Positions 1 to 64,000 of a DNA stretch of 64,000 bases are shown piece by piece. The notes under the pieces are model-generated. The model was not told where the DNA came from and ran no database searches. It saw nothing but the letters and a program-made list of their open reading frames with translations. Within the stretch, counting starts at the first letter, position 1. Every line of letters begins with the position of its first letter. The translations under genes and the position numbers were made by a program. The stretch is from a virus. The DNA lies in IMG/VR virus record IMGVR_UViG_3300030107_002332, one strand, 5' to 3'.

Positions 1-560
1 TAGACAACATCTTCTCTCTTATATGCAGGAACCTTTGCACCTTTAACACCTCTTCTTGCCTTGTGCTCTTCTCTACGCTTATCAATTAACTTACCTCTTT
101 TATTCTCTGGATCAAACATTGCTGGTTCACCATGTCCAGGTCCAGACCTTCTATAGTTTCTGATAGATGCTTTACCATAATCAGAACGACCTTTATCTAC
201 CTTAGCTTCTAATTGAACTTCTTCATTCCTAAGATGCTTTGCTCTCTTATCCATAAAGAACTTAGCAGCATTTGCTGGCATAATTCTTTCTATCTTTATG
301 TCACCTCTATAACGATAGTTAATAAGGAGACGCAGTTTCTGACGTAGTTCTGATGGGTTGTTAGCATATACTATAGTCTCTCCCATCTCAGGAACAGTCA
401 CTTTATATTGAAAGAGACCATTCTTCATCTCAATATTTTCTTTAATCTTCTTTCTCTTAGCGATCTTCTTACGAAATTTCATGACAGGATCAAATCCTGC
501 AGTCGGTCCCTTAGGATCTGACGCACCAGTAAAACCAGTTGTCATCATTTCTTCGTTCAT
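1..560 (-). CDS. Lys/Arg-rich hypothetical protein, truncated by window edge (MNEEMMTTGFTGASDPKGP...)
   Basis: Hand-translated; ATG at 560 overlaps the TGA of the 557..919 ORF (ATGA coupling); open to position 1. Confidence 0.75.
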   Translation of the reverse strand, partial: MNEEMMTTGFTGASDPKGPTAGFDPVMKFRKKIAKRKKIKENIEMKNGLFQYKVTVPEMGETIVYANNPSELRQKLRLLINYRYRGDIKIERIMPANAAKFFMDKRAKHLRNEEVQLEAKVDKGRSDYGKASIRNYRRSGPGHGEPAMFDPENKRGKLIDKRREEHKARRGVKGAKVPAYKREDVV

Positions 561-919
561 ATCCTCTCCAATTCTTCCTGAACGTCAGGGTCTTCTTCCA
601 ATTCAGGAAGCATACCTACTGGGTATTTATTCAAATAAAGAAGTATAGTTTTTAAAATACCCCAATACTCTCTCTCCAACTTGAAGAAAAGCAAAGGGGT
701 TGCTGCTTCACCAAAAACATTATAAAGTATTATTAAATGATTAATGATAAGATGAGTTCTTAATGCTCCACCCCTAACGTAACGTTTGAGTAGTCGCTTT
801 AGATACTTAAATCTTTTTAAGTCCTCATCAAAATCCTCACGTGTAACACAGTGAGGATTCTCATAATGTTTTATGGCGAACAGAATGTATGTTTCATCAT
901 TCAGTTCGTCAAATTTCAT
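557..919 (-). CDS. Conserved T4-like cyanophage hypothetical protein
   Basis: 120-aa ORF in operon context, MKFDELN...FAIKHYENPHC. Confidence 0.8.
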   Translation of the reverse strand: MKFDELNDETYILFAIKHYENPHCVTREDFDEDLKRFKYLKRLLKRYVRGGALRTHLIINHLIILYNVFGEAATPLLFFKLEREYWGILKTILLYLNKYPVGMLPELEEDPDVQEELERI

Positions 920-925
920 ATATTA

Positions 926-1498
926 TTAAGTCGTAGTAATTGTTTTAGTAGAACCAGATCCACCAGCACCAATCGTATCACCTAGAACGAATACCTTATC
1001 GGATGCAGTTGATGTGCCCTTATCGACAATAGTTCCAGAGATTGTTTGAGCACCAATTGTGTGTACCTTATCGGCAGCAGCACAAGTAAAGTCAAACTCA
1101 ACACGGTTAGTGTTTGTACCACGTGCATATGTTGCAGTGATAGAAGCACTATCAGTTGTATTAGTAACTACCAGTGTTGCACCAGCAGTAACGGTGACTT
1201 GCTCGTTGTATATAACAACTACAGTTCCAGTTGCAGCAGCTGCATATGTACTCTCTTCAAAGAATACAGCAGTGATGTCTGCGTTACCAAGAGTATTAGT
1301 ACCACGACCACCAGCACCTACCAGTCCATCAACAGCTACCAGAACTTCATCCCAGTACTCAGTTTGATCTCCTTTTTTGTAGTGGCGTAATACCCAACCT
1401 TCTGCTGTAGCAAAGATATTTGAGGGGTCTACAGCACCACCCTGTACAGCCCACTTAGGCTTAGCTTCATCAGCATCTGTGACTCCCCAAAGTGCCAT
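926..1498 (-). CDS. Probable virion structural protein (Thr/Gly/Ala-rich, beta-rich)
   Basis: 190-aa ORF preceded by GGAG RBS and perfect late promoter TATAAATA. Confidence 0.65.
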   Translation of the reverse strand: MALWGVTDADEAKPKWAVQGGAVDPSNIFATAEGWVLRHYKKGDQTEYWDEVLVAVDGLVGAGGRGTNTLGNADITAVFFEESTYAAAATGTVVVIYNEQVTVTAGATLVVTNTTDSASITATYARGTNTNRVEFDFTCAAADKVHTIGAQTISGTIVDKGTSTASDKVFVLGDTIGAGGSGSTKTITTT

Positions 1499-1533
1499 GT
1501 CATGTACTCCTTAATTACTGTCTAATCTGTAGT

Positions 1534-1541
1534 TATTTATA
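1534..1541 (-). promoter_or_regulatory. T4-type late promoter TATAAATA
   Basis: Exact consensus about 35 nt upstream of the 926..1498 ATG. Confidence 0.8.
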
Positions 1542-1558
1542 AGAATAACCAATTCAAA

Positions 1559-1759
1559 TTAGCCTTCAAGTAGTGCTTTTTGAAGTGCATCTACCAACTG
1601 ATCATCGACTTTGTTTCCTGTCTTTGCTGCTGCTTTCTTAAGCAGTTTAATTAAAAAATCTTTAATTACAGAATCCAGATCATCGGGAATTCTATCAACA
1701 GCTTTATTGATTATGCTGATAGCGATGGGCATTAAAAAATTAACCATAATAAGTACCAA
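1559..1759 (-). CDS. Small hypothetical protein
   Basis: 66-aa ORF, co-oriented and tightly packed. Confidence 0.65.
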   Translation of the reverse strand: MVLIMVNFLMPIAISIINKAVDRIPDDLDSVIKDFLIKLLKKAAAKTGNKVDDQLVDALQKALLEG

Positions 1760-1779
1760 ATATGTACATTATATAGGCT

Positions 1780-2022
1780 CTAATCGTACTTCTTTTTACC
1801 CTTCACAATATAACCCTTACCTTTATTATCGTAAAACCGCACCTTCTTCTTAGCTTCCGCACCTTGAGCTTGGAAATCTTTAAAGGTTTTCTTTTTCTTT
1901 GCTGCTTTATGAGCTTTGTCAGCACGATCAAGGAGCTCATCTTTGAGACTCCTTTTAAACTGATCGCTTAACTCATTAAGTTCCGAGTCCACGTCCCTTA
2001 TCGTAGTTGTCTTTTCCACCAT
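1780..2022 (-). CDS. Small Lys-rich hypothetical protein
   Basis: 80-aa ORF in operon. Confidence 0.65.
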   Translation of the reverse strand: MVEKTTTIRDVDSELNELSDQFKRSLKDELLDRADKAHKAAKKKKTFKDFQAQGAEAKKKVRFYDNKGKGYIVKGKKKYD

Positions 2023-3700
2023 ATCGAGCCATAGTGTTTACATAATCTTGAGAAGATTTAAACCCTCTCTTCTTAGCATCAGCAGCAGTTTGTGCTTTTG
2101 CTTTTGCTCTCTTTAGATACTTACCAGTACCAGCAGAAGACTTAGCACCTTTAACTTTCTTCTGTTGCTTACTACCCTGTCCTGCTATAGCACCTTTACC
2201 GTGCTCTTTCCTGATTTTATCAAGAACGAATGACAGGGCTGCATCCTTTTTTCCAGATGGTTTCTTAGTACCTCCCTTATCGTAACCCTTCTCCTTCTTA
2301 AGACGAGTTGCCTCATCAATTTCTGTCTCTTCTTTCTTAGTCTTCTTTGCTGCTGCTTTTTTCATTGCAGCATTTTGTTTCATGATATCTGCAATTGAAT
2401 TACCAATACCAGTGAACCCATCCTTAGAAGGATCTGTTTGCTTAGAAGTCTTCCTGTCTTTTTCCTGACGGTCTGGGTCTCTTTGATACCCTTCACTCTT
2501 TACACCACGCTTTGCTTTATGCTCTGCGGTACGTGCTTTCATTGCATTCAAACCAGGTGCACCATCTTGTCCTTTCTTTTCCATCCATTTTTTAGTTCTC
2601 TTCTGGATCTTTTCACCTTGTCCTCTATGATAATCTTCACTGAGTAAGTATGCCTTGAAAGACATAAACTCTTCACCAGTGAATACCTTCTTAACCTTAC
2701 CAGCAAATTTAACTGTATCCTTAGCACCTTTAGCAGCACCCTTTGCAAATACTCTTGCACCTTGCGTTGCTTTACGATGTCTCTTAACACCTTTCTTAAC
2801 CCATTCCCTTGCCTTACTAGTAAGATTACCCTTAGGTCTATCAATATCAGCAGCCTTCTTGTCTACCTTTGGAGCAGCCTTCTTAGGTGCTACTTTCTTA
2901 GCAACAGGTTTCTTAGCAACAGGTTTTGCCTTTGGTTTAGGTGCTGCTTTCTTTGCAACAGGTTTTGCCTTGGGCTTTGGTGCTTCCTTCTTAGGTTCTG
3001 CCTTTACCGTAGTAAGTTGAGATGGTTTCTTTAAACTTGGTCTCTTCTTTGGCTTCTCAGCATACTCACCAGTCTTCTTCTCTCTTCTCTTTGCTTCAGC
3101 AGCAGCATCTTTTGCTATCTGCTTTTTAATAGTACCTTTAGTACGCACGTTCATCTTACGTGCTGACCTTTCCTCTTCAATTGAATACTCTACTGATTCC
3201 TTCTTAGTGTTTGCAGTATGCTTAGGATTCTGTTTAGGATCCCTTCTACTGTGTGCATAATTTGAATGATGTTGCTGTCTCTGTTTAAAAGTTAACTTAT
3301 ACTTAGGAGTCTTAAGTTTCTTACCTGATTTACCAGTATCAGTCTTCTCCTGTGCCTTTCTTGAATGACCTATCTGACTAGTGTCTTCACCTGCTGGTCT
3401 CTTTTTCTTTGTTCTCTGTGTTTCTGGTGATGACTCAGAACTTCTTGCTGCTCTTGAAAGATTGTATCCTGCTCTTTCATTCTTACCTGGTGAACCTACA
3501 TTAGCACCATACTTTTTATAAGATGCTTGTCTTCTCTTTGCTCCTAATTGTTCTGCTCTTTTCTGAGCACCACGAGCAACCTTCTCACCTTCATCAACAA
3601 GTTCAATACCATCAGATTTTTTACCTTCGTATTGGTCTTGTACTTTAGGGTTGATTTTGATCTTGGTTTTCTTTTCCTGTAATTGGTTAAATGTCAGCAT
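1976..3700 (-). CDS. Large Lys-rich low-complexity protein with histone-H1-like AKP/KK repeats; putative internal head protein
   Basis: 574 aa; KPKAKPVAKKAAPKPKAKPVAKKPVAKK tract; modules punctuated by hydrophobic-x-E sites. Confidence 0.7.
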   Translation of the reverse strand: MLTFNQLQEKKTKIKINPKVQDQYEGKKSDGIELVDEGEKVARGAQKRAEQLGAKRRQASYKKYGANVGSPGKNERAGYNLSRAARSSESSPETQRTKKKRPAGEDTSQIGHSRKAQEKTDTGKSGKKLKTPKYKLTFKQRQQHHSNYAHSRRDPKQNPKHTANTKKESVEYSIEEERSARKMNVRTKGTIKKQIAKDAAAEAKRREKKTGEYAEKPKKRPSLKKPSQLTTVKAEPKKEAPKPKAKPVAKKAAPKPKAKPVAKKPVAKKVAPKKAAPKVDKKAADIDRPKGNLTSKAREWVKKGVKRHRKATQGARVFAKGAAKGAKDTVKFAGKVKKVFTGEEFMSFKAYLLSEDYHRGQGEKIQKRTKKWMEKKGQDGAPGLNAMKARTAEHKAKRGVKSEGYQRDPDRQEKDRKTSKQTDPSKDGFTGIGNSIADIMKQNAAMKKAAAKKTKKEETEIDEATRLKKEKGYDKGGTKKPSGKKDAALSFVLDKIRKEHGKGAIAGQGSKQQKKVKGAKSSAGTGKYLKRAKAKAQTAADAKKRGFKSSQDYVNTMARYGGKDNYDKGRGLGT

Positions 3701-4196
3701 TGTTATCTTCCCTAAACTTGTTGAGTGCAGGTGTATTTCCTTTCATTTTTTCGTATACACGACGAATTATATCCTCCTGTACCATTTGCTTCTTAGACTT
3801 AATAACACTCTCGTTCTTTCTCTTTGCTGCTTGCTTCTTATATAACCTTTGTGCTTGTTGATTTTTCTTTACTGCTGTCTCCTTATCACCAGCATGTGCT
3901 GCCTTACCTCTTGCGATGTCTGCTTTCTTAGATGCTCTAAGAGCTAGATCAGCAGAGATCTCATCTAACTGCTCACCTTCTAACTCTACTTCTTCATCCT
4001 TTTGATTTTTCTTCTTCTCTTCCTTCTCCCTCTTGGAGATCTTACCATCTACATCACTTTTTTCATACCACTTCCCATCACCATCGTCATCTTGCCAACG
4101 GTCTTTATCTTTTTTATCATCCTTTTTCTTACCCTCATACACTTTCTTAAGTGCATCGGTCATATCAGGAAGTTCATTAGGTGTAAAGGAATTCAT
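3687..4196 (-). CDS. Charged hypothetical protein (cyanophage type, DDDGDGKWYEKSDVDGK motif)
   Basis: 169-aa ORF overlapping both neighbours. Confidence 0.75.
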   Translation of the reverse strand: MNSFTPNELPDMTDALKKVYEGKKKDDKKDKDRWQDDDGDGKWYEKSDVDGKISKREKEEKKKNQKDEEVELEGEQLDEISADLALRASKKADIARGKAAHAGDKETAVKKNQQAQRLYKKQAAKRKNESVIKSKKQMVQEDIIRRVYEKMKGNTPALNKFREDNNADI

Positions 4197-5332
4197 TTTG
4201 CAGCAACTGTTACTTTCTCCTTTTTATTTATCTTCTTTAGGAATTCGCCTGGTGTGATTGATCTAACGTAATTAGTAAGACTGTCCGTACCAAATTCACG
4301 ATTAGATGGTTTAGTATAATCAGTCTCTGTTAAATCCTTTAACCAAGAACGGAATACATTCTCTTCTTCATCAACATATATTACATAATTAGCACCACGA
4401 CTAACAACCTTACCAACAACACCTGTATTAATATTCTCTACATAAGATCCCACAGGATGAAGATCCTTTTCAAAATATGCTTCACGCAAACCTTGAGGAT
4501 CTAACTTAGGTGCAATCTCATAAAGAAGATAAGATGCTTCAGCAAAATCCTCTTTAACTTCTACCTTCATAGCAGATTGTACTGCTTTAAATAAATCTTG
4601 ACATCCTTTCTTACCTAATGGTTTAGGACAACCAGACTTAAATGTTTCATAGTCATCTTGTGCTGCTGCCTTACGTAACTTAGATGCTGACATACCTTCA
4701 ACACCCTCAGCATCAGGGTCTCTATCACCAGCAGATACTACATTAATCTTCTTAAAATCATATAAATCACCGTTGTACTTAGTAGCAAGAGAATTAAATT
4801 CACTAACTCTATCTCCACCAACTACAATATTAACGGTACTGTACCCTTCACCATTTACAGTGGTAAGTACATCAAATATAGTTCTCATCTCATCATTATT
4901 AATGATGTTATCACTGTGATCAGGATATGCTTGCTTCATAAACTTGATCTTAGTGCCAACATCTAATGGATTCTTCTTCGCATCTTCTGATCTACTAGGA
5001 TATATTCTATAGTCTCCCTTCTGTGCTGCTACCTTTTTAATTAGAGCTTCATGTCCAACAGTAGGTGGATTAAATCTTCCGAAAGTAATAGATATCTCAC
5101 CTTGATCGACCTTATTCTTGCTACCTCCCTCTTCTTCTTGTCCACCTTGCTTCTGTCCTCCCTGTTCTTGAGGTGCGAGTTTAACAAGTTTACCTTGCTT
5201 ACTCATATGGGTTACGTTGCCTCTTACATCGGCATACTTACCATAACCTACATGGGTCAACTGTAATTTCTCTGCTTCTTGCGAAGCAAAAGATCTTTGT
5301 GCCTCGTTTAGGAAAGAGCTAAACTTTTTCAT
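4193..5332 (-). CDS. Cytidyltransferase-like (HIGH-family) nucleotidyltransferase
   Basis: ITFGRFNPPTVGHEAL (HxGH-type motif), VVGGDRV and MSASKLR (KMSKS-like) motifs. Confidence 0.8.
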   Translation of the reverse strand: MKKFSSFLNEAQRSFASQEAEKLQLTHVGYGKYADVRGNVTHMSKQGKLVKLAPQEQGGQKQGGQEEEGGSKNKVDQGEISITFGRFNPPTVGHEALIKKVAAQKGDYRIYPSRSEDAKKNPLDVGTKIKFMKQAYPDHSDNIINNDEMRTIFDVLTTVNGEGYSTVNIVVGGDRVSEFNSLATKYNGDLYDFKKINVVSAGDRDPDAEGVEGMSASKLRKAAAQDDYETFKSGCPKPLGKKGCQDLFKAVQSAMKVEVKEDFAEASYLLYEIAPKLDPQGLREAYFEKDLHPVGSYVENINTGVVGKVVSRGANYVIYVDEEENVFRSWLKDLTETDYTKPSNREFGTDSLTNYVRSITPGEFLKKINKKEKVTVAAK

Positions 5333-6233
5333 GCGTCCAATTTTTATCTAAGTTGAAGTTTGCTTTACTAAAGGTCAGTCTGTCTACGATCTTGTATGGG
5401 TTATCAGAAACGGTCACAAACCCCTCATGATTGGTGGGTTCTCCATCGATGTAACATTCAACATCCCCATTAACAACAATCGCATCGAGTAGACGATGTT
5501 TCAATTGTGAGATTAAATGCCATGCCTTAAAGGTGTGGACATTAACTTCGTACTTATATTTAGCATCTAACTGTGAGTATAATTCCTGTGCATGCGGAAC
5601 TTCTCCCTTCCTAATAAAAGAATTGATATGTTTCTGTATCTCGGTGCGGGACTTTGGTGTCTTAGATAATATAACTGTTGGAAGAATCCTCAAGAAATTA
5701 TTCCATGATAAAGGTGGAATAACCTCAGCATTATTAGTATCTACCATGAAACATTCATCAGAAGAATCTAAGGTCACACCTATCTTTGCCTCTGCAGTAG
5801 GACTAACCTCTGTATATTCCGTGTGTGGTGCTACTATAATCTTAGAATAAACTGGAGAAGAAAAACGATAGGAAATAGTATTAGGCTGATAAACAGCACC
5901 TCCCCCAACCCCAATCCAGTCACACTGGATAATCCGATGATACCGAGGAAGATGGCGAAAGCAAAGCCTAAGAATATCAGCCACAACACCTTTATGATTT
6001 TTATCAATGTCTTCAGGAGAATAATTTATCTTTGGTCTTCTCTTATTGAATACTGATTTAGTACCAACAAAAAACTGACCGTTATCAGGATTTATACCAA
6101 ACACAATCGCAGGAGCACCGTCCCACTTAACAGATAGTCTATTACTCTTAATCAAATCCCTAACTGTACGTAAAGCATTACGACGACCAAAGAGAATTGA
6201 ATCTTCTGGATGTTCTAAGTGCTTGTTTGGCAT
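5319..6233 (-). CDS. Conserved T4-like hypothetical protein (DUF6267-like); likely start MPNKHLEHPED
   Basis: NKHLEHPED, SVKWDGAPAI, FFVGTKSVFNK, HEGFV motifs; the ORF track extends the start to 6290 through the promoter. Confidence 0.75.
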   Translation of the reverse strand: MPNKHLEHPEDSILFGRRNALRTVRDLIKSNRLSVKWDGAPAIVFGINPDNGQFFVGTKSVFNKRRPKINYSPEDIDKNHKGVVADILRLCFRHLPRYHRIIQCDWIGVGGGAVYQPNTISYRFSSPVYSKIIVAPHTEYTEVSPTAEAKIGVTLDSSDECFMVDTNNAEVIPPLSWNNFLRILPTVILSKTPKSRTEIQKHINSFIRKGEVPHAQELYSQLDAKYKYEVNVHTFKAWHLISQLKHRLLDAIVVNGDVECYIDGEPTNHEGFVTVSDNPYKIVDRLTFSKANFNLDKNWTHEKV

Positions 6234-6254
6234 GGAATCCCTGTCTATATCTGT

Positions 6255-6309
6255 ATTATAGCAGGATTGACCGTTCATGTACGCATCCATAGGACAGTTT
6301 GTTAACCGC
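6255..6309 (-). promoter_or_regulatory. Early (sigma70-type) promoter with extended -10 and upstream AACTGTCC element
   Basis: CGTACA-17bp-TATAAT with TG extension; GGACAGTT at 6292-6299. Confidence 0.6.
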
Positions 6310-7795
6310 CTACCTTAAGGTAACTACTAGCTGTCATATAATCTGTGATCTTATTCTCACCAAATATTCTAAACCCTTGTGATGCTGCTTGAGAGTATAT
6401 ACTCTTCATAATATTTGTCTTTATCATATCTTTAATTTGAGGTTGTGCCATGTCAACAACCTGACCAACTTCATATGATTGTACCTTATTCTTTAACCAT
6501 TTTGCAGCACTAACAGGTTTCTGATCATATAATGCATTACATTTAGCTAGAACATCCTTAACCTTATGCTTCTTACCAGATAAGAAGTTAAGATATTTTG
6601 CCCAGTGAGGTAGATCTTCTTTCCAATTACTCTTATTAAAATCACCACGTTGCTGCTCTGCATAATCTTGGAAGATTGAATAATTAGTAAACTGATGATC
6701 CCTACCTGTAGGTATTCTCTTCCCTTTAAATAACTTCCTCAGTTCAGCTCTCTGTTTACTCAGAGCCATCCTTCCTCCAGATAACTTTGTAATGAGTCCA
6801 AAGATACTCAACGTTGCTTTACCATGATTAGCAGCACTTCCTTTCTGAAGTTGCATCTGTACATCATTATTAATAGCAGATTGGAATCCCCTTATGTCCA
6901 TCTTATGTCCCTTGACACCAGATAATTTAAAGTTAACAATACACTTAGCATTCCTAGGTGAAAACTCAACCTTATCTATCTCAACATCTAACTTAATAGC
7001 ATTCTTTACACCCCTAGCCTCCTTATGATCAAAGGATTTCATTGCAACCAATGGTGTCTTAACTTTTAATAATACCTTTGCAGTTGCTGAAACTTTTTTC
7101 AATGAAATAGGAACACATTCTCTACTCTTATACTTTTTATCAACCCATTGATTATACCAATATAACATCTGCATATCTTCAACCACCTCTAACTGTTTCT
7201 TAGAACTACCAACTCCCTTTTTCAAATCCTTATTCATCTCATCTAATTTCTTTGCCTCTTTAAACTCACTTAGATCTGGTCTTAAATTTTTATAAGACTC
7301 CATCACTCTAATAAACTGTGCAGCCTTTGATTTCTTTATTGCTATAACATCAGCAGGGTTCCATTTATCTCCTGTACCCTTAGACATCTGTCCATATACT
7401 GTTCTTACTCTACTATCCTTAGCATTCTTAGCAATATGTTTAGCAATCTCTCTATAGGCACCTCTAAATTTTTGATCACCTATAGTATTGTAAAAAATAT
7501 AATCAGTACCTCTAATATATGCACTCTTAATTACAGCATTTGCTATCCATACAGAAGAGTTTATCCAACCCTCAACGTCACCTGGTTTACCATCAGTGAC
7601 CCAGATTCTAAACCGAGGATATAATTTCGCTTCCTCTATACCACAACAGTCTCTAACTTTAGCATCAACTGCCATGTAATCTTGCATTGCTGATTCAACT
7701 TCTGCATACTCAATTTCGCTTCCCTTCTCTTGTCTCAATGCAAAAGCTAATGCCTGTAAAGATTCTTTGTCTTCTGTTTGTGCGGTAAATGCCAT
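6302..7795 (-). CDS. Putative PD-(D/E)XK-fold nuclease
   Basis: 497 aa; KWNPADV...ISLKK motif pair; late-type TAAATA at 7819-7824. Confidence 0.55.
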   Translation of the reverse strand: MAFTAQTEDKESLQALAFALRQEKGSEIEYAEVESAMQDYMAVDAKVRDCCGIEEAKLYPRFRIWVTDGKPGDVEGWINSSVWIANAVIKSAYIRGTDYIFYNTIGDQKFRGAYREIAKHIAKNAKDSRVRTVYGQMSKGTGDKWNPADVIAIKKSKAAQFIRVMESYKNLRPDLSEFKEAKKLDEMNKDLKKGVGSSKKQLEVVEDMQMLYWYNQWVDKKYKSRECVPISLKKVSATAKVLLKVKTPLVAMKSFDHKEARGVKNAIKLDVEIDKVEFSPRNAKCIVNFKLSGVKGHKMDIRGFQSAINNDVQMQLQKGSAANHGKATLSIFGLITKLSGGRMALSKQRAELRKLFKGKRIPTGRDHQFTNYSIFQDYAEQQRGDFNKSNWKEDLPHWAKYLNFLSGKKHKVKDVLAKCNALYDQKPVSAAKWLKNKVQSYEVGQVVDMAQPQIKDMIKTNIMKSIYSQAASQGFRIFGENKITDYMTASSYLKVGG

Positions 7796-7821
7796 TAGTC
7801 CACGCAGGTCTCCAATAGTAT

Positions 7822-8124
7822 TTATCTTCCGTTATATGGAGGTTCCTCCTCACCAACAAGATACTTGAAATGTTCCGTATCAAAATAGGATGGTTTTAAA
7901 TCATCCAAGTCTTCATACAAATCATATGGACCTTTCAACTTCTTCTTATGTTCACGTTCATCTAATACTTCATTGATAAGTATTTTCATTTCCTTGGCAT
8001 AAGTCTCAGTAAATAACCTGCGAGGTATAATAGTAGCAGGTTTATGTTGCTGTTTCTTACCAGACTTTTCCCATGCTTCTCTTTCTTCTGGGGTGAGTTC
8101 GGGACTCATCCCCTGTGTATCCAT
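7822..8124 (-). CDS. Hypothetical protein (likely start MDTQGMSP)
   Basis: ORF track 7822..8133; start adjusted to follow the upstream small ORF. Confidence 0.65.
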   Translation of the reverse strand: MDTQGMSPELTPEEREAWEKSGKKQQHKPATIIPRRLFTETYAKEMKILINEVLDEREHKKKLKGPYDLYEDLDDLKPSYFDTEHFKYLVGEEEPPYNGR

Positions 8125-8125
8125 T

Positions 8126-8257
8126 TTACTCATCTTTAGATTCTTGAATAAGTTTCAGTTTTTCATATAGTTCATTAACTATTGGTTCTGACTTTCTACT
8201 CTTCCATAGTTGAGTAACAATAGTATCAAACTCCTTATCTGAAATCGGTAAATCCAT
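8126..8257 (-). CDS. 43-aa hypothetical protein (MDLPISDKEFD...), not in ORF track
   Basis: Hand-translated; fills the gap between neighbours. Confidence 0.6.
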   Translation of the reverse strand: MDLPISDKEFDTIVTQLWKSRKSEPIVNELYEKLKLIQESKDE

Positions 8258-8432
8258 CTTCAACTTTCTCCAATATAGGAACAATATCTATGATGTTATC
8301 AATATTAGACATCATGTCTGCGATGTGTTTTGATATGTATGGTTTCTCAGTACGTGCTGCAAATGATAATGCGTTACGTAAATCTTCTTGTGCATCTCTT
8401 AAAGATGTTTCTACTTGTTCACTTAAAGGCAT
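8235..8432 (-). CDS. Conserved cyanophage hypothetical protein
   Basis: 65 aa, LRNALSFAARTEKPY. Confidence 0.7.
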   Translation of the reverse strand: MPLSEQVETSLRDAQEDLRNALSFAARTEKPYISKHIADMMSNIDNIIDIVPILEKVEDGFTDFR

Positions 8433-8435
8433 AGT

Positions 8436-8522
8436 TTAATGGGGGTTATATTTTTGAATGATAGAATAAACTATCACAAGAGTAATTAGAGCAATACAAA
8501 TGATTGGTAATATAAGGTGCAT
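8436..8522 (-). CDS. 28-aa single-TM peptide (MHLILPIICIALITLVIVYSIIQKYNPH), not in ORF track
   Basis: ATG overlaps mazG stop; fully hydrophobic helix. Confidence 0.6.
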   Translation of the reverse strand: MHLILPIICIALITLVIVYSIIQKYNPH

Positions 8523-8923
8523 TAACGGTCTCCTGCTTTTCTATTTTCAGAGTGTCCTATGGTAAAACTACCACCTGGATAACGTTTCTCTAATTTTTTA
8601 ATGTTACCTCGGATAACGTCGTCAAAAGATATGTCCAGAGCCATACAAGCTTGTGCCACATACCACATAACGTCACCCAACTCAATAACAAGATGCTCTC
8701 GATTGTCGTCAGTCCAAGGTTTACCTTGGAACACCATCTTCTTAACAATTTCCAAAAACTCACCAGACTCAGCAGCAAGCCCAACGCCAGCAGTGGTAAG
8801 ACGTTCAATATTGGCACCTTCTCGGTCAAGTTCACCCAGACGGTCAGCAAGACTGACAAAATCTTTAGAACAATCGGATGTGACGGCATCTACGAACTCT
8901 TCATAATGTTTAAAATCAATCAT
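8522..8923 (-). CDS. mazG: MazG-like nucleoside triphosphate pyrophosphohydrolase
   Basis: GLAAESGEFLEIVKK...ELGDVMWYVAQ...NIKKLEKRYP. Confidence 0.9.
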   Translation of the reverse strand: MIDFKHYEEFVDAVTSDCSKDFVSLADRLGELDREGANIERLTTAGVGLAAESGEFLEIVKKMVFQGKPWTDDNREHLVIELGDVMWYVAQACMALDISFDDVIRGNIKKLEKRYPGGSFTIGHSENRKAGDR

Positions 8924-10283
8924 ATTTTAATTCAGCAAAGGATTTTTTACCTGCGACTTTTTTAACAATCTCAACTTCTTTTCCAGAATCAACCAGACCA
9001 GTTTGAGCATCTTGGATATCATACAGCCGCATTTTGGATCTGTCAATACCTACAGCAAATCTTTTATTCATTGTAGGATCATTATATCTATTCTTCAACT
9101 GCTTGACCATTATTTGATTCATCTCTTCCAACTCCTCGCTAGATATGAGAGCGAACATAAGGTCAGCAGTAGCAGGGAGTCCGAAAGACTCTGACGTGTC
9201 AGTAAGGTCAACATCAGTAGACCCGAAACCAGCACGAGTAGTTTGAGTAGCACTGACGATTGGTACATTAGATTCGACAGCCAACCCCCTAAGTTCTTCA
9301 GCAATCGCCTTAACATAAGTGTAAGAATTTACAATAGATCCTTTGTACCTTTGGGAGGCACAAATATTTAAGTAGTCTACAAATATTATATCAGGTTTGA
9401 TGCTTCTTTTCAAGGCAAGTTCTTGAATCAATGCTTTAAAGTGTCCAACATGAGCAGATGCAGTAGGATACTCTTTAATGATTAACTTACCCTTTGTTTT
9501 CTTAATAAGTTTATTAATCTTACTTTCATACATTGCCTTAGGTAGATCAGGTAACTTCTGAATAGGTACATTCAAAAGATTAGCATCTATTCTTTCAGCA
9601 ATCTTTTCTTCTGCCATCTCAAGGGTAATGTAAAGAACATTTTTACCTTGTAATAAGACACTAGCAGCAACGTGGCACATAAAGAGAGACTTACCCACGC
9701 CAGTACCTGCAAGAGCAACGTTGAGAGTCTTGTTAGGAAGACCACCCTTTGTAATCTTGTTGAAGAATTCCAAGTCGAAAGGAATTTTGTCCTCACGTCT
9801 ATGGTAGAAATCGAATCTGTCTTCGTAGTTTTGTAAGTAATCATGACCTACATGTTGGTCAAAGGATACACCTAATGCATCACTTAGTATTTGTGGAATA
9901 GCCCCCTTATCCCTCTTTGTGTCTTGGCCATCAGCAATCTTAACACTCTCCATGAGCGAGAGATAGATTGCTCTCTCTTGACACCACTTTTCCGTTGTAT
10001 CAACAAGCCAATCCAGGTCGCTTTTTTCCTCGGATAAACCACCAAGAACCTCCGTAATTTCTTTAAATTGTTCTTCAGATAAATCTGTTCTTTCCTGACA
10101 CTCAATGCCTAATGCATTAAGACATGGTAACGTATTATAATTGCTTATATACTCATGTATTTCAAGAAAGATTACCTTATATGATCTAACAGTAAAATAT
10201 TCCTGCTTGAGGAATGGTAACACTTTACGTGTGTACTCCTCATTATAGATCAAATTACTAAGGATTGTGACTTCTAAGGTCAT
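8916..10283 (-). CDS. g41: Replicative DNA helicase (T4 gp41)
   Basis: Walker A AGTGVGKS, IFVDYLNI, SATQTTRAG; follows uvsX. Confidence 0.95.
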   Translation of the reverse strand: MTLEVTILSNLIYNEEYTRKVLPFLKQEYFTVRSYKVIFLEIHEYISNYNTLPCLNALGIECQERTDLSEEQFKEITEVLGGLSEEKSDLDWLVDTTEKWCQERAIYLSLMESVKIADGQDTKRDKGAIPQILSDALGVSFDQHVGHDYLQNYEDRFDFYHRREDKIPFDLEFFNKITKGGLPNKTLNVALAGTGVGKSLFMCHVAASVLLQGKNVLYITLEMAEEKIAERIDANLLNVPIQKLPDLPKAMYESKINKLIKKTKGKLIIKEYPTASAHVGHFKALIQELALKRSIKPDIIFVDYLNICASQRYKGSIVNSYTYVKAIAEELRGLAVESNVPIVSATQTTRAGFGSTDVDLTDTSESFGLPATADLMFALISSEELEEMNQIMVKQLKNRYNDPTMNKRFAVGIDRSKMRLYDIQDAQTGLVDSGKEVEIVKKVAGKKSFAELKYD

Positions 10284-10876
10284 AGGTAGTGTAGATAAGA
10301 TCCAACAATGTATTTTTTATCAGACTGAGGTTTAAGACCTGCATGTCTGTACTGCCATGTGGCAGGGAATACAAGTATTCTACCACACTTTGGCTGAACT
10401 GCATAATCTAATCTGGGAAAATTAGTTTCACCTCCTGTCACAACACTATTTAAGTAAACAAATAAGACTAAGAATCTACGTGCTGAATTGTAGTCCTGTA
10501 CATCAACATGATCTCTGAACTGATCGTATTCATTATTTTGATACATCTTAATACGATGCTCTTCAAATGCATACTCAACAGGAAAGTCCTGAGCAACACC
10601 GCAATCTTTCATATAAAGATCTACAGCATCCATCAGGACATTGGTTAATTTCTTTTGTACTGGAGTCCATTTAGGATCCTTAGCAAGATATCTCTGAGAG
10701 ACATTCAACTCATTAAAAGATGGTCTCTGTTCTCTATCAGTATAGGTGAACTCTGATGAATTAAATGCTTCAATAGTTTCATTGCAAAAACTTTGATCAA
10801 ATAATCCATCGTAACATTTAATATAGTCTTTGAGTTCAGTTGCCATAACTGAACTCCTTCTTTGCACACTCATCAA
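10280..10876 (-). CDS. 2OG-Fe(II) oxygenase
   Basis: HVD...YLN...GGET.F...HAG...KY motif set. Confidence 0.85.
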
Positions 10877-11849
10877 GTGCTTGCATTATTTCTGGGGTGA
10901 AATACTGTTCAGGAGTTTCCAAAATTGCCTTCGGATAAACCTTCTTCTCCCCCATTTCATAGCGATTCCCTGCCTTCTTAAATACTTCGTACTTTTCACC
11001 CAGTTCAAGTAATCCGTAATAGGAGTCCAGGCCACGTTCGTCATAGAATAACCTCGTTTCTACTTGGGAGTTTTCTTTTGCGAGTCTCGATTTAGCACTC
11101 TTAGCTTTGATAATGTTTCCAACAACTTCTTGCGAATCCTTTTCCTTTTTTTTGCTAAGATAGATGATTGTACTCGCGGCATATTTGAGGCCACTACCGC
11201 CTCCCATTTCTTTAGTTGGGATATAACTGCCGACCACATCGTAGGTATGATTTGTAACTAATAGAGGGACATTTGCCTTACCCAATTTAAGAGTAAGGAC
11301 TCTAAATATTGACTTAACTATTTGAGCACGAGTCATGTCACGTGTCTCTTTACCTGCCTCAGCATCTTCTACCTCTTTAGTAGTAGATAACATGCCAAGA
11401 GAATCAAGAACAAACATCAACGGTTTACGTGACTTTGGATCCTGACTCAGGTATTTATCTAAGATTCTTATCGATTGTGTTCTAAACTCTTGCACCGTTG
11501 TAATTGGTACAATCATCATACGATTGGCATCTATATTTCTAGACTCAATCATCTGCTTACTTATAGCAGATTCTGATTCAAAATATATGACACCAGCATC
11601 GGGATTAGACTCAAGGAAATGCTGGACAACGCCAAGACAAAAATAAGTCTTGCCAGTACTTGACTCTCCAGCGAGAGCAGTGATTTTATTTCCTGGGATT
11701 CCCCCGAATATTGACCCAGATACAAGAGCATTAAAAATATAGCTACCAGTGTCGATAAAGCCGCTTGTATCACCAGCTGCCACTCCATCTGAGACCAAGC
11801 TAGCATATTCATTATCAATCTCCTTAACGATGTCTTTTAAGAAACTCAT
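10836..11849 (-). CDS. uvsX: RecA-like recombinase UvsX
   Basis: [32 protein letters not shown]. Confidence 0.95.
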
Positions 11850-11998
11850 GGTGACTTCTTATATAATTTAGTAATGTAATTGGTTCGCTTCATGGCTCTT
11901 TCAAACCATTCTGCTTCGAGGATATCAAAGAATTCTTTCTCCTCTGGCATAGCACCAGCACCAAAAGCTTTCTTGTATTCGACTATGTAAGTGGTCAT
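11846..11998 (-). CDS. 50-aa hypothetical protein ([15 protein letters not shown]...), not in ORF track
   Basis: ATGA overlaps at both ends (g43 stop, uvsX start). Confidence 0.7.
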
Positions 11999-14481
11999 CC
12001 AAATAAAAATTCAAGGTTAGCAACTTTTTCTGACTTCCATCCAATCTTATCTAATATGACCTTTATAGGATCTAAGAAACTCTTCTCAAATTGTAGGTCA
12101 TAGTCTACTGATTTGTCAAGCCCAAGTTCACGAGGGAACGTATTCAAATAACTGATCACGTTCTCACCTATTTTATTTGGGGTCTTTAAATACACAAACT
12201 TAATCTTTTCTCCATCTTGTATAAGAGGATACTTGTGCGTTAGTTTGTTCTTCTTGTTGTAATGGTTATACAGCAAGGCACCACGCACATGTATGGGTGT
12301 ACTTTTACTGTAGATAGCAGATGGATTCGCCCACTTATTTATCCCATTACATCCTCTGGGAAATGATATGTCTTCAACAGGTAACTCTGAGAAATTATCT
12401 CTAAAATCTTTGATGAATCTCTGTGCTGATGCTTCATCCTCATTCATAATAACATTCAGACATTCCTTAATCTTATTTCTACATGCACTTGGAGTAGAAG
12501 ATTTAACTGCCTCCAATCCCATGATCTTTAGTTTAGGTTTCTCATACCTAACACCCTCACTGTCCCATACATTAAGGATGTAACGTTTCTTGGCAGTCCA
12601 TATACCTTTGTTGGCAATGTTCTCCCTCTTCATTATCATTTTTTGGTCATAAGCGTTGACATAGGTGGCCAATTCTTGGTAAGAACTCTCAATATACTTT
12701 TCAAATTCCAGATCACAGACCTTATTAAGGAACGACACAACGCCCTTATCAGTTTTCTCTCTCCCCTTGTATACAGTCTCAACCAGAGGACCCAAGTTGA
12801 GGTAGATACTATCAGTATCACTAGCAATAACATAATCTTCCTCCTCAGTTTTAAGTATCTTATTCAGATACTGATTCATTTTATTTTCTATCCATCGGAT
12901 GCTAACTTGACCCGATAGAGTAATCGCCTCAGCGTTAGATAAGTTGTAATATCTAAAGTACTGATTTCCAATGGCACCATAAGCTGAGTTAAGCTGGATC
13001 TTTCGAGCCATTTGGATGTTATTGAATTTACTAATATCTCTTTGTAGTTTCGGAGTCGGGTTAACTTCATAATCCCTCTTCGCTTGAAGCATTTTCTTTT
13101 TATAAATCGTTCGCTCATTGTAAATCTTCTCCATCATTTCAGGTAAGAATCCCCTTATGTCCTTGCGGTATTGTGCTCCATTGGCACACACTGCAGAATC
13201 TCCATCGATCCTAACGGTTCGGTTGAGCAGTCCATCAACTGTGGCACTGGGGTGTCTTGTTCCAAGTAAGGTTTCGGGACTGATGTTGTACTGCATGATG
13301 AGGTGAGGATACAGACTGTTAAGGTCAAAACTGACAACCCAATCATATTTTCCTGGTATAGGTTCTTTAACATAAGCCCCTGCATATTTCTCATCCTTCT
13401 TTGCTCCTTTCTTAGCGGGTACAACAACACTACGATCTGTAAGATAGTTATATATCATCGTATCCCACATACGTACTTGACTATACACATCTTCAAAGTT
13501 TGCCTTAGCATCATAAGACATGGTGATAGCAAGTTCTAACAACTTCATCTTATCTTCCAGTCTGTCAATCAACTCAACGTCTTGGATGTTGTACTCAATA
13601 AACTTCTGCCAATCTCTTGTATAGAAATCTTTAAAATTCTCATACTCACTGTGATCTAACTTCCGTTGACCCAACTCAACAAAGGCGATATGATCGAGTC
13701 TATATGACTCTTGGTTACTATAAGTAAACTTACGGTAAAGATCAAGATAGTCGAGAATGTTGATCCCACTAAGATCATAAGCATAATTTTTACGTCCTTG
13801 GACATATACTTCCCTCTCATTTGCTCTGTTCCAAGGTGACAGTGATCTCATCCACTTACTACCAAGAACTCTGTTTACACGACGGGCAATGTAAGGTACA
13901 TCATACAAATTAACATTCCATCCTGTCAATATATCTGGTGTATTTAATGTCCACCACTCCAAGAAATGACAAAGCATTTCTTTCTCACTCCAAAAAATAT
14001 TTGCTTCTATACCATCAGGTACATCAAACTCTCTTACTGCCCAAACAAAAAACTTTTTAGTTACAAGATCCTTAACTGTAATAGATAGCATCTCTTCTGC
14101 TGCTTCTTCTACAGAAGGGAATCCATTATCACACTGAACCTCAATGTCCAATGCAAAGATCTTCATCTGATTGATATTATAATCTATCTCACCAGGAAAC
14201 TCACGTCTTATATACTGATATACAAAACGCTCATAACCAAAAACTTCAAATCCTTCTACACCATCATACTGTTTAATGAATTCTCTGGCACTCCTTGCCG
14301 TCATGAACTCTATAGGTTTTACAGGTCTACCATCTAATGTATGGAATTCCTCTTCCTTATTAGATGGAACATATAACGTAGGTGAAAACTGTCCACGAAA
14401 CTGGACAGGTTTACCATCCTCATACCCTCTATACAGGATAGTGTCCCCTGCTAACTGGATGTTCGTATAGAACTGACTCAT
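11995..14481 (-). CDS. g43: Family B DNA polymerase (T4 gp43)
   Basis: Exo DIE, SFDLNSLYPH, KIQLNSAYG, ASDTDS; uninterrupted. Confidence 0.97.
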   Translation of the reverse strand: MSQFYTNIQLAGDTILYRGYEDGKPVQFRGQFSPTLYVPSNKEEEFHTLDGRPVKPIEFMTARSAREFIKQYDGVEGFEVFGYERFVYQYIRREFPGEIDYNINQMKIFALDIEVQCDNGFPSVEEAAEEMLSITVKDLVTKKFFVWAVREFDVPDGIEANIFWSEKEMLCHFLEWWTLNTPDILTGWNVNLYDVPYIARRVNRVLGSKWMRSLSPWNRANEREVYVQGRKNYAYDLSGINILDYLDLYRKFTYSNQESYRLDHIAFVELGQRKLDHSEYENFKDFYTRDWQKFIEYNIQDVELIDRLEDKMKLLELAITMSYDAKANFEDVYSQVRMWDTMIYNYLTDRSVVVPAKKGAKKDEKYAGAYVKEPIPGKYDWVVSFDLNSLYPHLIMQYNISPETLLGTRHPSATVDGLLNRTVRIDGDSAVCANGAQYRKDIRGFLPEMMEKIYNERTIYKKKMLQAKRDYEVNPTPKLQRDISKFNNIQMARKIQLNSAYGAIGNQYFRYYNLSNAEAITLSGQVSIRWIENKMNQYLNKILKTEEEDYVIASDTDSIYLNLGPLVETVYKGREKTDKGVVSFLNKVCDLEFEKYIESSYQELATYVNAYDQKMIMKRENIANKGIWTAKKRYILNVWDSEGVRYEKPKLKIMGLEAVKSSTPSACRNKIKECLNVIMNEDEASAQRFIKDFRDNFSELPVEDISFPRGCNGINKWANPSAIYSKSTPIHVRGALLYNHYNKKNKLTHKYPLIQDGEKIKFVYLKTPNKIGENVISYLNTFPRELGLDKSVDYDLQFEKSFLDPIKVILDKIGWKSEKVANLEFLFG

Positions 14482-14783
14482 TTAATATCGTTGTAGAGCT
14501 TAGCTACTTCGGGACTTGGATCCAGTATACTCAAAACAACGTCAGATGTCAAGAACATGTCACGTTGAGCACTGTGCTTTGGAAATGGTGTGAGTCCCTC
14601 ATCAGTGACCTCATAACATCCTTCCATAAGGATACTAGGTTCCTCATCAAGTTCTGTAACTGCTCCAACCAGATACTCAGGTCGTTGCTTCAACAGGATT
14701 ATCTTGATCTGCTGCTGAAGCATTGAATCCTCCATCGGTTCCAATGGTGCTTCCTGCGGTGTCTGTACTATTTCCTCTTCCAT
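14478..14783 (-). CDS. Conserved hypothetical protein (possibly Sm-like fold)
   Basis: 101 aa; usual position upstream of g43. Confidence 0.65.
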   Translation of the reverse strand: MEEEIVQTPQEAPLEPMEDSMLQQQIKIILLKQRPEYLVGAVTELDEEPSILMEGCYEVTDEGLTPFPKHSAQRDMFLTSDVVLSILDPSPEVAKLYNDIK

Positions 14784-15093
14784 TAGTTGCTCCTACTAGT
14801 TCGTTATACTTTTTGATAATTTCTTCATAAGTTTCATATGCTGTCACAACCTCATCAAGTTTCAACATGATTGTATCCTTTAATGAGAGAGGTGCCCAAG
14901 GTCTAAAACTTATCTCTGGATCACTGACCTTTTGGATATCATCATCCTCAAGACCTTCTTCCATGACATAAACATTATAAGGGTTACGTAATTGAAATGC
15001 TATGGGTTTCTCAGGTTCTTCCTTAGTTGTCACCTCATAGAGATCAGCAATTACATCCTCACCGTTTCGCATTCTTACGATTCTTACGCTCAT
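14677..15093 (-). CDS. Conserved hypothetical protein (possibly Sm-like fold)
   Basis: MSVRIVRMRNGEDVIADL motif. Confidence 0.7.
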   Translation of the reverse strand: MSVRIVRMRNGEDVIADLYEVTTKEEPEKPIAFQLRNPYNVYVMEEGLEDDDIQKVSDPEISFRPWAPLSLKDTIMLKLDEVVTAYETYEEIIKKYNELVGATNGRGNSTDTAGSTIGTDGGFNASAADQDNPVEATT

Positions 15094-15289
15094 AATCTCT
15101 CCGTTGTATTTCGTTAATGGACTCTTTAATAATGTCCTTTAGAATCCTTGATTCATGGACATTCTTTTCCTCTGCAATAGGACGGACATATCGTAGCAGT
15201 TCTTCAGTATAACCCGAAGGTACGTCAAGTGTCAAGAGGTCACTATCACCATTATAGTTGTTTGATTTCAGATTCAAATAAACATTCAT
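15059..15289 (-). CDS. Hypothetical protein
   Basis: ATG at 15289 with GGAG RBS (the track uses a TTG at 15301). Confidence 0.65.
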   Translation of the reverse strand: MNVYLNLKSNNYNGDSDLLTLDVPSGYTEELLRYVRPIAEEKNVHESRILKDIIKESINEIQRRDYERKNRKNAKR

Positions 15290-15300
15290 TATAATCTCCA

Positions 15301-15326
15301 AATAAAAAGAGACCCTCAGGTCTCTT
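15301..15326 (-). terminator. Rho-independent terminator after pstS
   Basis: AAGAGACC-4nt-GGTCTCTT hairpin then U-rich run on minus strand. Confidence 0.7.
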
Positions 15327-15345
15327 CTGTTGTTTATTATATATG

Positions 15346-16308
15346 CTACTTTGATATTCGCTCTACAGCAGCACGAGACTTCTCAAGGATGTCACCTCTC
15401 AGTGGTACATAACCAAGTTTAGATGCCTTCTCTTGATACTCTGTAGAGAGTAACCTTGATAGGGTTGTCTTTATGGCTTCAGTCTTACGACCATTACCAG
15501 TCTCATAAGCAAGTACCCATGTAAGCGTAGCAATAGAGTATGCCCCTTCTGCTGTAGGGTTAGGGTCTGTCCCTGCGAGGTTTTCATCAAGTGATATCCC
15601 ATTGAGTGCCACAGCACCCGACTCAACTGATGGTGTAATAAACTCACCATTCTTATTCTCAAGGGCAGCAGCAACAACTTCACCCTTAATGTAGGACTGA
15701 TTAACATAACCAATAGCACCTTCAGTATTTCTAATAACACCAGCAACACCAGCATTACCTTTAGAACCAATACCTACTGGCCATGATACTGCCTTACCAA
15801 CTCCAAGTTTCCATTTCTTAGAGAATTCATTCATGGAGTTTGTAAATGCTGCTGTAGTACCAGATCCATCTGACCTGTATACCCATAGCATTTTCTTATC
15901 CTCACATCCGACCTGAGACCAGTTATCGATCTCACCAATAGCAACTTGTACTGCTTGTTCTTGAGATAGTTTTAGATCACAACCAGGCATATTATAACCA
16001 AAGGCAATAGTACCTCCAGTCAGAGGTATCTGTACGAGACCTCTATCTACCTTGTCTATATCAACTTGCTTCATAGGGTCATCAGAAGCACCGAAGTCTA
16101 CTGTCTGATCTATGAATGCCTTTCGACCTGAACCGCTACCAATTGACTGGTAATTTACTCTATGTCCATCCTTTTCTTTAGACCAGTCAGCAAACCAACG
16201 GGTATAAATTTTAGACGGAAAAGAAGCACCAGCCCCGCTTAGTCTTTGACCTGCGTGTACTGGTGCTATGAGAGCAGACAATGCTGCTATTGCGATAAGC
16301 CTTTTCAT
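15346..16308 (-). CDS. pstS: Phosphate ABC transporter substrate-binding protein PstS
   Basis: Signal peptide; GAGASFP, YQSIGSGSG, DFGASD, RSDGSGTT. Confidence 0.95.
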   Translation of the reverse strand: MKRLIAIAALSALIAPVHAGQRLSGAGASFPSKIYTRWFADWSKEKDGHRVNYQSIGSGSGRKAFIDQTVDFGASDDPMKQVDIDKVDRGLVQIPLTGGTIAFGYNMPGCDLKLSQEQAVQVAIGEIDNWSQVGCEDKKMLWVYRSDGSGTTAAFTNSMNEFSKKWKLGVGKAVSWPVGIGSKGNAGVAGVIRNTEGAIGYVNQSYIKGEVVAAALENKNGEFITPSVESGAVALNGISLDENLAGTDPNPTAEGAYSIATLTWVLAYETGNGRKTEAIKTTLSRLLSTEYQEKASKLGYVPLRGDILEKSRAAVERISK

Positions 16309-16337
16309 TAGGATCCGCTTAAGGGCTCTTTTATATA

Positions 16338-16370
16338 GAGCAATTTAACCGTATCTTAATCTCCTGTCAA
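16338..16370 (-). promoter_or_regulatory. pstS promoter with Pho-box-like 11-bp-period TTAA repeats
   Basis: TTGACA (16370-16365)-17bp-TAAATT; TTTAACC at 16344-16350 and CTTAATCT at 16355-16362. Confidence 0.6.
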
Positions 16371-16799
16371 GTAATCCTTACGTGCATGATGATCTGGAAC
16401 TATCTTTCCCAGTTCGACTGAGAGGAGTCCATCATCAAAGCTGACCTGTCGTACTTCCGTATCATCAGATAGCGTCCAAGACCTCTTGAATGACCTTTGA
16501 GCGAGCCCTTTGTGGACAAACTCTCCATCTGCTTCCTTATCCTCTTTGATGCCTTCGACAAATAGTTTTCCAAACTCCGTGAAGACTTTGACCTCATCTT
16601 TCTTAAACCCTGCAAGTGCTATCTCCAATCTTGATTCATGATTATTTAACTGAACCAGGTTAAAGGGTGGGTAATTTGATGATGGTCCTTGACTTCGGAA
16701 AAAATCGTCAAAGTAATTATCAAGTCCAATGCTGTTACGTGCTAATTTCTCCATCAACTGTGGTAAATCAGACGCAGTATATCTTTGTAGTCCTGTCAT
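16356..16799 (-). CDS. hsp20: Small heat-shock protein Hsp20
   Basis: NYPPFNLV, LEIALAGF, HKGLAQRSF, DGLL alpha-crystallin motifs; AGGAGG RBS. Confidence 0.93.
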   Translation of the reverse strand: MTGLQRYTASDLPQLMEKLARNSIGLDNYFDDFFRSQGPSSNYPPFNLVQLNNHESRLEIALAGFKKDEVKVFTEFGKLFVEGIKEDKEADGEFVHKGLAQRSFKRSWTLSDDTEVRQVSFDDGLLSVELGKIVPDHHARKDYLTGD

Positions 16800-16860
16800 G
16801 ATGCCTCCTTAAATAAGCTAGGTGTAGTGTGTGTCCCTTAATGGCGACACTACTATTTAA
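16800..16860 (-). promoter_or_regulatory. hsp20 late promoter (TAAATA 16854-16859) and structured 5' leader
   Basis: Hairpin GTGTC(G)CC-ATTAA-GG-GACAC between promoter and RBS. Confidence 0.55.
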
Positions 16861-16941
16861 CCATATACTTAAGATTTCTGGAAGTGTGATTGTTACTACC
16901 TCATTGGACGGTTGTTTCTACCTATATAATTGTAGGTAAAA

Positions 16942-17460
16942 ATGTCTAAAAGCATGAAGAAATTACTTCCTATTATTATGCTATTAGCAGCTCCTATGTC
17001 TGCTCGTGCAGATATGACTCATAGTCTAAGTAGTTCTGTACAGTTGCAAACTGATGCTGCTATCACTAGTGTGCATCGTGCTGGTAACGTATACAGTACA
17101 ACTGGTTCTGGTGTCTCCACTACTATAACACCTTCTGGTGGTAGTGCAGCGAGTGATCTCGGTGGAATATCTGCTGTAAGTACTGCAGGTGTTGCAACGT
17201 TTGCACTTCCTGATGTAGCACAAACGACTCAAGGTAATGCATATACATTCACTCAGAATATAACTACTGGTGATAGTATTGTTACTACTGCACCTGATGT
17301 AGGTGATGTACTAGCTTATTCTAATCAGACATCCTATGCTGCTGGTGATAAAACTGGTTTGGCTGGTACCATAACTACTGCTGGTGCCATGACTTTAACA
17401 GCTGGTGGAGCTGGTAGTTCAGCTACTGGACAATTCGTATCAGAGCTCTCAATACGATAG
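16942..17460 (+). CDS. Secreted Thr/Gly/Ser-rich hypothetical protein
   Basis: MKKLLPIIMLLAAPMSARA signal peptide; beta-rich composition. Confidence 0.75.
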   Translation: MSKSMKKLLPIIMLLAAPMSARADMTHSLSSSVQLQTDAAITSVHRAGNVYSTTGSGVSTTITPSGGSAASDLGGISAVSTAGVATFALPDVAQTTQGNAYTFTQNITTGDSIVTTAPDVGDVLAYSNQTSYAAGDKTGLAGTITTAGAMTLTAGGAGSSATGQFVSELSIR

Positions 17461-17487
17461 TGAATCTGTTTTCAAGATTTTTTAAAA

Positions 17488-17982
17488 ATGATGAAGAAGA
17501 TTCTGAAATATGCTCTTGTTGTGGGATGTGTAAGTGTAGGTGTTGCACCTGCCCTGGCGGTCCCAGTGGTCCCAAACTTCCAACAGGGCTCGATGACGAG
17601 CCATACGGAGACTGAAAGTACAGTAACAGAGACAATAAATTCAATTGATTATAGAACAGGATGGGAATACTCAGTAACTGGGGTAGGCATCTCCAACGAT
17701 GGAGCAGCACTCAACCCCAACGTGAATACATCAACAGTGACAGTAACTCCATCTTCAGCAGGAAATGGTTCAGCTGGAGGAGTGACAATAACAGGAGCAG
17801 TGACAAGTTCATTCGACACACTAGACTTCGACAACAATGGAACCTTCACAATAACAACACCAGGAGAGGCATTTCAATTTACCCAACATTATCAAGGGCC
17901 TGGTATAACCAACCAGACCGTCATACAAAGAGTGACCGAAGTAAAATCCGTCACAGATACAACAAGCGTCTTTACCCAATAG
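17488..17982 (+). CDS. Secreted hypothetical protein (VVPNFQQGSMTSHTET)
   Basis: Signal peptide ending ...APALA; Thr-rich. Confidence 0.75.
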   Translation: MMKKILKYALVVGCVSVGVAPALAVPVVPNFQQGSMTSHTETESTVTETINSIDYRTGWEYSVTGVGISNDGAALNPNVNTSTVTVTPSSAGNGSAGGVTITGAVTSSFDTLDFDNNGTFTITTPGEAFQFTQHYQGPGITNQTVIQRVTEVKSVTDTTSVFTQ

Positions 17983-19115
17983 CACTATGTCTAACTCAAC
18001 TTGCGATTGCCCCTGCCACACTGGCGGAAGGTGTAGGGGGTGTAAGTGCGACAGCTAATCCTATCGCCAATAGTTCTGGCTCAGTAACCAACCAGGCAAT
18101 ACAAGTATTACAAGGTCCATACGTAACTAACACCTACGGTGGTGGAGTGTCATGTCAAGGTACGACTCTCAATATGACACCATACATCCAATTTGCTGAT
18201 AGTAGAAAGGATCCTTGGGAAGATTTTTATAACGAACCGCAATATAATATGTCTGACTTTACTGGTCGGACTACCAAACAAACAGTTACAGTAAAGAACT
18301 ATCCTTGGGAGTCATGGTATGACGATAGGACTAAAGCAGATGGCACCAGATGGTTCCCTGATGGAGAAGATATACAAATAGAAGTAGACGTAGATGGTCC
18401 TGATGGTGTACCTGATTTGGTAGCAGATGGTAGTGAAATGACACCTACATGGCACAAACCAATAAGAACTGATATGAGAGCAAACCAATCTCTTAACTTA
18501 GGATTGTCTGCTACTCTATCCATACCACTCAATAGAGGTATGCAACGTAAGTGTAAGGAAGCAGCAATAGCACAGATAAACATGCAGACTCAATTGACTG
18601 CTAACAAGAGATTAGACTTCGAGATCGCACGTCTCAAAAACTGTGGAGAGCTCAAGAAGGCTGGAATATTTTTCCATCCAGCATCACCATACCATGCTGT
18701 ATGTGCTGATGTAGTAGTAACTAATCCAGGTGGTCAGCTAGTACCTCATACTCATAAACTACCTCAACCTAACTTTGAGGATTCTTCTTCTGAGACTCCT
18801 TCTTCTGGTTCTCAATCTTCTTCTCTTCCTTCTTCCGAGCCTTCTCCTTCTTCGCATGATTCTTCGCAAAAGGGATCGGAAGTAGACCTTTCTTCACTCG
18901 ATACTCGTTCGTCCTCAGTTCTTCCTGAGTCGGACGATAAGGGGTTTTTCCAAGGACTGAGTTCACTTTTCCGATCACCTTCTTCACAGCAGGTTTCACC
19001 ACCTTCAGAAGCAAATCAGCTAGGGGTTTTGCAAGTAGGGCAGATGACGCAGCCACAGACGCAATCACAGCAGTCGTCGTCACAATCTGAGCAGAAGGAA
19101 GATACTGCTCAATAA
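17661..19115 (+). CDS. Secreted Cys-containing hypothetical protein; true start uncertain (probably near 17950)
   Basis: Signal-like KRLYPIALCLTQLAIAPATLA at ~17967-18027; globular body to ~18770; Ser/Gln-rich tail overlaps an antisense gene. Confidence 0.65.
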   Translation: MGILSNWGRHLQRWSSTQPQREYINSDSNSIFSRKWFSWRSDNNRSSDKFIRHTRLRQQWNLHNNNTRRGISIYPTLSRAWYNQPDRHTKSDRSKIRHRYNKRLYPIALCLTQLAIAPATLAEGVGGVSATANPIANSSGSVTNQAIQVLQGPYVTNTYGGGVSCQGTTLNMTPYIQFADSRKDPWEDFYNEPQYNMSDFTGRTTKQTVTVKNYPWESWYDDRTKADGTRWFPDGEDIQIEVDVDGPDGVPDLVADGSEMTPTWHKPIRTDMRANQSLNLGLSATLSIPLNRGMQRKCKEAAIAQINMQTQLTANKRLDFEIARLKNCGELKKAGIFFHPASPYHAVCADVVVTNPGGQLVPHTHKLPQPNFEDSSSETPSSGSQSSSLPSSEPSPSSHDSSQKGSEVDLSSLDTRSSSVLPESDDKGFFQGLSSLFRSPSSQQVSPPSEANQLGVLQVGQMTQPQTQSQQSSSQSEQKEDTAQ

Positions 19116-19746
19116 CTCCTATATCCTCATATAATACTACACATATTTTTTGATTAAGGTTATTTGGATCGGGTTGTAACTCGTATCCAGTAACCTTTTC
19201 TTTTTCATTAGGTCCAACTGATCCCAACCTTGGTTCTAAAGGACCAGGACATTCTGGATCTTTATAATTATCACCTGCTGGTGGAGGTTCTGGTGTATCT
19301 GGTGCAGTAACATCACCAGTCTCTGTGTTAACACCCTCTGCCTCTTCTTCCTGGTCCATATAAACAGTCTGCCATGTCAACTCCCTGTAATCATAATTAG
19401 GAGGTTCATAGTATGGCATACCAGCATCACATAATACTACGTTCTGCTTTGGATCATCATTAACCAGCATCTTATTTTTACTTGCTGGATTCTTTGCATT
19501 CTCTTTGTGTACCTTAACACACCCAGGCATATTAACTATGGGAGTTCCTACCCTTTCAGTTACAGGTGGTGCTTGAGGTATTACTGTATTAGTATAATCG
19601 CTTGTTGACTCTATCTCAGGAATGTCTAACTGCCTGATATTAGCAAACTTGATTTGAGTAACTCGATTATTACTTATCCCTATATTCTCAATACCGAAAT
19701 ATCGGATCCCACTATCAATTTTGTTTATTTCCTTTATTGGTTCCAT
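18769..19746 (-). CDS. Membrane-anchored hypothetical protein with Cys pairs
   Basis: 325 aa; hydrophobic segment IVTTTAVIASVAASSALLA then basic tail. Confidence 0.7.
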   Translation of the reverse strand: MEPIKEINKIDSGIRYFGIENIGISNNRVTQIKFANIRQLDIPEIESTSDYTNTVIPQAPPVTERVGTPIVNMPGCVKVHKENAKNPASKNKMLVNDDPKQNVVLCDAGMPYYEPPNYDYRELTWQTVYMDQEEEAEGVNTETGDVTAPDTPEPPPAGDNYKDPECPGPLEPRLGSVGPNEKEKVTGYELQPDPNNLNQKICVVLYEDIGVIEQYLPSAQIVTTTAVIASVAASSALLAKPLADLLLKVVKPAVKKVIGKVNSVLGKTPYRPTQEELRTNEYRVKKGLLPIPFAKNHAKKEKARKKEEKKIENQKKESQKKNPQS

Positions 19747-19993
19747 TTAAAACCTCACGGTAATTACCATTGGGAACCATCCCTTTAACATGACCAGTTG
19801 AGGTAGGCCATGCATCTTTAAAAGCAGCACGAACCTCATCTCTAACTATCTGTTGCAACTCAGTTCTCTCTGCTTCTATTCTTTTTTGAGGACCACCAGT
19901 ATAATTGTCGATGGCAACATTACCACCAACAACAGTACCAGTTCCTATGACAGCAACTGCTGTTCCATAAGTTGCTATATCTTTTACGTCCAT
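19715..19993 (-). CDS. Hypothetical protein with N-terminal hydrophobic segment
   Basis: 92 aa. Confidence 0.65.
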   Translation of the reverse strand: MDVKDIATYGTAVAVIGTGTVVGGNVAIDNYTGGPQKRIEAERTELQQIVRDEVRAAFKDAWPTSTGHVKGMVPNGNYREVLNGTNKGNKQN

Positions 19994-20292
19994 TAGTTAG
20001 GAATCCCGAATCCACCAGAAGGTACAGGTAAAGGATCAGAACCTTCAGATTGTGGTGCTCCTATGTCAGGAAGTGCTGCTCCACCCACTCCTGGAAGACC
20101 TCCAGAACCTCCAAGAACTGAGTCCATAACTTTAGATTGAATGCCATCAATGATGGATGAGCGATTGACGTATACGTATAGACCACTAGCAACAACGGCC
20201 CCAGATACAGCGAAACTCGCAATAGCAAGTACATTTATAATTTTTTGCATAACTCTATAATTTGTAAGGTTTTTCGTCTTCGGTTGAGACAC
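19993..20292 (-). CDS. Single-TM hypothetical protein
   Basis: MQKIINVLAIASFAVSGAVVASGLYVY; Gly/Pro tail. Confidence 0.7.
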   Translation of the reverse strand: MSQPKTKNLTNYRVMQKIINVLAIASFAVSGAVVASGLYVYVNRSSIIDGIQSKVMDSVLGGSGGLPGVGGAALPDIGAPQSEGSDPLPVPSGGFGIPN

Positions 20293-20731
20293 CTACTATT
20301 TTGAGAGGTGCTTGTTCAATACGAATAGTTTGAGTCGGACCTGCTTTCGCTATGATCGCTTCAATATCTTTTGCAGTAACTGGAGGAGTACCATTAGGTC
20401 CACCACCATTACCATTCATCTTCATAGTACCGTCACCCTTCTTAGAAGCTGTCTGAATTCCGAAACTAGCTAAAACTCCTGTAAAAACCGAAGCTATAAA
20501 AGTTGGATCTATTTTTTGTTGCGGTACTCCTGGTATGGCAACATAATTAAGAGTCAATATTCCACCCGACCAGGCAAGAACGGTGATGCGAACAGCTGTA
20601 CTAATGATTGCTGCTTGTTCTTCAGCGTCTGGTATGATAGCAGACTTTACTTTACCAAAGAAACCTTTCTTTTTTTCCTCTAGTGGATGTTCTTCTTCAA
20701 GAACCTCTTCTTCTTTTACTTCTTCAGGCAT
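20255..20731 (-). CDS. Two-TM membrane protein
   Basis: Two hydrophobic helices flanking QQKIDPTF. Confidence 0.75.
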   Translation of the reverse strand: MPEEVKEEEVLEEEHPLEEKKKGFFGKVKSAIIPDAEEQAAIISTAVRITVLAWSGGILTLNYVAIPGVPQQKIDPTFIASVFTGVLASFGIQTASKKGDGTMKMNGNGGGPNGTPPVTAKDIEAIIAKAGPTQTIRIEQAPLKIVGVSTEDEKPYKL

Positions 20732-20752
20732 GAGATGATATTAGTATCTTTA

Positions 20753-21523
20753 TTATATAGGTTTACGATTCTTATATCTATAAAAGTTTGGATCCTTTAC
20801 TTGGTCGTTGTAGACGTAATCACTCATAGGGGTGAACATCTTCTCTTTAAAATCTTCTTTGATAGCAACGTTTTTCTTGCCACCCTCTCTCAAGAATACA
20901 TTACCTGATATAGAAATCCTATACTCATCACTTGTATAAAAAGGATTAACAGTATGATTCAATTTTGCAGGAAAGAATGCCATCTTCCACTCCCAACTCT
21001 TATCGATTGGAAGTGACTTTGTATCAATACCACCTAAAGGACTTACATATCTAAAGGCAAACAGTGCTGTCTCATTACCATTTGTCTTATATCTCTTCTG
21101 CTCTTCTTCCAAATCATATGGTATCTTTACCCAGATAACAAATGAATAAGCACCAGCATGGTTATGAATGGGATTAAAATCATGTTTCTTTTGGTAGTTA
21201 ACCCAAAGATTTAACAACTCATAGTTCAAACCATTTTCAGGATCAGCATATACTTCAGTCTGACCACTAGCCCTTTCAATATAAAACTGTCTGGCAAATT
21301 CGTATGCCATAGATTCTGTAAGGAACTTTATATGAGGAGTAATTGGTAGAGCATACTCCTTCTCAAGGTGTCCTTTTAATCTTGTTGTATAACTCTCTGC
21401 TGTATCTTCATTAAGATTTTGAATAGACTCTTCTAATTCCTCTCTCACTTGAGGAGGAACTTCAGCTAGTAAATACCCTGGTGACTCTAACCACTGGGTA
21501 TGATACTTGAAATCAAAACTCAT
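20753..21523 (-). CDS. 2OG-Fe(II) oxygenase (TIGR02466-like)
   Basis: NPIHNH, FFPAKLNHTV, RISISGN. Confidence 0.8.
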   Translation of the reverse strand: MSFDFKYHTQWLESPGYLLAEVPPQVREELEESIQNLNEDTAESYTTRLKGHLEKEYALPITPHIKFLTESMAYEFARQFYIERASGQTEVYADPENGLNYELLNLWVNYQKKHDFNPIHNHAGAYSFVIWVKIPYDLEEEQKRYKTNGNETALFAFRYVSPLGGIDTKSLPIDKSWEWKMAFFPAKLNHTVNPFYTSDEYRISISGNVFLREGGKKNVAIKEDFKEKMFTPMSDYVYNDQVKDPNFYRYKNRKPI

Positions 21524-21933
21524 TCGCTTTGTTTTTTCTTACCTATATTATACTTAGACTCTAATGTCCAGTCACCTTTCTCTTTATATGCAATAACCTT
21601 TATCTGACTGAGAGGTGCAGCATCTACTATTGTTGTTGCATCAACAATTTCCACAAGACCCCAGTCTGATAGTAATTTAATAATTCTATTTCGTCTTTGT
21701 ACATCATTCTCTGATAGGTTTGCTTTCTTCCCATCAAGAGCGAAGAGTTCTTTAAAATGTACTATGTAATACTGTCCTTTCTTATGAAGGATATGACAAG
21801 ACTGATATAGTTTCTTTTCTTTCCGAGAAGCTACACCAATTCTGGTAAGTGTTTCACGAACCTTAAGGAAGTCGTCTGGTTCTTTGAGGTTGACCTCAAC
21901 CATATCATCCTTAGTCCACATAATCTCATTCAT
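21520..21933 (-). CDS. regA: Translational repressor RegA
   Basis: DDFLKVRETLTRIGVAS...CHILHKKGQYYIVHFKELF. Confidence 0.95.
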   Translation of the reverse strand: MNEIMWTKDDMVEVNLKEPDDFLKVRETLTRIGVASRKEKKLYQSCHILHKKGQYYIVHFKELFALDGKKANLSENDVQRRNRIIKLLSDWGLVEIVDATTIVDAAPLSQIKVIAYKEKGDWTLESKYNIGKKKQSE

Positions 21934-22328
21934 TTCTTACCCCCTCTATTCAGTTTTTCTTTAATGTAATTGAGTTGGTCGGGAGATAAGATCCTTAATG
22001 CTTGTTTTGCCTTTTCATTACTATAGTCATAGTATTGTTTAACAACTTCAAGATCCTTCACCTTTTCCTTTTTACCCCAAGGAGAGAATCGCTTCTTGGG
22101 TCTCACAGTATTTAGAAAAAAAGAATATTGTAAACGCTTATCCAAATTAGGATATCTATTCATCTCATTAGCAAATGCTAGTGTGTCCAAATGGCTCGAC
22201 AGGCATTTGTTAATGACATAGGGAGGATAGTTTTTTTCCCAACCAGGATCTTCTTCCATAAGATCTCTCTTACTCAGATTAATACTGTTGAGATATTCTT
22301 TTAATGGATACCGATCATCATACGCCAT
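21930..22328 (-). CDS. g62: Clamp loader small subunit (gp62)
   Basis: YPPYVINKCLS, position before regA. Confidence 0.9.
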   Translation of the reverse strand: MAYDDRYPLKEYLNSINLSKRDLMEEDPGWEKNYPPYVINKCLSSHLDTLAFANEMNRYPNLDKRLQYSFFLNTVRPKKRFSPWGKKEKVKDLEVVKQYYDYSNEKAKQALRILSPDQLNYIKEKLNRGGKK

Positions 22329-23145
22329 AGTTCGTTAGTACTAGCTCTTTACGTTCTGCTTGTTTTTTCATGTAGTCACCTGTAGTACGCATACTATAAG
22401 TTAAATCAAACTCAGCAGCATTCCAATCCTTAAATCGATCTCGTACAACCTGACTACTGTTGTATGATATCATCATATGATTAGTATGTCCATCACATTC
22501 TTTGGCAAAGGTATCGTGATCAAAGTACTTGTGTAGTTCACCTCTCTTCCCATAGATAGGTATTCCAATCTCATAAGGAGGATCAAGATAAGTAAATACA
22601 TTCTTATCATCAGTCACCATCTCATCATAAGATAGATTAGTTATTTTCCAATCCTCTATTAACTCTGAATACGCTGGTAACTTTTCTATGCCTCGTAGAC
22701 TGAAGTTACTGTCTGAGGCTTGTTTGGAGAAGGAGCTCGATTCGGTGAGACCAGAGAAAGAACACTTATTAACAATATAAAAGCTAACAGCACGGGTAAT
22801 GAGACTGGCTGAGGCATCGTTAACCAGTTCTTTACTTTCCACAAAAAGGTCTTTTGCTTTATCTGGTGTTGGATATGCTTTTTTAAAAGTGGTGAGTCTT
22901 CTCGTAATTTCATCAGCATCATGTTGTAAGGTTTGCCAAAAGTTCGCTAAAGGTTCATACAGATCATTCACCCATATCTTTAGATGAGGATACTGTTTTG
23001 TCATGTATAAAGCAACAGATCCACCACCTAAGAATGGTTCTCTATATTCTTTATACTTACTCATATCAGGTAAGAATCGTGACATCTTTGTAATGGCACG
23101 TGACTTTCCACCTGGATAACGTAATGGAGTTTTTAATGATTTCAT
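22318..23145 (-). CDS. dam: DNA adenine methyltransferase (D12 class, Dam-like)
   Basis: PLRYPGGKS, EPFLGGGS, YLDPPY. Confidence 0.9.
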   Translation of the reverse strand: MKSLKTPLRYPGGKSRAITKMSRFLPDMSKYKEYREPFLGGGSVALYMTKQYPHLKIWVNDLYEPLANFWQTLQHDADEITRRLTTFKKAYPTPDKAKDLFVESKELVNDASASLITRAVSFYIVNKCSFSGLTESSSFSKQASDSNFSLRGIEKLPAYSELIEDWKITNLSYDEMVTDDKNVFTYLDPPYEIGIPIYGKRGELHKYFDHDTFAKECDGHTNHMMISYNSSQVVRDRFKDWNAAEFDLTYSMRTTGDYMKKQAERKELVLTNYGV

Positions 23146-23324
23146 TATTCCTCAGCAGTTTCAAACTCTTCAATCTGATCAACATATACTTCATTGCCAG
23201 CAATGCTATATTTGTGACCACGTTCATCTTCACCAAGATATTCAAGACTATTATCACCAGAGAATGTATGTTCTCTTAGGACTGCTTGAAGTCTATGATG
23301 TAACAATTCAACTTTAGAAATCAT
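23145..23324 (-). CDS. 59-aa hypothetical protein (MISKVELLHHRLQAV...), not in ORF track
   Basis: Hand-translated; coupled to both neighbours. Confidence 0.7.
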   Translation of the reverse strand: MISKVELLHHRLQAVLREHTFSGDNSLEYLGEDERGHKYSIAGNEVYVDQIEEFETAEE

Positions 23325-23491
23325 TTTTTCTCTTTAGAGCGATTGATTAAAGTAATAAATTTATCTGCTGCAAATGTACCAGCAAGACACACATCAATCT
23401 CATCACCATCTACCCAATTAACTGTACCATCTTTCTTAGTATGGTTCATTGCAACTTGGATCTTATTAATAACCTCTTGTGTTAATCTCAT
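23321..23491 (-). CDS. 56-aa hypothetical protein (MRLTQEVINKIQVAM...), not in ORF track
   Basis: Hand-translated; TAATG and ATGA coupling. Confidence 0.7.
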   Translation of the reverse strand: MRLTQEVINKIQVAMNHTKKDGTVNWVDGDEIDVCLAGTFAADKFITLINRSKEKK

Positions 23492-23685
23492 TAATAGAAC
23501 CTCGGTTGATTTTCTATTTCAACAACTATCGCATCCATGATACGATTAAAGGATTCTGACATCTGACGATATCCAGAACCAACATACATCTGTCCAGCAA
23601 ATACTGATACAGTAGCAGCACCCCAGAAGATATAATACCATCTGGATTTAACTTGGTGTCTTTGTTTCTTTGTTAATTTATTCAT
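23491..23685 (-). CDS. Small membrane-associated hypothetical protein
   Basis: 64 aa, WYYIFWGAATVSVFAG. Confidence 0.7.
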   Translation of the reverse strand: MNKLTKKQRHQVKSRWYYIFWGAATVSVFAGQMYVGSGYRQMSESFNRIMDAIVVEIENQPRFY

Positions 23686-24626
23686 TTGAATTCACACTCC
23701 AACATAATCTGAGTAAGGCATGCCAAGAGATTAATCTCCTGATCTACCACAAAAGCAGCCTTGTATTGATACTCAGCAATAATTAATACTGCTGCAGCAA
23801 CACTTGGTCCTTCCATTATACCACTAAGACTGTTATAAAGTCTACGCATAATGGCAGTAGTATCACTATCTAAATTTTGAGTGACCCACTTCTTAACTTC
23901 ATTGAAGTTCTTATTCTTTAAACAAGATACAAGATCGTCAACATTAACATCACCTAACGCTGCGAGGATTCCAGTATCGATAGAACCTGTTGAACTATAT
24001 CTTTGGAGTTCATTGATTGTTCTTCTGAAATCTGGGAAGTACTTTTGGACAACTGTGGCAACCACTTTGTCATTGAACCGTACCTCCTCTCTGGTAAGGA
24101 TATCTCTGCATCGCTCGAAGAACAATGCTGCAAGATTTTGTTTAGTTTTTCCACGGACATTGAAATCAATTACTGTTGTTCTACTATGTAATGGTTCTAT
24201 TATTTTGTTCTTAAAGTTACACGTGAATATGAACCTACAGTTCTTCTGAAACTCTTCAATCGATGCCCTGAGGAGTAGTTGTACATCGGGAGTCGTATTG
24301 TCTGCTTCATCAATAATGAGAATTTTATGACGAGATGTAGATGTAAGAGAAACAGTAGCAGCAAAGGTCTTTGCCTGATTGCGTACAGTGTCCAAGAATC
24401 TACCTTCATCAGATCCATTAATGACATAGAAATCAGCTCCCAATTCATTACACAATGCTTTAGCAATGGTTGTCTTCCCGACACCAGCAGTTCCAGAGAG
24501 CAAGAGATTTGGTATCTCACCTTGCTCTATGAAACCTTTAAAGGTTTCCTTTACAGACTCAGGAAGGATACAATCCTCTACTTTCTGTGGTCTGTATTTT
24601 TCAACCCATAGAAAGTCATTAGGCAT
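23682..24626 (-). CDS. g44: Clamp loader large subunit (gp44)
   Basis: LWVEKYRP, GTAGVGKT, IIDEAD. Confidence 0.95.
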   Translation of the reverse strand: MPNDFLWVEKYRPQKVEDCILPESVKETFKGFIEQGEIPNLLLSGTAGVGKTTIAKALCNELGADFYVINGSDEGRFLDTVRNQAKTFAATVSLTSTSRHKILIIDEADNTTPDVQLLLRASIEEFQKNCRFIFTCNFKNKIIEPLHSRTTVIDFNVRGKTKQNLAALFFERCRDILTREEVRFNDKVVATVVQKYFPDFRRTINELQRYSSTGSIDTGILAALGDVNVDDLVSCLKNKNFNEVKKWVTQNLDSDTTAIMRRLYNSLSGIMEGPSVAAAVLIIAEYQYKAAFVVDQEINLLACLTQIMLECEFK

Positions 24627-25278
24627 TTGGTTCCAGTGCTATAAAGTATTTAATACCATCACCTTGGAATAAGGCAACGTTTGCACTACTGATTGTAACA
24701 TCATAATCAGCAAGAAGCAACTTAAGATTCTCTACTTTAAAACAATAACAAAATTCCTCTGTAGTTTGACCAACCTGAACTGAGTAACTATTAGAAGTAT
24801 CATTCTTCTTATCAGTTACACATAGACTCATCTCAGTACCATCTCCATAAAGACATAAGTCTGGTAACTGGTATACTGAAGCAGCACGTTGAAGTTGCTG
24901 TAGAGTACTACTATTAAGAAAGAACTTAACATCCTCACTAGGAAGAGAAATTTCCTTCTCAGGTGGTTGTGTAATAATATCTGGATCTGCATAAAAGAAT
25001 CTTGTAGAAGATCTACCTGCCTGATCACTTACAGTTACATAATTGTTCTTGGAAGTATCAATAGTAGGTTGATCAAATAATGTCAATCCACCAAGGAATA
25101 CACCCAGATCATATATTGACAGTTGTGAATCAAACGATTCCTCAACATCTGCATAGACAAGAATGTTCTTGTTAATGCTAAGTGTACTTAATCTATTACC
25201 AGGATTAATAACGAGGGATTTATTGATAGAACAAAAGTTCTTCAATACTTCAATTGTAGGTTTAGATAATACGGTCAT
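24619..25278 (-). CDS. g45: Sliding clamp (gp45)
   Basis: LKNFCSINKSL, YFIALE C-terminus; synteny. Confidence 0.92.
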   Translation of the reverse strand: MTVLSKPTIEVLKNFCSINKSLVINPGNRLSTLSINKNILVYADVEESFDSQLSIYDLGVFLGGLTLFDQPTIDTSKNNYVTVSDQAGRSSTRFFYADPDIITQPPEKEISLPSEDVKFFLNSSTLQQLQRAASVYQLPDLCLYGDGTEMSLCVTDKKNDTSNSYSVQVGQTTEEFCYCFKVENLKLLLADYDVTISSANVALFQGDGIKYFIALEPNA

Positions 25279-25646
25279 TTGTCATAATCAACGGTGAATG
25301 CAGAACCAGTTCCTGCGTTTACACGATCAGCTTTTTCTCGCTTATCGTTAAAGTGTAAGAGTAGTATAGCATAGTGAATGATCTTTATGATATCCTTTCT
25401 TGCTGTACCCTTTCTATCATAGCGAGAAGCATACTTTAGAATGTTACTTCTACAGAATGCTTCAGCATCTCCCACAGAATCAATGAGATCAAGAGTCTGT
25501 ACATTTCCTACAGAATAATGACCTCGGTATGTGTTTGCGATATATTCGGAGATCTCTTTTAGATACTCCTCTTCATTATACTTTCTATTCATATATTGTG
25601 TTTCCTCTGGCATAATTCCATCCAGCGAATCCAAATCAGCATGCAT
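25275..25646 (-). CDS. DUF3310-like protein (T7 gp1.7 nucleotide-kinase-like)
   Basis: HYS...FCRSNILKYASRYDRKG...DIIKIIHY. Confidence 0.65.
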   Translation of the reverse strand: MHADLDSLDGIMPEETQYMNRKYNEEEYLKEISEYIANTYRGHYSVGNVQTLDLIDSVGDAEAFCRSNILKYASRYDRKGTARKDIIKIIHYAILLLHFNDKREKADRVNAGTGSAFTVDYDK

Positions 25647-25647
25647 T

Positions 25648-25917
25648 TTAATCCTCCAAATCAGGAAGTTTCTTTTCTACCCAATGATCTGTGTTATCAA
25701 TTCCTGCTGCTTTCACATATCTCATGATATGTTCATCAATCTGATGATAGACTGGATGTAAATCCAAGTCCATATTAATATCATGAGCTATTTGTGAGAT
25801 CTGATCTGCTGAGAAGCAGTGGTCAGGATGCAGGAGATCACAGCAAGGTATTCTCTTTTCGATCAACTCATTTAAGTTAATACGAATTTCGTAATCTCTG
25901 TAAACTGGCATAGGCAT
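25648..25917 (-). CDS. Hypothetical protein
   Basis: 89-aa ORF in operon. Confidence 0.7.
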   Translation of the reverse strand: MPMPVYRDYEIRINLNELIEKRIPCCDLLHPDHCFSADQISQIAHDINMDLDLHPVYHQIDEHIMRYVKAAGIDNTDHWVEKKLPDLED

Positions 25918-26207
25918 TAATTGCGTTCGTACTGATCTTCTTGTGACTTTTGATCACGAGTCTTACGTTCTTCATCACTTAAAGGCTTTGCCTTTAAACG
26001 ATTCTTGTAAGTTTGTGCTTTACCACAGCGTACACGTGCAATTTCCTTTTCTGCGACTTTAAAGTCTTTCTCAACTTGAGTTTGAGCAGAAGCCGCAAGC
26101 TCAAATACATTTGCTTGCTGAAGATAAATCAGGGTTTCGGCATATCCCTGAAGTCGCTCAAGGAGAGCGACATTGATTGTTACCTCTAGGGCGTTTCCTT
26201 TGGCCAT
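25917..26207 (-). CDS. Hypothetical protein
   Basis: 96-aa ORF, TAATG coupled. Confidence 0.6.
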   Translation of the reverse strand: MAKGNALEVTINVALLERLQGYAETLIYLQQANVFELAASAQTQVEKDFKVAEKEIARVRCGKAQTYKNRLKAKPLSDEERKTRDQKSQEDQYERN

Positions 26208-26211
26208 TATA

Positions 26212-27330
26212 TTAGAAGGATGGTTGGTTTGTTGTTTCGGATTCAGATTCTAAACCAGCATCAACCTTGGTATATAGATCCAAAAATGATTGCTTAGTAT
26301 CATCATCAAAGCGATTCACACAATTCGTAATAGCAGTCAAACGATCTCCAAAGATGCTGAATGCTTGTACTATGTGAACCAAACGACGAGTGGTGACTAC
26401 TTCGTCAACACCGCCATCAAAGAAGGTCTTACGGATTACTCCCGCCCACTTAACCAGGTTATCAGCAAATTCCTTATCTGCACCTAAATTTAACAATATC
26501 TTAGTTTCTATTGCTACAGATGGATAAGATTGCTCAAAGGTTATTGGGAATCTTTCAAGAAAGGCTTCGTTGAGCACGTTAGTTCCAACAAATCTTCCGT
26601 CGTCTGAACCTTTACCTTTAGTGTTTGCGGTGGCAATGACGGTAAACCCTGCTGCTGGTTTGACGAATCTTCCAATCTTTTTAAGGAAAACTCCTTTACC
26701 TTCAAGGATGGACTGGAGGCAGAGAATCTTGTTTGAGGCAAGGTCGATTTCGTCAAGGAGCAAGACAGCCCCTCTGTTGAGAGCTTCAATAACTGGTCCG
26801 TTGTGCCAGACGGTATCACCGTTAACAAGACGGAAGCCCCCGATAAGATCATCTTCATCTGTTTCTATCGTAATGTTTACACGAATCAACTCTCTATTTA
26901 ATTGAGCACATGCTTGCTCCACCCCCAAAGTCTTTCCATTACCAGATAGACCAGTAATAAAACAGGGATAGAATTGCTTGGACTGAATAATCTTCTTGAG
27001 CGAAGTAAAGTTACCAAACGGTACATAATTAGAATCCTTCTCTGGGATAAATTTTACATCTACTGCTGGTTCTGCAGCAGGAACAGCAAGATTCTTTTCA
27101 AGTGCTGCTATTTGTTGTTGACCCTTAGTCAACTTCCATCCATTACCTCTACCAAGATACTGGATTTCACCTTTTTTAGTAAGAGTCTTAAGTCTTGCTG
27201 CAACAGATGGTCCCTTAACTTTGAACTCATTTGCTGCTTTTACACAATCATTATATCCTACAACTTCTCCTACGTTCTCTTTGAACCATGTGACCAATTG
27301 GTCGTTTGTGAAGTTTGATTTGAAAGTCAT
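26212..27330 (-). CDS. CobS/MoxR-like AAA+ ATPase
   Basis: GLSGNGKT, LLLDEID, TANTKG, LERF; phage cobS-like family. Confidence 0.85.
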   Translation of the reverse strand: MTFKSNFTNDQLVTWFKENVGEVVGYNDCVKAANEFKVKGPSVAARLKTLTKKGEIQYLGRGNGWKLTKGQQQIAALEKNLAVPAAEPAVDVKFIPEKDSNYVPFGNFTSLKKIIQSKQFYPCFITGLSGNGKTLGVEQACAQLNRELIRVNITIETDEDDLIGGFRLVNGDTVWHNGPVIEALNRGAVLLLDEIDLASNKILCLQSILEGKGVFLKKIGRFVKPAAGFTVIATANTKGKGSDDGRFVGTNVLNEAFLERFPITFEQSYPSVAIETKILLNLGADKEFADNLVKWAGVIRKTFFDGGVDEVVTTRRLVHIVQAFSIFGDRLTAITNCVNRFDDDTKQSFLDLYTKVDAGLESESETTNQPSF

Positions 27331-27351
27331 TGTGTCCTTGTTTATACTTTA

Positions 27352-27395
27352 ATTATAGCATGGGGTGTCTAGTATGTCCACCCCTATGTGCCACT
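27352..27395 (-). promoter_or_regulatory. Early promoter for AAA ATPase
   Basis: TGGACA-17bp-TATAAT with TG extension; GTGGCAC upstream. Confidence 0.75.
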
Positions 27396-29556
27396 ATGCA
27401 ATCTGGTTGATGAATGCATTTAAGATGGTTTTGTTTGCCATCTTAGAACCCATGTGCTTCTTAAAAGCACGATTAAGTTCTGCCCTTGTTGCTTCTTCAC
27501 CTTTCTGTTTAACCTCAAGATCTTGAGTACCAAGACCAAGATTCTTATCAGGAATAAAGAAGGACTCAGTAAATCCTAAGGATCCTTTAACTCCAGCAAA
27601 CTTCTCTTTTGCCCACTGTTTTGTTATTGATTCAGATTCTTCATAACTAAGAGAACGTAATTCTCTTTGCATCTCTCTCTTACTACAGATACGAATACCA
27701 ATCCAATTGTAATCAGTAATCTGTTTAAAGAAACCTACAATCTCTCTGGTGGTGAAATTAGAATGAGAATTAATTTCTTTTGAGAATTTTGTTATAGGAT
27801 CTCTAAGAACAAATCTATCTCTACTGTGGCAAAGATATCTTGTACACCAATCTTTATCACCATAATAAGTTTCTTCAGTTCTCTTCTTTAAGTAAGTCAA
27901 TGGATTTGATTCACCATCAGTAAGTGCAATAACATTTACTTTAGTTACCTTATCTTCTTTTCTTAATTTACTAACAAGTTGACGAGCACAAAGAACTGCA
28001 CAGTCTAAAGGTGTACCACCTAATGTATACTTTCTACTATAACATATTCTACCATTATTCATAGCAAATGCTTGAAGATAAACCTGCTCCATTGACATCT
28101 CTAATGATCTTGCATTCTGTTTTGATGAAAAGAATTCAAGAAGTCTGAAGTCATTTGTTAATGTTAAATTATGATCTTGAGGATCTATCATAGCAGGATG
28201 AATCTGTGAATCATAATCTACATGTGCATTCTGGAATGCATATACTCTGAAAGGAATACCAACCTTTCTGCAGAACCATACTAAATTATAGCATTGCTTA
28301 AGAGTCTCTAATAGTTCATACTGCATAGAACCAGACCAATCAAGTAAGAAAATCAATCCATGATTTTTACCTTCAGGAACTACCTGTATTCTTCTAAAAA
28401 TATCATCAGTCAACTTGTACTTATGAAGTGCATTGGTATCAATAACTCCACTCTTAGAAGTGGCAGTCCTCTGATACTCATTAGCAGACTTCTTCATCTC
28501 GAATTGTTTTACAAGATAGTTAACTGATTTCTGTGCATCTTTCTTATAGAGTTTATAATGATCTCTGGCATACTCAATATTATTATTGTAATATGTTTGC
28601 TCATCTTCATCACGAAATGCCTGACCTTCAAAGTGATAATATAAATCTTCCTGAACTTCTTTATAACTAACAATTGCTTTCTCAACATCTAACTTAGGAA
28701 GTTCAAGATAGATTGTTTCTCTTCCATCATTCTCTTTAACTATAGTTTCTAATGCTTGTTGTAATGCTACATCAGTCTTACAATCTGTTTCACTTACACA
28801 ATCAGTACCTTCCTTATAACTTGGAATATCTAAATCAGATTCATAAGCTTCTCTATTCTCTTCCTCTTCTTCTCCTTCTCCATTACCATCTCCCTCTTCA
28901 CCATCATCAGAATCTATAGGTTCAGATTCACCTTCCTGATCAGGAGTAACTTCTTCTTGCTCATCAGTATCTTGAGGAAGATCCCAATCTAAATCTAACT
29001 TCTCTTGATTTAATTCTTCGTTCTCTTCATCCTTACTCTTAGCATAATCATATAGATCATTAGATAGATCTAAAACATCTTGAAATGAATTAGTCTTAGA
29101 AGCACGATCAACAAATACCTGCTCTTCATCAGTAAACTCAATCTGATTAGAACCTTTAAAGTATAGGTTAATACGATCAATCAATGCTAATCCATTAGGA
29201 TCTTCATCAGCACATCCAAAGAAATCTTTATGCCATAGTTCACGATACCCTTCATAGAATGTCTTGCGAAGACCAGGATAGGTCTGCTTCATAAGACGTT
29301 CTATTCTTGCATCCTCTATAACGTTCACAAATCCCTTAGGAGCATTTACAGGCACGTTAGGGGTGTATAGAGCATGTCCTACTTCATGTCCAACCAAGAG
29401 GTCATAGACGGTCTCTGACGCTTCCCATACAGGAAGAACCAATACACGATTATTCACATCAAATGATGCTGTACTAACCCTACGATGTTCTACAGTAAGG
29501 TTTTCGGTTGCCAACAGTTTGGCGAGAGTTCCTTTGACTTCTTTGGTTACTGGCAT
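27394..29556 (-). CDS. HEXXH metallopeptidase-like domain plus acidic linker plus VWA domain (CobT-like architecture)
   Basis: GHEVGHAL, IEDARIE; LDWSGSM (MIDAS), GGTPL, LTDGE. Confidence 0.8.
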   Translation of the reverse strand: MPVTKEVKGTLAKLLATENLTVEHRRVSTASFDVNNRVLVLPVWEASETVYDLLVGHEVGHALYTPNVPVNAPKGFVNVIEDARIERLMKQTYPGLRKTFYEGYRELWHKDFFGCADEDPNGLALIDRINLYFKGSNQIEFTDEEQVFVDRASKTNSFQDVLDLSNDLYDYAKSKDEENEELNQEKLDLDWDLPQDTDEQEEVTPDQEGESEPIDSDDGEEGDGNGEGEEEEENREAYESDLDIPSYKEGTDCVSETDCKTDVALQQALETIVKENDGRETIYLELPKLDVEKAIVSYKEVQEDLYYHFEGQAFRDEDEQTYYNNNIEYARDHYKLYKKDAQKSVNYLVKQFEMKKSANEYQRTATSKSGVIDTNALHKYKLTDDIFRRIQVVPEGKNHGLIFLLDWSGSMQYELLETLKQCYNLVWFCRKVGIPFRVYAFQNAHVDYDSQIHPAMIDPQDHNLTLTNDFRLLEFFSSKQNARSLEMSMEQVYLQAFAMNNGRICYSRKYTLGGTPLDCAVLCARQLVSKLRKEDKVTKVNVIALTDGESNPLTYLKKRTEETYYGDKDWCTRYLCHSRDRFVLRDPITKFSKEINSHSNFTTREIVGFFKQITDYNWIGIRICSKREMQRELRSLSYEESESITKQWAKEKFAGVKGSLGFTESFFIPDKNLGLGTQDLEVKQKGEEATRAELNRAFKKHMGSKMANKTILNAFINQIA

Positions 29557-29576
29557 AGTTTTCCTCTGATGTATAC

Positions 29577-29632
29577 ATCATAGCAGATCTGCTTCTAGAT
29601 GTGCAGAGCAGTGGACAGTTTTTGAACTGTCC
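29577..29632 (-). promoter_or_regulatory. Early promoter with perfect inverted repeat GGACAGTT-N4-AACTGTCC
   Basis: TGCACA-17bp-TATGAT with TG extension; inverted repeat at 29613-29632. Confidence 0.7.
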
Positions 29633-29793
29633 CAGTGTCTAATGACCCCGCTAACAATAAAAACATTAGTGACAAGGTAACTAATAAAAATGACACTACG
29701 TACAATAACAATCGAATTGTCGTATTTCTTTGTTGTTGAATCATTGAAACTCCCTAATGAATATTTCCATATCTTCCATATATTATGAATCAT
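29578..29793 (-). CDS. Small membrane protein (WKIWKYSLGSF...IRHW)
   Basis: Start adjusted to ATG 29793; one TM helix. Confidence 0.65.
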   Translation of the reverse strand: MIHNIWKIWKYSLGSFNDSTTKKYDNSIVIVRSVIFISYLVTNVFIVSGVIRHWDSSKTVHCSAHLEADLL

Positions 29794-31459
29794 CTGACAT
29801 TTTACTGAAATCATTAATCTTTTCAAACTTTATTGTTCTCATAAACTTAGTGTGAAGTAGATCACCCTTATGAGAAATTACATATAAATTAGTACCCTTA
29901 CCAAGACTTCTTAGTATGCTAATCAATTCATTAGTTGCACCAGCATCAAGAGAACTATCAAATACCTCATCAAGTATAAGAAGATTAGTAGCAGCAGAGT
30001 TCTTCATACGTGCTACTTCTCTCCATGTAAACAGAAGTGCTAAATCAATCTTCTGCTTCTCACCTTCAGAGAACGAAGAATAACTAAACTCATCTCTAAA
30101 CCTACTCTTGATAACCTCATTAAATTCTTCGTCGAGTGTAAAATTAAAGAAGGTATCCATACTATGTAAGTACTTATTAATCAATTGATTAAAGATAGGT
30201 ATATACTTCTTAATTATTTGTGACTTGATACCAGAATCCTTTAATAGATTAGAGACAACAACATACTCATCCAAGGTTTGTCTTACTTGTCCACAATCAT
30301 ATTGTGTCTTGTCTAAGTTAGATAATAGTTCATCTAAAATTTTCTTCTCCTTATCAATGTTAGGAGTACTCTCCAACTTAGTTAATGACTTTTGAATATT
30401 AACATTTTCTTTTTCCAAACGAATTACTTCACCAGAAAGTTCTTGTACTTCTCTGGTAACACTATCCAATTTATCAATTATATCTACAACATCATCAATA
30501 GATTTCTTTGTTTGTGATTGTACCTTCGTTAGATCTACACCTCTATCTTGCAGTACAGTCATCCGACTAGTCTTAAACTCTTCACCAATCACCTGAGTGC
30601 AAGTAGGACATTCATCATTTGTTTCTAAGAACTTAAACTCTTTAGTTACTTTCTTGAGTTCTGCTCTTGTATCTGCCTGTGAATCTCTAAGATTATTAAG
30701 AATATCTGTATGTTCTTCCAATGCTTCTGTATCTATCTTAAGCATTTCTAAAGATTTAGTATTCTTATCTATGATGGATTGATTCTCATCATACTTATCT
30801 TGCTTTTCTTTCTGTCTTGTCTCATTAACTTCCTTTAAAGAAGCAATAAGTTTCTTCTGACCACTTACTTTTTCTTGTGATAAATTTAATAATACCTCAC
30901 ACTCTTTTACTCTACTATGTACTGCTCTCATTCTATCCTTGAGCAGGAGATTCATGTTTGAGAAGATCTGGATATCCAATAAATCTTCGATAACTTCTCT
31001 CCTTGTACTTGCTCCGAGTTGCATGAATGGGACAAAAGTGGATGATCCGAGGATGACAACTTGTGTAAAGGACTTAAAGTTAAGTTTGAGAACTGATTGT
31101 TCGAGATACTTTTGTGTGTCTTTTGTGGCAGCATCTTGGTCAACCATCTTGTTATTTTTGTAAACCTCAAATGTATTGGGTTTAATTCCTCTGAATACAC
31201 GGTAATCATCCTTTGCTATACTAAAAGTTACTTCAACCTTAAGTCCTTTCTCATTGATACTATTAACAAGTTGAGACTTTTTAATTTTACGAAAAGGTTT
31301 ATTAAACAAAGCAAAGCACAGGGCATCCAACATAGTGGACTTCCCTGCACCATTATCCCCAATAACTAAAGTGGACATAGAATCATTCAATCCTATTTCA
31401 GTCCACTGATCACCAGTGGAAAGAAAATTTTTCCACCGAATCGTTTCAAATACAATCAT
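29783..31459 (-). CDS. g46: Recombination endonuclease subunit, SbcC/Rad50-like (gp46)
   Basis: GDNGAGKST, coiled coil with CPTC hook, FSEGEKQKIDL, LDEVFD. Confidence 0.95.
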   Translation of the reverse strand: MIVFETIRWKNFLSTGDQWTEIGLNDSMSTLVIGDNGAGKSTMLDALCFALFNKPFRKIKKSQLVNSINEKGLKVEVTFSIAKDDYRVFRGIKPNTFEVYKNNKMVDQDAATKDTQKYLEQSVLKLNFKSFTQVVILGSSTFVPFMQLGASTRREVIEDLLDIQIFSNMNLLLKDRMRAVHSRVKECEVLLNLSQEKVSGQKKLIASLKEVNETRQKEKQDKYDENQSIIDKNTKSLEMLKIDTEALEEHTDILNNLRDSQADTRAELKKVTKEFKFLETNDECPTCTQVIGEEFKTSRMTVLQDRGVDLTKVQSQTKKSIDDVVDIIDKLDSVTREVQELSGEVIRLEKENVNIQKSLTKLESTPNIDKEKKILDELLSNLDKTQYDCGQVRQTLDEYVVVSNLLKDSGIKSQIIKKYIPIFNQLINKYLHSMDTFFNFTLDEEFNEVIKSRFRDEFSYSSFSEGEKQKIDLALLFTWREVARMKNSAATNLLILDEVFDSSLDAGATNELISILRSLGKGTNLYVISHKGDLLHTKFMRTIKFEKINDFSKMSDDS

Positions 31460-31707
31460 AAAGGAGGGACAATCAGATCATCTTTGCTAACAATAGAATA
31501 CTCATACCCAAATTTTTCACAATTAATTGCAATTGCTTCTGTATCAATCTCCATCAACTCCATTTCTTTCTTGTAATCATTAGCTTCTAAAAGAGTTTTA
31601 TATCTAACAGCATCATCTCTCTGTTCAAACACATTAACATTTTTCTTATCGTTAACGTTATTAACAGCATAGACACCACCGCCTGATTTGTCAATTAGAA
31701 TAAACAT
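31456..31707 (-). CDS. Conserved hypothetical protein between g47 and g46
   Basis: 83 aa, coupled overlaps. Confidence 0.75.
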   Translation of the reverse strand: MFILIDKSGGGVYAVNNVNDKKNVNVFEQRDDAVRYKTLLEANDYKKEMELMEIDTEAIAINCEKFGYEYSIVSKDDLIVPPL

Positions 31708-32741
31708 TACAGTTCCGAAGCTTCTGTATATAAAGATCGCATAACCTTCTTGATGTTAGGCTTACTTACCTTTAGATCTATCTCATCTATGTAGTTGTCT
31801 AAAAGGGTCATAGTGTCTTCGGTTTCCAATACCGCACTACCACTCTCCAGTTCCACACTAAGATCTTCAATAATCTTAAGATCTGCAAGACCTATGTCTT
31901 GAAGTTGTTTAACTGCATAATCAAATTTGGTGTAGTCACCCTTGTCTTCTACTATGAGTTTGACAAAAGTTCCCTTGAGTTCATTTTCGTCTGGTAAAGC
32001 AACTCCATCATTATAGTACAACTTATGGAAAGTGTCAAAGGGATTTCTATAAAAAGTTGTCTTAAGAGTTTCTGTATCAAATACATGGAACCCTCTCTTA
32101 GTACCATAATCATTCCAATACAACTGATAAGGATTACCAAGATAATATACGTTGTCTGTATTTGACTTCTGATGATAATGTCCTGAGAATACCTTCTTAA
32201 ATTTACTGAATGGAGACACCTCCATACCAGCATCCATCACATGACCAGGATGAGCCTCAAAGCCGTTAAGCTCAAGATGGCCCATACAGACAGGAGCAGT
32301 ACTGTCTGCGATGCTTCGGAAGGTTCTGTCGTAGTTGTCATCACATATCCAAGGAAGAAGTAGAATGTCAATACCACCAAAGTTACTGGTAGTAGGCTCT
32401 TCAATGATATCCATGTTGTCGTATTCTCCCAATAGTTCTGTTGGGGAATTAATTCTAAGAGTATTTTTATAGTAGATATCATGGTTGCCTATTAATGTAG
32501 TCATATGACAACCCAATTCTTTTACAGGGTCAAACCACATCTCCTTTGCCTCATCAAGAGACATGAAATTAATAAACCGTCTTCTATCAAAGGTATCACC
32601 TAAATTTATAATGGTTTTAATCTTTGATGCTTTTAAAAACGGTACTACTATCTCACCATAAAACTTCTTATAATGAGAAATGAAATGTTGATTGTCATTC
32701 CGTACACCGAAATGCTGATCTGTTATTAATAATATCTTCAT
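31707..32741 (-). CDS. g47: Recombination endonuclease subunit, SbcD/Mre11-like (gp47)
   Basis: TDQHFG, LGDTFD, GNHD, SGHYH. Confidence 0.95.
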
Positions 32742-33256
32742 GACAGATCATCAATAGTATACAACGAATATAATTCTACCTCTTGATCATACCATAAAAA
32801 TGGTTCATACTCTTTCCTATCTACAATAGTAACAACTCTTTCTACATCATATCCTGCTTCACGTAACTTTGCTACTGCCTTAAGAGATGATCCACCAGTG
32901 GTAACAACATCTTCTAATACTGTAACCTTAGTACCTTCTGGATGCACTGGACCTTCTATCCATGCACCAGTACCATGACCTTTAGGTTCCTTACGGATAA
33001 TTAAGGCATCAAGACTTCCCTTCATAGCAACACCTGCTACTAAAGGATCTGCACCAAGAGTAAGACCTGCCACTACAGGGGTATCAACATACTTCAATAG
33101 CATTGTAGCAGTAAGGTTCAACCCATAACCATTTAGTATGACAGGTTTGCAATTGACATAATGCTCACTGGTCTTACCAGAAGACAATTTATACTCACCC
33201 TTACGGTAAGCCCTCTCTTTTATCAGTGTTAGTAAGGCTTCTTTAACGCTTGGCAT
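32738..33256 (-). CDS. pyrE: Orotate phosphoribosyltransferase
   Basis: [31 protein letters not shown]. Confidence 0.92.
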
Positions 33257-33716
33257 TCATCTCAACGCGATTTTTAATCTGATTATAATCGGTATGCCCA
33301 TCTCCGTCAACCGAGAATACATGATCGTATCCTGATTTCTCTAAAATTTTATCTTTGATATCCATCTGACGTTTCTCTTTAGCAATACGTCTTAGGAATG
33401 CATAGTAAACTATCTGCGTAAAATAAGCAAAGGGATTCTTACTCTTCGCTGGATCAAAGTTATCTATGTACTGTATACAATTCTCTATACCATCACACAC
33501 CATATCATCCTTATACATGTAGTTGATGAAATTTGGTCTGTATGATAAGTGTGTTGCTATCTTTAAGAAGCATCCACCAATGTAATTATTAACTCTTGGT
33601 TTAGGTAATCCTTGCTCTTCAGCAATCTTAACCTTTTCTTTATACTTTACAATAGCAGCAAGAAAGTCAGCATTATTAACGTAATGTTGCTTCTTCTTAG
33701 GTGCAGTTTTCTTCAT
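33243..33716 (-). CDS. g55: Late-transcription sigma factor (gp55)
   Basis: [37 protein letters not shown]. Confidence 0.95.
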
Positions 33717-33740
33717 TATTTACATTCCCTTTGCCTTATT

Positions 33741-33782
33741 ATTATATCAAAGCTTGACACGTTTGTCAATTTCCTGTACACT
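33741..33782. promoter_or_regulatory. Overlapping divergent sigma70 promoters upstream of g55
   Basis: Minus: TTGACA(33769-64)-17-TATAAT(33746-41); plus: TTGACA(33754-59)-17-TACACT(33777-82). Confidence 0.75.
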
Positions 33783-33807
33783 AACCGTGTAAGGGTTCAG
33801 GGCAATA

Positions 33808-34251
33808 TTATAAGTTAAATAGTTTTTCAAACTTGGCACGTGCCTCATCAATTTTTCCAAGATATCCTTTAGCATTTTGAATACTAGATCTCTTACGTGC
33901 TACTCGTTCCTTTTTTGCATCATTATTTTCATCCTTTTCATTAGCAAGATAAGTTTCATACATTAATACTACTTCCTTACTCATAGAGGCGACGGCAATG
34001 ATATCTTTTTCACGAATAATATAAAATTCTTCATCAGATAATTGCATCCAGCGATGGAAACCCATTCCACGCATCATCTTATCTTCTGATATTCTTTTTT
34101 CTATAACTTGTATCACAACAGGATCACTTATGAAACATAGAGTTTCATTACTTTCATTCGTTAAAACAGCTTTACCAAGGATCTCTTCTCCATTAAGGAG
34201 TTTAAAAACTCCGTAAAACTCTTCATCATGTTTAGCGTAATTAATTGCCAT
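33808..34251 (-). CDS. Conserved hypothetical protein (possibly Sm-like fold)
   Basis: FKLLNGEEILGK; usual position between uvsW and g55. Confidence 0.75.
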   Translation of the reverse strand: MAINYAKHDEEFYGVFKLLNGEEILGKAVLTNESNETLCFISDPVVIQVIEKRISEDKMMRGMGFHRWMQLSDEEFYIIREKDIIAVASMSKEVVLMYETYLANEKDENNDAKKERVARKRSSIQNAKGYLGKIDEARAKFEKLFNL

Positions 34252-35740
34252 TTGATTTTACTTTTACATCTATGATTTCATAATTAAATTTTTCATCTCT
34301 ATAGATTTTGAGTCTTTCAAAGAGATGAAGGAGAGTATAGTTCTTTCCATTATCTCTACTAATATTGTCAGCTATATCATATAATGTTGCTACTTCTTTT
34401 CCAATGCCGACCCGAAGTACCCGTCCAATTGATTGGAGATTTCGGATTCTGGACTTGGAGGGACTGGCGAAGACGATGTTGTGCAACCGTTTAATGTTAA
34501 CCCCAGTACTGAAAGTGCCATAACTGGCAACAATAATCGAATCATTTTCATTTTCTACTAAGTGTCTTATTTGTTCACGGTCATCAACATCCACCCCACC
34601 ATAAACGAAGTGTACTGGTTTGTCCGTATGACTATTTATCATCTCATACAAAGGCATACCGTGCTTCTCTACATAGTTAAAAAGGACAAGGGTATTACCT
34701 TTAAGATCACATGCTAAATTACGAATAAATTTATTACGTTGTTCATGCTCACAAAGGTATTCTATTTCATCTTGATATCCATCAAAGACTTGTTCATCAT
34801 GTTTAAGTACAATAACTTTAACTTTAAGCTGAGCAACATGACCTTTCTTCATCAATTGATGAGTCCTAGTTACTTGAGAACATCTACCAAAGACACCCTC
34901 AAGTACAAGTTGATTAACATTAGCACCGTCTAATGTACCAGTAAAACCGTATCGGTATTTACATCCATGCAATTTATGCATAATCGTAGTAAGAGATTTG
35001 GCTTTGAACTGGTGAGCCTCGTCACCTATGACGACATTAAACCTCTCAAACCATTTACGAGGTTGCTTATAAACAGATTGCCAAGTGGTAATTATGCAAT
35101 CAGCTTCCGAATTTTTCTCTTCCCCCGCATATATTTTGTGGCAGTGTTTGGATGCCATCCATCCATATTCTTCAAAGTCTTTATACATCTGCTCAACAAG
35201 AGACGTAGTAGGTACTACGATTAAAACTTTTCTTTTAACATTTACATGAAACCGAACCAATGAATAAATCATTAAGGATTTCCCGCTTGCAGTTGGGGAC
35301 AATAGGAGTCGTCTGTTGTATCGTAGGCATTCGTATATTGCTGAATATTGGTAGTCGCGAGCCTTTACAGGAATCCCCAGTGCCTTCACAAAGCCCACAA
35401 CAGATTCAGGAGTTACAAGATTATTCTGATCTATGGGATGACCGAAATTTTCTGACTCCTGAAATTGATAAGTATATCCCTTCTCCTGAGCCCAGTCCGT
35501 CAGATAGTCAACTAGACCGCAATATATCTCTCCAGTAGCAGGAGAGTATAAATGTACCTTACCATCCCAACCTCTATATCTGTTCTTCCTCTGCATATAT
35601 TTCGCAGACTCAACATCAAAAGAAAAATATTCTGCTGCTTCTTTATGAAGATGAGGTTCTGCTTCAACCTTTAGATAGACTTCGTTCTTTTTCTTGATCG
35701 ACAAGTCCATCATTACATACCTGCTTGAAATTTCTCCCAC
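34241..35740 (-). CDS. uvsW: RNA-DNA/DNA-DNA helicase UvsW
   Basis: SPTASGKS, GDEAH, GFTGT, LQSIGRVLR. Confidence 0.95.
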   Translation of the reverse strand: MGEISSRYVMMDLSIKKKNEVYLKVEAEPHLHKEAAEYFSFDVESAKYMQRKNRYRGWDGKVHLYSPATGEIYCGLVDYLTDWAQEKGYTYQFQESENFGHPIDQNNLVTPESVVGFVKALGIPVKARDYQYSAIYECLRYNRRLLLSPTASGKSLMIYSLVRFHVNVKRKVLIVVPTTSLVEQMYKDFEEYGWMASKHCHKIYAGEEKNSEADCIITTWQSVYKQPRKWFERFNVVIGDEAHQFKAKSLTTIMHKLHGCKYRYGFTGTLDGANVNQLVLEGVFGRCSQVTRTHQLMKKGHVAQLKVKVIVLKHDEQVFDGYQDEIEYLCEHEQRNKFIRNLACDLKGNTLVLFNYVEKHGMPLYEMINSHTDKPVHFVYGGVDVDDREQIRHLVENENDSIIVASYGTFSTGVNIKRLHNIVFASPSKSRIRNLQSIGRVLRVGIGKEVATLYDIADNISRDNGKNYTLLHLFERLKIYRDEKFNYEIIDVKVKSNGN

Positions 35741-36168
35741 TCAATAGCGTTTTTAATTTGAAAATTACGACTGTTGATTTGCCGTAAAACACCGTCAAGA
35801 AAGAAGAGTACTTGTTCTATGTAGTCGATCTTGTACTGAAGTTTTCTGACATCATCATCAGCATCGATAAACATATTAACTTCTTCTTTAGTAGTTAATT
35901 TAAAATCAAAAGGCACCTCACGATACACTGTCGCAGGTGCCTTTCCTTTATAGTATATCCATTTCTCTTTAATCAAACCTCTCATCTCACCTTCTCTATC
36001 TTTCTTCATTAAAGAAAAGGTATTATAAAACTCCATCCATCTCTGATGGAGTTGAGGTATTATTATAGAGGCATTACCATATTGATCAGTATCTATTTGG
36101 CAATCACTCTTCCACTTTTCCTGAAGTGTTTCCAGATTCATAACTATCTTGCTTCTTATAAAATTCAC
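35713..36168 (-). CDS. uvsY: Recombination mediator UvsY
   Basis: WIYYKGKAP, RNFQIKNAIEW; upstream of uvsW. Confidence 0.88.
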   Translation of the reverse strand: MNFIRSKIVMNLETLQEKWKSDCQIDTDQYGNASIIIPQLHQRWMEFYNTFSLMKKDREGEMRGLIKEKWIYYKGKAPATVYREVPFDFKLTTKEEVNMFIDADDDVRKLQYKIDYIEQVLFFLDGVLRQINSRNFQIKNAIEWEKFQAGM

Positions 36169-36370
36169 TTAGACTGGATTGACAGTCTGGGGGTTCAGGA
36201 TCCTTGATCCCTTTCATCTTTTTCCAGTTGCCGTGCATCGCTCCGAGGATCCAACTTTGGGAAAGAGACTTGGGTCCGTTCTCCAAAAGCTCGATTTGAA
36301 ATTTCGAGAGACCAGCCTTCATCCCCAAATACTCCTGTCTCCACGATGTGTCTATGGTTTGTTCTGTCAT
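36104..36370 (-). CDS. Hypothetical protein (likely start MTEQTIDTSW)
   Basis: WRQEYLGMKAGLSKFQIELLENGPKSL. Confidence 0.6.
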   Translation of the reverse strand: MTEQTIDTSWRQEYLGMKAGLSKFQIELLENGPKSLSQSWILGAMHGNWKKMKGIKDPEPPDCQSSLSEFYKKQDSYESGNTSGKVEE

Positions 36371-36581
36371 TATTCTCCCATTCTTGTACGATATTAGCAG
36401 CTTGAAGGTCAACCTCCCTCATGGTATTCTGTATTTTAGCATCAATCCAGATTTTTTTCAACCATTCTATGAGTCCCTGTGCCAGAAAATTAATTGGCAC
36501 AGGTTGTTTCTTTGCCCATCTTTCGAGCTTCAGATACCATGTATCCTTACCACCCCAGTGATGTTCAAACTCAAACTTCAT
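36195..36581 (-). CDS. Hypothetical protein
   Basis: 128 aa; ATGA-coupled to g3. Confidence 0.65.
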   Translation of the reverse strand: MKFEFEHHWGGKDTWYLKLERWAKKQPVPINFLAQGLIEWLKKIWIDAKIQNTMREVDLQAANIVQEWENNDRTNHRHIVETGVFGDEGWSLEISNRAFGERTQVSFPKLDPRSDARQLEKDERDQGS

Positions 36582-37129
36582 CGTCTCTTCTGAGTATTCT
36601 TATCTCTGATCTCGTATAACATATACTCAAAGGTAGCACTTGCAGTAAAGTATTCATTATCTGTTCCCGTAACATCAAAGTTAACAGTAGATAAAGATAC
36701 AGGAAATAAACTCTTAAATACAACATCAAAATTTATAATATTATTATTGTTCAATACTTGTAGTGTAGCATCAGAGAACCTTGTCTCTTGTGATGGACTA
36801 AACCTTGCATACTTATTATTCCAATCTTCTCTTTCCTGAGCATCTTGAGGTATACCTAATGCTCTGATCCAATTGTGAATCTCCATATAGTTTCTTAAAT
36901 CTTCATCAACTATAAATTCAAGATTAAGATTTCCATACTGGATATTTCCGTCAATTGGGATAGGTACCATACCCCTAGTAGGTATATCGACCTTACCTAA
37001 AGTGATTTCAGGTATCTCTGCTTTCTGGCATAAAAACGATACCTTCTTCGCCTTATCCAATACGAATAAGAATCCTATTGGAGAAAGATAATTTTTATTT
37101 GTTAATTGATCCTTATACCAGTTTGCCAT
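36578..37129 (-). CDS. g3: Tail completion/tube terminator protein (gp3-like)
   Basis: NYLSPIGF, FIVDEDLRNYMEIHNW, tube-protein fold motifs. Confidence 0.85.
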   Translation of the reverse strand: MANWYKDQLTNKNYLSPIGFLFVLDKAKKVSFLCQKAEIPEITLGKVDIPTRGMVPIPIDGNIQYGNLNLEFIVDEDLRNYMEIHNWIRALGIPQDAQEREDWNNKYARFSPSQETRFSDATLQVLNNNNIINFDVVFKSLFPVSLSTVNFDVTGTDNEYFTASATFEYMLYEIRDKNTQKRR

Positions 37130-37130
37130 T

Positions 37131-37721
37131 TTATGCGTTAATATTTTCTAACCATGATGTAGCAATGTACTTTTCTCCTGAGAGTGGTGGATTGCCTCTA
37201 TGAGTATGAGTGAATCCTCCTGGCCAAATTAATACTTGTCCTCTCTTAGGTTGGAACCGTTTTGATTGATATAGAAATTCAGTTTCTCCACCATCAGTAA
37301 CAGTGTTTAGGTACATCATCGTTGCTAATATGCGACGATTACATCCCACACTACCATCTTCTGAATGCCAAGAGTGATACCCCTCTTGTGGTAGAGTTCT
37401 CTGTACATTTAAGTATACCTGTTGGTAACGAAAATGAATCATTTGTTCAAACTTATTGACATAATCTTCTAAGCATGCACCAATAATTTGATTGTATTGC
37501 TGCATATAAAGATAACCGCAGTTATGATCTACCATGAAATCTTCTGTAGCAAGACAGGTATCTTTTCTGGTATGAGGTTTTCTCTCCTTACCAAAGATGC
37601 CTCTCCTTTTAAAAGTAGCACCTACCTTATCTTGATACTTCCAATATTCAATCAATGGATCACAGTCATATTCAGTATCATAGATACCGATAAACCCTTC
37701 ATAGTTTATGTCAGTAATCAT
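37131..37721 (-). CDS. 2OG-Fe(II) oxygenase
   Basis: WHSE, YLN...GGETEF, THTHRG...KY; own TAAATA at 37742-37747. Confidence 0.85.
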   Translation of the reverse strand: MITDINYEGFIGIYDTEYDCDPLIEYWKYQDKVGATFKRRGIFGKERKPHTRKDTCLATEDFMVDHNCGYLYMQQYNQIIGACLEDYVNKFEQMIHFRYQQVYLNVQRTLPQEGYHSWHSEDGSVGCNRRILATMMYLNTVTDGGETEFLYQSKRFQPKRGQVLIWPGGFTHTHRGNPPLSGEKYIATSWLENINA

Positions 37722-37740
37722 AGCAAAGTCATAATTTTAA

Positions 37741-38640
37741 CTATTTAGTCACGTACCCAATGACCCCATCTATCTCTATTTCAGGTGGAACAATTAGTAC
37801 AAAACCAATACCCATATTAAATACTCTTCTCATTTCTTCCTCTTCTATCTCACCTGCTTCTTTTATCTTATTAAAGATCTCTGGCCTCTCCCAAGAAGTC
37901 CAATCAATATTAGCCTTTAATCCTTCAGGTAATATACGTGGAACATTCTCAATCAATCCACCACCTGTGATATGTGCCATACCTACAATAGGTATCTCAT
38001 CCAGTAGATCTTTAACCTGTGGCCAATAGATTGTAGTTGGTGTAAGTAACTCAGGAGTATCCTTATAATAAATCTTATGTCTCCATAACATATCATTGAT
38101 AAGACTGTATCCATTACTATGCAGTCCACTACTGGGTAATCCTACTATCTTATCACCTTCTTTAATTAGACTACCATTAATAATTTCATTCTGTTCTACA
38201 ACACCTGTACAAAATCCTGCAAGATCATAGTCTTTAGCAAACCTACCATGTTCAGCAGTCTCACCACCTAAGAGATGTACCATTGCCAGATCACATCCCT
38301 TGATAATACCTTCCATTATCTGATCTGCTTTATCATCTAACTTCTCACAAGAAATATAATCTAAGAAGTATAATGGATGTGCTCCACAACAAATCACATC
38401 ATTAACACACATAGCAACAAGATCTATACCAATGGTTGTCCAATCATTGAACACCTGTGCCATATTAATTTTAGTACCTACACCATCAGTACCAGAAACT
38501 AATACAGGTTTCTCATAACCAGATGGTAATGGTATCATTCCATTAAACCCACCAATGTGAGGAAGTTTTGATTTTAATCTTTGAACAAATGCATTACCAG
38601 CATCTATATCAACACCAGAGTCTTTATAATTCATAATCAA
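37741..38640 (-). CDS. purM: Phosphoribosylformylglycinamidine cyclo-ligase (AIR synthase)
   Basis: YKDSGVDI, GTDGVGTK, GGETAEH, SSGLHSNG, HITGGG, FNMGIG. Confidence 0.95.
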   Translation of the reverse strand: MIMNYKDSGVDIDAGNAFVQRLKSKLPHIGGFNGMIPLPSGYEKPVLVSGTDGVGTKINMAQVFNDWTTIGIDLVAMCVNDVICCGAHPLYFLDYISCEKLDDKADQIMEGIIKGCDLAMVHLLGGETAEHGRFAKDYDLAGFCTGVVEQNEIINGSLIKEGDKIVGLPSSGLHSNGYSLINDMLWRHKIYYKDTPELLTPTTIYWPQVKDLLDEIPIVGMAHITGGGLIENVPRILPEGLKANIDWTSWERPEIFNKIKEAGEIEEEEMRRVFNMGIGFVLIVPPEIEIDGVIGYVTK

Positions 38641-38849
38641 TCAGTTATTCCATATTTTGTTAGATCATACTTAGGTAACCTTAATGGTTCATGTTCCACT
38701 TTGGGTGGTTTACCTATTATATCCTCAACATCAGATACTATCTTCTTCTTAGAGATATGATATGGTGTTGGTGCATTTTGTAAGCACACTTGTAAACACA
38801 GTAGTTGCTCATCAGTGAATGTAAAGGTATGATCAGGCATGAACTGCAC
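38637..38849 (-). CDS. Small hypothetical protein
   Basis: 70 aa, ATGA-coupled to purM. Confidence 0.65.
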   Translation of the reverse strand: MQFMPDHTFTFTDEQLLCLQVCLQNAPTPYHISKKKIVSDVEDIIGKPPKVEHEPLRLPKYDLTKYGITD

Positions 38850-39033
38850 AAGAAGAATGAGGATCCCAACAATCAGGACATTCCATTTCCGTCTGATAGT
38901 TTTCTAACTTATGGATTAAATCATCCATCTGTCTATCAAAATAATCAGCACCTTTTTTCTTGTGGTCAATACGTTCCTTTCTCCATTGACATGTCCATAT
39001 CAATCTTTGGATATCACGTTCGTTAAATTGCAT
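38833..39033 (-). CDS. Small hypothetical protein with CPxC motif
   Basis: 66 aa directly downstream of the tRNA. Confidence 0.65.
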   Translation of the reverse strand: MQFNERDIQRLIWTCQWRKERIDHKKKGADYFDRQMDDLIHKLENYQTEMECPDCWDPHSSCAVHA

Positions 39034-39072
39034 TAGAGGATATAATCATAATAAGATATATAGTATTTTAAA

Positions 39073-39160
39073 CTGTGAGGGATGGAGTCGAACCATCAAG
39101 TCCCGCAAGCAGAACAGCAGGGAAACAGCCTGCCACGTTTACCAGTTTCGTCACCTCACA
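39073..39160 (-). tRNA. Atypical 88-nt tRNA, anticodon GUU (Asn), long class II variable arm, U37, no encoded CCA
   Basis: Acceptor TGTGAGG/CCTCACA + G73; D arm ACG/CGT with GG; anticodon stem GCAGG/CCTGC, loop CT-GTT-TC (GTT at 39126-39124); V arm GTTCTG/CGGGAC; T arm GATGG-TTCGACT-CCATC. Confidence 0.9.
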
Positions 39161-39168
39161 TTGAAGCC

Positions 39169-39966
39169 CTATTTAAGGGCTGAGATTATACGGGTCATTC
39201 CGATCCCTCCACCACTTCTGGGGAAGAAGTCAAAGTCAAGGAACTGTTCAAGTTCTTGCTCTACCCTACTTCTACCAAACTTGTCTATAATCAGTTGAGC
39301 ATAACCTCCATCTGATATAGTATAGAATGTATCACGCATTTGATCCTTGTCGGTACTCCTTTCAGCACTACCGATAGTTTCCATGCCACCTAATATAACG
39401 TCAATCTTTTTACTTGTCCCATCAGTATTTCTTGCCATATTCCAGAATGGTGATGTCCACTCAGGGAAGTCAGTAATCATACCTCTACCAATTTGTTTCT
39501 CATGATCATGGTCTATCTCCTTAGTCTTAAATGCCTCAGCCCATGATGCATATTTTTTAATGTTATATTCTTCCAATGGTACACCTAACCATTGACACAA
39601 TTCTATCTCCATTTCTTTTAGTTCTTCTACACCACCCTTCATTTCAAATTCAAACATGGGGAAGATAGTCTCATGTCTACCTGGTACAGGATTTGGTTCT
39701 GCTCTATAAGATGTAGAGACACAGAAAAACCCTTCTTCTGAAGGGTTAGAAAGTAATTCATGTTCAAGCCACATCTGACCTGTCTGTGGTAGTGGCCAGA
39801 TATTACCACCATAATTATAACTTGCTACGGTTTCTGGATCTTCACAAGCAGCAAGGATGCTTAATCTATTTTGTGTGTGAACTTCCAGAAAGTTTTTAGA
39901 CAAAAAAAACGACCTCAATAGGCCGACAGCATCTGAAAATTCTCTTGGATCAATCAAACTCGTCAT
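39169..39966 (-). CDS. Stand-alone class II aminoacyl-tRNA-synthetase catalytic domain (AsnRS/AspRS-like, no anticodon-binding domain)
   Basis: 265 aa from MTSLIDPREF; motif 2 STSYRAEPNPVPGRHETIFPMFEFE; ETIGSAER; motif 3 PRSGGGIGMTRI. Confidence 0.85.
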   Translation of the reverse strand: MTSLIDPREFSDAVGLLRSFFLSKNFLEVHTQNRLSILAACEDPETVASYNYGGNIWPLPQTGQMWLEHELLSNPSEEGFFCVSTSYRAEPNPVPGRHETIFPMFEFEMKGGVEELKEMEIELCQWLGVPLEEYNIKKYASWAEAFKTKEIDHDHEKQIGRGMITDFPEWTSPFWNMARNTDGTSKKIDVILGGMETIGSAERSTDKDQMRDTFYTISDGGYAQLIIDKFGRSRVEQELEQFLDFDFFPRSGGGIGMTRIISALK

Positions 39967-39986
39967 TATTTTTGGACAAACTAATC

Positions 39987-39992
39987 TATTTA
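39987..39992 (-). promoter_or_regulatory. Late promoter TAAATA for the synthetase-like gene and tRNA
   Basis: Between the g23 terminator and ATG 39966. Confidence 0.65.
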
Positions 39993-39994
39993 GC

Positions 39995-40024
39995 AAAAAA
40001 AAGAGACCCCTCTGGGGTCTCTTT
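39995..40024 (-). terminator. Rho-independent terminator of g23
   Basis: AAAGAGACCCC-3nt-GGGGTCTCTTT hairpin with poly-U on minus strand. Confidence 0.85.
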
Positions 40025-40043
40025 GAAGTATGTATCCGAAGGA

Positions 40044-41444
40044 TCACATTAGGTTTGCAACCTGTACACGTCTGTAATACTTGTTAGTATTAGCAGTAAG
40101 TGCTCCAGAACCTTGGGTAAGACCTTGTGCGAAGGGGTTAGAAACCATTCCGTAACGAGTCTTGAAGCCAATTTTTGGTTGGAAGGTGTTAGGGTTGATC
40201 GCTCTGACTTGCTGTAGAGGAACGTAAGGACAGTAGAACAGTCCAGCGTCATATGCAGAAGTACCTTTGTAACCAGCAACATAGAAGTGCTTGTCACTAA
40301 CGTTAGCAGAGTATGGGTCAACGTATACCTTGATGCGTCCGTTAAGAGTACCAACAAGAGTTGAAGATGTATCGTCTACACCAGTCAATCCGTTGTTACC
40401 ATTAAGAGCAGGAGCGTAGTCAAGAACGCCAGCCATTCCAAGAGCAGATGCAACGTCTGCAGAGCAAATTAGAATGTTGCCCTTCCCGCGACGAGTTTGC
40501 TGCCCGATAGCGTTAGCATCTCTTTCGATCTGGAACAGAAGTCCTTTGAACTTCTCAACAGACCATCTACCATTACTGTCAACGTCAAGGTCAAATATAC
40601 CTGCGTCAGCAACGTTATTCTGAGCACCTTCTACTGCGTTAACATAGATCGTACGAACGACTTCTCTGTTAATTTCAGCAAGGATCTCAGTTGAGAGGAT
40701 GTTAGCTAACTCTTGCTCGGCATCAAGACCATGAATTGCTTTCAAGTCTTGAGCAAGCTCGATACTGTACTCAGCTTTTAGAGCACGTGACTTAGCAGTA
40801 ACCGTCACCTTCTCGATGGAGAATCCCATCTCTCTGAAGGCTGTGTTTACAGCACTGTCATCTAATGCTTCAGCAGTGGCTGTTGCCATACCTTCAGCAT
40901 CACCAGTCTTCTCGTAAGTACCAGCAGAACTGTCGTTAAGAACAGCAGGGTTAGCACCTTCTGCGTCGTTAACAGCACTTGATGATGCAGTTGGGTCATA
41001 CTTAGCAAGACCTGTTCCTGGACCACCTGAGAAACCTGCGTTAGGCTCGTTGAAGAATGCTTCTCTGAAGTCGGAAGAAGCAGGACTTCTCTCGTCTCCG
41101 TAAGCAGTTCTCATTGCAAAGATAAGTCCTGTTGGACCTGTCATTGGTTGAACGCCAGCAATATCATAGGCGATCAACATAGGCATTGAACGTCTGATTA
41201 GTGAGATCAGTACGGGGTCGAAACCAGCAACTGGACCAGTTGCGGTTGCACCAGCACCATATCCACCTGTGCCTACTGTTTGTAAAGTCTCATTAAGGAT
41301 CTGTCCTTCTTCGACTTGTGCTTTTTCTTGGTTCTCTAAGAGTTGTGCGACTACGCCTTTCTTATAAGAATCTTCTATCTCTGGAAGAGCATCGTGATTC
41401 AGAACGGGTGCCCACTTCTCTTGGAGTTGCTTAATATCAGCCAT
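40044..41444 (-). CDS. g23: Major capsid protein (gp23)
   Basis: AGVQPMTGPTGLIFAMR, SRALKAEYSIELAQDLKAIHGLDAE. Confidence 0.98.
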   Translation of the reverse strand: MADIKQLQEKWAPVLNHDALPEIEDSYKKGVVAQLLENQEKAQVEEGQILNETLQTVGTGGYGAGATATGPVAGFDPVLISLIRRSMPMLIAYDIAGVQPMTGPTGLIFAMRTAYGDERSPASSDFREAFFNEPNAGFSGGPGTGLAKYDPTASSSAVNDAEGANPAVLNDSSAGTYEKTGDAEGMATATAEALDDSAVNTAFREMGFSIEKVTVTAKSRALKAEYSIELAQDLKAIHGLDAEQELANILSTEILAEINREVVRTIYVNAVEGAQNNVADAGIFDLDVDSNGRWSVEKFKGLLFQIERDANAIGQQTRRGKGNILICSADVASALGMAGVLDYAPALNGNNGLTGVDDTSSTLVGTLNGRIKVYVDPYSANVSDKHFYVAGYKGTSAYDAGLFYCPYVPLQQVRAINPNTFQPKIGFKTRYGMVSNPFAQGLTQGSGALTANTNKYYRRVQVANLM

Positions 41445-41474
41445 TTTTCTCCGTTAAAAGTAGTTGTTTGTTAA

Positions 41475-42560
41475 TTATTTGTCAGACCAGCGAGAGATTG
41501 CCTCTACGTATTTACCCATAGGGCCACTTGCAGTGGTCTCTTCTACCAAAGGTGCAGATGCTTCTTCGGTGGGTTCAACTGCTGATGCAGTCTCGGCCTT
41601 CCTAGTGAAGTATGATTCCTTGATAGTTTCGACTTTACTTGTAAAGTCTTCTTCAGTTTCAAACTCAACACCCTCTGCAAGTTTAACTAGCTTCTCCTTT
41701 TCAGTCTCTGCTAATCCAACTGCAATTTCGTTCACGATTTCCATTTTTCTAAACTCACCAATGCGCTTGTTAAGGTCAACATTAGTGTCGATTTGTTCGT
41801 TGAGCTTCTTCTCCATATCATCTAGCTCTTCAGCCATACCGTCAAGTAGGTTGAATTTTTCTTCGGGAACGCTAAAGTTATGTTCCACAAAGAGTTCTTT
41901 TATACCGTTAAAGAATGACTCAGCCATCTCAGTCTTAATACCGTGCTCAATCTGGAGTTCGTTCTCTTTCATCCATGATTCAGCAGCATAAGATAGATAG
42001 TCATCTACTTTCTCGGCCAATTCTGATTTAACCTTATCGATCTCCTCTGTGAGAGCAGACTCGAAAGATTCTTGCATTACCTTAAGCTCGTCATTAACAC
42101 GAGAGGTAACTGCAGCCTCGAAGATTGTCTTCGCTTTGGATCTGAACTCTTCATTCAGTTCTTCACCAGCGACAAGAGCGTCAACATCTTCAGTAAAGTC
42201 GTATTCGGTTTGAGGGGTCTCTTCTTGGATAACTTCCTCGCTTTCGTTTTGTACGTCATCGAAAATTTTCCCAGATAGAGGTGCGCCAACATTAGCAGTC
42301 GAAGCGTCAGACGGCTTTGTCTTAATAGATTTGTCTCCTTCTACAGAAGTAGATCCAGCTGCTGATGCACCAAGGTTCTTAGTTCCTTTGGCACCTTCGC
42401 TTGACTTACTATCAGATCCACCGATAGCATTAAACTTTCCTTGGGAAGTATCTATTTTTTCTCCTGCTGTTGCGCCCTTTTTGATAGCGGTAACACCAGT
42501 AGCTGCGTCTTCGCTCACTTGCTCCATGTTATCTAGCTCTTTGTTAGAGGTGTCAGACAT
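41475..42560 (-). CDS. g22: Prohead core scaffold protein (gp22)
   Basis: KAKTIFEAAV, KVDDYLSY; TATAAATA at 42598-42605. Confidence 0.93.
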   Translation of the reverse strand: MSDTSNKELDNMEQVSEDAATGVTAIKKGATAGEKIDTSQGKFNAIGGSDSKSSEGAKGTKNLGASAAGSTSVEGDKSIKTKPSDASTANVGAPLSGKIFDDVQNESEEVIQEETPQTEYDFTEDVDALVAGEELNEEFRSKAKTIFEAAVTSRVNDELKVMQESFESALTEEIDKVKSELAEKVDDYLSYAAESWMKENELQIEHGIKTEMAESFFNGIKELFVEHNFSVPEEKFNLLDGMAEELDDMEKKLNEQIDTNVDLNKRIGEFRKMEIVNEIAVGLAETEKEKLVKLAEGVEFETEEDFTSKVETIKESYFTRKAETASAVEPTEEASAPLVEETTASGPMGKYVEAISRWSDK

Positions 42561-42597
42561 TTGTTTTAACTCCGAATACTGTGCTTTTGTCTACGAT

Positions 42598-42605
42598 TAT
42601 TTATA
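42598..42605 (-). promoter_or_regulatory. Late promoter TATAAATA
   Basis: Exact consensus upstream of g22. Confidence 0.8.
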
Positions 42606-42607
42606 AA

Positions 42608-43252
42608 TTACAAACTTCTCAAAAACTTATTGAACGCGGCAACCTTGCGTTCTTGGATATTTATGAGAGTTGCTTGGTCAATTTCTTGCTTAATTTCCGC
42701 TACAGCAGATTCTTTTAGCAATCCATTATCCCAAATCCATTCCTTTCCTTCCATGATTCCATCAACAAATGCGTCAGGAGCTGAAGGATCTGCTACTATA
42801 TCTGCAGCAGTTGCAAGCATAAAGTCATCTTGAACAACCTGTACTCCCTCTACTTTCTGTAGAGAACCCATACCTCTGGAAGAAACTCCCAACTGTATGC
42901 CTTCATCTAATAGGTTCTTAGCAATGTTGCCCATAGGTGTGTCAAGAATTTTGGCACGTCCTATAAAGTTATTACCTTCTCCTTTTAATGAGAGTATTTT
43001 ATGTGATACACGATCTAAATTAATAGATGGTCCATCTGGATGACCAAGTTCTCCGAGAGCACGACCTTTATTAATAGTGCTTTCTTCATACTTAGCAACC
43101 TCACGTTCTAGAGTTTTGAATGGATACTTGCGACCATTCTTGTTCTCTATCTCTGCCTGAAGAAAGACACCTTCAATAAAGTGTGACCTCTTGCCGTCCT
43201 TTTCCTCAGATAGAAATTTTACTTGAGTAATTTCTTCAGCTATCAGTCTCAT
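42608..43252 (-). CDS. g21: Prohead protease (gp21); start MRLIAEEI
   Basis: GELGHPDG, GVSSRGMGS, DIVADPSAPDAFV. Confidence 0.95.
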   Translation of the reverse strand: MRLIAEEITQVKFLSEEKDGKRSHFIEGVFLQAEIENKNGRKYPFKTLEREVAKYEESTINKGRALGELGHPDGPSINLDRVSHKILSLKGEGNNFIGRAKILDTPMGNIAKNLLDEGIQLGVSSRGMGSLQKVEGVQVVQDDFMLATAADIVADPSAPDAFVDGIMEGKEWIWDNGLLKESAVAEIKQEIDQATLINIQERKVAAFNKFLRSL

Positions 43253-43631
43253 CGGGTTCCTCCTCTTCGGGTTGTTCTTCGGTGGGTGTCTCAGCAGATG
43301 CTTCAATTTCAGGTTCTTCATCCTCAACGGAACTTGGAGTTCCTGGTGCCTCCTCTTCTGGAGGTGGCTCATGAGGCATTCTTTGAGCAGCAGGTTCAAC
43401 CTTTGGTTCTCCCTCTTCACCATCAGCGACGAGTTTGTCCTCCAGTTCATCAGCAGCAGCTTGAGCAGTTTGATCTAAATCAAAACCCATACGTGCAGCA
43501 AATTCAGCTTTCTTTTGCTGAATCAAATCATATGTAGTCGCAGCTAATGCGTCATTAGTAGCATCAATAGCACGAGATTTCTCGTCACTAAAAATGTGAT
43601 CTACGATTCCATTGGCTATTTCACTTGGCAT
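43236..43631 (-). CDS. Acidic prohead core protein (gp67/gp68-like position)
   Basis: Between g20 and g21; very acidic C-terminus; TAAATA upstream. Confidence 0.7.
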   Translation of the reverse strand: MPSEIANGIVDHIFSDEKSRAIDATNDALAATTYDLIQQKKAEFAARMGFDLDQTAQAAADELEDKLVADGEEGEPKVEPAAQRMPHEPPPEEEAPGTPSSVEDEEPEIEASAETPTEEQPEEEEPDETDS

Positions 43632-43659
43632 AATAATCCCACTTTTACTTATTTATTTA

Positions 43660-45273
43660 TTAAATTTCTCCTCTGCGTTGATCTGCGGAGGGCATTGTCC
43701 TTGATTGATCAGGTGTTGGTGCCATTCCTGGTGCCAATTGACCGTTACCACCAAGCATAGGATCTTGCATTGCTTCAAGTTCCGCAGCTGGATCAGCGAT
43801 CAATCCTTCTTCCATCTCTTTCTCAATCTGTTTATCCATCTCTTTGATCTCAGGATCCTGTTGTTTCAAGACCTGACGACGGATATAGTCAATGGAGAAA
43901 TACTTACCAACGTAAGGATCCATAGCATTAACTACGTTTAACCTTTCGTTGCGTATCTCAATCTCCTTGAGTTCAGTGAAGTAGTTATCAGCGATATAAT
44001 CAAACTGAATATGCTCCTTCATATCCTGCCAATCTTCCAAGGTAACAATACCCTTTAAGACTAATTGCGTCTTAAGAAGATCAGAGAATAATTCGGAGAA
44101 ACGTTTACGTAATCTTGCAACAAACTTCTGGAACTTAACTTCATCCCTTGTGATTTCAGCAGCACGACCAATGTTAAATGTAGTCTCTGTCTCTAATCTT
44201 GAGGAAGGAACATTTAATGCTTTGTATAATTTCTTCTGGAAGTACTTGACATCCTCAAGTTCTCCAAGATTTTGTCCACCTGGGAGCGTAGTGATCTCAG
44301 TTCCTCTACCACCTTCCCTTCTTGGTAGCCAGAAGTCCTCAAGCATCGACATGAACTTCTTGTCATCTTTAATTTCTCCTGTATTTGCATCGTATACAAG
44401 TTTATTCCTGTAACGACCCATTACTTCACGGAGGTATTGTTCCGCTTTATTCTTTGGAAGATTACCTACATCAATATAGAAAATTCTTCTTTCTGGTGCT
44501 CTTGATAATCTATAGATTACCAGAGAGTCCTCAATCATTCTTAGCTGATTGACTGCTTTAATTGCTTTATGTAAGTGTGATAATACTAGATTCTTATTAA
44601 GATCTTGTACACCTGAGTGACAATAGCAAATAGAATCAGGTGCAATTTTCATTCCCTGATTAGTACTATTCCTTAAACCCTTAGGATTGTAAAGGAAATA
44701 ATCTGCACTCTTCTGTGTTAACTGAGTGTTTAAATCTTGAGTACGTAACTGTTGAGGATTCTTTGCCTCATACTCAGTTACCTTACGGATCTTTCTTGGA
44801 TCAACATACCGTAGTTCTGTTAATCCTTTTCTTGGTTGCTTTGGATCAATTACTTTATGGAAAAATAATCTACCATCGACATACCAACGACGAAATATTT
44901 CATATGATCTGTTATCAAAATCAAGTAGTCGAAGAATTTCATCGAATTCTTCACGTATTAACTTCTTGATCTTTTCAGATGTTTTTAAGTTTGATAATTC
45001 TACAGAGACAGGAACGTCATCAAAGTTACCACAAATGGTTTCATTAACAACGTCATCAACAGCACTATCACATTCTGGGTTAAGAACCATCTCCCTATAT
45101 CGGGTGATTAGTTCATACTCATTACGTAACTGACCATCAAAATCAACAGAATAACCATAATATCCGCCACCAACAACAGGTTGCGAACCATCTAAGCTAT
45201 CCTTTTGAACAAAAGAAGGTCCCTTAGGAACCTTCTTTGCCCTCTCTAAACTAAATCCAAAGAGCTGCGACAT
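43660..45273 (-). CDS. g20: Portal vertex protein (gp20)
   Basis: IYRLSRAPERRIFYIDVGNLPK, EDFWLPRREGGRGTEI. Confidence 0.97.
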   Translation of the reverse strand: MSQLFGFSLERAKKVPKGPSFVQKDSLDGSQPVVGGGYYGYSVDFDGQLRNEYELITRYREMVLNPECDSAVDDVVNETICGNFDDVPVSVELSNLKTSEKIKKLIREEFDEILRLLDFDNRSYEIFRRWYVDGRLFFHKVIDPKQPRKGLTELRYVDPRKIRKVTEYEAKNPQQLRTQDLNTQLTQKSADYFLYNPKGLRNSTNQGMKIAPDSICYCHSGVQDLNKNLVLSHLHKAIKAVNQLRMIEDSLVIYRLSRAPERRIFYIDVGNLPKNKAEQYLREVMGRYRNKLVYDANTGEIKDDKKFMSMLEDFWLPRREGGRGTEITTLPGGQNLGELEDVKYFQKKLYKALNVPSSRLETETTFNIGRAAEITRDEVKFQKFVARLRKRFSELFSDLLKTQLVLKGIVTLEDWQDMKEHIQFDYIADNYFTELKEIEIRNERLNVVNAMDPYVGKYFSIDYIRRQVLKQQDPEIKEMDKQIEKEMEEGLIADPAAELEAMQDPMLGGNGQLAPGMAPTPDQSRTMPSADQRRGEI

Positions 45274-45324
45274 TCTATTAAAAAATTGGTCCTGACTTAT
45301 TTAGGTACTTTTTAAAACCCTATT

Positions 45325-45921
45325 TTATGATCCCTTCTCGTTCTTAGGAGGGATAGGAGTCCAGTATTGAGTCTGTAACTCAACAGTGAATTCTTCAATT
45401 GCATCATTATTTCCAAAGTCGAGATCTATTGCAGCAATACTTGATGGGAATACATTATAGAACTTGTATGACTTGATGACCTTATGAGCACCGCTTTCTT
45501 GATCATCTCTTGAAAGTTGATGAACTTCCATGTCTGCAAAGTAACCAGTCTTATCATCTGGTGAATGTAATCCTGATGCAGAAGTAAAGTTCTCATCATA
45601 CGCTTGGATTGCTTGTGCCCATTTTTCAAATGCGCTCCTTATCAAGAACTTAGAATCATTCTGAACTGTAATAGTCCAAGGTTCAAAGGTTCTATCTCCA
45701 GCAATCTTCAGTACCCTTCCTCGGAAAGGAACTTCAATAACACCAATTTGCGAAGCAGGTAGATTCGCTGCACGAATAGTAAACTTTGCTAAGTCTACTA
45801 ATCCACCTGACTGGCTAATAATCTCTCCTGGAAAGTTGATATCTACTTGGAATAGATTAGGGCGAGCAAAGTCCGCATTGACCTTACTCTTAAAGTTATC
45901 AATTGTTCCTCTAACTGCCAT
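45325..45921 (-). CDS. g19: Tail tube protein (gp19)
   Basis: ARPNLF, FRGRVLKIAGDRTFEPW, FPSSIAAIDL. Confidence 0.95.
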   Translation of the reverse strand: MAVRGTIDNFKSKVNADFARPNLFQVDINFPGEIISQSGGLVDLAKFTIRAANLPASQIGVIEVPFRGRVLKIAGDRTFEPWTITVQNDSKFLIRSAFEKWAQAIQAYDENFTSASGLHSPDDKTGYFADMEVHQLSRDDQESGAHKVIKSYKFYNVFPSSIAAIDLDFGNNDAIEEFTVELQTQYWTPIPPKNEKGS

Positions 45922-45977
45922 GATTGTTCCCAGAAATTCCGTGTGATATTATTTAGAATAATGAACTTTTTCAGCAT

Positions 45978-46002
45978 AAAAAAGAGACCCCGTAGGGTCT
46001 CT
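45978..46002 (-). terminator. Rho-independent terminator after g18
   Basis: AGAGACCC-4nt-GGGTCTCT with poly-U. Confidence 0.8.
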
Positions 46003-46026
46003 AATCCATCTCGAACTCAGAGTTAT

Positions 46027-48279
46027 TTAGGTTGCTACTTCTGAGAAAGATACACCAGTACGTGTTGCAACAAAGGATAATGTGATGTAGTTAATAGTAC
46101 GTGTTGGTTTCACATATATTTCAGCATAAAACTCACCACGATCAACTGCGTCAGCAGGGTTGTTGTCACCGTCACACTTAACTAAGTAATCAGTTACACC
46201 ACGACGACCTTGAACATCACGGAGATAAGGCTCAACTATGTTGAGGAATAGTGCTCTCTGTGTCTCATCATTCTGCTCGAACAATTGTGCTTTAGCAGCA
46301 CCAGATATAACTCTTTCGATTGTTAGGAACAAACGACGAACGTTAATTCTGTCGAAGGCAGATGCATATCCAAGAGCAGTCTTATCACCGTATAGTACAA
46401 CTCCCTGTCCTGGGAATGAAACTACTGGGTTAACTCTATCAGAGTAAAGTTGATCTCTTTGAGTCTTGTTAGGTGTATAAGCAAGTTTAATTGCATTCCG
46501 TACGATTCCTCTTTGGAAACCTGCAGGTGAGAACCAAGGCTCTGAAGTCTCAGTTGTCTGCAAGCATAGACCAGCAACGTCACCGTTACAAGGAACGTAA
46601 CGATAAACATCATTGTACTTATCGTAGATATACTTGTATCCAGAATCAAATACTGTATAAGAAGAACTTGGTAATTGCTTAAAGAAATTACTAATGTTAT
46701 CTGTAATAGAAGTTGTATTGGTTATACCAATTACATTTGCTCTACGTGGAGAAACGAATGCGATACAGTCACGACGCTCTTCAACAATATTAACTATTGA
46801 AGTGATCTTAGCAATAGCAGCAGCATCATCAGCACCAGAAGGACCAGTCAAAATATAATCGATTGTCTGTGATTCTGGGTCAGATACTAAACCGTATGCT
46901 GTAGATAGATCTCCATTAGTAATTGTGTAATTACCACCTGAAGCAGAATAATCAGCACCACTTCCAAGTCTATAGTAGTAAGTTGCGTTGTTGTCAGAAC
47001 CAACTGTTGTGCGTCCTGCAGGATAATCTTGTGTACCAGAAGCAGAACGTAGTATATTAAACTGACGTGAAGCAGCAGTCAGTCCCCAGTTACCATCTGA
47101 AGGAGTTGAAGTTGCATTAAAGACTGTAGTCTCATGCTCTGCCCAGTAGATATACTCTGAACGTTGCTTAATAACTTCTGGATAGTAGTTAGTCTCACCA
47201 ACAGATGTCTTAGCATCAGATGCTTTAGAGACATTAACAAATCTTTCAAGAACTGCACCAGCAGTACCAGAAATCTTACCATCAACGTCAACTACAAGAA
47301 CGTGTAGTTCGTCACGATATCCACCATTGTTTTGTGCATATAGTGAAGTACCTGGACGTGGAGCAACATTGATCCACTTAACACCAGGAAGATACTCACG
47401 CTCATTATACTCTACACGTACTGCACTAATAGCAACAGCAGCAGAGTTTGTGTCAGTAACGCTGTCAGCAGCAGCGAAATCAATCTTATCCTTATCCTTA
47501 GCGATATATAAACGACGCTCAATACCACCTGTAGCAATATCACAAGTGTTAGTGCCTTGAGTTACGGTCTGACCGTCAGCAATAATACCAGTTACACCAC
47601 CACCAGGAAGTGAAATCTCAAGGAACTTATTACCTGGATCCCATGCTTCAACAGTAACAGATTCATTAGAACCACCAATACTAATTGTAGTAGCAGTACC
47701 AGGAGTGAAGTCTCCAACAATAGTATCAACCGTTAGACGGATTGCATACTTAAATACTTTACCAGCAGCACCTGAAGATGCAGTTAATGCAGCATCAGCA
47801 ACAAACTCATACTCGTTACCTGAACCTGGAGCAGGGATGACAGCAATTTGATCAGCACCAGCATCAGTTACGAATATACCAATTGAATTTCCTTTTGAAC
47901 CAGCAGTTCTAGCAGCCCACTTAAAGTTATTATTTGCACCCTCATATGTTGTCTCGTAATCTTGAAGATTCTTAATCAGAGGAGCAGTACCCGAATCAAC
48001 AGCATTCTTTAGTGCTGCAGATGAAACTCTAATTGTCTTTAGTACTCCACCATATGAAAGAAACTGAGCAGCAGTAAACCAATATTCGTAGTTATTTTCA
48101 TTTGGTTTTCCGAAACGCTCGACCAGTCCTCTTTCGTTAGAGATAGTAACGATTTCCTCGACTGGTCCTAATTCAAACGGTGCAGCAATTACGCCTGTGT
48201 TTGCTGTTGACAGGGTTGTAATAGTGGTCAGGTCTCTCTCCTGTATTACTACACCTGGCGATGATTGATTGGCTGCCAT
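46027..48279 (-). CDS. g18: Tail sheath protein (gp18)
   Basis: SPGVVIQERDL, PWFSPAGFQRG, FDRINVRRLF. Confidence 0.96.
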   Translation of the reverse strand: MAANQSSPGVVIQERDLTTITTLSTANTGVIAAPFELGPVEEIVTISNERGLVERFGKPNENNYEYWFTAAQFLSYGGVLKTIRVSSAALKNAVDSGTAPLIKNLQDYETTYEGANNNFKWAARTAGSKGNSIGIFVTDAGADQIAVIPAPGSGNEYEFVADAALTASSGAAGKVFKYAIRLTVDTIVGDFTPGTATTISIGGSNESVTVEAWDPGNKFLEISLPGGGVTGIIADGQTVTQGTNTCDIATGGIERRLYIAKDKDKIDFAAADSVTDTNSAAVAISAVRVEYNEREYLPGVKWINVAPRPGTSLYAQNNGGYRDELHVLVVDVDGKISGTAGAVLERFVNVSKASDAKTSVGETNYYPEVIKQRSEYIYWAEHETTVFNATSTPSDGNWGLTAASRQFNILRSASGTQDYPAGRTTVGSDNNATYYYRLGSGADYSASGGNYTITNGDLSTAYGLVSDPESQTIDYILTGPSGADDAAAIAKITSIVNIVEERRDCIAFVSPRRANVIGITNTTSITDNISNFFKQLPSSSYTVFDSGYKYIYDKYNDVYRYVPCNGDVAGLCLQTTETSEPWFSPAGFQRGIVRNAIKLAYTPNKTQRDQLYSDRVNPVVSFPGQGVVLYGDKTALGYASAFDRINVRRLFLTIERVISGAAKAQLFEQNDETQRALFLNIVEPYLRDVQGRRGVTDYLVKCDGDNNPADAVDRGEFYAEIYVKPTRTINYITLSFVATRTGVSFSEVAT

Positions 48280-48321
48280 GATTGTAAAACTCCTAGTATG
48301 CTGTCAGCTTTTGTCTGTGAT

Positions 48322-48329
48322 TATTTATA
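48322..48329 (-). promoter_or_regulatory. Late promoter TATAAATA
   Basis: Exact consensus upstream of g18. Confidence 0.8.
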
Positions 48330-48340
48330 TTTTTGAATAC

Positions 48341-49993
48341 TCACCTGAAGTCTAGCATGTGCTGTACATCTCCGTATTCCGCGATTTCCCAACGTTCTCC
48401 TTGAGCATCAACAAAGGACTCTTCTTCTTGTCCATCACTAATGAATCCGAACGGTGCCATATCTTGTTCTATAGAGTCTCTTTGATCCGCATATATTCTT
48501 GCTCGAACATCATTATCATGCATCTCCTTAAAGTAATCTTGCATAGCCATCCATGCAAACATAACCAAGCACATAGCAAGGTCATCATGACATCCATCTT
48601 CTGCTTGGAAACTATTACCCTTTTGAATAAAGGTTGTCAATTCTGCAATAGTATCATAATCAGATATGTGTAATTTATCCTCTTCTATTAATGCTTTGAG
48701 ATTAGAACATCCAACTTGCTTTGTGGCAGTTGACATCTTAACTCCTAACTGAGTTTTCTTACCTGAGAATCCCTGTCCTAATTGTTGACCTGCTCTTCCT
48801 CTCATAGCAGCCATCAATAGGTTTTCATACTCCAAATCAAATTGAATTATATCTGCAACCTGACCTCCTATATCATTTACTTCACATAAAATATATGCAT
48901 TATTATAATTCTTAGCAACATCTACTATGATATTGGGAAATATAATAGGTTTAATTTCATTGTTTTTATATCTTGCTACCAGTTTATATGGTATCTCTGT
49001 AGTATCCATCACAGTAAAAGCAGATGCATCTCCACCAATACCACGAGATACATCAACCGTCACAATATAATTATGCTCTTCTTTAACATCTTCATATACT
49101 GCAAGACCTCTATTCTGTCTTAATGGATCTTCATATGGCATGACCCTTAACTTACTTGCTGATATTAAAGTATCAACAGATCCTAAGAATTCACATTCAA
49201 ACTCAACTTTAAACTGTGCCTCTGATGTGTTAGCAATGGTTTGTTCTTTCCATGCATCATCTCTACCAGGAACTTGAGACCAATGTACATCAGTAGTTAC
49301 ATATTCATTCTTCTTTAACTCAGCATCATGCCAGAGTTTATAGAACATGTTCATACCGTGAGGTGTAGATATGATAATAACTTTAGTTTTCTTACCAGAA
49401 GATACAGTAGGATAGACAGAACTAAAGAACTGTTCAGCAATATGATTCGGAACGAAAGCGAACTCGTCCAAAAATATGATATTAAACGACATACCCCTAA
49501 CAGCAGATGCAGAAGTAGAAGCAGCCAAGATTTTACTTCCATTCTCCAGTTCCAAAGATCCTTTGTTCCATCCGAGGATTCCTTGTTGGAGCCATTTAGG
49601 GAGGTTTTCATAACTTAATTGCAATCTTTGTAACATCTCTCTTGCAGTAGCAGCCTTGTTAGCAAGAATTGCTACGTTCACATTAGCATTGAATAAAACA
49701 TACCAAAGCAAATAAGAGGTAACAATAGTAGACTTACCAGACTGCCGTGGTAGTTTTGCTATGTTAAATCTATAGTCATGAAATTTTTCAACCATCTTCT
49801 CTTGAAAGTCATACATTCTAAATGGTATGACACCTTCATCAAGAGATACAATTCTTACATACTTCTGTATGAAGTATACAGGATCCTCAGCGCACTTTAA
49901 AAACTCAGCAACTTGCTTCTTAGTGAAGTTCTGAGCAACGTTTGCCTTTTTAAGATTAGGATTACCTAAGTATACTTCTTGTGCTGCACTCAT
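48341..49993 (-). CDS. g17: Terminase large subunit (gp17)
   Basis: PRQSGKST, FLDEFAF, DVSRG, HDDLAM. Confidence 0.97.
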   Translation of the reverse strand: MSAAQEVYLGNPNLKKANVAQNFTKKQVAEFLKCAEDPVYFIQKYVRIVSLDEGVIPFRMYDFQEKMVEKFHDYRFNIAKLPRQSGKSTIVTSYLLWYVLFNANVNVAILANKAATAREMLQRLQLSYENLPKWLQQGILGWNKGSLELENGSKILAASTSASAVRGMSFNIIFLDEFAFVPNHIAEQFFSSVYPTVSSGKKTKVIIISTPHGMNMFYKLWHDAELKKNEYVTTDVHWSQVPGRDDAWKEQTIANTSEAQFKVEFECEFLGSVDTLISASKLRVMPYEDPLRQNRGLAVYEDVKEEHNYIVTVDVSRGIGGDASAFTVMDTTEIPYKLVARYKNNEIKPIIFPNIIVDVAKNYNNAYILCEVNDIGGQVADIIQFDLEYENLLMAAMRGRAGQQLGQGFSGKKTQLGVKMSTATKQVGCSNLKALIEEDKLHISDYDTIAELTTFIQKGNSFQAEDGCHDDLAMCLVMFAWMAMQDYFKEMHDNDVRARIYADQRDSIEQDMAPFGFISDGQEEESFVDAQGERWEIAEYGDVQHMLDFR

Positions 49994-50199
49994 GACTTAG
50001 TTTCTTCTATTGCTTCTTTAATTACAGTCTTTAATTGTCTTAATTTCTTTTTACCAAGACCTGCTCTTGTATCTATCTTAACCTTTAACCAATATACAAA
50101 GGCAAGTACCAGTATAAATTGAATACCTTCACCCCATGATAGGTTCCATGCTTCATTAAGATCTAATGATGCAGCAGCAAATGTGTTTAATAAATTCAT
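49990..50199 (-). CDS. Small membrane protein
   Basis: 69 aa, one TM. Confidence 0.7.
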   Translation of the reverse strand: MNLLNTFAAASLDLNEAWNLSWGEGIQFILVLAFVYWLKVKIDTRAGLGKKKLRQLKTVIKEAIEETKS

Positions 50200-50390
50200 T
50201 TTTCAGCAGCGTATAATGCAAATGTAGAAGTAGTTATAACAGTCATCATGTTAGCAATGTGTTGCTTCACATCAGAGTCACATACCTTACCAGGCATAAA
50301 GCAACCAAATATAGTTGCTCCTACTATTCCTAACTGGAATAAGATCACAATCCTTATGAGATCTATAACCCTATCTTTACTATCCCTCAT
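50196..50390 (-). CDS. Small two-TM protein
   Basis: 64 aa. Confidence 0.65.
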   Translation of the reverse strand: MRDSKDRVIDLIRIVILFQLGIVGATIFGCFMPGKVCDSDVKQHIANMMTVITTSTFALYAAEK

Positions 50391-50844
50391 TCAATGTTCC
50401 AAAAGATCTACGAATCTCTCGTAGATCCTCAAAATTTTTCTGCTTAGTTCCACCATCGTATGCCCAAGCATACCCTTCGGTGATCATCTGTTCATTTAAT
50501 GAAATATCAGCATCGCCAATGTAGAGCCAACCAAGAAGCCTACCATACTTCCCAACGCCACCCTTAAGTTCAGTTCTAATAAGGAGTTCTTCATCACCCT
50601 TGATCGTTTCTGTAAGTTTTTCCTTCATCCAGTTCGTAGCGTCTATCCCAAGGGCTTTCTCCTCCAAGTCCCTTGTCCTCTTCTCTGGAGTGTCCACACC
50701 CGCAATTCTTACCCGTTCTTTCTTGTATAAATCGAATCCAAGATCTATGGTGACATCTATCGTGTCTCCGTCCAGTACCTTGTTTATCTTCGTCACTCGG
50801 AAGTTGTAACAACTCTTCCGACTCGGTGGTGTCATCGCTCCCAT
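50380..50844 (-). CDS. SNase (thermonuclease)-like nuclease
   Basis: VLDGDTID, RVRIAGVDTPE, KYGRLLG; TATAAATA at 50869-50876. Confidence 0.85.
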   Translation of the reverse strand: MGAMTPPSRKSCYNFRVTKINKVLDGDTIDVTIDLGFDLYKKERVRIAGVDTPEKRTRDLEEKALGIDATNWMKEKLTETIKGDEELLIRTELKGGVGKYGRLLGWLYIGDADISLNEQMITEGYAWAYDGGTKQKNFEDLREIRRSFGTLNEG

Positions 50845-50980
50845 CTAGTTCGTACTCCGTAAGTGATCTATTTATAGATTCTTCAATGGGAGTACGATTC
50901 TGCTCCGACTGCCAATTCCTCATATCCTGAATCGCTTGATTCGGGGTCATCATTAATAATGGGGTTAGGATTCCAATCAT
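50594..50980 (-). CDS. Possible overlapping hypothetical protein (MIGILTPLLMMTPNQ...)
   Basis: Open frame overlapping both neighbours. Confidence 0.4.
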   Translation of the reverse strand: MIGILTPLLMMTPNQAIQDMRNWQSEQNRTPIEESINRSLTEYELDGSDDTTESEELLQLPSDEDKQGTGRRHDRCHHRSWIRFIQERTGKNCGCGHSREEDKGLGGESPWDRRYELDEGKTYRNDQG

Positions 50981-51068
50981 CGTATTTGAATATCCAGTAT
51001 ATTGTAACACCAACCCCTACCAAAAGTAAAGCCAGCATAATATTTATTGACCAGACTACCTCAGACAT
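50883..51068 (-). CDS. Small membrane protein (MSEVVWSINIMLALLL...)
   Basis: One TM; start adjusted from track. Confidence 0.6.
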   Translation of the reverse strand: MSEVVWSINIMLALLLVGVGVTIYWIFKYDDWNPNPIINDDPESSDSGYEELAVGAESYSH

Positions 51069-51159
51069 ATGCCTGTGCAGCAAGCCATGTTGATAGACCC
51101 AAAGAAGTTCCCATGATGGTGAGTCGGCTCATCCACCACATTATTTCGTGCTTATTCAT
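51061..51159 (-). CDS. 32-aa peptide (MNKHEIMWWMSRLTIMG...), not in ORF track
   Basis: ATGA-coupled to the upstream ORF. Confidence 0.55.
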   Translation of the reverse strand: MNKHEIMWWMSRLTIMGTSLGLSTWLAAQAYV

Positions 51160-51359
51160 ATCATTGACCCTTGTGAACGTAACCAGTCTAATCCTGTTTC
51201 GTTAGTACACCTATCAATAAAATGAGGATGCTCCCGTAGAAACGGGACATCCTCTTTACTGTGTTCTATTGCTTCGTACGAGTCTGTAGCGTACTCGCAT
51301 ATTTCTAAATGATGCTGTTCAGCATCGTGATACCCTACGGTATAGTGTGACAGGGGCAT
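51156..51359 (-). CDS. Small hypothetical protein (MPLSHYTVGYHD...)
   Basis: 67 aa; TGCTATAAT and TAAATA about 30 nt upstream. Confidence 0.7.
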   Translation of the reverse strand: MPLSHYTVGYHDAEQHHLEICEYATDSYEAIEHSKEDVPFLREHPHFIDRCTNETGLDWLRSQGSMI

Positions 51360-51409
51360 GATCTTTCAATCCCAGATACGTACTTATTTATTATAGCACG
51401 TAAGTATAA

Positions 51410-51565
51410 TTAACTACTATTATCCTCTTTTGAACACAATTTATCGTAGTGGTCTGGGTGACTATATGGTTTCAACCCTTTCTCTTCTTCTTGCTTAGCC
51501 TGACGGTTTAAGAGCTGCCTATAACGATCCAGCTCTTCCCTGTACTTCTTTTCAGAATCAGTCAT
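51410..51565 (-). CDS. 51-aa hypothetical protein (MTDSEKKYREEL...), not in ORF track
   Basis: Hand-translated; fills the gap. Confidence 0.6.
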   Translation of the reverse strand: MTDSEKKYREELDRYRQLLNRQAKQEEEKGLKPYSHPDHYDKLCSKEDNSS

Positions 51566-51585
51566 TTAATTGTACCAATAAGTGT

Positions 51586-52257
51586 TTACTTATAATGATA
51601 CGCTGGTTTAGAAGTCTTCTTAGGTAATTTTCCTGACCTGATCTTTGTTCCAGAGGTTTCTCCGTCTCCCTCCTTGTGTTTTCCTGGTTTGGATTTACCT
51701 AAATTTACTGATTTGCCTGGTTTCTTGGATTGAGTGTCATGTAATCTTGCAGGTTTGTCCTTATCTTTGGTGATAACTGACTCCTGTCCATGTTTCCGTC
51801 CGAGTCGTCTCATAGTCTTACCAAACCTTCTCTTGCTCATCTTATCTGGTTTACTTGTTTGGTACGAAACTTCTCTTCCAGTCCCTTCTTTTCCACCATC
51901 GGATGTATATTTGTATTCGCCTACACCCTTCTTATATCCAATCCCCTTTTTCTTTAAATCTTTTTCAAGACCTTTACGCTTCTTCCTATTATCTTTTTCA
52001 GAGCTACCACGGTCTGCAGATATATTACCAGTCGTTTTTGTCTTCGACTTAGTTAACATTCTTGTAGTTGGGTTGCCTTCAACGAGAGCAATAAAGTCTT
52101 TATAATACATAACTTTGAGATTTTCTTTTTGTGCTAACTTATTGGCAGTAGCATACATTACTTTCTTCGCATCATTTCCATATCGTGATTTGAAGTCTTT
52201 GGTACGACGTTTCATACCTTTGACTATCTTCTCTGCCTTTTGGTTAACCAGAGGCAT
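51586..52257 (-). CDS. Basic hypothetical protein (DUF3293-like core)
   Basis: ISADRG...GIGY...G.Y...EVSY...GRKHGQESV pattern. Confidence 0.6.
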   Translation of the reverse strand: MPLVNQKAEKIVKGMKRRTKDFKSRYGNDAKKVMYATANKLAQKENLKVMYYKDFIALVEGNPTTRMLTKSKTKTTGNISADRGSSEKDNRKKRKGLEKDLKKKGIGYKKGVGEYKYTSDGGKEGTGREVSYQTSKPDKMSKRRFGKTMRRLGRKHGQESVITKDKDKPARLHDTQSKKPGKSVNLGKSKPGKHKEGDGETSGTKIRSGKLPKKTSKPAYHYK

Positions 52258-52258
52258 G

Positions 52259-52795
52259 TTAGCCTCCTACCACTTGAACTTCCTCTACGATAACCGCACT
52301 TGTTGCAACAGTTATCTTAACACAGCGTTGTATTAGTGCTTTTCTACCTGATGACCAAGTATAGTCTGCACTTGCACTAGATGAATCTATATCTGTACTG
52401 AGCATATTAGTAAAGTTAGTAGCAGTAATCTTTTTACCAGCAGTTCCTGCAGATAAGAAGTTACTATCAATTGTCGGAGATGTGCTATCATCTACAACTG
52501 CAATATAATCATCTACTGAAAATGGATGGTTGGTAGAAGTATCTTGGATATGTTCACCAACATAATAATCAGCAGTAGAATCATCAACTGCTTTTATAAC
52601 TTTTGCTTGACCTGGTTTACCACCTCTCACAAGTATAAATTCATTTTGAACTAATGTTATTGCTGGACCTCCATTAAAGGAAACGGTAGCAGCACCTGCG
52701 GTGGAACCTACTCTATAAAAACCTGTTTGTACAACCTGATATTCAGATGCACCTGCGGCCACAGAGTTCGTACTTAATACGTTCAGAACTGTCAT
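52259..52795 (-). CDS. Probable virion structural protein
   Basis: 178 aa, beta-rich, directly after g16. Confidence 0.65.
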   Translation of the reverse strand: MTVLNVLSTNSVAAGASEYQVVQTGFYRVGSTAGAATVSFNGGPAITLVQNEFILVRGGKPGQAKVIKAVDDSTADYYVGEHIQDTSTNHPFSVDDYIAVVDDSTSPTIDSNFLSAGTAGKKITATNFTNMLSTDIDSSSASADYTWSSGRKALIQRCVKITVATSAVIVEEVQVVGG

Positions 52796-52803
52796 TGTCG
52801 TGT

Positions 52804-53226
52804 CTATGTAGTTTCTTCTGGTTTATTTATATTTTTTAACATCTTCTGTAAGTCACTTGTACTTCCAACGAACATTGCATTAGTGACACTGGTTGGTCCT
52901 TTCTTATCTTCCTTATCTAATTCTTTCATCTTTGTTTGCAGATCAATCAACTTGTCTGTCGTATCTGCCACGTGTTTGATGAGTTGACCAGCAACTTCAT
53001 AAGCTCTTGGATGATCACTTGCTCGTGCCACATCAAGTATTCCATCTACTGCCTCCTGTCCTTTCATTACCAAGCTATGTAGTTGAGCACGAGAAGTCTC
53101 ATAATCCTGTTGCACATCAGGACTTTCGCTCTTTTTAATTTCAGTTTTAACACTCTCTACGTGCTTTTGTAATTCAGATGGTTCATCACCAAATGCTTTA
53201 TCTAATCCACCAAATAAGTCTGCCAT
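52804..53226 (-). CDS. g16: Terminase small subunit (gp16)
   Basis: QDYETSRAQL, HPRAYEVAGQLIK, FVGSTSDLQKML. Confidence 0.92.
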   Translation of the reverse strand: MADLFGGLDKAFGDEPSELQKHVESVKTEIKKSESPDVQQDYETSRAQLHSLVMKGQEAVDGILDVARASDHPRAYEVAGQLIKHVADTTDKLIDLQTKMKELDKEDKKGPTSVTNAMFVGSTSDLQKMLKNINKPEETT

Positions 53227-53228
53227 AA

Positions 53229-54260
53229 TTAAATTGCCACATCAGCACCACTAACAGGATCACGTTTCTTCATGTCCTCAAAGTCTGAGGTCATTTCACC
53301 AAATCCAAAGTCATCATCAGAATCTACAAGATCATGATCTGCACTATCTATCTTAAGAACTGGTGCACTGGCAGCATGTGCTGCTGCTGTACTACCATAC
53401 CATCCACGACTAACATGAAGAGTACTACCAACTACTCTATTGACATGCATAACCTCAGTACCAATCTGAAGTTCATCTCCTTGAGAGAATGAGGATACAC
53501 TTGCAAGAGTGATAATACCATCTGTAGCAGTTATAGCATTAGTGACTGAAGTTACTCCAACACCATCTCTATCAATCTGTGATTCTGGTACTACTGTATA
53601 ACGCTTCTGTCTTGGTGCTCTTGTTGTATTAGTATCTGTATAGTAATCTGTAATTGCCTTTCTGATAACCTTGCTGTCTGTAACAGGACCGTATAGGTAA
53701 GTCTTGGCAGTAAATGATAAGGTATAAATTATTGCTCTACGGGATGTGAAGTCTCCTTCATAATCATCTTGATAGTTTATATTGTTTAAAACTACAGGAA
53801 CATCTTTTATTTCTCCTACAGTTGTTAAGAGTTTAACTGCGAGATTATAATGAGGTTGAAAGAAAGGAAGAATTTGTTCAATGATTTGTAATCCGTCATC
53901 CTGATTCTTTGATATAATTGCCAATTCAAATCCAATATTGTAAGGCACAGGCATAAAGACGTTCTTGTTCTCATCCGTATCCTTTTTAAATTTTATTTTT
54001 TGTGTAGGAGATACTTTCCTTTGAGGGTCGTAACTAACTCCATTAATCTCAAATGATAATCTTGGTAGTGTTATCTGAACTCTTTTATTAGTAGGATCAG
54101 GATTTTGATCTAACCGTGCTAAGAATTTCTGTTGAGGTCCATAGGCTAAAGGAACCTTCATAACCTCATCTTGTCGTCTGATCTCTATGTTATTGAATAG
54201 AGTACCAAAGGCAACAATGGTCTTGCGAAATATTTCGTTATAACTATAAGTTCCAAGCAT
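53229..54260 (-). CDS. g15: Tail sheath stabiliser / terminator (gp15)
   Basis: KTIVAFGTLFNNI, PVPYNIGFEL, EQILPFFQP. Confidence 0.93.
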   Translation of the reverse strand: MLGTYSYNEIFRKTIVAFGTLFNNIEIRRQDEVMKVPLAYGPQQKFLARLDQNPDPTNKRVQITLPRLSFEINGVSYDPQRKVSPTQKIKFKKDTDENKNVFMPVPYNIGFELAIISKNQDDGLQIIEQILPFFQPHYNLAVKLLTTVGEIKDVPVVLNNINYQDDYEGDFTSRRAIIYTLSFTAKTYLYGPVTDSKVIRKAITDYYTDTNTTRAPRQKRYTVVPESQIDRDGVGVTSVTNAITATDGIITLASVSSFSQGDELQIGTEVMHVNRVVGSTLHVSRGWYGSTAAAHAASAPVLKIDSADHDLVDSDDDFGFGEMTSDFEDMKKRDPVSGADVAI

Positions 54261-55186
54261 TAGATTGATACGTCAGTTGAACTGCCAACACTTCCAAATG
54301 GGTTGGCTTCAGTAAAGTCAATGATGTCATTGTCAGCCTGTTCAAACTGATAACTCTCATCGTATTCACTATTTTTATTATCTATCGTATTATATGTAGC
54401 AGTTGTCCAAGAAGCACTTGAAGTACCACCTGTAATAGTTTCTGGTATAGTGAAAGTACCAGAACGATTAAGAACAATAAGTGTTCTGGTAGCACTATCC
54501 CAAGACTTAACCTCAGCAGTTACATTAGAACTACCACCAGTTACTGTCTCACCAACAGTAAAGTCTCCACTACCACCTGCTACGAGACCGACTGTAATTG
54601 CATTAGCAAAGGCAGTCTCAATAGCATCAAGAGCAGCAATACCAGTGTCAATCTCCTCGTCACTGTACTCGAAGAGTTCACATTGACATTCCCAAACATA
54701 CCCTTTACCTAACTGATAGAAAGGACGTTCTACTTCTACGAATTGTATTTCAAACAAATGTCTTGTTATTGGGAACCATATTAGATCCCCCTCGTTTGGT
54801 CTTCCTTCGACATTAAGGACTGTAGAGTCGTCAACCTTTTCTTTAAACTTTTCACGGGAGAATATAAACGTCGTTTTATCTTCGATACGTACTCCGAATT
54901 TGCTAAGTAACTCGCCTTGGCCTTCCCATCCTTCGACATTATTGACATATGCTCGGATTGGTTTTGCCGATTCAAATTTGCCATCCGAATCTTCTCCGAA
55001 AACTGTGTCACGATTGACGATAGTCCTCGGTACATAATATATGTCTTGGCCATAAATTTCAATGCTTTCAACGATAAGGTTTTCTATAAATTTTTGTTCC
55101 TGAGCAGAACCATTAATGTTTAAACGTGCAGAATTTGTATAATCTGACTGAACATAGTCCTGTGCTGGCGAGTTAGAAATTGCCAT
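54260..55186 (-). CDS. g14: Neck protein (gp14)
   Basis: IEIYGQDIYYVPR, GRPNEGDLIWFP, CELFEYSDE. Confidence 0.93.
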   Translation of the reverse strand: MAISNSPAQDYVQSDYTNSARLNINGSAQEQKFIENLIVESIEIYGQDIYYVPRTIVNRDTVFGEDSDGKFESAKPIRAYVNNVEGWEGQGELLSKFGVRIEDKTTFIFSREKFKEKVDDSTVLNVEGRPNEGDLIWFPITRHLFEIQFVEVERPFYQLGKGYVWECQCELFEYSDEEIDTGIAALDAIETAFANAITVGLVAGGSGDFTVGETVTGGSSNVTAEVKSWDSATRTLIVLNRSGTFTIPETITGGTSSASWTTATYNTIDNKNSEYDESYQFEQADNDIIDFTEANPFGSVGSSTDVSI

Positions 55187-55189
55187 AGT

Positions 55190-55996
55190 TTATCCAATCA
55201 AGTCTAACGGTGGTAATTCATAACGATCACGTAGTTCTTTTTCAAGATCTAACTTGTACTGACTGCCATCTTCAAGAATCTGACGACCATTGAGTGTTAC
55301 TCCACCCAACATTTGAATGCCATCATACTTACTTAGGTTACGTCCCCATTGCTGTTGAAACAATGCTTCAACGTAATCTTTTAGCCAATTGTCATTAAAC
55401 ATACTAGTGTATGTAGTAGGATCCTGACGCATGGTACAGTCAACCATAATATGATCACCTGCTTGGAGTTCATTCCAATCCATGTCCATACTTAATCTAC
55501 CTGAGTGTTCATTCCACCCTATCCTACGATTTTGTTGAGAGTTTGTAACCCAGTCTAATGTTTCCAGATATTGAGATGTTAAGAAGTAATGTAATATTTG
55601 TCCATGCGTCATCGCATAGATGTCATTCAAAAAGATTTGGTATTTAATATTGAATATGTTACCTGGGACTATACTTGAAGCACCAATACTTGTGTATACA
55701 TGATTGACACCTAAGAGTCCTGGTGGTGTTGAAATATAATTATTAACACCATACCATGTAGTTGATCCTTGCTGAGTTTCTGATTGAGCTGCAGTTTTAA
55801 TTGCATCAGTAACCTCAACCTTCATCCATGCACGATAACTTCCATTATAATGATACTCTTGGTAGTAATCAATTGCTTCTTCTACCAAGTCATCAAGTTG
55901 CTCAGTCGCCACATTAATATCTACCGTAGGATACCCTAATCTACGAAGAGCATAGTCTTTTAACTCTGTTTTAGTTGCAGGTCTAGTTGTGGACAT
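55190..55996 (-). CDS. g13: Neck protein (gp13)
   Basis: YALRRLGYP, QWGRNLSKYDG, LGGVTLNG. Confidence 0.93.
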   Translation of the reverse strand: MSTTRPATKTELKDYALRRLGYPTVDINVATEQLDDLVEEAIDYYQEYHYNGSYRAWMKVEVTDAIKTAAQSETQQGSTTWYGVNNYISTPPGLLGVNHVYTSIGASSIVPGNIFNIKYQIFLNDIYAMTHGQILHYFLTSQYLETLDWVTNSQQNRRIGWNEHSGRLSMDMDWNELQAGDHIMVDCTMRQDPTTYTSMFNDNWLKDYVEALFQQQWGRNLSKYDGIQMLGGVTLNGRQILEDGSQYKLDLEKELRDRYELPPLDLIG

Positions 55997-56001
55997 TTAT
56001 T

Positions 56002-59000
56002 TTAAGCGAATGAGGAAATAGTCAAGTTAGTTACATCATTAGCACCAACGGTTTCTCCGACCTTGAAGAATCCATCAACATTATCAACGGTGACTGAAGT
56101 AGCACCAAGAGCAGTAATAACTCCAGTTGTACCAGAGGTTCCACCTGTTACAGTTGCACCAACTTCCATCGTTGTGATATCAGATAGAGCGAACGTAGCA
56201 TTAGTGAATACGGTAGAAGTATTAATCGTTGCGTTAGCAAAGATAGTAGCAATATCAACCGTTGCACCATTACCATGTATAGCAGATACAGGGAAGGATG
56301 CAGTGCTACCGTGAATAGCAGATACAGGAATTGTGGCACTATTACCATGAATTGCTGTAACATCAAAGGTAAGAGCAGCACCACCACCTCCACCAAGTTG
56401 TGCGTCAGCAACAGTAACTGTTTCATTAGCAATCCAAGTATCACCATCATTAACAACGGTAACTGTAGCAGCACCAGAACCATTAACTACAATAGTAAAG
56501 GTTGCATTCTGACCAGATGCTTGAGAAGCATAGTCAGTAGCAGCAATATTATATGTACCAGAACTTCTTGATGCGTCAGCAGCACCAATGTTACCTACAG
56601 TGTTAATACCAGAGGCATTAGCGTTAGTGATAGTCAAGACTTCAGATGCTGCATATCCAGAACCATCATCATTAATTGTAACTCCAGTAACAGCACCGTT
56701 AGCACCAACTGTTATATCAACAGTTCCACCAGTTCCAGATCCAGATGATGTAGTTGCAATAGCAGATCCAGCAGAGTATCCAGTACCAGCAGTAGCGATA
56801 GAACCAAGAGTCTTGGCACCAGTAGCATTTGCGTTAGTAATTGTGATTACTTCATCAGCAGCATAACCAGATCCATCATCATTAATAGTAACTCCAGATA
56901 CAACACCAGAACTTACAGTAACATCTACTGTCAATCCAGTTCCTGAACCAGCAGAAGTTGTTGCAATTCCAGATCCAGCAGCATAACCAGTACCACCTTG
57001 AGAAATAGATCCAAGTGTCTTAGCACCAGATGCATTAGCGTTCACAATAGTGATTGTGTCATCTACTGCGTATCCTGATCCTGCAGCATTTATAGCAGCA
57101 CCAGTTACAACACCATTAGATGTTGTGAGGTTAAGTGTTAATCCTGAACCTCCACCACCTGTAGTAGCGATTGCAGTTCCGTTGGCATATCCTGTACCAC
57201 CTACAAGGGTGTCAACAGTCGATGCACCACCTGCATTACTATTCGCAATAGTGATTGTCTCACCAATAGCATATCCAGATCCTGCAGCGTTTATAGCAAC
57301 GTTAGTGATTGCTCCATTTCCATCAACAGTAGTGTTAAGAGTTAATCCAGTTCCTGATCCAGATGAACTTGTTGCAACTCCAGTAGCAGCAGAGAATCCT
57401 CCAACACCACCTGATAGAGTACCCAAGTTAAGAGTATCAACACCACCAAGATTAGGGTTAGTAATTGTTAAAGTATCACCAATTAAGTATCCAGTACCAG
57501 CAGCATTTAATGCAAGACCAGTTATAATTCCATCAGCATTTACTGTAGTATCAACAGTTAATCCAGATCCAGTTCCACCTGTTGTAGCAACGTTTGTTGC
57601 TCCTGTGAATCCACCAACTCCACCAGCTGAAATAGATCCAAGTGTTACAACAGATCCAGGAGTAGGATCTCCAGATAAGTTAAGTGTTAATGTTGTTGCA
57701 GTAGCAAGGTTATTCAACATAGCACTAAGTTGTGCGTATGCATTATCAAGTTTTGCTTGAACTCTTGCTTCTGTATAATATTGATTAGTTCCTTCAGAAA
57801 GGTTAGTTGTAGACTTACTGGATAGATCTAAGTTAGCACCCGTTGCAGCAGCGACTCTTGCATTCGCTCTTGCATCTGTATAGTAAAGGTTAGATCCTTC
57901 TGATAGATCTCCAGTATCAGCAGCAGCAATACGTGCGTCTGCTCTTGCATCTGTAAAGAATAATTTACTTGATCCTTCAGTAATATTATCAGTATTAATA
58001 TCTGCCTGTGTTACAGATAGAGTACCACTACTATGTGTGATACCTGTGCCGTATGTAAAGTGTGTCCTTGTTCTGGCAGCAGTAGTAAAGAGATTTGTTG
58101 ATCCCTCAGTTATGTTATCAGAGTTAACGTCTGCCTGAGTAACAGATAGTGTGTATGTATTAGCAGCGTCATCATATACCTTAGTAACACCAGTACCAGC
58201 AATGATAACAGCATTAAGTCTGTCATCTACACGCTCGTTAGTGAAGTAAAGGTTAGTTGATCCTTCAGATAATGCATCAGTATCATGGTTTGCAATACTT
58301 GAAACTGTTCCAGTTACGTTACCAGTTACAGCACCAGTGATAGGACCAGCGAATCCAGTAGCAGTAAGGATTCCAGTATTTGAATTGAATGTTAAGTTTG
58401 TACCACTCTTAACTGCAAGAGAACCAGTCGCTGCAGTTGTGAATAGAACATTACATGAGGTGTCTGTTGACTCATCAGCAACGGTTACTGTAGCAGCAAG
58501 AGTTGCAGAATCAGCGTTACCTGTAAGATCACCAGTTACATCACCAGTCAAGGTACCAGTAATCGCTGTAATATTTGCAGCATCACCGTAAATATTTTGC
58601 CATCTGACTGAAGTAGTACCAAGATCATATGTACTATCAGCAGCAGGATTTAAGTTCTTAGCAGTTGATGTAGTTCCAACAATATTACCTGTTAGATCTC
58701 CAGCAACATTACCTGTTATATTACCAGTTACATTACCAGTTAGAGTTCCTGTAATAGCAGTGATGTCTGCAGCATCTGCGTAGAGCTTCTGCCAACGAAC
58801 TGTATTAGTACCAAGATCATATGAACTATCTGAAGCAGGATTAAGATCCTTAGCAGTAGAAGTAGCACCTGTAAGGTTACCAACTAAATCTGAAGTAATC
58901 TCATTAGCAGCAAAGTCACCAGATGCATCACGTATGACTAAGTTATTTGCAGCGTTTGTGCTTGAAGAAGCAACGTTAATTGTTGTGTTACCTGATACAC

Positions 59001-62000
59001 CATCAGGGTTTGTAAGAGTAATACCAGAGGATGCTGTAACAGCAAGTGTTCTTTGTGCGTAAGTATTTGCAGCAGTCCTTACAACGTATCCTGTGCCAGA
59101 CATTGCTGCCAAAGCAGTTATATCAGCATCAACGAATGTTGTAGTAATGCTTACATCAGCAGATCCGTTAAAGGATACAGTACCAGAAACAACACCAGCA
59201 ACTGCGATATTCCTTGCAGTCTCAAGTGTAGTTGCTGTAGATGCATTACCTGTTAGAGCAGCAGTAATTGTTCCTGCAGCAAAATTACCAGATCCATCTC
59301 TATTAACAACTGTAGATACTGTATTAGCAGTAGCAGTTGTCATACCATCCAGTAAGTCTGCGTTAAGGTTTGAAACCTTAGTTGTAGATGCAACTACAAA
59401 TGGAGCAGTACCTTGAGCAAGTTGAGAAATTATTTGTCCATCAACTGTTGCTGTACCATCTACGTTTAAATTATTGTCTATATCAACTGATGTACCAGCA
59501 CCAGTTACATTAAGTGATCCAACTCTTAAAGCACCATCAGTACCTGATAGAACTTCAGAACTATTAGTTGCACTTGTTAGGAATGCGAATTGTTGCGATG
59601 ATCTATCGAAACCAAAGAAGCCGATTTTAGCAGAGCCGTCGTAGTAACGGAACTCAATACCCCTATCCTTAGCATCGTTAGAAGATGGTGCTGTGTCACC
59701 ACCCAAAGTAACAATAGGGTCATCGTAAGTTGTGACCGTACTGTTGACTGTAGTTGTTGTTCCATTGACTGTAAGATTACCTGTGACTACAAGATCAGAT
59801 TGTAATGCCGTATCACCAGCAACCTGAAGTTCTCCTGCAGATACGATATTACCATTGTCAGTATCAACTGTAAATTTATCAACAGCTGAAGCATTCTGTA
59901 CTTTAAAGAACTTGTTATCTGCTTTAACTATTGTCTGATCATTAACAGTTAATGTGCCAGAAATGTCAGCATTATTATTAAGATCTAATGTACCTGTTAA
60001 TTCTGTATTGCCGTAGACTCGTGCCCCGCCACCAACTGCTAAGTTCTTAGCTAAACCAATACCACCAGAGAATCTTGCAGAACCATCAGCAGCGTATGAC
60101 CCTGTTAGAGTTTGCTCTGTGTTGTTAGTGAATGTATTAACACCAGATGTTCCGAATGTATCGTTGATCTGTGTAGCATCACCAACTGTTAATGTACCAA
60201 TTATATTTGTATTACCATTGTCTGTATCAACACCAAACTTCTCAACTGCAGAACCGTTTCTGATAGAGAAGATTTCATTTGCCTCATCAATAACAACTGA
60301 GTCATTGACATTGATCTGACCATCAACTTGTAAGGTTCCTGAGATTACAGTATTACCGTTATCAGTATCTACTGTGAACTTATCTGCTGCAGCAGCAGTC
60401 TGAACCTTGAACATCTTGTTGTCAGACTTGACAATAAGATCATCTTGGATAGTTGTAGCACCATCTACATTAAGTGTAGTATCAAAATCAACTGCACCTT
60501 TTACATTTAGATCTCCTTCATTTACTGCATTACCAGTAGCAGAAGCAATAGTAAACTTATCAGTTGTACCAGAACGAACTGCAAAGTTGCCATCAACATC
60601 TACAGTTCCATTAAACTCAGCGTTACCATTCTGTGTTAGTGTACCTTCAGATGTTATATTACCTGTAGCACCTAAGACTGTAAACTTAACTGTGTCTCCA
60701 GAGTTCTTTTTACCAACGAATAGACCTTCTCCAGATCCAGTAGCACCAACATGTAGGTTCTGGTTAACACCAGCACCACCATATACTCTTAAGTTAGAAG
60801 TGTTATGATTTGAATAGGAAGGATTGTAAGAAACACTTGAACCAGCCCTGATCTTATATCTGACCTGCAACCAGTTCCGTAAACCCCAACTCTCAGTTCC
60901 ACTATCTCTCTGGTTGAAGTCTCCGTTCAGGTAGATATCACTATCAAACAATACTGCCTTATCAAAGAATCCACCACCATCTACTCTTAATGCACCATAG
61001 TCAGAACTCTGTATCTCGTACAAGTCTGTAGCATTGTTTAGTGCAATGTTAGGTTCATCAGTAGATTCAAAATGAACTAAAGATCCAACATTTAATGTAC
61101 CTTCAAGATCTGTATTACCATTATCTGTATCAACTGTAAACTTGTCTGCAGCTGCAGCAGTTTGAATTTTAAAGAACTTGTTATCTGCCTTGATAGTAGT
61201 AGCATCAGATACTGTTAAAGTACCTGCTATAGCAGTGTTACCAGATGCTGCTGTGATATTAAACTTGTTACTATTAACATCAACGTTACCTGTAACAGCA
61301 AGAACACCTGCCATTGTTAGGTTACCAGATGTAGTTACTGCAGTAATTTTAGCGTTATTACTACCATCCTTAAGTATGAAATTCTTAGAAGCACCTTTAA
61401 TTACTACTTCATCAGTAAAGAGTGATGTGCCTGTGACACCTAAGTTAGTATCGATATCTACTGAACCACCGATATTGACACTACCACCGATACCAGCACC
61501 ACCTGCGACCACTAAGTCACCAGTAGTATTAGTTGTAGATGCTGTACCAGTTGTAAGTTTTAAGTTACCAGCGATGATCCCTGCATCTGTTCCAGAGAAT
61601 ACCTCTGCGGTATTTGTGGCATTGTAGAGGAACGTGAATGATCCTGCATGTCCTCCAAGATCGTTGGCCGAATCGTCGTAACCAAAGAATCCAACTCTTG
61701 CTTGAGAGTCGTAATATCTGAACTCAACACCTCTGTCTTTGTTATCGTCTGTTGAAGGAGCAGTGTCACCACCAAGAGTGATAATAGGATCATCCAGAGT
61801 AGTAACTGCTGAGTTAATTGTTGTAGTCGTTCCATCAACTTGCAAGTCCCCCATTATCTGAACTTTACCACTTGTTGCTCTGTCATCACCAGGATCAAGG
61901 ATCATAGTGGCAGAAGAGGAAGCGATATAGTCCCCTTGGAAATATGTGTCTTCTACTTGTACTTTACCAGCAGAATCTGATGCAGTGATTGTAACAGCAT

Positions 62001-63489
62001 TCTCTGCAGTTACTATAACACTACTATTACCAGAACCAGAGTTAGATGCTGATACAGTTAAAGATCTTGCAGAAGTTGAGTTCTGTGTAGTTGTGAAGGT
62101 AAGATTACCATCACCAGTCTTGTTTAGAGTTTGTGCAACCCCTCCGTCGAGGGTAATGTCTGCATCACTGAAATAGGATCTGACGTTGACATCAATCTCT
62201 CCAGCACCACCATCACCCGTATTATTTGCGCCAAACAGTAAATTACCACTTGTATCATTAATCTTGACATAGTTAAGTTTATTGAATCCACGATATCCTG
62301 TAGTAGCAGTTAATTCTTGGTCGAGGTCGAAGTCCTCTTTCGCGTTGCCGTCAGCAAAGGAAATTCTACTGTTTTGTAATTGATTATTGTCAATAGAACC
62401 AAGAGACATAGTAACGTGACCTGCTGCAGATACGTCAAAGTCTTCCTGATCAAAGGACGCGAGTCCTTTTTGTGGTGTTGCACTCGCACCAAGATACTCC
62501 CACGATCCCGCATCGCTAGCATCAGAATGAGTAGGTGCCCCAGCTCCTGCTGCAATACCTGCAATGGCCTGATAAAGTTTCGATGCATTAGTGATTTGAT
62601 CACCACGGGAATAGGTCGTTCCTGCATTATATGCTGCTGCTAATGTTCCTTGTGTAGCAGTCGCAATCGGAATTGTCGCTGCTGCAGTTATTCTACCATA
62701 AGTATCAACGCTATATTGCCCTGCGTTAACAGTTTCTGATCCAGCAACAGAAGTAGTACTTGCTGTATTGTAATCAGCAGCAGTTACAGCAGTTGCAACT
62801 AAATCAATAGTTGGGTTACCATTAAGACCAGCACCTTCATTAACTTGAATTCTTTGTGCAGTACCAGTAATAGTTCTGGTTTGCATATTACCAGCACTGG
62901 TTCTGGAAATCATACCAGTAGTGGTAAGACCAGCAATAGAAACAAGATCTAAATCATATGGTTGTGCAGATGAACCTTCTACTGTTCCATTAAGGTTATA
63001 ATCTGCTAACGTTGAAGGAGTTGAAGCATTTTTAATTCTACCCTGAGCATCTACAGTAACCTTCGTATAGGTTGCGGAAGATTCAGCAGTACCATCATAA
63101 TGTGGTAATGTTGATATAAGTTCTAGAGTTGTTACAAGGTTTAAGTTCTGAGAACCGTCAAATACACCAGAACCTTGAATGTCTCCTGATAATTGAATCT
63201 GACGAGTTGAAGCAAGTCTTGTGGAAGTTGAAGCATTACCAATAAGAGTTGATGTAATAGTACCTGCAGCGAAGTTACCGTCTGCGTCTCTCTGTACTAA
63301 AGTATTTGCAGTATTAGATGTCGATTCAACTGGACGCTCGTACCTCAAAGAGTTCCACGCTGAAACGCCATCTCCAATTTTAAATCGTCCAGTATCTAAT
63401 TCTATCCCTAATTCGCCTTGTGCTAATGTAGGGTTGGAGTTTGCCCATTCTTGGGCACCACCTCTTCTTAATTGAATTCTATTTGCCAT
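56002..63489 (-). CDS. Very large modular tail-fibre / virion structural protein
   Basis: 2495 aa; N-terminal IQLRRG...FKIGDG (Mtd-N-like) module; several internal repeat families; TAAATA at 63527-63532. Confidence 0.8.
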   Translation of the reverse strand: MANRIQLRRGGAQEWANSNPTLAQGELGIELDTGRFKIGDGVSAWNSLRYERPVESTSNTANTLVQRDADGNFAAGTITSTLIGNASTSTRLASTRQIQLSGDIQGSGVFDGSQNLNLVTTLELISTLPHYDGTAESSATYTKVTVDAQGRIKNASTPSTLADYNLNGTVEGSSAQPYDLDLVSIAGLTTTGMISRTSAGNMQTRTITGTAQRIQVNEGAGLNGNPTIDLVATAVTAADYNTASTTSVAGSETVNAGQYSVDTYGRITAAATIPIATATQGTLAAAYNAGTTYSRGDQITNASKLYQAIAGIAAGAGAPTHSDASDAGSWEYLGASATPQKGLASFDQEDFDVSAAGHVTMSLGSIDNNQLQNSRISFADGNAKEDFDLDQELTATTGYRGFNKLNYVKINDTSGNLLFGANNTGDGGAGEIDVNVRSYFSDADITLDGGVAQTLNKTGDGNLTFTTTQNSTSARSLTVSASNSGSGNSSVIVTAENAVTITASDSAGKVQVEDTYFQGDYIASSSATMILDPGDDRATSGKVQIMGDLQVDGTTTTINSAVTTLDDPIITLGGDTAPSTDDNKDRGVEFRYYDSQARVGFFGYDDSANDLGGHAGSFTFLYNATNTAEVFSGTDAGIIAGNLKLTTGTASTTNTTGDLVVAGGAGIGGSVNIGGSVDIDTNLGVTGTSLFTDEVVIKGASKNFILKDGSNNAKITAVTTSGNLTMAGVLAVTGNVDVNSNKFNITAASGNTAIAGTLTVSDATTIKADNKFFKIQTAAAADKFTVDTDNGNTDLEGTLNVGSLVHFESTDEPNIALNNATDLYEIQSSDYGALRVDGGGFFDKAVLFDSDIYLNGDFNQRDSGTESWGLRNWLQVRYKIRAGSSVSYNPSYSNHNTSNLRVYGGAGVNQNLHVGATGSGEGLFVGKKNSGDTVKFTVLGATGNITSEGTLTQNGNAEFNGTVDVDGNFAVRSGTTDKFTIASATGNAVNEGDLNVKGAVDFDTTLNVDGATTIQDDLIVKSDNKMFKVQTAAAADKFTVDTDNGNTVISGTLQVDGQINVNDSVVIDEANEIFSIRNGSAVEKFGVDTDNGNTNIIGTLTVGDATQINDTFGTSGVNTFTNNTEQTLTGSYAADGSARFSGGIGLAKNLAVGGGARVYGNTELTGTLDLNNNADISGTLTVNDQTIVKADNKFFKVQNASAVDKFTVDTDNGNIVSAGELQVAGDTALQSDLVVTGNLTVNGTTTTVNSTVTTYDDPIVTLGGDTAPSSNDAKDRGIEFRYYDGSAKIGFFGFDRSSQQFAFLTSATNSSEVLSGTDGALRVGSLNVTGAGTSVDIDNNLNVDGTATVDGQIISQLAQGTAPFVVASTTKVSNLNADLLDGMTTATANTVSTVVNRDGSGNFAAGTITAALTGNASTATTLETARNIAVAGVVSGTVSFNGSADVSITTTFVDADITALAAMSGTGYVVRTAANTYAQRTLAVTASSGITLTNPDGVSGNTTINVASSSTNAANNLVIRDASGDFAANEITSDLVGNLTGATSTAKDLNPASDSSYDLGTNTVRWQKLYADAADITAITGTLTGNVTGNITGNVAGDLTGNIVGTTSTAKNLNPAADSTYDLGTTSVRWQNIYGDAANITAITGTLTGDVTGDLTGNADSATLAATVTVADESTDTSCNVLFTTAATGSLAVKSGTNLTFNSNTGILTATGFAGPITGAVTGNVTGTVSSIANHDTDALSEGSTNLYFTNERVDDRLNAVIIAGTGVTKVYDDAANTYTLSVTQADVNSDNITEGSTNLFTTAARTRTHFTYGTGITHSSGTLSVTQADINTDNITEGSSKLFFTDARADARIAAADTGDLSEGSNLYYTDARANARVAAATGANLDLSSKSTTNLSEGTNQYYTEARVQAKLDNAYAQLSAMLNNLATATTLTLNLSGDPTPGSVVTLGSISAGGVGGFTGATNVATTGGTGSGLTVDTTVNADGIITGLALNAAGTGYLIGDTLTITNPNLGGVDTLNLGTLSGGVGGFSAATGVATSSSGSGTGLTLNTTVDGNGAITNVAINAAGSGYAIGETITIANSNAGGASTVDTLVGGTGYANGTAIATTGGGGSGLTLNLTTSNGVVTGAAINAAGSGYAVDDTITIVNANASGAKTLGSISQGGTGYAAGSGIATTSAGSGTGLTVDVTVSSGVVSGVTINDDGSGYAADEVITITNANATGAKTLGSIATAGTGYSAGSAIATTSSGSGTGGTVDITVGANGAVTGVTINDDGSGYAASEVLTITNANASGINTVGNIGAADASRSSGTYNIAATDYASQASGQNATFTIVVNGSGAATVTVVNDGDTWIANETVTVADAQLGGGGGAALTFDVTAIHGNSATIPVSAIHGSTASFPVSAIHGNGATVDIATIFANATINTSTVFTNATFALSDITTMEVGATVTGGTSGTTGVITALGATSVTVDNVDGFFKVGETVGANDVTNLTISSFA
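56400..57700 (-). repeat. About six tandem ~60-aa Gly/Thr repeats (GTGY...ATT..GSGTGLT...NGAVTGVTIN..GSGY..DE.ITITNANA)
   Basis: Visible in the translation of the fibre C-terminus; bounds approximate. Confidence 0.75.
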
Positions 63490-63539
63490 TTTATTAGGAC
63501 AACTCTATGAGAACATGCTTCCAAGTTATTTATGTCACT

Positions 63540-63565
63540 AAAAAAGGGGAACTAAGTTCCCCCTT
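63540..63565 (-). terminator. Rho-independent terminator upstream of the fibre gene
   Basis: GGGGAAC-3nt-GTTCCCC with poly-U on minus strand. Confidence 0.75.
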
Positions 63566-63567
63566 GA

Positions 63568-63825
63568 TTATTCTTCAGTTGTTGTTCCAGGGGATGTATC
63601 TGTGTCGAGATTATCTACCGTTTCGGAACCTGGAGGATTTTCATCATAATATTCCAAAGCTTCGATGGCACCTTGTAATTTGAGTGCTACGATTTCATTA
63701 TCTTTAATTTTTTTTGAATACTCTTGATTTTCATTAATCAAGGTTTGTAGTCTTTCCTTAAACTGTGCCAGCATTACAGGTTGCGTAACCTTTTCTACTG
63801 GTTGTTCAGGTGTGCTAGTCGTCAT
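63568..63825 (-). CDS. Small coiled-coil hypothetical protein
   Basis: 85 aa. Confidence 0.7.
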   Translation of the reverse strand: MTTSTPEQPVEKVTQPVMLAQFKERLQTLINENQEYSKKIKDNEIVALKLQGAIEALEYYDENPPGSETVDNLDTDTSPGTTTEE

Positions 63826-63827
63826 AA

Positions 63828-64000
63828 TTAAGTCCTTTCTTTGTTAGCTAACTGGAGTAAGAGGGCTTTAATCTCACTCATCTCTGATTTTAACTCAGAA
63901 ACCTCATTTTGTAAAGAGCCAAAATCTTTTTCTTTACGTTGCTCAGCCCTATATCCTTTCATGTACTGATTATACACTGACGTATCAGAACAGTTTATAG
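63828..64000 (-). CDS. 3' end of a coiled-coil hypothetical protein (...EVSELKSEMSEIKALLLQLANKERT)
   Basis: Hand-translated; truncated by window edge. Confidence 0.65.
   Translation of the reverse strand, partial: INCSDTSVYNQYMKGYRAEQRKEKDFGSLQNEVSELKSEMSEIKALLLQLANKERT

Follow-up and report, generated by a model that had tools for sequence, protein, structure and literature searches.

Several described systems bear on a small enzyme and an unusual tRNA that are encoded side by side in a marine cyanophage. Asparaginyl-tRNA synthetase (AsnRS) combines a class IIb catalytic domain with an N-terminal OB anticodon-binding domain. Related class IIb cores, including the archaeal asparagine synthetase AS-AR/AsnRS2, Escherichia coli AsnA, and EpmA/GenX, stand alone and act off tRNA. 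Where AsnRS is absent, asparagine can be made on tRNA-Asn by a non-discriminating AspRS followed by GatCAB, for which U1:A72 is the bacterial determinant and an extra D-loop base is an anti-determinant in class I tRNAs (PMC1635274). For example, Prochlorococcus marinus MIT9312 has gatCAB, one asnB-like gene, no asnA, and no asnS (PMC4206432 Table S1), so its asparagine is made mainly on tRNA. Finally, the first three steps of de novo pyrimidine synthesis, carried out by CarAB, PyrB, and PyrC upstream of PyrD, PyrE, and PyrF, are treated as universal. The biochemistry proposed here for the phage locus is inferred from sequence, predicted structure, and gene context.

The window, that is, the whole 64,000-nt stretch of IMG/VR record IMGVR_UViG_3300030107_002332 that we analyzed, is part of a T4-like marine cyanophage. 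Its major capsid gene g23 (41444-40044, minus strand) is 86-89% identical to cyanophage capsids. On the same strand, g23 is followed by a terminator-like hairpin (40024-40000), a T4-type late promoter box TAAATA (39992-39987) that is one mismatch from ATAAATA, and an open reading frame of 265 aa (39966-39169), which we call X. Eight nucleotides after the X stop codon lies an 88-nt tRNA gene (39160-39073) with a GUU anticodon, a 7-bp acceptor with U1:A72, a Leu-type D arm, U37, a 19-nt variable region, G73, and no encoded CCA. There is no terminator between X and the tRNA, while a weak hairpin plus T run inside X (39925-39910) is within chance expectation. The sequence-only reading had described this arrangement, and its observation and coordinates were confirmed. 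One contig from an RNA library spans the end of X and the tRNA, but it may derive from DNA, and the RNA runs consist of contigs only, which do not show expression.

The pairing of X and the tRNA is fixed in phages. Orthologues in cyanophages P-SSM7, P-SSM2, and P-SSM5 are annotated as "tRNA ligase," and in P-SSM7 and P-SSM2 the tRNA lies 7-9 nt downstream. In the P-SSM2 record (AY939844.2), the tRNA-Asn is annotated about 2 kb away from where it lies, directly after the X gene (positions 3814-3899 of our extract, L002). Of 80 viral loci, all 75 with full downstream sequence carry the tRNA, and three truncated loci show its start. When we started from the tRNA instead, 66 of 76 informative loci had X adjacent, 7 had it near, and 3 had none, two of the latter having short flanks. 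The folding z-score of the tRNA alone was not significant, and no Rfam family matched at gathering level, but covariation carries the case for the structure: the cloverleaf was 99.9% paired in 30 homologues, and 19 of 24 pairs changed on both sides, including in the variable stem. The GUU anticodon, U37, and G73 (77/77) are invariant and U1:A72 holds in 73/77, whereas position 33 can be C and the variable arm runs from 12 to 41 nt. Four phage copies have A1:U72, and in a phage subgroup with this pair (loci L354, L377, L398, and L427) the tRNA lies 285-388 nt from an X that is 51-54% identical. Furthermore, TAAATA lies within 70 nt upstream of X in 77/77 phage loci, against a background of 5.7%. 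In contrast, two megaphages (735 and 484 kb) carry a divergent X with no adjacent tRNA, and another (LR756511) has pyrE and pyrD but no X hit.

X is predicted to be a bare AsnRS-type catalytic core. The only Pfam match was tRNA-synt_2 (E 6e-13), and a single-sequence search of the PDB found nothing, but a profile search did return matches. The fold model (pLDDT 96.6) covers the class IIb catalytic domain with motifs 1-3 and has no OB domain, as the reading frame starts at motif 1; longer relatives carry dihydroorotate dehydrogenase or OMP decarboxylase instead. The best structural matches were AsnRSs, followed by AspRS, archaeal asparagine synthetase, LysRS, and GenX (Z 22-25). In the amino acid pocket, QTGQMWLE of X aligns with QSSQLYLE of AsnRS, in alignments to Brugia (2XTI) and human AsnRS, and the pocket positions are conserved in the family (L67 93%, E68 93%, E106 98%, E108 94%, R203 95%). 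X has Leu67 where AspRS and AsnA have a Lys that binds a carboxylate. Nevertheless, X scored far below the cut-offs for AsnRS (TIGR00457, 17 bits versus 342.6), AspRS, and asparagine synthetase. The family is large, with over 8000 clusters at 90%, and has invariant residues of its own (C41, N176, K187, Y222, and R250).

Relatives of X in cellular genomes change the picture. Homologues at 43-62% identity occur in Bacteroidota, Alphaproteobacteria, Myxococcota, Chlamydiota, Babeliales, CPR, and DPANN genomes, where they are followed by terminators or other genes rather than by the tRNA. When we searched 50 of these genomes for partner tRNAs, we found, besides three phage-like contigs binned in metagenome-assembled genomes (MAGs), only one alphaproteobacterial GUU copy and GUC copies in Chitinophagales, none linked to X. 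The alphaproteobacterial copy (MAG G007; L169:1501-1587, minus strand) is a stand-alone long-arm tRNA(GUU) with C37, U1:A72, G73, and CCA, in a genome with X and pyrD but no AsnRS or pyrB hit. The genomes with X have ordinary tRNA-Asn, and 29/50 have a full AsnRS. The recurring neighbors of X are instead genes for dihydroorotate dehydrogenase (DHODH), orotate phosphoribosyltransferase (PRTase), and OMP decarboxylase (OMPDC). In 16 cellular loci from Bacteroidota, Alphaproteobacteria, Myxococcota, Chlamydiota, and Nanobdellota, pyr genes lie within 5 kb of X; 14 of these have pyrD, pyrE, or pyrF without pyrB, while in the other two X directly precedes pyrB. Nine longer homologues are DHODH-X fusions, some on giant-virus-like contigs; another is an X-OMPDC fusion next to PRTase and pyrD; and another X lies beside a PRTase-OMPDC-DHODH triple fusion. 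In addition, X lies directly downstream of PEP carboxykinase in 15 Weeksellaceae loci.

The distribution of X is complementary to that of aspartate carbamoyltransferase (ATCase, PyrB). Of 22 X genomes with a clear pyrD, leaving out one more in which X is on a phage-like contig, 19 lack ATCase, including a one-contig chromosome (G035), while 14/14 controls have it. In Weeksellaceae, pyrB is present in 0/8 genomes with X and 121/153 without it (p 8e-6), although these represent one clade and are not independent. In a second family, that of genome G011, most genomes without X also lack pyrB, making the comparison uninformative. Genomes G026, G017, G031, and G021 also lack CarB and PyrC hits, whereas G006 and G019 lack CarB but have PyrC-like genes just under the cut-off, so that in these two X may replace only CarAB and PyrB; an amidohydrolase Pfam search was too broad to test for PyrC. 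X together with PyrD, PyrE, and PyrF therefore looks like a complete UMP pathway. Yet, three genomes with X and pyrD keep pyrB, most of the genomes are incomplete MAGs, and many genomes with X (Babeliales, Simkaniaceae, Woesearchaeota, and several CPR) have no pyrD hit, so the family may have further roles.

The same link holds in phages. The window contains pyrE, for orotate phosphoribosyltransferase (32738-33256, minus strand; TIGR00336 above cut-off), 5.8 kb downstream of X and likely in the same pathway, along with the auxiliary gene purM (37741-38640). Among about 460 cyanophage records, X and pyrE occur in the same six, from two genera; the complete genomes among them are P-SSM2, P-SSM5, and P-SSM7, and partial single-cell records with pyrE cannot be judged. 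In other viral contigs, pyrE is adjacent to X in five (L026, L030, L032, L045, and L401), four of the five longest X contigs hold pyrE, and one contig (L086) reads pyrD-X-tRNA. Starting from viral pyrE, no locus held X within the short flanks retrieved, but 2 of 5 longer fragments did. The tRNA-paired proteins form one clade inside the wider family (support 97 in a quick tree). The phage protein keeps 98 of 104 residues conserved in the pyrimidine-linked cellular enzymes, has a net charge of -17, and shows no gain of basic residues, and thus no sign of a new tRNA-binding surface.

The tRNA has relatives of its own. In Chitinophagales (L170:1501-1639, L175:1501-1615, and L327-L349), we found tRNA-like genes with the same acceptor and D arm, U1:A72, G73, no A37, variable arms of 40-84 nt, and a GUC anticodon, in 1-7 tandem copies, present in 15 of 33 genomes of one family. 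These genes lie divergent from an AsnC-type regulator, the place that asnA occupies in E. coli. A GUC tRNA with U1:A72 would put asparagine at aspartate codons if it decoded, so it is probably a carrier on which asparagine is made. The phage tRNA is closer to these genes (median 40 of 58 core positions) than to tRNA-Leu (28) or ordinary tRNA-Asn (31). The Bacteroidota tRNA occurs independently of X (4/8 genomes with X and 11/25 without), which favors release of free asparagine over a lock-and-key pair, and GatB did not separate genomes with and without the GUC tRNA in the G011 family.

Taken together, we favor the interpretation that X is not a translation synthetase but a metabolic enzyme that feeds the late pyrimidine pathway, standing in for CarAB, PyrB, and PyrC. 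Asparagine plus one CO2 holds every ring atom of dihydroorotate. In this view, X would bind asparagine and ATP as AsnRS does and form Asn-AMP; carbamate formation on the alpha-amine with CO2 or bicarbonate, closure to the N-carboxyanhydride, and attack by the side-chain amide would then give dihydroorotate. Host PyrD, phage PyrE, and host PyrF would finish UMP, bypassing the regulated steps of the host. Because Prochlorococcus has no AsnRS and makes asparagine on tRNA, the phage would add a dedicated tRNA: host non-discriminating AspRS would load aspartate (GUU, G73), host GatCAB would amidate it (U1:A72), the altered loop and long arm would keep it off the ribosome, and asparagine would be released to X or passed to it directly, possibly with Asn-tRNA serving as the already activated substrate. 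Our data establish the anatomy of the locus, the fixed pairing, the modeled fold, the gene context, the fusions, and the missing PyrB, whereas the substrate, the chemistry (including the making of dihydroorotate), the charging and amidation of the tRNA, and its exclusion from translation are inferences. The reaction from asparagine to dihydroorotate is our own proposal and not a described one. We consider it very likely that X works in pyrimidine synthesis, probable that its substrate is asparagine, and only somewhat more likely than not that the tRNA supplies it, which is also our view of the mechanism as a whole. The extra D-loop base at 20a, the four copies with A1:U72, the occurrence of the Bacteroidota tRNA independently of X, and the asnB-like gene of the surveyed Prochlorococcus strain, a possible source of free asparagine, weigh against parts of this scheme; searches for AsnB cannot tell true synthetases from amidotransferase paralogues.

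Other explanations deserve consideration. The sequence-only reading proposed an orthogonal pair in which an anticodon-blind enzyme recognizes the long arm and acceptor and charges the tRNA for late translation, to resist host nucleases, for recoding, or as a non-ribosomal aminoacyl donor. This interpretation is only partly supported. It was right that the two genes form a fixed unit, that the core is of AsnRS type, and that Prochlorococcus, judged from one strain, relies on GatCAB and has no AsnRS (PMC4206432), and a non-ribosomal use was among its options. However, the occurrence of homologues without such a tRNA, which had been named in advance as evidence against it, is what we found for the family as a whole. 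Fixed adjacency, the single clade, the AsnRS-type pocket, and the invariant GUU speak for a private synthetase, but the pyrimidine fusions and the acidic protein with no basic patch gained speak against it. In addition, a host without AsnRS and asnA probably has scarce free asparagine, U37 throughout and C33 in some copies are poor for decoding, and an anticodon-blind enzyme would not need invariant U1:A72. We therefore regard it as unlikely. A more serious, though still doubtful, alternative is that X works in pyrimidine synthesis with other substrates or another product, for example carbamoyl-aspartate from a carbamoyl donor other than carbamoyl phosphate, or ATP-driven ring closure of a ureido compound, with the tRNA in a helper role not captured here. 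The same gene context supports it, PyrC-like genes persist in some genomes, X precedes pyrB in two loci, and the extra conserved residues show a changed active site. Against it stand the AsnRS-type pocket, the lack of CarB, PyrB, and PyrC hits in Weeksellaceae X genomes and G021, and the asparagine-pathway marks of the tRNA.

It is less likely still that the tRNA is a nuclease-resistant backup or a miscoding tRNA charged by host enzymes, riding along with an unrelated enzyme. Charging could be by AspRS and GatCAB for decoding, or by SerRS, for which a long arm plus G73 are marks (PMC5389517), and in P-SSM7 the pair lies in a tRNA cluster. Yet, the tRNA is almost never found without X, its arm length varies widely, and the homologous GUC genes would miscode if used in translation. 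Least likely is that X is an ammonia-dependent asparagine synthetase like archaeal AS-AR/AsnRS2 or AsnA. It shares their architecture, matches 3REX/3REU (Z 23.5), and coexists with AsnRS in 29/50 genomes, but AsnRS matches score higher, there was no hit to the asnA model, and X lacks the carboxylate-binding Lys. Such an activity would not explain the pyr fusions or missing pyrB, and the host has no AsnRS to use free asparagine.

If our interpretation is correct, an aminoacyl-tRNA synthetase-derived enzyme would provide a second de novo entry to pyrimidines in bacteria, giant-virus-like genomes, and phages, fed in phages of hosts without free asparagine by a non-decoding tRNA that borrows the host's AspRS and GatCAB. 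We regard this full scenario as about as likely as not. A 265-residue enzyme that bypasses the first three steps would change how pathway gaps in many genomes are read, explain why some cyanophages carry pyrE, and show a phage route around the host's regulated steps. A tRNA used as a reusable platform for making an amino acid for metabolism would also be new. Our literature searches, which did not cover subscription journals, found no description of this family's function or of this tRNA. The pair is present in the cultured phages P-SSM7 (gene 129) and P-SSM2 (gene 198), whose products are direct orthologues, 89% and 76% identical to X, with the same gene-tRNA order, annotated by similarity only and with no functional study found.

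Compared with the AsnRS catalytic domain (human 8H53, Brugia 2XTI, P. horikoshii 1X54, and T. thermophilus 9SH8), X shares the predicted fold (Z 25-26, rmsd 2.0-2.2 Å over about 239 residues), the QxxQxxLE motif, the motif 2 Arg, ExExE, ETIG..R, and the motif 3 Arg. It differs in having about 21% identity, no OB domain, Gln for the motif 1 Pro, Ile for the motif 2 Glu before Phe, and Arg and Thr for the motif 3 His and Glu, and in its occurrence in pyr operons and fusions. Like AS-AR/AsnRS2 (3P8T), AsnA, and EpmA/GenX, X is a stand-alone class IIb core (Z about 23), but with an AsnRS-type rather than Asp-type pocket, scores far below those families' cut-offs (NF005055, 20 bits versus 389), and a different gene context. 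With CarAB, PyrB, and PyrC it shares, by operons and fusions, a position upstream of PyrD, PyrE, and PyrF, but its fold is unrelated, its proposed substrate is asparagine, and one small enzyme apparently replaces up to three steps. The phage tRNA resembles allo-tRNAs and selC* tRNAs (PMC5389517) in its long variable arm, G73, and an anticodon that does not fit the body, yet it has a standard 7/5 acceptor branch with a 3-bp, Leu-type D arm and an invariant anticodon, whereas allo-tRNAs are 8/4 or 9/3 with varied anticodons, and it scored 22.8 bits against a cut-off of 47 for the Rfam tRNA-Sec model. Canonical bacterial tRNA-Asn has the same GUU, G73, and U1:A72, but a short variable loop, a purine at position 37, and a short D loop. 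These three marks are also those of tRNA-dependent asparagine synthesis (PMC1635274, PMC4206432), from which the phage tRNA differs in its class II body, extra D-loop base, and U37, and in its proposed role of giving asparagine for metabolism, not for decoding.

Follow-up and report, generated by a model that had tools for sequence, protein, structure and literature searches.

GluQRS (YadB) is a synthetase paralogue that lacks an anticodon-binding domain and acts on a tRNA of the GUN (queuosine) group. It is a class I enzyme, its substrate is normal tRNA-Asp, on which it acts at Q34, and its gene is unlinked to any special tRNA gene. Stand-alone class IIb catalytic cores, composed of ~290–330 aa, are represented by AS-AR, AsnA, and EpmA, none of which is, to our knowledge, linked to a tRNA gene. 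Unusual tRNAs that are served by an enzyme without the usual reading of the anticodon are found in the PylRS/tRNA-Pyl and SepRS/tRNA-Cys pairs and among the allo-tRNAs. With respect to the tRNA itself, a purine at position 37 and U33 are, as far as we know, conserved in essentially all decoding tRNAs, and we know of long variable arms among bacterial tRNAs only in those for Leu, Ser, Tyr, and Sec. The variable loop of a canonical tRNA-Asn is expected to be ~5 nt long.

The identity set of bacterial tRNA-Asn consists of the anticodon GUU and G73, which are read by AsnRS and by the non-discriminating AspRS (PMC9976931), and bacterial GatCAB picks out Asp-tRNA-Asn by its U1-A72 pair (PMC9976931, PMC2811023). 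Here, we describe a phage tRNA gene and an adjoining gene for a synthetase-like catalytic core, which together are probably a dedicated, undescribed module in phages. A 2010 comparative study lists the core gene without analysis (PMC3037559), and a literature search found no paper that analyses the pair.

Structure and conservation of the phage tRNA

The window, that is, the whole 64-kb stretch of DNA that was analysed, belongs to a T4-like cyanomyovirus whose closest isolate is the Prochlorococcus phage P-SSM7 (~83%). The sole tRNA called in it by ARAGORN is Asn (GTT) at 39073–39160 on the minus strand, and ARAGORN, the fold, and the family alignment together describe a non-canonical tRNA with the anticodon GUU on a class II body, i.e. 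one with a long variable arm. The acceptor stem is composed of 7 bp (UGUGAGG/CCUCACA) and is followed by U8 G9 and by a D stem of 3 bp, whose loop is 11 nt long. The anticodon stem of 5 bp (GCAGG/CCUGC) carries the loop CUGUUUC (39122–39128, minus strand), in which G34-U35-U36 occupy 39126–39124 and a U, at 39123, occupies position 37. The variable arm (39098–39116, minus strand) is 19 nt long, with a 6-bp stem that includes two G·U pairs and with the loop CUUG; among the phage relatives, fold and family alignment give arms of 12–38 nt. The T stem is 5 bp long, and the 3′ acceptor strand, CCUCACA, and G73 fill 39073–39080 on the minus strand, G73 lying at 39073 and A72 pairing with U1 at 39160, as the pair counts of the family also indicate. 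No CCA is encoded after G73. Sequence and fold agree with the description of the stems, the loop with U37, the variable arm, and G73 that had been given in the initial annotation.

The Rfam general tRNA model, RF00005, stays below threshold on the window copy and scores 49.5–52.8 bits on the copies of P-SSM7, P-SSM2, and one further locus (L212). The family has a covarying four-arm cloverleaf, the T-loop UUCRAnY, G18G19, U8, and A14, all of which are general marks of tRNAs, and departs from the general rules in U37, which is found in all members, and in C33, which is found in 12 of 88 distinct sequences. Together with variable arms of 30–38 nt in some relatives, these two departures argue against efficient decoding.

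Several other assignments were tried and rejected. tRNA-Sec (RF01852), the one Rfam family that comes up on the window copy, does not fit, with 22.8 bits against a threshold of 47, an acceptor/T helix of 7/5 rather than of 13 bp (8/5), and the anticodon GUU rather than UCA. An acceptor stem of 8 bp, formed through U(-1)·G73, is feasible in many relatives; the window has A at -1. A register with the anticodon UUU, which corresponds to a Lys call by ARAGORN at locus L054, needs a 3+1 loop, and the stems do not shift. The four-base anticodons (gttt and tttc) that ARAGORN calls in copies with long variable arms are artefacts.

The same tRNA gene is carried by P-SSM7, P-SSM2, and P-SSM5, where it is annotated as tRNA-Asn, and these copies keep the loop CUGUUU and have compensatory changes in the stems. 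G34-U35-U36-U37 is present in all 83 phage loci that were selected by the neighbouring protein alone. Across the 88 distinct sequences, U1-A72 and G73 are found in every one, and U8 G9, A14 A15, G18 G19, and U48 are further invariant columns; within the anticodon loop, position 32 is C or U, position 33 is U apart from the 12 sequences with C mentioned above, and position 38 is A or C. Compensatory changes on both sides are seen in 21 of the 24 stem pairs of these homologues, and 99.6% of the stem cells are paired. The observed score was reached by none of 500 shuffles, and controls with the partner strand slid pair at 42–51%. The aligned sequences were chosen by a parser for which three of the five stems had to pair; no such demand was made on the D and V stems, which nevertheless pair at 100% and 97.7%, respectively. 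In 14 of the 88 sequences, G73 is followed directly by an encoded CCA; these include the sequences of a distant clade (67–68% protein identity) in which the variable arms measure 30–38 nt.

The tRNA family is under clear purifying selection, and the retention of GUU and U37 in all homologues identifies this combination as a selected feature rather than an error. A private mutation, a sequencing error, and a decayed pseudogene are excluded by the conservation and covariation of the family. The initial annotation had taken the gene to be intact, as the pairing bears out, and had reasoned that close homologues with GCU or A37 would reduce it to a private change; no such homologue was found. Its mention of a Leu-like core is likewise upheld by the family, in which A15-U48 is invariant: when the family covariance model (R1) was run on nine bacterial genomes, the top matches among ordinary tRNAs were tRNA-Leu genes. 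The invariant set of GUU, G73, and U1-A72 is the Asn/GatCAB set (PMC9976931, PMC2811023), and the tRNA is a chimera in which a body of the Leu type bears the marks of tRNA-Asn and U takes the place of A37. Of the chimera originally proposed, the Leu-type body, the Asn anticodon, and the U in place of A37 stand, and the Ser-like acceptor does not, the marks being of the Asn type. The two further suggestions made there, that the tRNA is orthogonal to host synthetases or is poorly used by ribosomes, are compatible with the present findings.

The Ser(GCU)-like acceptor is not kept in the family, and this reading fails because positions 2–7 covary freely. In the leading idea of the initial annotation, host SerRS would serylate the tRNA, by way of the long arm and G73, and Ser would be inserted at Asn codons. 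Both of these features are present, and a change from A73 to G73 can switch Leu to Ser identity (PMC9976931). However, U1-A72 is invariant, where bacterial tRNA-Ser conserves G1-C72 and G2-C71 (PMC9976931), and A15-U48 forms the Levitt pair in the manner of tRNA-Leu (PMC9976931). Pair 2-71 is G-C in 68 of the distinct sequences, C-G in 18, and U-A in 2, and pair 11-24 is U-A in 24 variants, which also speaks against a tRNA for SerRS. In E. coli tRNA-Leu, C-G at 2-71 is an antideterminant against SerRS, and tRNA-Ser differs from tRNA-Leu at the Levitt pair. A search with BLAST gave no match of the window tRNA in E. coli genomes. Recoding of Asn to Ser across the proteome would, in addition, be costly, and nothing else points to recoding. 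We regard serylation as most improbable.

The adjoining AsnRS-like core and its coupling to the tRNA

Upstream of the tRNA, on the same strand, lies a gene (39169–39966, minus strand) whose stop codon is 8 nt from the tRNA and whose 265-aa product is labelled ‘tRNA ligase’ (T4-GC 194; PHROG 29758, function unknown). This gene, to which the initial annotation does not refer, is the decisive context of the tRNA. Pfam, PHROG, PDB profile, and model comparisons point to a class IIb aminoacyl-tRNA synthetase-like catalytic core. The protein matches Pfam tRNA-synt_2 at 8.5e-13 and has class II catalytic motifs 2 and 3, and it begins at the catalytic core, with no anticodon-binding domain (the N-terminal OB-fold). 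The best PDB profile match of the core family is AsnRS (6e-14), followed by AspRS, with EpmA and the archaeal asparagine synthetase at ~1e-6. The AlphaFold model (pLDDT 95.8) matches AspRS, AsnRS, LysRS, and AS-AR about equally in Foldseek, a comparison of predicted structure, and the ESM Atlas returns only ‘tRNA ligase, viruses’. Equivalog models of the AsnRS/AspRS type in NCBIfam give the core 15–23 bits against cut-offs of 343–414. The core motifs QTGQMWLE and FEFE align with QSSQLYLE and VEAE of AsnRS, and their Leu and Glu presumably occupy the positions of Lys198 and Asp233 of AspRS. The Arg of a third motif, GSAER, is conserved across the core family, and we take it to be the substrate-binding Arg of AspRS and AsnRS. 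Given this alignment and this Arg, the pocket of the core looks AsnRS-like.

The core gene is preceded by the g23 terminator (40024–40000) and then by a TAAATA box that resembles a late promoter (39992–39987), a putative promoter within the interval 39987–40024 on the minus strand. No tRNA remnant was found between g23 and the core gene. At the other end of the gene, a hairpin (AGCCCU/AGGGCU; 39165–39181, minus strand) spans the stop codon and ends 4 nt before the 5′ end of the tRNA. This hairpin is conserved, with compensatory variants in related loci, and is without a U-tract; no terminator was called between the core gene and the tRNA.

At least 596 viral contigs carry a gene for the core protein. 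When viral loci were fetched by similarity to this protein alone, the tRNA was found ~10–20 nt after the core stop codon in 77 of 77 loci, these being the ones with at least 110 nt of downstream sequence among the best 80 of the contigs. A genome collection yielded six further contigs anchored by the protein; these are phage-like, are binned into MAGs, and also carry the tRNA, members of the 67–68%-identity clade included. For the reverse test, a pattern composed of the D arm and the GUUU loop retrieved 118 viral loci. The core lies directly upstream in 105 of them (48–90% identity) and 96 nt upstream in one; in ten, the match is at most 113 nt from the contig end, and the remaining two are chance matches with no tRNA. 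The cassette occupies differing genomic neighbourhoods. In phages, tRNA and core are coupled both ways, in ~190 loci and two clades. The second of these clades encodes CCA, and on one of its contigs a permuted tmRNA of the alphaproteobacterial type adjoins the cassette, which suggests non-cyanobacterial hosts; the hosts of this second clade are probably alphaproteobacterial.

The coupling, strict in both directions, and the agreement of an AsnRS-like core with a tRNA that bears Asn marks make it likely that the two are functionally linked in phages. The best explanation, to which we give somewhat less than an even chance, is a dedicated cassette of an asparagine-type tRNA and its enzyme. The tRNA of such a cassette would be functional, CCA-tailed, and aminoacylatable, of the asparagine type on a tRNA-Leu-like class II body, and the partner of the upstream gene. 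Core gene and tRNA would be transcribed together from the late-type promoter, and cutting out of the tRNA would leave the mRNA with a protective 3′ hairpin. Lacking a domain that binds the anticodon, the core would act at the acceptor end of the tRNA, where G73 and U1-A72 are invariant. Because its pocket looks AsnRS-like, it would most likely load asparagine and, less likely, act on Asp that is already attached. To host enzymes, this tRNA would be distinguished from their own tRNA-Asn by its long variable arm and by U37, with which no t6A is possible. By virtue of U1-A72, a form charged with Asp would still be open to host GatCAB as a substrate, and GUU would allow the tRNA to read AAC and AAU.

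Of 50,697 isolate phage records, only those of P-SSM2, P-SSM5, and P-SSM7 contain the tRNA and the core, in each case together. All three were isolated on Prochlorococcus NATL strains, and the tRNA is the only one of P-SSM2, where it is therefore no part of a codon-compensation set. This distribution would suit a role in counter-defence, in which a tRNA-Asn is made resistant to a host anticodon nuclease, or a decoy for it, by U37, in some cases C33, and its shape, and a charging enzyme is carried along since the changes spoil host recognition. Evasion of tRNA nucleases has indeed been proposed for phage tRNAs with a changed anticodon loop, and colicin E5 targets tRNA-Asn (PMC10264068). We consider such a role very unlikely: enzymes of the colicin E5 type read G34-U35, which the phage tRNA keeps, and the same design is seen in the second phage clade and on Chitinophagales chromosomes (see below). 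Moreover, we know of no nuclease that targets tRNA-Asn in these hosts.

Cellular cores and a tRNA-like RNA of Chitinophagales

The core family falls into 649 clusters at 50% identity and, at 90% identity, into no fewer than 8,000 protein clusters. Its cellular homologues, at 43–60% identity, sit on long chromosomal contigs of CPR bacteria, DPANN archaea, Chlamydiota, Dependentiae, Bacteroidota, Alphaproteobacteria, and Myxococcota. No odd tRNA is found near them, and a scan of ten core-carrying genomes gave no match to the tRNA pattern anywhere. Cellular cores are located in pyrimidine operons: pyrD and/or pyrE-pyrF lie within 3 kb of the core in more than 15 cellular loci from several phyla, and in one lineage the core is fused with DHO_dh. 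The core-carrying genomes also give pyrC_multi-like matches of 198–256 bits, below the cut-off of 279, and none to pyrC_dimer. Canonical AsnRS is present as well in seven of nine core-carrying genomes tested, and AsnA was found in none of five checked; set against AsnA and AsnB, the occurrence of the core family gives a mixed pattern. Phage and cellular cores share ~90 near-invariant residues, which include all active-site motifs. The phage cores are no more basic at the surface (mean pI 4.7 as compared with 5.4 for cellular cores), and the motif-2 loop of the core is without the basic residues of AsnRS. These observations argue that the chemistry of the core is alike in cells and phages and independent of this tRNA.

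The cellular loci bear most directly on an alternative in which the two genes have independent functions. The tRNA would be an extra tRNA-Asn served by host AsnRS, or by a non-discriminating AspRS and then GatCAB, and the core would be an amide-forming ligase that works in aspartate metabolism without a tRNA, whether as an asparagine synthetase similar to AsnA or AS-AR or as an enzyme of the pyrimidine pathway. Stand-alone class IIb cores have precedents in AS-AR and AsnA, and the marks of the tRNA are the very ones that host AsnRS or AspRS and GatCAB recognize (PMC9976931, PMC2811023). Since GUU, G73, and U1-A72 are equally needed by these host enzymes, this last point also counts against a dedicated cassette, as do the canonical AsnRS genes just mentioned, the active site that phage cores have in common with tRNA-less cellular cores, the lack of a basic surface and of basic residues in the motif-2 loop, and the place of many cellular cores among pyrimidine-synthesis genes or in fusions with them, a sign of a metabolic ligase.

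However, independent functions would not account for the phage loci, in which neither gene is found alone although neighbouring tRNAs and genes come and go, and would leave U37, C33, and the long arm unexplained. If the core were a pyrimidine enzyme, the match of an AsnRS-like core with an Asn tRNA would be a coincidence of ~1 in 45. As an asparagine synthetase, the core scores only 19.6 bits with the asparagine-synthetase-A model NF005055 (cut-off 389), TIGR00669 (asnA) is absent from its NCBIfam matches, and AsnB co-occurs with the core family in five of nine core-carrying genomes. We regard independent functions as a strong rival to the cassette, if on balance unlikely. The state of host AsnRS, GatCAB, and tRNA-Asn was judged from Synechococcus elongatus, a cyanobacterial control genome; S. 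elongatus has AsnRS and GatB and is without AsnA and AsnB, so that a module for asparagine supply would make sense. Such a module fits the dedicated cassette and independent functions alike.

In two core-carrying Chitinophagales genomes, the best matches of the family model are unannotated tRNA-like genes of 115–139 nt, which neither ARAGORN nor Rfam detects. The RNA has U1-A72, G73, a D arm of the phage type, the loop YUGUCUC (GUC with U37), and an insert of 50–90 nt at the variable arm. It is found in 15 of 121 sampled Chitinophagales genomes, in 20 copies, and a reversed-pattern control gave none. The core is present in only three of the 121 genomes, two of which also have the RNA (p = 0.04); the 13 genomes that carry the RNA without the core are a further point against a dedicated cassette. 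A gene for a regulator of the Lrp/AsnC family adjoins the RNA in 10 of 13 loci and is divergent from it in both of the loci compared for orientation (L307 and L309). GatB is encoded in all 15 RNA-carrying genomes and in 80 of the 106 others (p = 0.02).

These observations raise the possibility of a non-decoding RNA, an off-ribosome carrier of Asx or a regulator, that belongs to a wider undescribed family of tRNA-like RNAs comprising the phage GUU-U37 and the Chitinophagales GUC-U37 forms. It could serve as a scaffold for the conversion of Asp to Asn by GatCAB or the core, or as a sensor of Asx charging. In addition to the occurrence of the RNA, its regulator neighbours, and its association with GatB, such a role is favoured by the fact that U33 is not conserved in the phage family and by the consideration that U1-A72 on a tRNA with the anticodon GUC would cause Asp-to-Asn errors if it were used in translation. 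On the other hand, the homology between the phage and Chitinophagales RNAs consists of the shared marks and a model score of 70 bits, only a few bits above that of tRNA-Leu; the GatB association is modest and comes from one sampled order, and the invariant GUU of the phages fits decoding. We consider a non-decoding role distinctly unlikely. U37, C33, the very long arms, and the Chitinophagales relatives nevertheless leave room for a carrier. In a related reading, which we think unlikely to a lesser degree, the phage tRNA and the Chitinophagales RNA would belong to an undescribed class of aminoacyl carriers of the Asx type that serve mainly a tRNA-dependent metabolic step, such as Asp to Asn, rather than ordinary decoding. 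The carrier would be under amino-acid-responsive (Lrp/AsnC) control in the bacteria, and in marine phages it would travel with the enzyme as a mobile cassette. GatCAB and the AsnRS-like core are candidates for the Asp-to-Asn step, and the core family may have a link of its own with aspartate and pyrimidine metabolism.

Comparison with described systems

The phage tRNA has GUU, G73, and U1-A72 in common with canonical bacterial tRNA-Asn, as seen in an ordinary bacterial tRNA-Asn (locus L284), which has the loop CUGUUAA and is 73 nt long in all. It differs from canonical tRNA-Asn in its variable arm of 12–38 nt, in U37 in place of A37 (t6A), in C33 in some lineages, in a 3-bp D stem with A15-U48, and in its constant linkage to a synthetase-like gene. 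The long variable arm, the 3-bp D stem, the A15-U48 Levitt pair, and the placement of G18G19 are instead those of bacterial tRNA-Leu, from which the phage tRNA is set apart by G73 rather than the essential A73, by U1-A72, by a non-Leu anticodon, and by U37. Under clear purifying selection, the family breaks all three of the rules given at the outset: the purine at position 37, U33, and the restriction of long variable arms to certain classes.

Similar to GluQRS, the core has no anticodon-binding domain; the core is known here from its sequence and predicted fold. AS-AR and EpmA are among the matches of the core, and in sequence they match at ~1e-6, more weakly than AsnRS and AspRS at 6e-14. 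In the indirect pathway to Asn-tRNA, the non-discriminating AspRS and GatCAB form a transamidosome that converts Asp to Asn on a tRNA with GUU, G73, and U1-A72 (PMC2811023, PMC9976931). This pathway uses ordinary tRNA-Asn, whereas the phage tRNA has a class II body.

If the core does not charge the tRNA, the latter would be a tRNA-shaped RNA with a non-decoding role linked to Asx metabolism. If it does, abundant ocean phages would bring their own supply of asparagine for translation, and the two genes would constitute a synthetase/tRNA pair that occurs naturally and is blind to the anticodon; such a pair would be a minimal system of class II and might be a source of orthogonal pairs. Either way, the labels ‘tRNA-Asn’ and ‘tRNA ligase’ in P-SSM2 and P-SSM7 hide something unexplained. 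PylRS/tRNA-Pyl, SepRS/tRNA-Cys, and the allo-tRNAs involve stop or reassigned codons or a new amino acid; the anticodon of the phage tRNA, in contrast, is a sense one, for Asn, and nothing in the phage pair points to a new amino acid.

Surroundings of the cassette in phage genomes

In the window, the stop codon of the gene for the class IIb AsnRS/AspRS-like catalytic core is overlapped by a conserved hairpin (39165-39181, minus strand), which lies 4 nt before the 5′ end of the GUU-U37 tRNA. Compensatory variants of this hairpin are found in related phages (AGCCCU/AGGGCU, GGCACU/AGUGCC and AUCCCUG/UAGGGAU), and it may serve as the 3′ protective end of the mRNA once RNase P frees the tRNA. Downstream of the tRNA, at a distance of two small ORFs, comes a PurM-like gene of the AIR synthase family (37741-38640, minus strand), which places the cassette of core gene and tRNA, in this phage, in the company of auxiliary genes for nucleotide metabolism.

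Several contigs carrying the phage cassette (L211-L215 and L228) are assigned to MAGs of Poseidoniia archaea, Flavobacteriaceae, Bacteroidetes, Legionellales and Neomarinimicrobiota, probably through erroneous binning of phage DNA with cellular genomes. In L215, the contig binned as a Legionellales MAG, an alphaproteobacterial-type permuted tmRNA (L215:2559-2932, minus strand, 125.7 bits) is located directly upstream of the cassette, which suggests that the carrier is a phage of Alphaproteobacteria, its host possibly being SAR11. Huge phages of 484-735 kb (L291 and L292; LR756501 and LR756508) encode a core homologue (45-47% identity) that has no tRNA nearer than 2.5 kb.

Unusual tRNA architectures in phages and Chitinophagales

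The tRNA-Leu(UAA) of phage P-SSM7 (L001:2454-2526, minus strand) is only 73 nt long and class I-shaped, with a variable loop of 5 nt; its discriminator is A73, and it shares its cluster with the class II-shaped tRNA-Asn. Chromosomes of Chitinophagales contain an unannotated tRNA-like RNA (L293:1501-1639; L299:1501-1615; L305-L316) that is marked by U1-A72, G73 and the loop YUGUCUC (GUC with U37), and that has, at its variable arm, a structured insert of 50-90 nt. This RNA, present in 15 of the 121 genomes sampled and in some cases as two tandem copies, was not detected by ARAGORN or Rfam. A gene for an Lrp/AsnC-family regulator adjoins it in 10 of 13 loci, and is divergent from it in both loci checked for orientation.

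Gene neighbourhoods of the cellular core homologues

In one bacterial MAG (core at 43% identity), the core gene is followed after approximately 250 nt by an ordinary 73-nt tRNA-Asn(GUU) (L284:4057-4129); this placement may be due to chance, as it is a single case among approximately 70 cellular loci. In Woesearchaeota and Pacearchaeota (L257, L268, L271 and L272), the core homologue directly follows a gene for a LigT-type 2H phosphoesterase, a member of the 2′-5′ RNA ligase family, and the neighbour there is not a pyrimidine gene but one of RNA-repair type.

De novo pyrimidine genes (pyrD, pyrE/pyrF) adjoin other cellular homologues (L264, L253, L249, L232, L224, L218-L222, L227, L267, L277, L279 and L246; L208-L210), and one lineage carries a DHO_dh::core fusion. 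PyrC-like matches were only sub-threshold in five genomes with a pyrimidine-neighbour core. Asparagine synthetase A uses the amide-forming chemistry that also closes the ring of carbamoyl-aspartate to give dihydroorotate, so the core family could represent an ATP-dependent analogue of dihydroorotase.

Follow-up and report, generated by a model that had tools for sequence, protein, structure and literature searches.

A marine cyanophage carries an AsnRS-like gene together with an adjoining tRNA-like gene. The window, i.e., the whole stretch of 64 kb analyzed here, derives from a T4-like cyanomyovirus and encodes gp21, gp22, gp23, UvsY, UvsW, purM and a 2OG-Fe(II) oxygenase; its gp23 shares at most 89% identity with the gp23 of cultured cyanophages. 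The features considered are the following:

39169 to 39966, minus strand: coding sequence (CDS) of an AsnRS-type class IIb catalytic core, 265 aa, without an anticodon-binding domain (PHROG 29758)
39073 to 39160, minus strand: captive tRNA-like gene, 88 nt, anticodon GUU (ARAGORN)
40000 to 40024, minus strand: intrinsic terminator of gp23, an 11-bp hairpin with a T run, located just upstream of the CDS start
32738 to 33256, minus strand: pyrE (orotate phosphoribosyltransferase), about 6 kb downstream of the AsnRS-like CDS and on the same strand (TIGR00336)
37741 to 38640, minus strand: purM (AIR synthase), a neighbouring nucleotide-metabolism gene, context only
40044 to 41444, minus strand: gp23 major capsid protein gene, context, which marks the T4-like cyanomyovirus

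The AsnRS-like open reading frame (ORF) ends at 39169, and its likely start codon is the ATG at 39966, 34 nt past the gp23 terminator (40024-40000). A longer ORF with a GTG start (40047) was rejected because it would read through the hairpin that closes the gp23 gene. The tRNA-like gene begins 8 nt past the stop of the CDS; no terminator was found on inspection of this gap, and the two are probably co-transcribed. A sequence-only reading of the locus had described the synthetase-like gene as lying next to purM, which is indeed near, but the tRNA-like gene and two small ORFs intervene. The tRNA-like gene 8 nt downstream was overlooked in that reading, as was the membership of the protein in an uncharacterised family.

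The Pfam model PF00152 (class II D/K/N core) spans residues 11-264 of the 265-aa protein. The residues of motif 2 (SYRAE...GRH..F.MFEFE) and motif 3 (GGGIGMTR), including the motif arginines, are conserved family-wide, and so are the Mg/ATP residues D189, E196, R203 and R259. Compared with a canonical AsnRS, the class II catalytic core with motifs 1-3 is present, while the N-terminal OB-fold anticodon-binding domain is absent and the protein begins at the core, as the sequence-only reading had correctly observed along with the intact motifs 2 and 3. The class IIb core is thus intact, and nothing in the protein corresponds to an anticodon-binding domain. It is matched at E 1.5e-165 by PHROG 29758, a group with no assigned function. 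An AlphaFold2 model built from 45 diverse relatives attained a pLDDT of 96.2 and a pTM of 0.92, and the best matches of this model in a structure search were AsnRS; the Z scores of archaeal/eukaryal AspRS (approximately 25), AS-AR (24.0, rmsd 2.4 over 239 residues), and LysRS and GenX (approximately 23) were lower. The alignment of the model is confined to residues 242-528 of the human AsnRS and 130-418 of the T. thermophilus enzyme. AsnRS was also the best match of the family profile (3e-14), in the alignment of which the pocket motif LPQTGQMWLE corresponds to LTQSSQLYLE of AsnRS. We take this pocket to follow the AsnRS pattern, with the Glu present and the AspRS-type Lys absent; this likeness also fits plain activation of Asn.

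Comparison to AsnRS of human (8H53), Brugia (2XTI), T. thermophilus (9SH8) and P. horikoshii (1X54) shows motifs 1-3, the ATP/Mg residues, the Q-x-x-Q-x-x-L-E pocket motif and the G-S-x-R arginine in common. The differences are the missing OB domain of the phage protein, an identity of only 20-23%, and scores that do not reach the canonical AsnRS HMMs TIGR00457 (17 bits against 342.6) and NF003037 (16 against 414). Every NCBIfam match of the protein is far under its cut-off, including that to AspRS-ND (24 bits). The proposal that the protein ligates an amino acid to another protein such as EF-P, in the manner of EpmA, draws on the same truncated class IIb architecture. However, the protein scores 12 bits against the EpmA/GenX cut-off of 286.9 (TIGR00462), its pocket motif is AsnRS-type and not LysRS-type, and neither EF-P nor EpmB/C neighbours were seen around the family loci or in the window, so that we regard an activity of this kind as very improbable. 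The suggestion of AsnA fared no better. AsnA (TIGR00669) is absent from the NCBIfam matches of the protein and of 45 relatives, it gave no HMM match in the family-bearing genomes tested, and it is not among the 50 best structural chains listed, although such absence from the list does not exclude AsnA likeness.

AS-AR (AsnRS2; PDB 3P8T, 3REU, 1NNH) resembles the phage protein in being a stand-alone AsnRS-like core of similar size (about 290 aa), and it shows that an AsnRS paralog can become a metabolic enzyme. A tRNA-independent asparagine synthetase of the AS-AR type, converting Asp, ATP and NH3 to Asn as a nitrogen or amino-acid auxiliary gene with the tRNA as a separate passenger, would be in line with this architecture (265-295 aa in the family), with the above superposition and with weak matches to 'asparagine synthetase A' models of the NF005055 type in 11-12 of the 45 family members. 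Against it, the phage protein itself reaches 20.1 bits with the archaeal asparagine synthetase A model NF005055, far short of the cut-off of 389, and thus belongs to another HMM family, while AsnRS matches better both by profile and by structure.

The only tRNA that ARAGORN predicts anywhere in the window (39073-39160, minus strand) is 88 nt long and is called as tRNA-Asn(GUU). The RNA folds into a 7/5 cloverleaf in which the acceptor stem measures 7 bp and the D stem 3 bp, the T arm is normal and the variable arm is long. The anticodon loop reads CUGUUUC (G34 U35 U36, then U37), the ends are U1-A72 and the discriminator G73, and CCA is not encoded. An Rfam scan of 38800-40200 returned no family over threshold, general tRNA models included, the best clan match being tRNA-Sec with 22.8 bits against a threshold of 47. 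Nevertheless, the structure is strongly conserved. Over 53 distinct sequences, 99.9% of the cells of the cloverleaf and variable arm were paired, as opposed to 41-49% in slid control alignments, and 19 of the 24 base pairs exhibited compensatory changes, a degree of pairing and covariation reached by none of 500 shuffles. Among the seven acceptor pairs U1-A72 is the only one that never varies. G73 and G34 U35 U36 U37 are likewise invariant (U37 in 53/53 distinct sequences), position 33 is C in some clades, and the variable arm ranges from 14 to 40 nt with a covarying stem.

Elongator tRNA-Asn features are therefore only partly present in this RNA: cloverleaf, GUU, G73 and U1-A72 are found, while the short variable loop and the purine at position 37 are absent. 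When a covariance model of the captive RNA was applied to the tRNAs of huge phages, tRNA-Leu scored highest (51-63 bits), followed by tRNA-Asn (46) and tRNA-Ser (40), and the body of the RNA thus appears to fit a Leu-like type. According to the identity rules reported for AsnRS, ND-AspRS and GatCAB, the anticodon and G73 constitute the bacterial Asn identity set, and U1-A72 is what the Asp-tRNA(Asn) amidotransferase recognises, while in yeast t6A37 acts as an antideterminant against AspRS (PMC9976931). In the captive RNA, Asn identity thus appears to have been transplanted by nature onto the body of a class II tRNA, and its position 37 is unlike that of decoding tRNAs.

In ocean phage contigs the AsnRS-like gene and the tRNA-like gene were linked both ways, in 78/78 cases and, in the reverse direction, in 105/105. 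The full tRNA-like element lies 7-15 nt past the stop in 75 of 80 IMG/VR loci (L006-L085), and the contigs of the remaining five end before the tRNA position. The reverse search, conducted with a tRNA signature pattern, identified 118 IMG/VR loci, of which 105 carry the gene at most 400 nt upstream and 11 have no upstream sequence and were left out of the count; the two loci without the gene (L222 and L232) are chance matches that contain no tRNA. In Prochlorococcus phage P-SSM7 the pair is sited behind gp23, as in the window, and in P-SSM2 and P-SSM5 it occupies another genome neighbourhood; in P-SSM2 the captive tRNA is the only tRNA found in the locus. Relatives with 67-68% identity also possess a tRNA-like gene, located 25-190 nt downstream and having arms of up to about 40 nt. 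No adjoining tRNA-like gene was found next to huge-phage and IMG/VR relatives at 44-52% identity, the tRNA covariance model gave no match in two long IMG/VR contigs with such relatives, and no such tRNA was found with relatives outside the marine phage clade. Huge phages are also known for synthetase-like genes together with tRNA genes, but those sets consist of full-length synthetases and ordinary tRNAs, whereas here the enzyme is truncated and the chimeric tRNA occurs only behind the AsnRS-like gene. Indeed, the huge-phage records with family members hold only ordinary tRNAs, away from the family gene, which has no adjoining tRNA.

Our data agree with the general idea that this is a class IIb paralog standing alone and probably serving some purpose other than ordinary tRNA charging, even though the specific proposals of AsnA and EpmA are not supported. 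The assumption of a 'tRNA-independent' function is doubtful for the phage clade, because there the gene was never found without its own tRNA-like gene. It could be argued that the tRNA acts alone and has hitch-hiked to the enzyme gene, either as a decoy or replacement for host tRNA-Asn hit by an anticodon nuclease, or as an mRNA 3' processing or stability element. The 8-nt gap without terminator would suit the latter role, as RNase P cleavage would define the 3' end of the mRNA. The odd anticodon loop (U37, and C33 in some clades) presumably resembles the loop changes that evade nucleases, which we count in favour of the former. However, a two-way linkage over hundreds of contigs and in two genome contexts is hard to reconcile with the lack of a functional tie, and a processing element would not need invariant GUUU, G73 and U1-A72, rendering an independent tRNA quite unlikely.

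Another explanation is a private pair for translation, in which the anticodon-blind core would charge its own long-armed tRNA(GUU) with Asn via G73, U1-A72 and perhaps the variable arm, allowing AAC and AAU to be decoded independently of the host supply of Asn-tRNA. The strict two-way linkage, the probable co-transcription and the persistence of the pair across different neighbourhoods (behind gp23 in P-SSM7, elsewhere in P-SSM2) speak for such a pair, as do the AsnRS-like pocket, AsnRS as the best structural match, an invariant anticodon suited to decoding, and the match of G73 and anticodon to the bacterial Asn identity set (PMC9976931). Nevertheless, U37 is invariant where decoding tRNAs have a purine, C33 occurs in some clades, and the Rfam tRNA models stay below threshold. 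Further evidence against it comes from the wider family.

Among 50,697 cultured-phage records, carriers are limited to three cyanophages and three huge-phage records, while the metagenomic count comes to at least 596 loci in IMG/VR and to over 8000 protein clusters; the earlier remark that synthetase-like genes are uncommon in phages thus holds for cultured phages but not for metagenomes. An exhaustive search of 1.84 billion cluster representatives yielded only 649 relatives at E ≤ 1e-3, which sets the family apart from canonical AsnRS, AspRS and LysRS. Cellular relatives at 43-60% identity are present in MAGs of Weeksellaceae/Moheibacter, Chitinophagales, Alpha- and other Pseudomonadota and Myxococcota, as well as of Chlamydiota, Babeliales, candidate-phyla bacteria and DPANN archaea. 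Identity of the phage protein to cellular members extends from 43 to 68%, some of the latter reside on megabase contigs with housekeeping neighbours, and the name given to the relatives by NCBI is 'amino acid--tRNA ligase-related protein'. A full-length AsnRS accompanies the family member in 4/5 carrier genomes, and the latter is therefore no replacement synthetase; this coexistence and the linkage to pyrimidine genes further distinguish the family from AsnRS.

The pyrimidine link is evident in gene fusions and neighbourhoods. Relative P0125 is a fusion of PyrD (DHODH) with the family domain (56% identity to the phage protein), and P0150 a fusion of the family domain with OMP decarboxylase (PyrF). 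In 67 cellular loci, DHODH was an immediate neighbour eight times and OMP decarboxylase twice; PEPCK was a neighbour 14 times, all in one lineage. With tblastn, DHODH was located within 10 of the 67 loci, in Bacteroidota, Alpha- and other Pseudomonadota and unclassified MAGs. Furthermore, the early enzymes of the pathway are largely missing from carriers. PyrB (aspartate carbamoyltransferase) was over cut-off in 0/11 carriers, compared to 14/14 controls and 48/59 family-negative Weeksellaceae, PyrC_multi (dihydroorotase) in 0/5 carriers and CarB in 2/5, while DHODH is present in 8 of 10 carrier genomes; Moheibacter-type genomes have kept PyrD and lack CarB, PyrB and PyrC. The carrier genomes include MAGs, and their incompleteness could be the cause of some of these absences. 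Possibly only part of the family has the link, because DHODH was not detected in the small carrier genomes G072 and G073 (G005 gave a weak match only) and because the branch of Chlamydiae, Babeliales, Woesearchaeota and huge phages exhibits no pyrD neighbourhood.

On the phage side, the pyrE of the window scores 128 bits with TIGR00336 (cut-off 106.8). The gene is also found in P-SSM7, in P-SSM2 and in one complete 179-kb IMG/VR phage. Across about 460 cyanomyovirus records, the six that contain the AsnRS-like gene are also the six that contain pyrE, and they represent P-SSM7, P-SSM2 and P-SSM5. The loss of early enzymes and the fusions belong to relatives that are 43-60% identical, whereas the tie of the phage itself is a pyrE located 6 kb off and not adjacent.

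These observations also bear on the asparagine synthetase suggested earlier. In five carrier genomes AsnA gave no HMM match (0/5) and AsnB was found in 3/5; the reduced genomes G005 and G006, which have AsnRS and neither AsnA nor AsnB, would suit an AS-AR-type synthetase, while the AsnB already present in the other carriers argues against it. Moreover, such a role would not account for family domains fused with PyrD and PyrF, for carriers without PyrB, for the shared occurrence with phage pyrE or for an obligate tRNA, AS-AR having no partner tRNA and a context other than that of PyrD, PyrF and PyrE. It stays as a rival, although an unlikely one.

Maximum-likelihood analysis of 53 family members places every tRNA-linked protein in one clade (support 97/98), the sister of which consists of two tRNA-less contigs (91/96), and both are nested among pyrD-linked members and fusions. 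Between the tRNA-linked clade and the rest of the family three conserved sites differ, all by conservative changes. The clade is more acidic (median pI 4.7, net charge about -20) and has gained no basic surface. We read this as suggesting that phage and cellular members perform the same chemistry and that the tRNA was added once in the tree. A single acquisition also counts in favour of the private Asn-charging pair described above; however, the sequences of the phage clade give no hint that a new function has arisen or that an RNA-binding surface has been gained, its relatives are tied to pyrimidine genes, the full AsnRS is kept in 4/5 carriers and the gene co-occurs with pyrE. The private pair is the main rival, which we nonetheless consider doubtful, and the AS-AR-like and EpmA-like readings rank lower.

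We tentatively favour, with a probability of roughly 40%, the view that the protein is an AsnRS-derived adenylate-forming ligase that feeds the pyrimidine pathway upstream of PyrD and PyrE. We prefer this pyrimidine reading because family domains occur fused with PyrD and with PyrF, because PyrB was absent from the carriers tested and because the phage gene co-occurs with pyrE. The enzyme would make dihydroorotate or a direct precursor of it from Asn or Asp and ATP, without carbamoyl phosphate. Asparagine already holds five of the six dihydroorotate ring atoms, and closure of the ring forms an amide bond at the aspartate beta-carboxyl, as in AsnA chemistry; the reaction would accordingly be an amide formation of the AsnA kind. 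Candidate routes are ring closure of Asn with CO2, a reaction of Asp with urea, and an ATP-driven closure of carbamoyl-aspartate. The product would pass to host PyrD and then to phage PyrE, and the supply of UMP and dNTPs would increase during infection.

The pyrimidine reading alone gives no proven role for the captive tRNA. Our preferred, though unproven, proposal is that it serves as a private substrate carrier loaded by the host. Host enzymes would load it with Asp or Asn by way of its Asn identity marks, the loaded RNA would carry or present the substrate to the phage enzyme, and U37 together with the long arm would keep it out of normal decoding. Since the phage enzyme has no anticodon-binding domain, another partner must presumably read the invariant anticodon, and this may be the non-discriminating AspRS of the host, its AsnRS, or the ribosome.

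A tRNA-dependent entry into pyrimidine synthesis would go one step further. In that scheme the Leu-shaped tRNA(GUU) would receive its Asp or Asn from host ND-AspRS and GatCAB, and the phage enzyme would build the dihydroorotate ring from the tRNA-bound residue, ATP and a one-carbon or nitrogen donor, bypassing carbamoyl-phosphate synthetase, ATCase and dihydroorotase; the cellular relatives would carry out this chemistry on free Asn or Asp or on normal tRNA-Asn. U1-A72, G73 and the anticodon of the captive tRNA match the marks read by ND-AspRS and GatCAB on tRNA-Asn (PMC9976931). Other systems that transform an amino acid on a dedicated tRNA, namely SepRS/SepCysS and SelA on tRNA-Sec, offer a parallel, and the captive tRNA resembles tRNA-Sec in being long-armed and non-standard, tRNA-Sec (at the above 22.8 bits) being its only Rfam match. 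In contrast to these systems, no amidotransferase or tRNA-modifying enzyme lies beside the captive tRNA and its partner is an aaRS-like core; we assign this scheme a low probability.

If the family does supply dihydroorotate or a precursor, it would represent an undescribed start to pyrimidine synthesis. It would then explain the 'missing' pyrB, pyrC and carB in genomes of Bacteroidota, Proteobacteria and candidate phyla, and some of the ocean's most abundant viruses would have a new auxiliary metabolic gene. Irrespective of its role, the captive tRNA would either belong to a natural synthetase/tRNA pair of the orthogonal style or provide a new example of tRNA serving as a metabolic cofactor. 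Both ideas are directly testable, as the protein is small and soluble, the RNA measures 88 nt, and phage-host pairs are available in P-SSM2 or P-SSM7 on Prochlorococcus NATL1A/NATL2A.

Finally, our literature search yielded no functional study of the cyanophage AsnRS-like protein, only a table entry 'tRNA ligase' (T4-GC 194) for P-SSM2 and P-SSM7 (PMC3037559), and nothing relevant on a long-variable-arm cyanophage tRNA, on Prochlorococcus AsnRS or on aaRS-like pyrimidine enzymes. As far as we have seen, the absence of a clade-specific protein change, the invariance of U1-A72 as the sole acceptor pair and the exact overlap with pyrE in cultured cyanophages are new.

Many of the metagenome contigs that carry the cassette end within the tRNA-like gene or at most about 100 nt past it (IMG/VR contigs L030, L036, L059, L068, L076, L081 and L082), and these ends suggest an assembly breakpoint at this site. 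The region immediately 3' of the cassette is perhaps hypervariable or repeated. In most loci the tRNA is immediately followed by an A/T-rich motif, e.g., AAATAACTATATA or AAATCTATTTAT, located in the window at 39040-39072, and this motif may act as a promoter for the following genes. The small ORFs found further along, as well as an additional ORF of the same strand, are the following:

38637-39033, (-) strand: two small ORFs of 70 and 66 aa, between the tRNA and purM
33808-34251, (-) strand: ORF for a 147-aa protein with an Sm_like domain (PF16243, 3e-44, a strong match), between uvsW and pyrE

The 66-aa ORF had no match in Pfam.

The phage-type combination of gene and tRNA was also found on contigs binned in MAGs (L096-L100 and L113), labeled as Poseidoniia archaeon, Bacteroidetes, Flavobacteriaceae, Legionellales and Neomarinimicrobiota, and these contigs are probably mis-binned phage DNA. 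The sole cellular locus with a tRNA-Asn close to the family gene is a single MAG contig, in which an ordinary 72-nt tRNA-Asn(GTT) (L169:4057-4128) lies 247 nt past a family member of 43% identity, a proximity that may be due to chance.

Concerning the Weeksellaceae/Moheibacter loci (L121-L133, L137, L140 and similar), the family gene is invariably positioned, in 14 loci, directly 3' of the gene for ATP-dependent PEP carboxykinase and adjoins gldB and gldC. The substrate of PEP carboxykinase is oxaloacetate, the precursor of aspartate. In a Chitinophagales chromosome the family gene is flanked by DHODH and a 567-aa Amidohydro_3 protein (L149:3952-5655); the latter could be a partner enzyme, e.g., a cyclase or hydrolase. 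Finally, the Absconditabacterales genome G006, represented by locus L118, presents in-frame TGA codons in AsnRS and other matches, as expected under genetic code 25.
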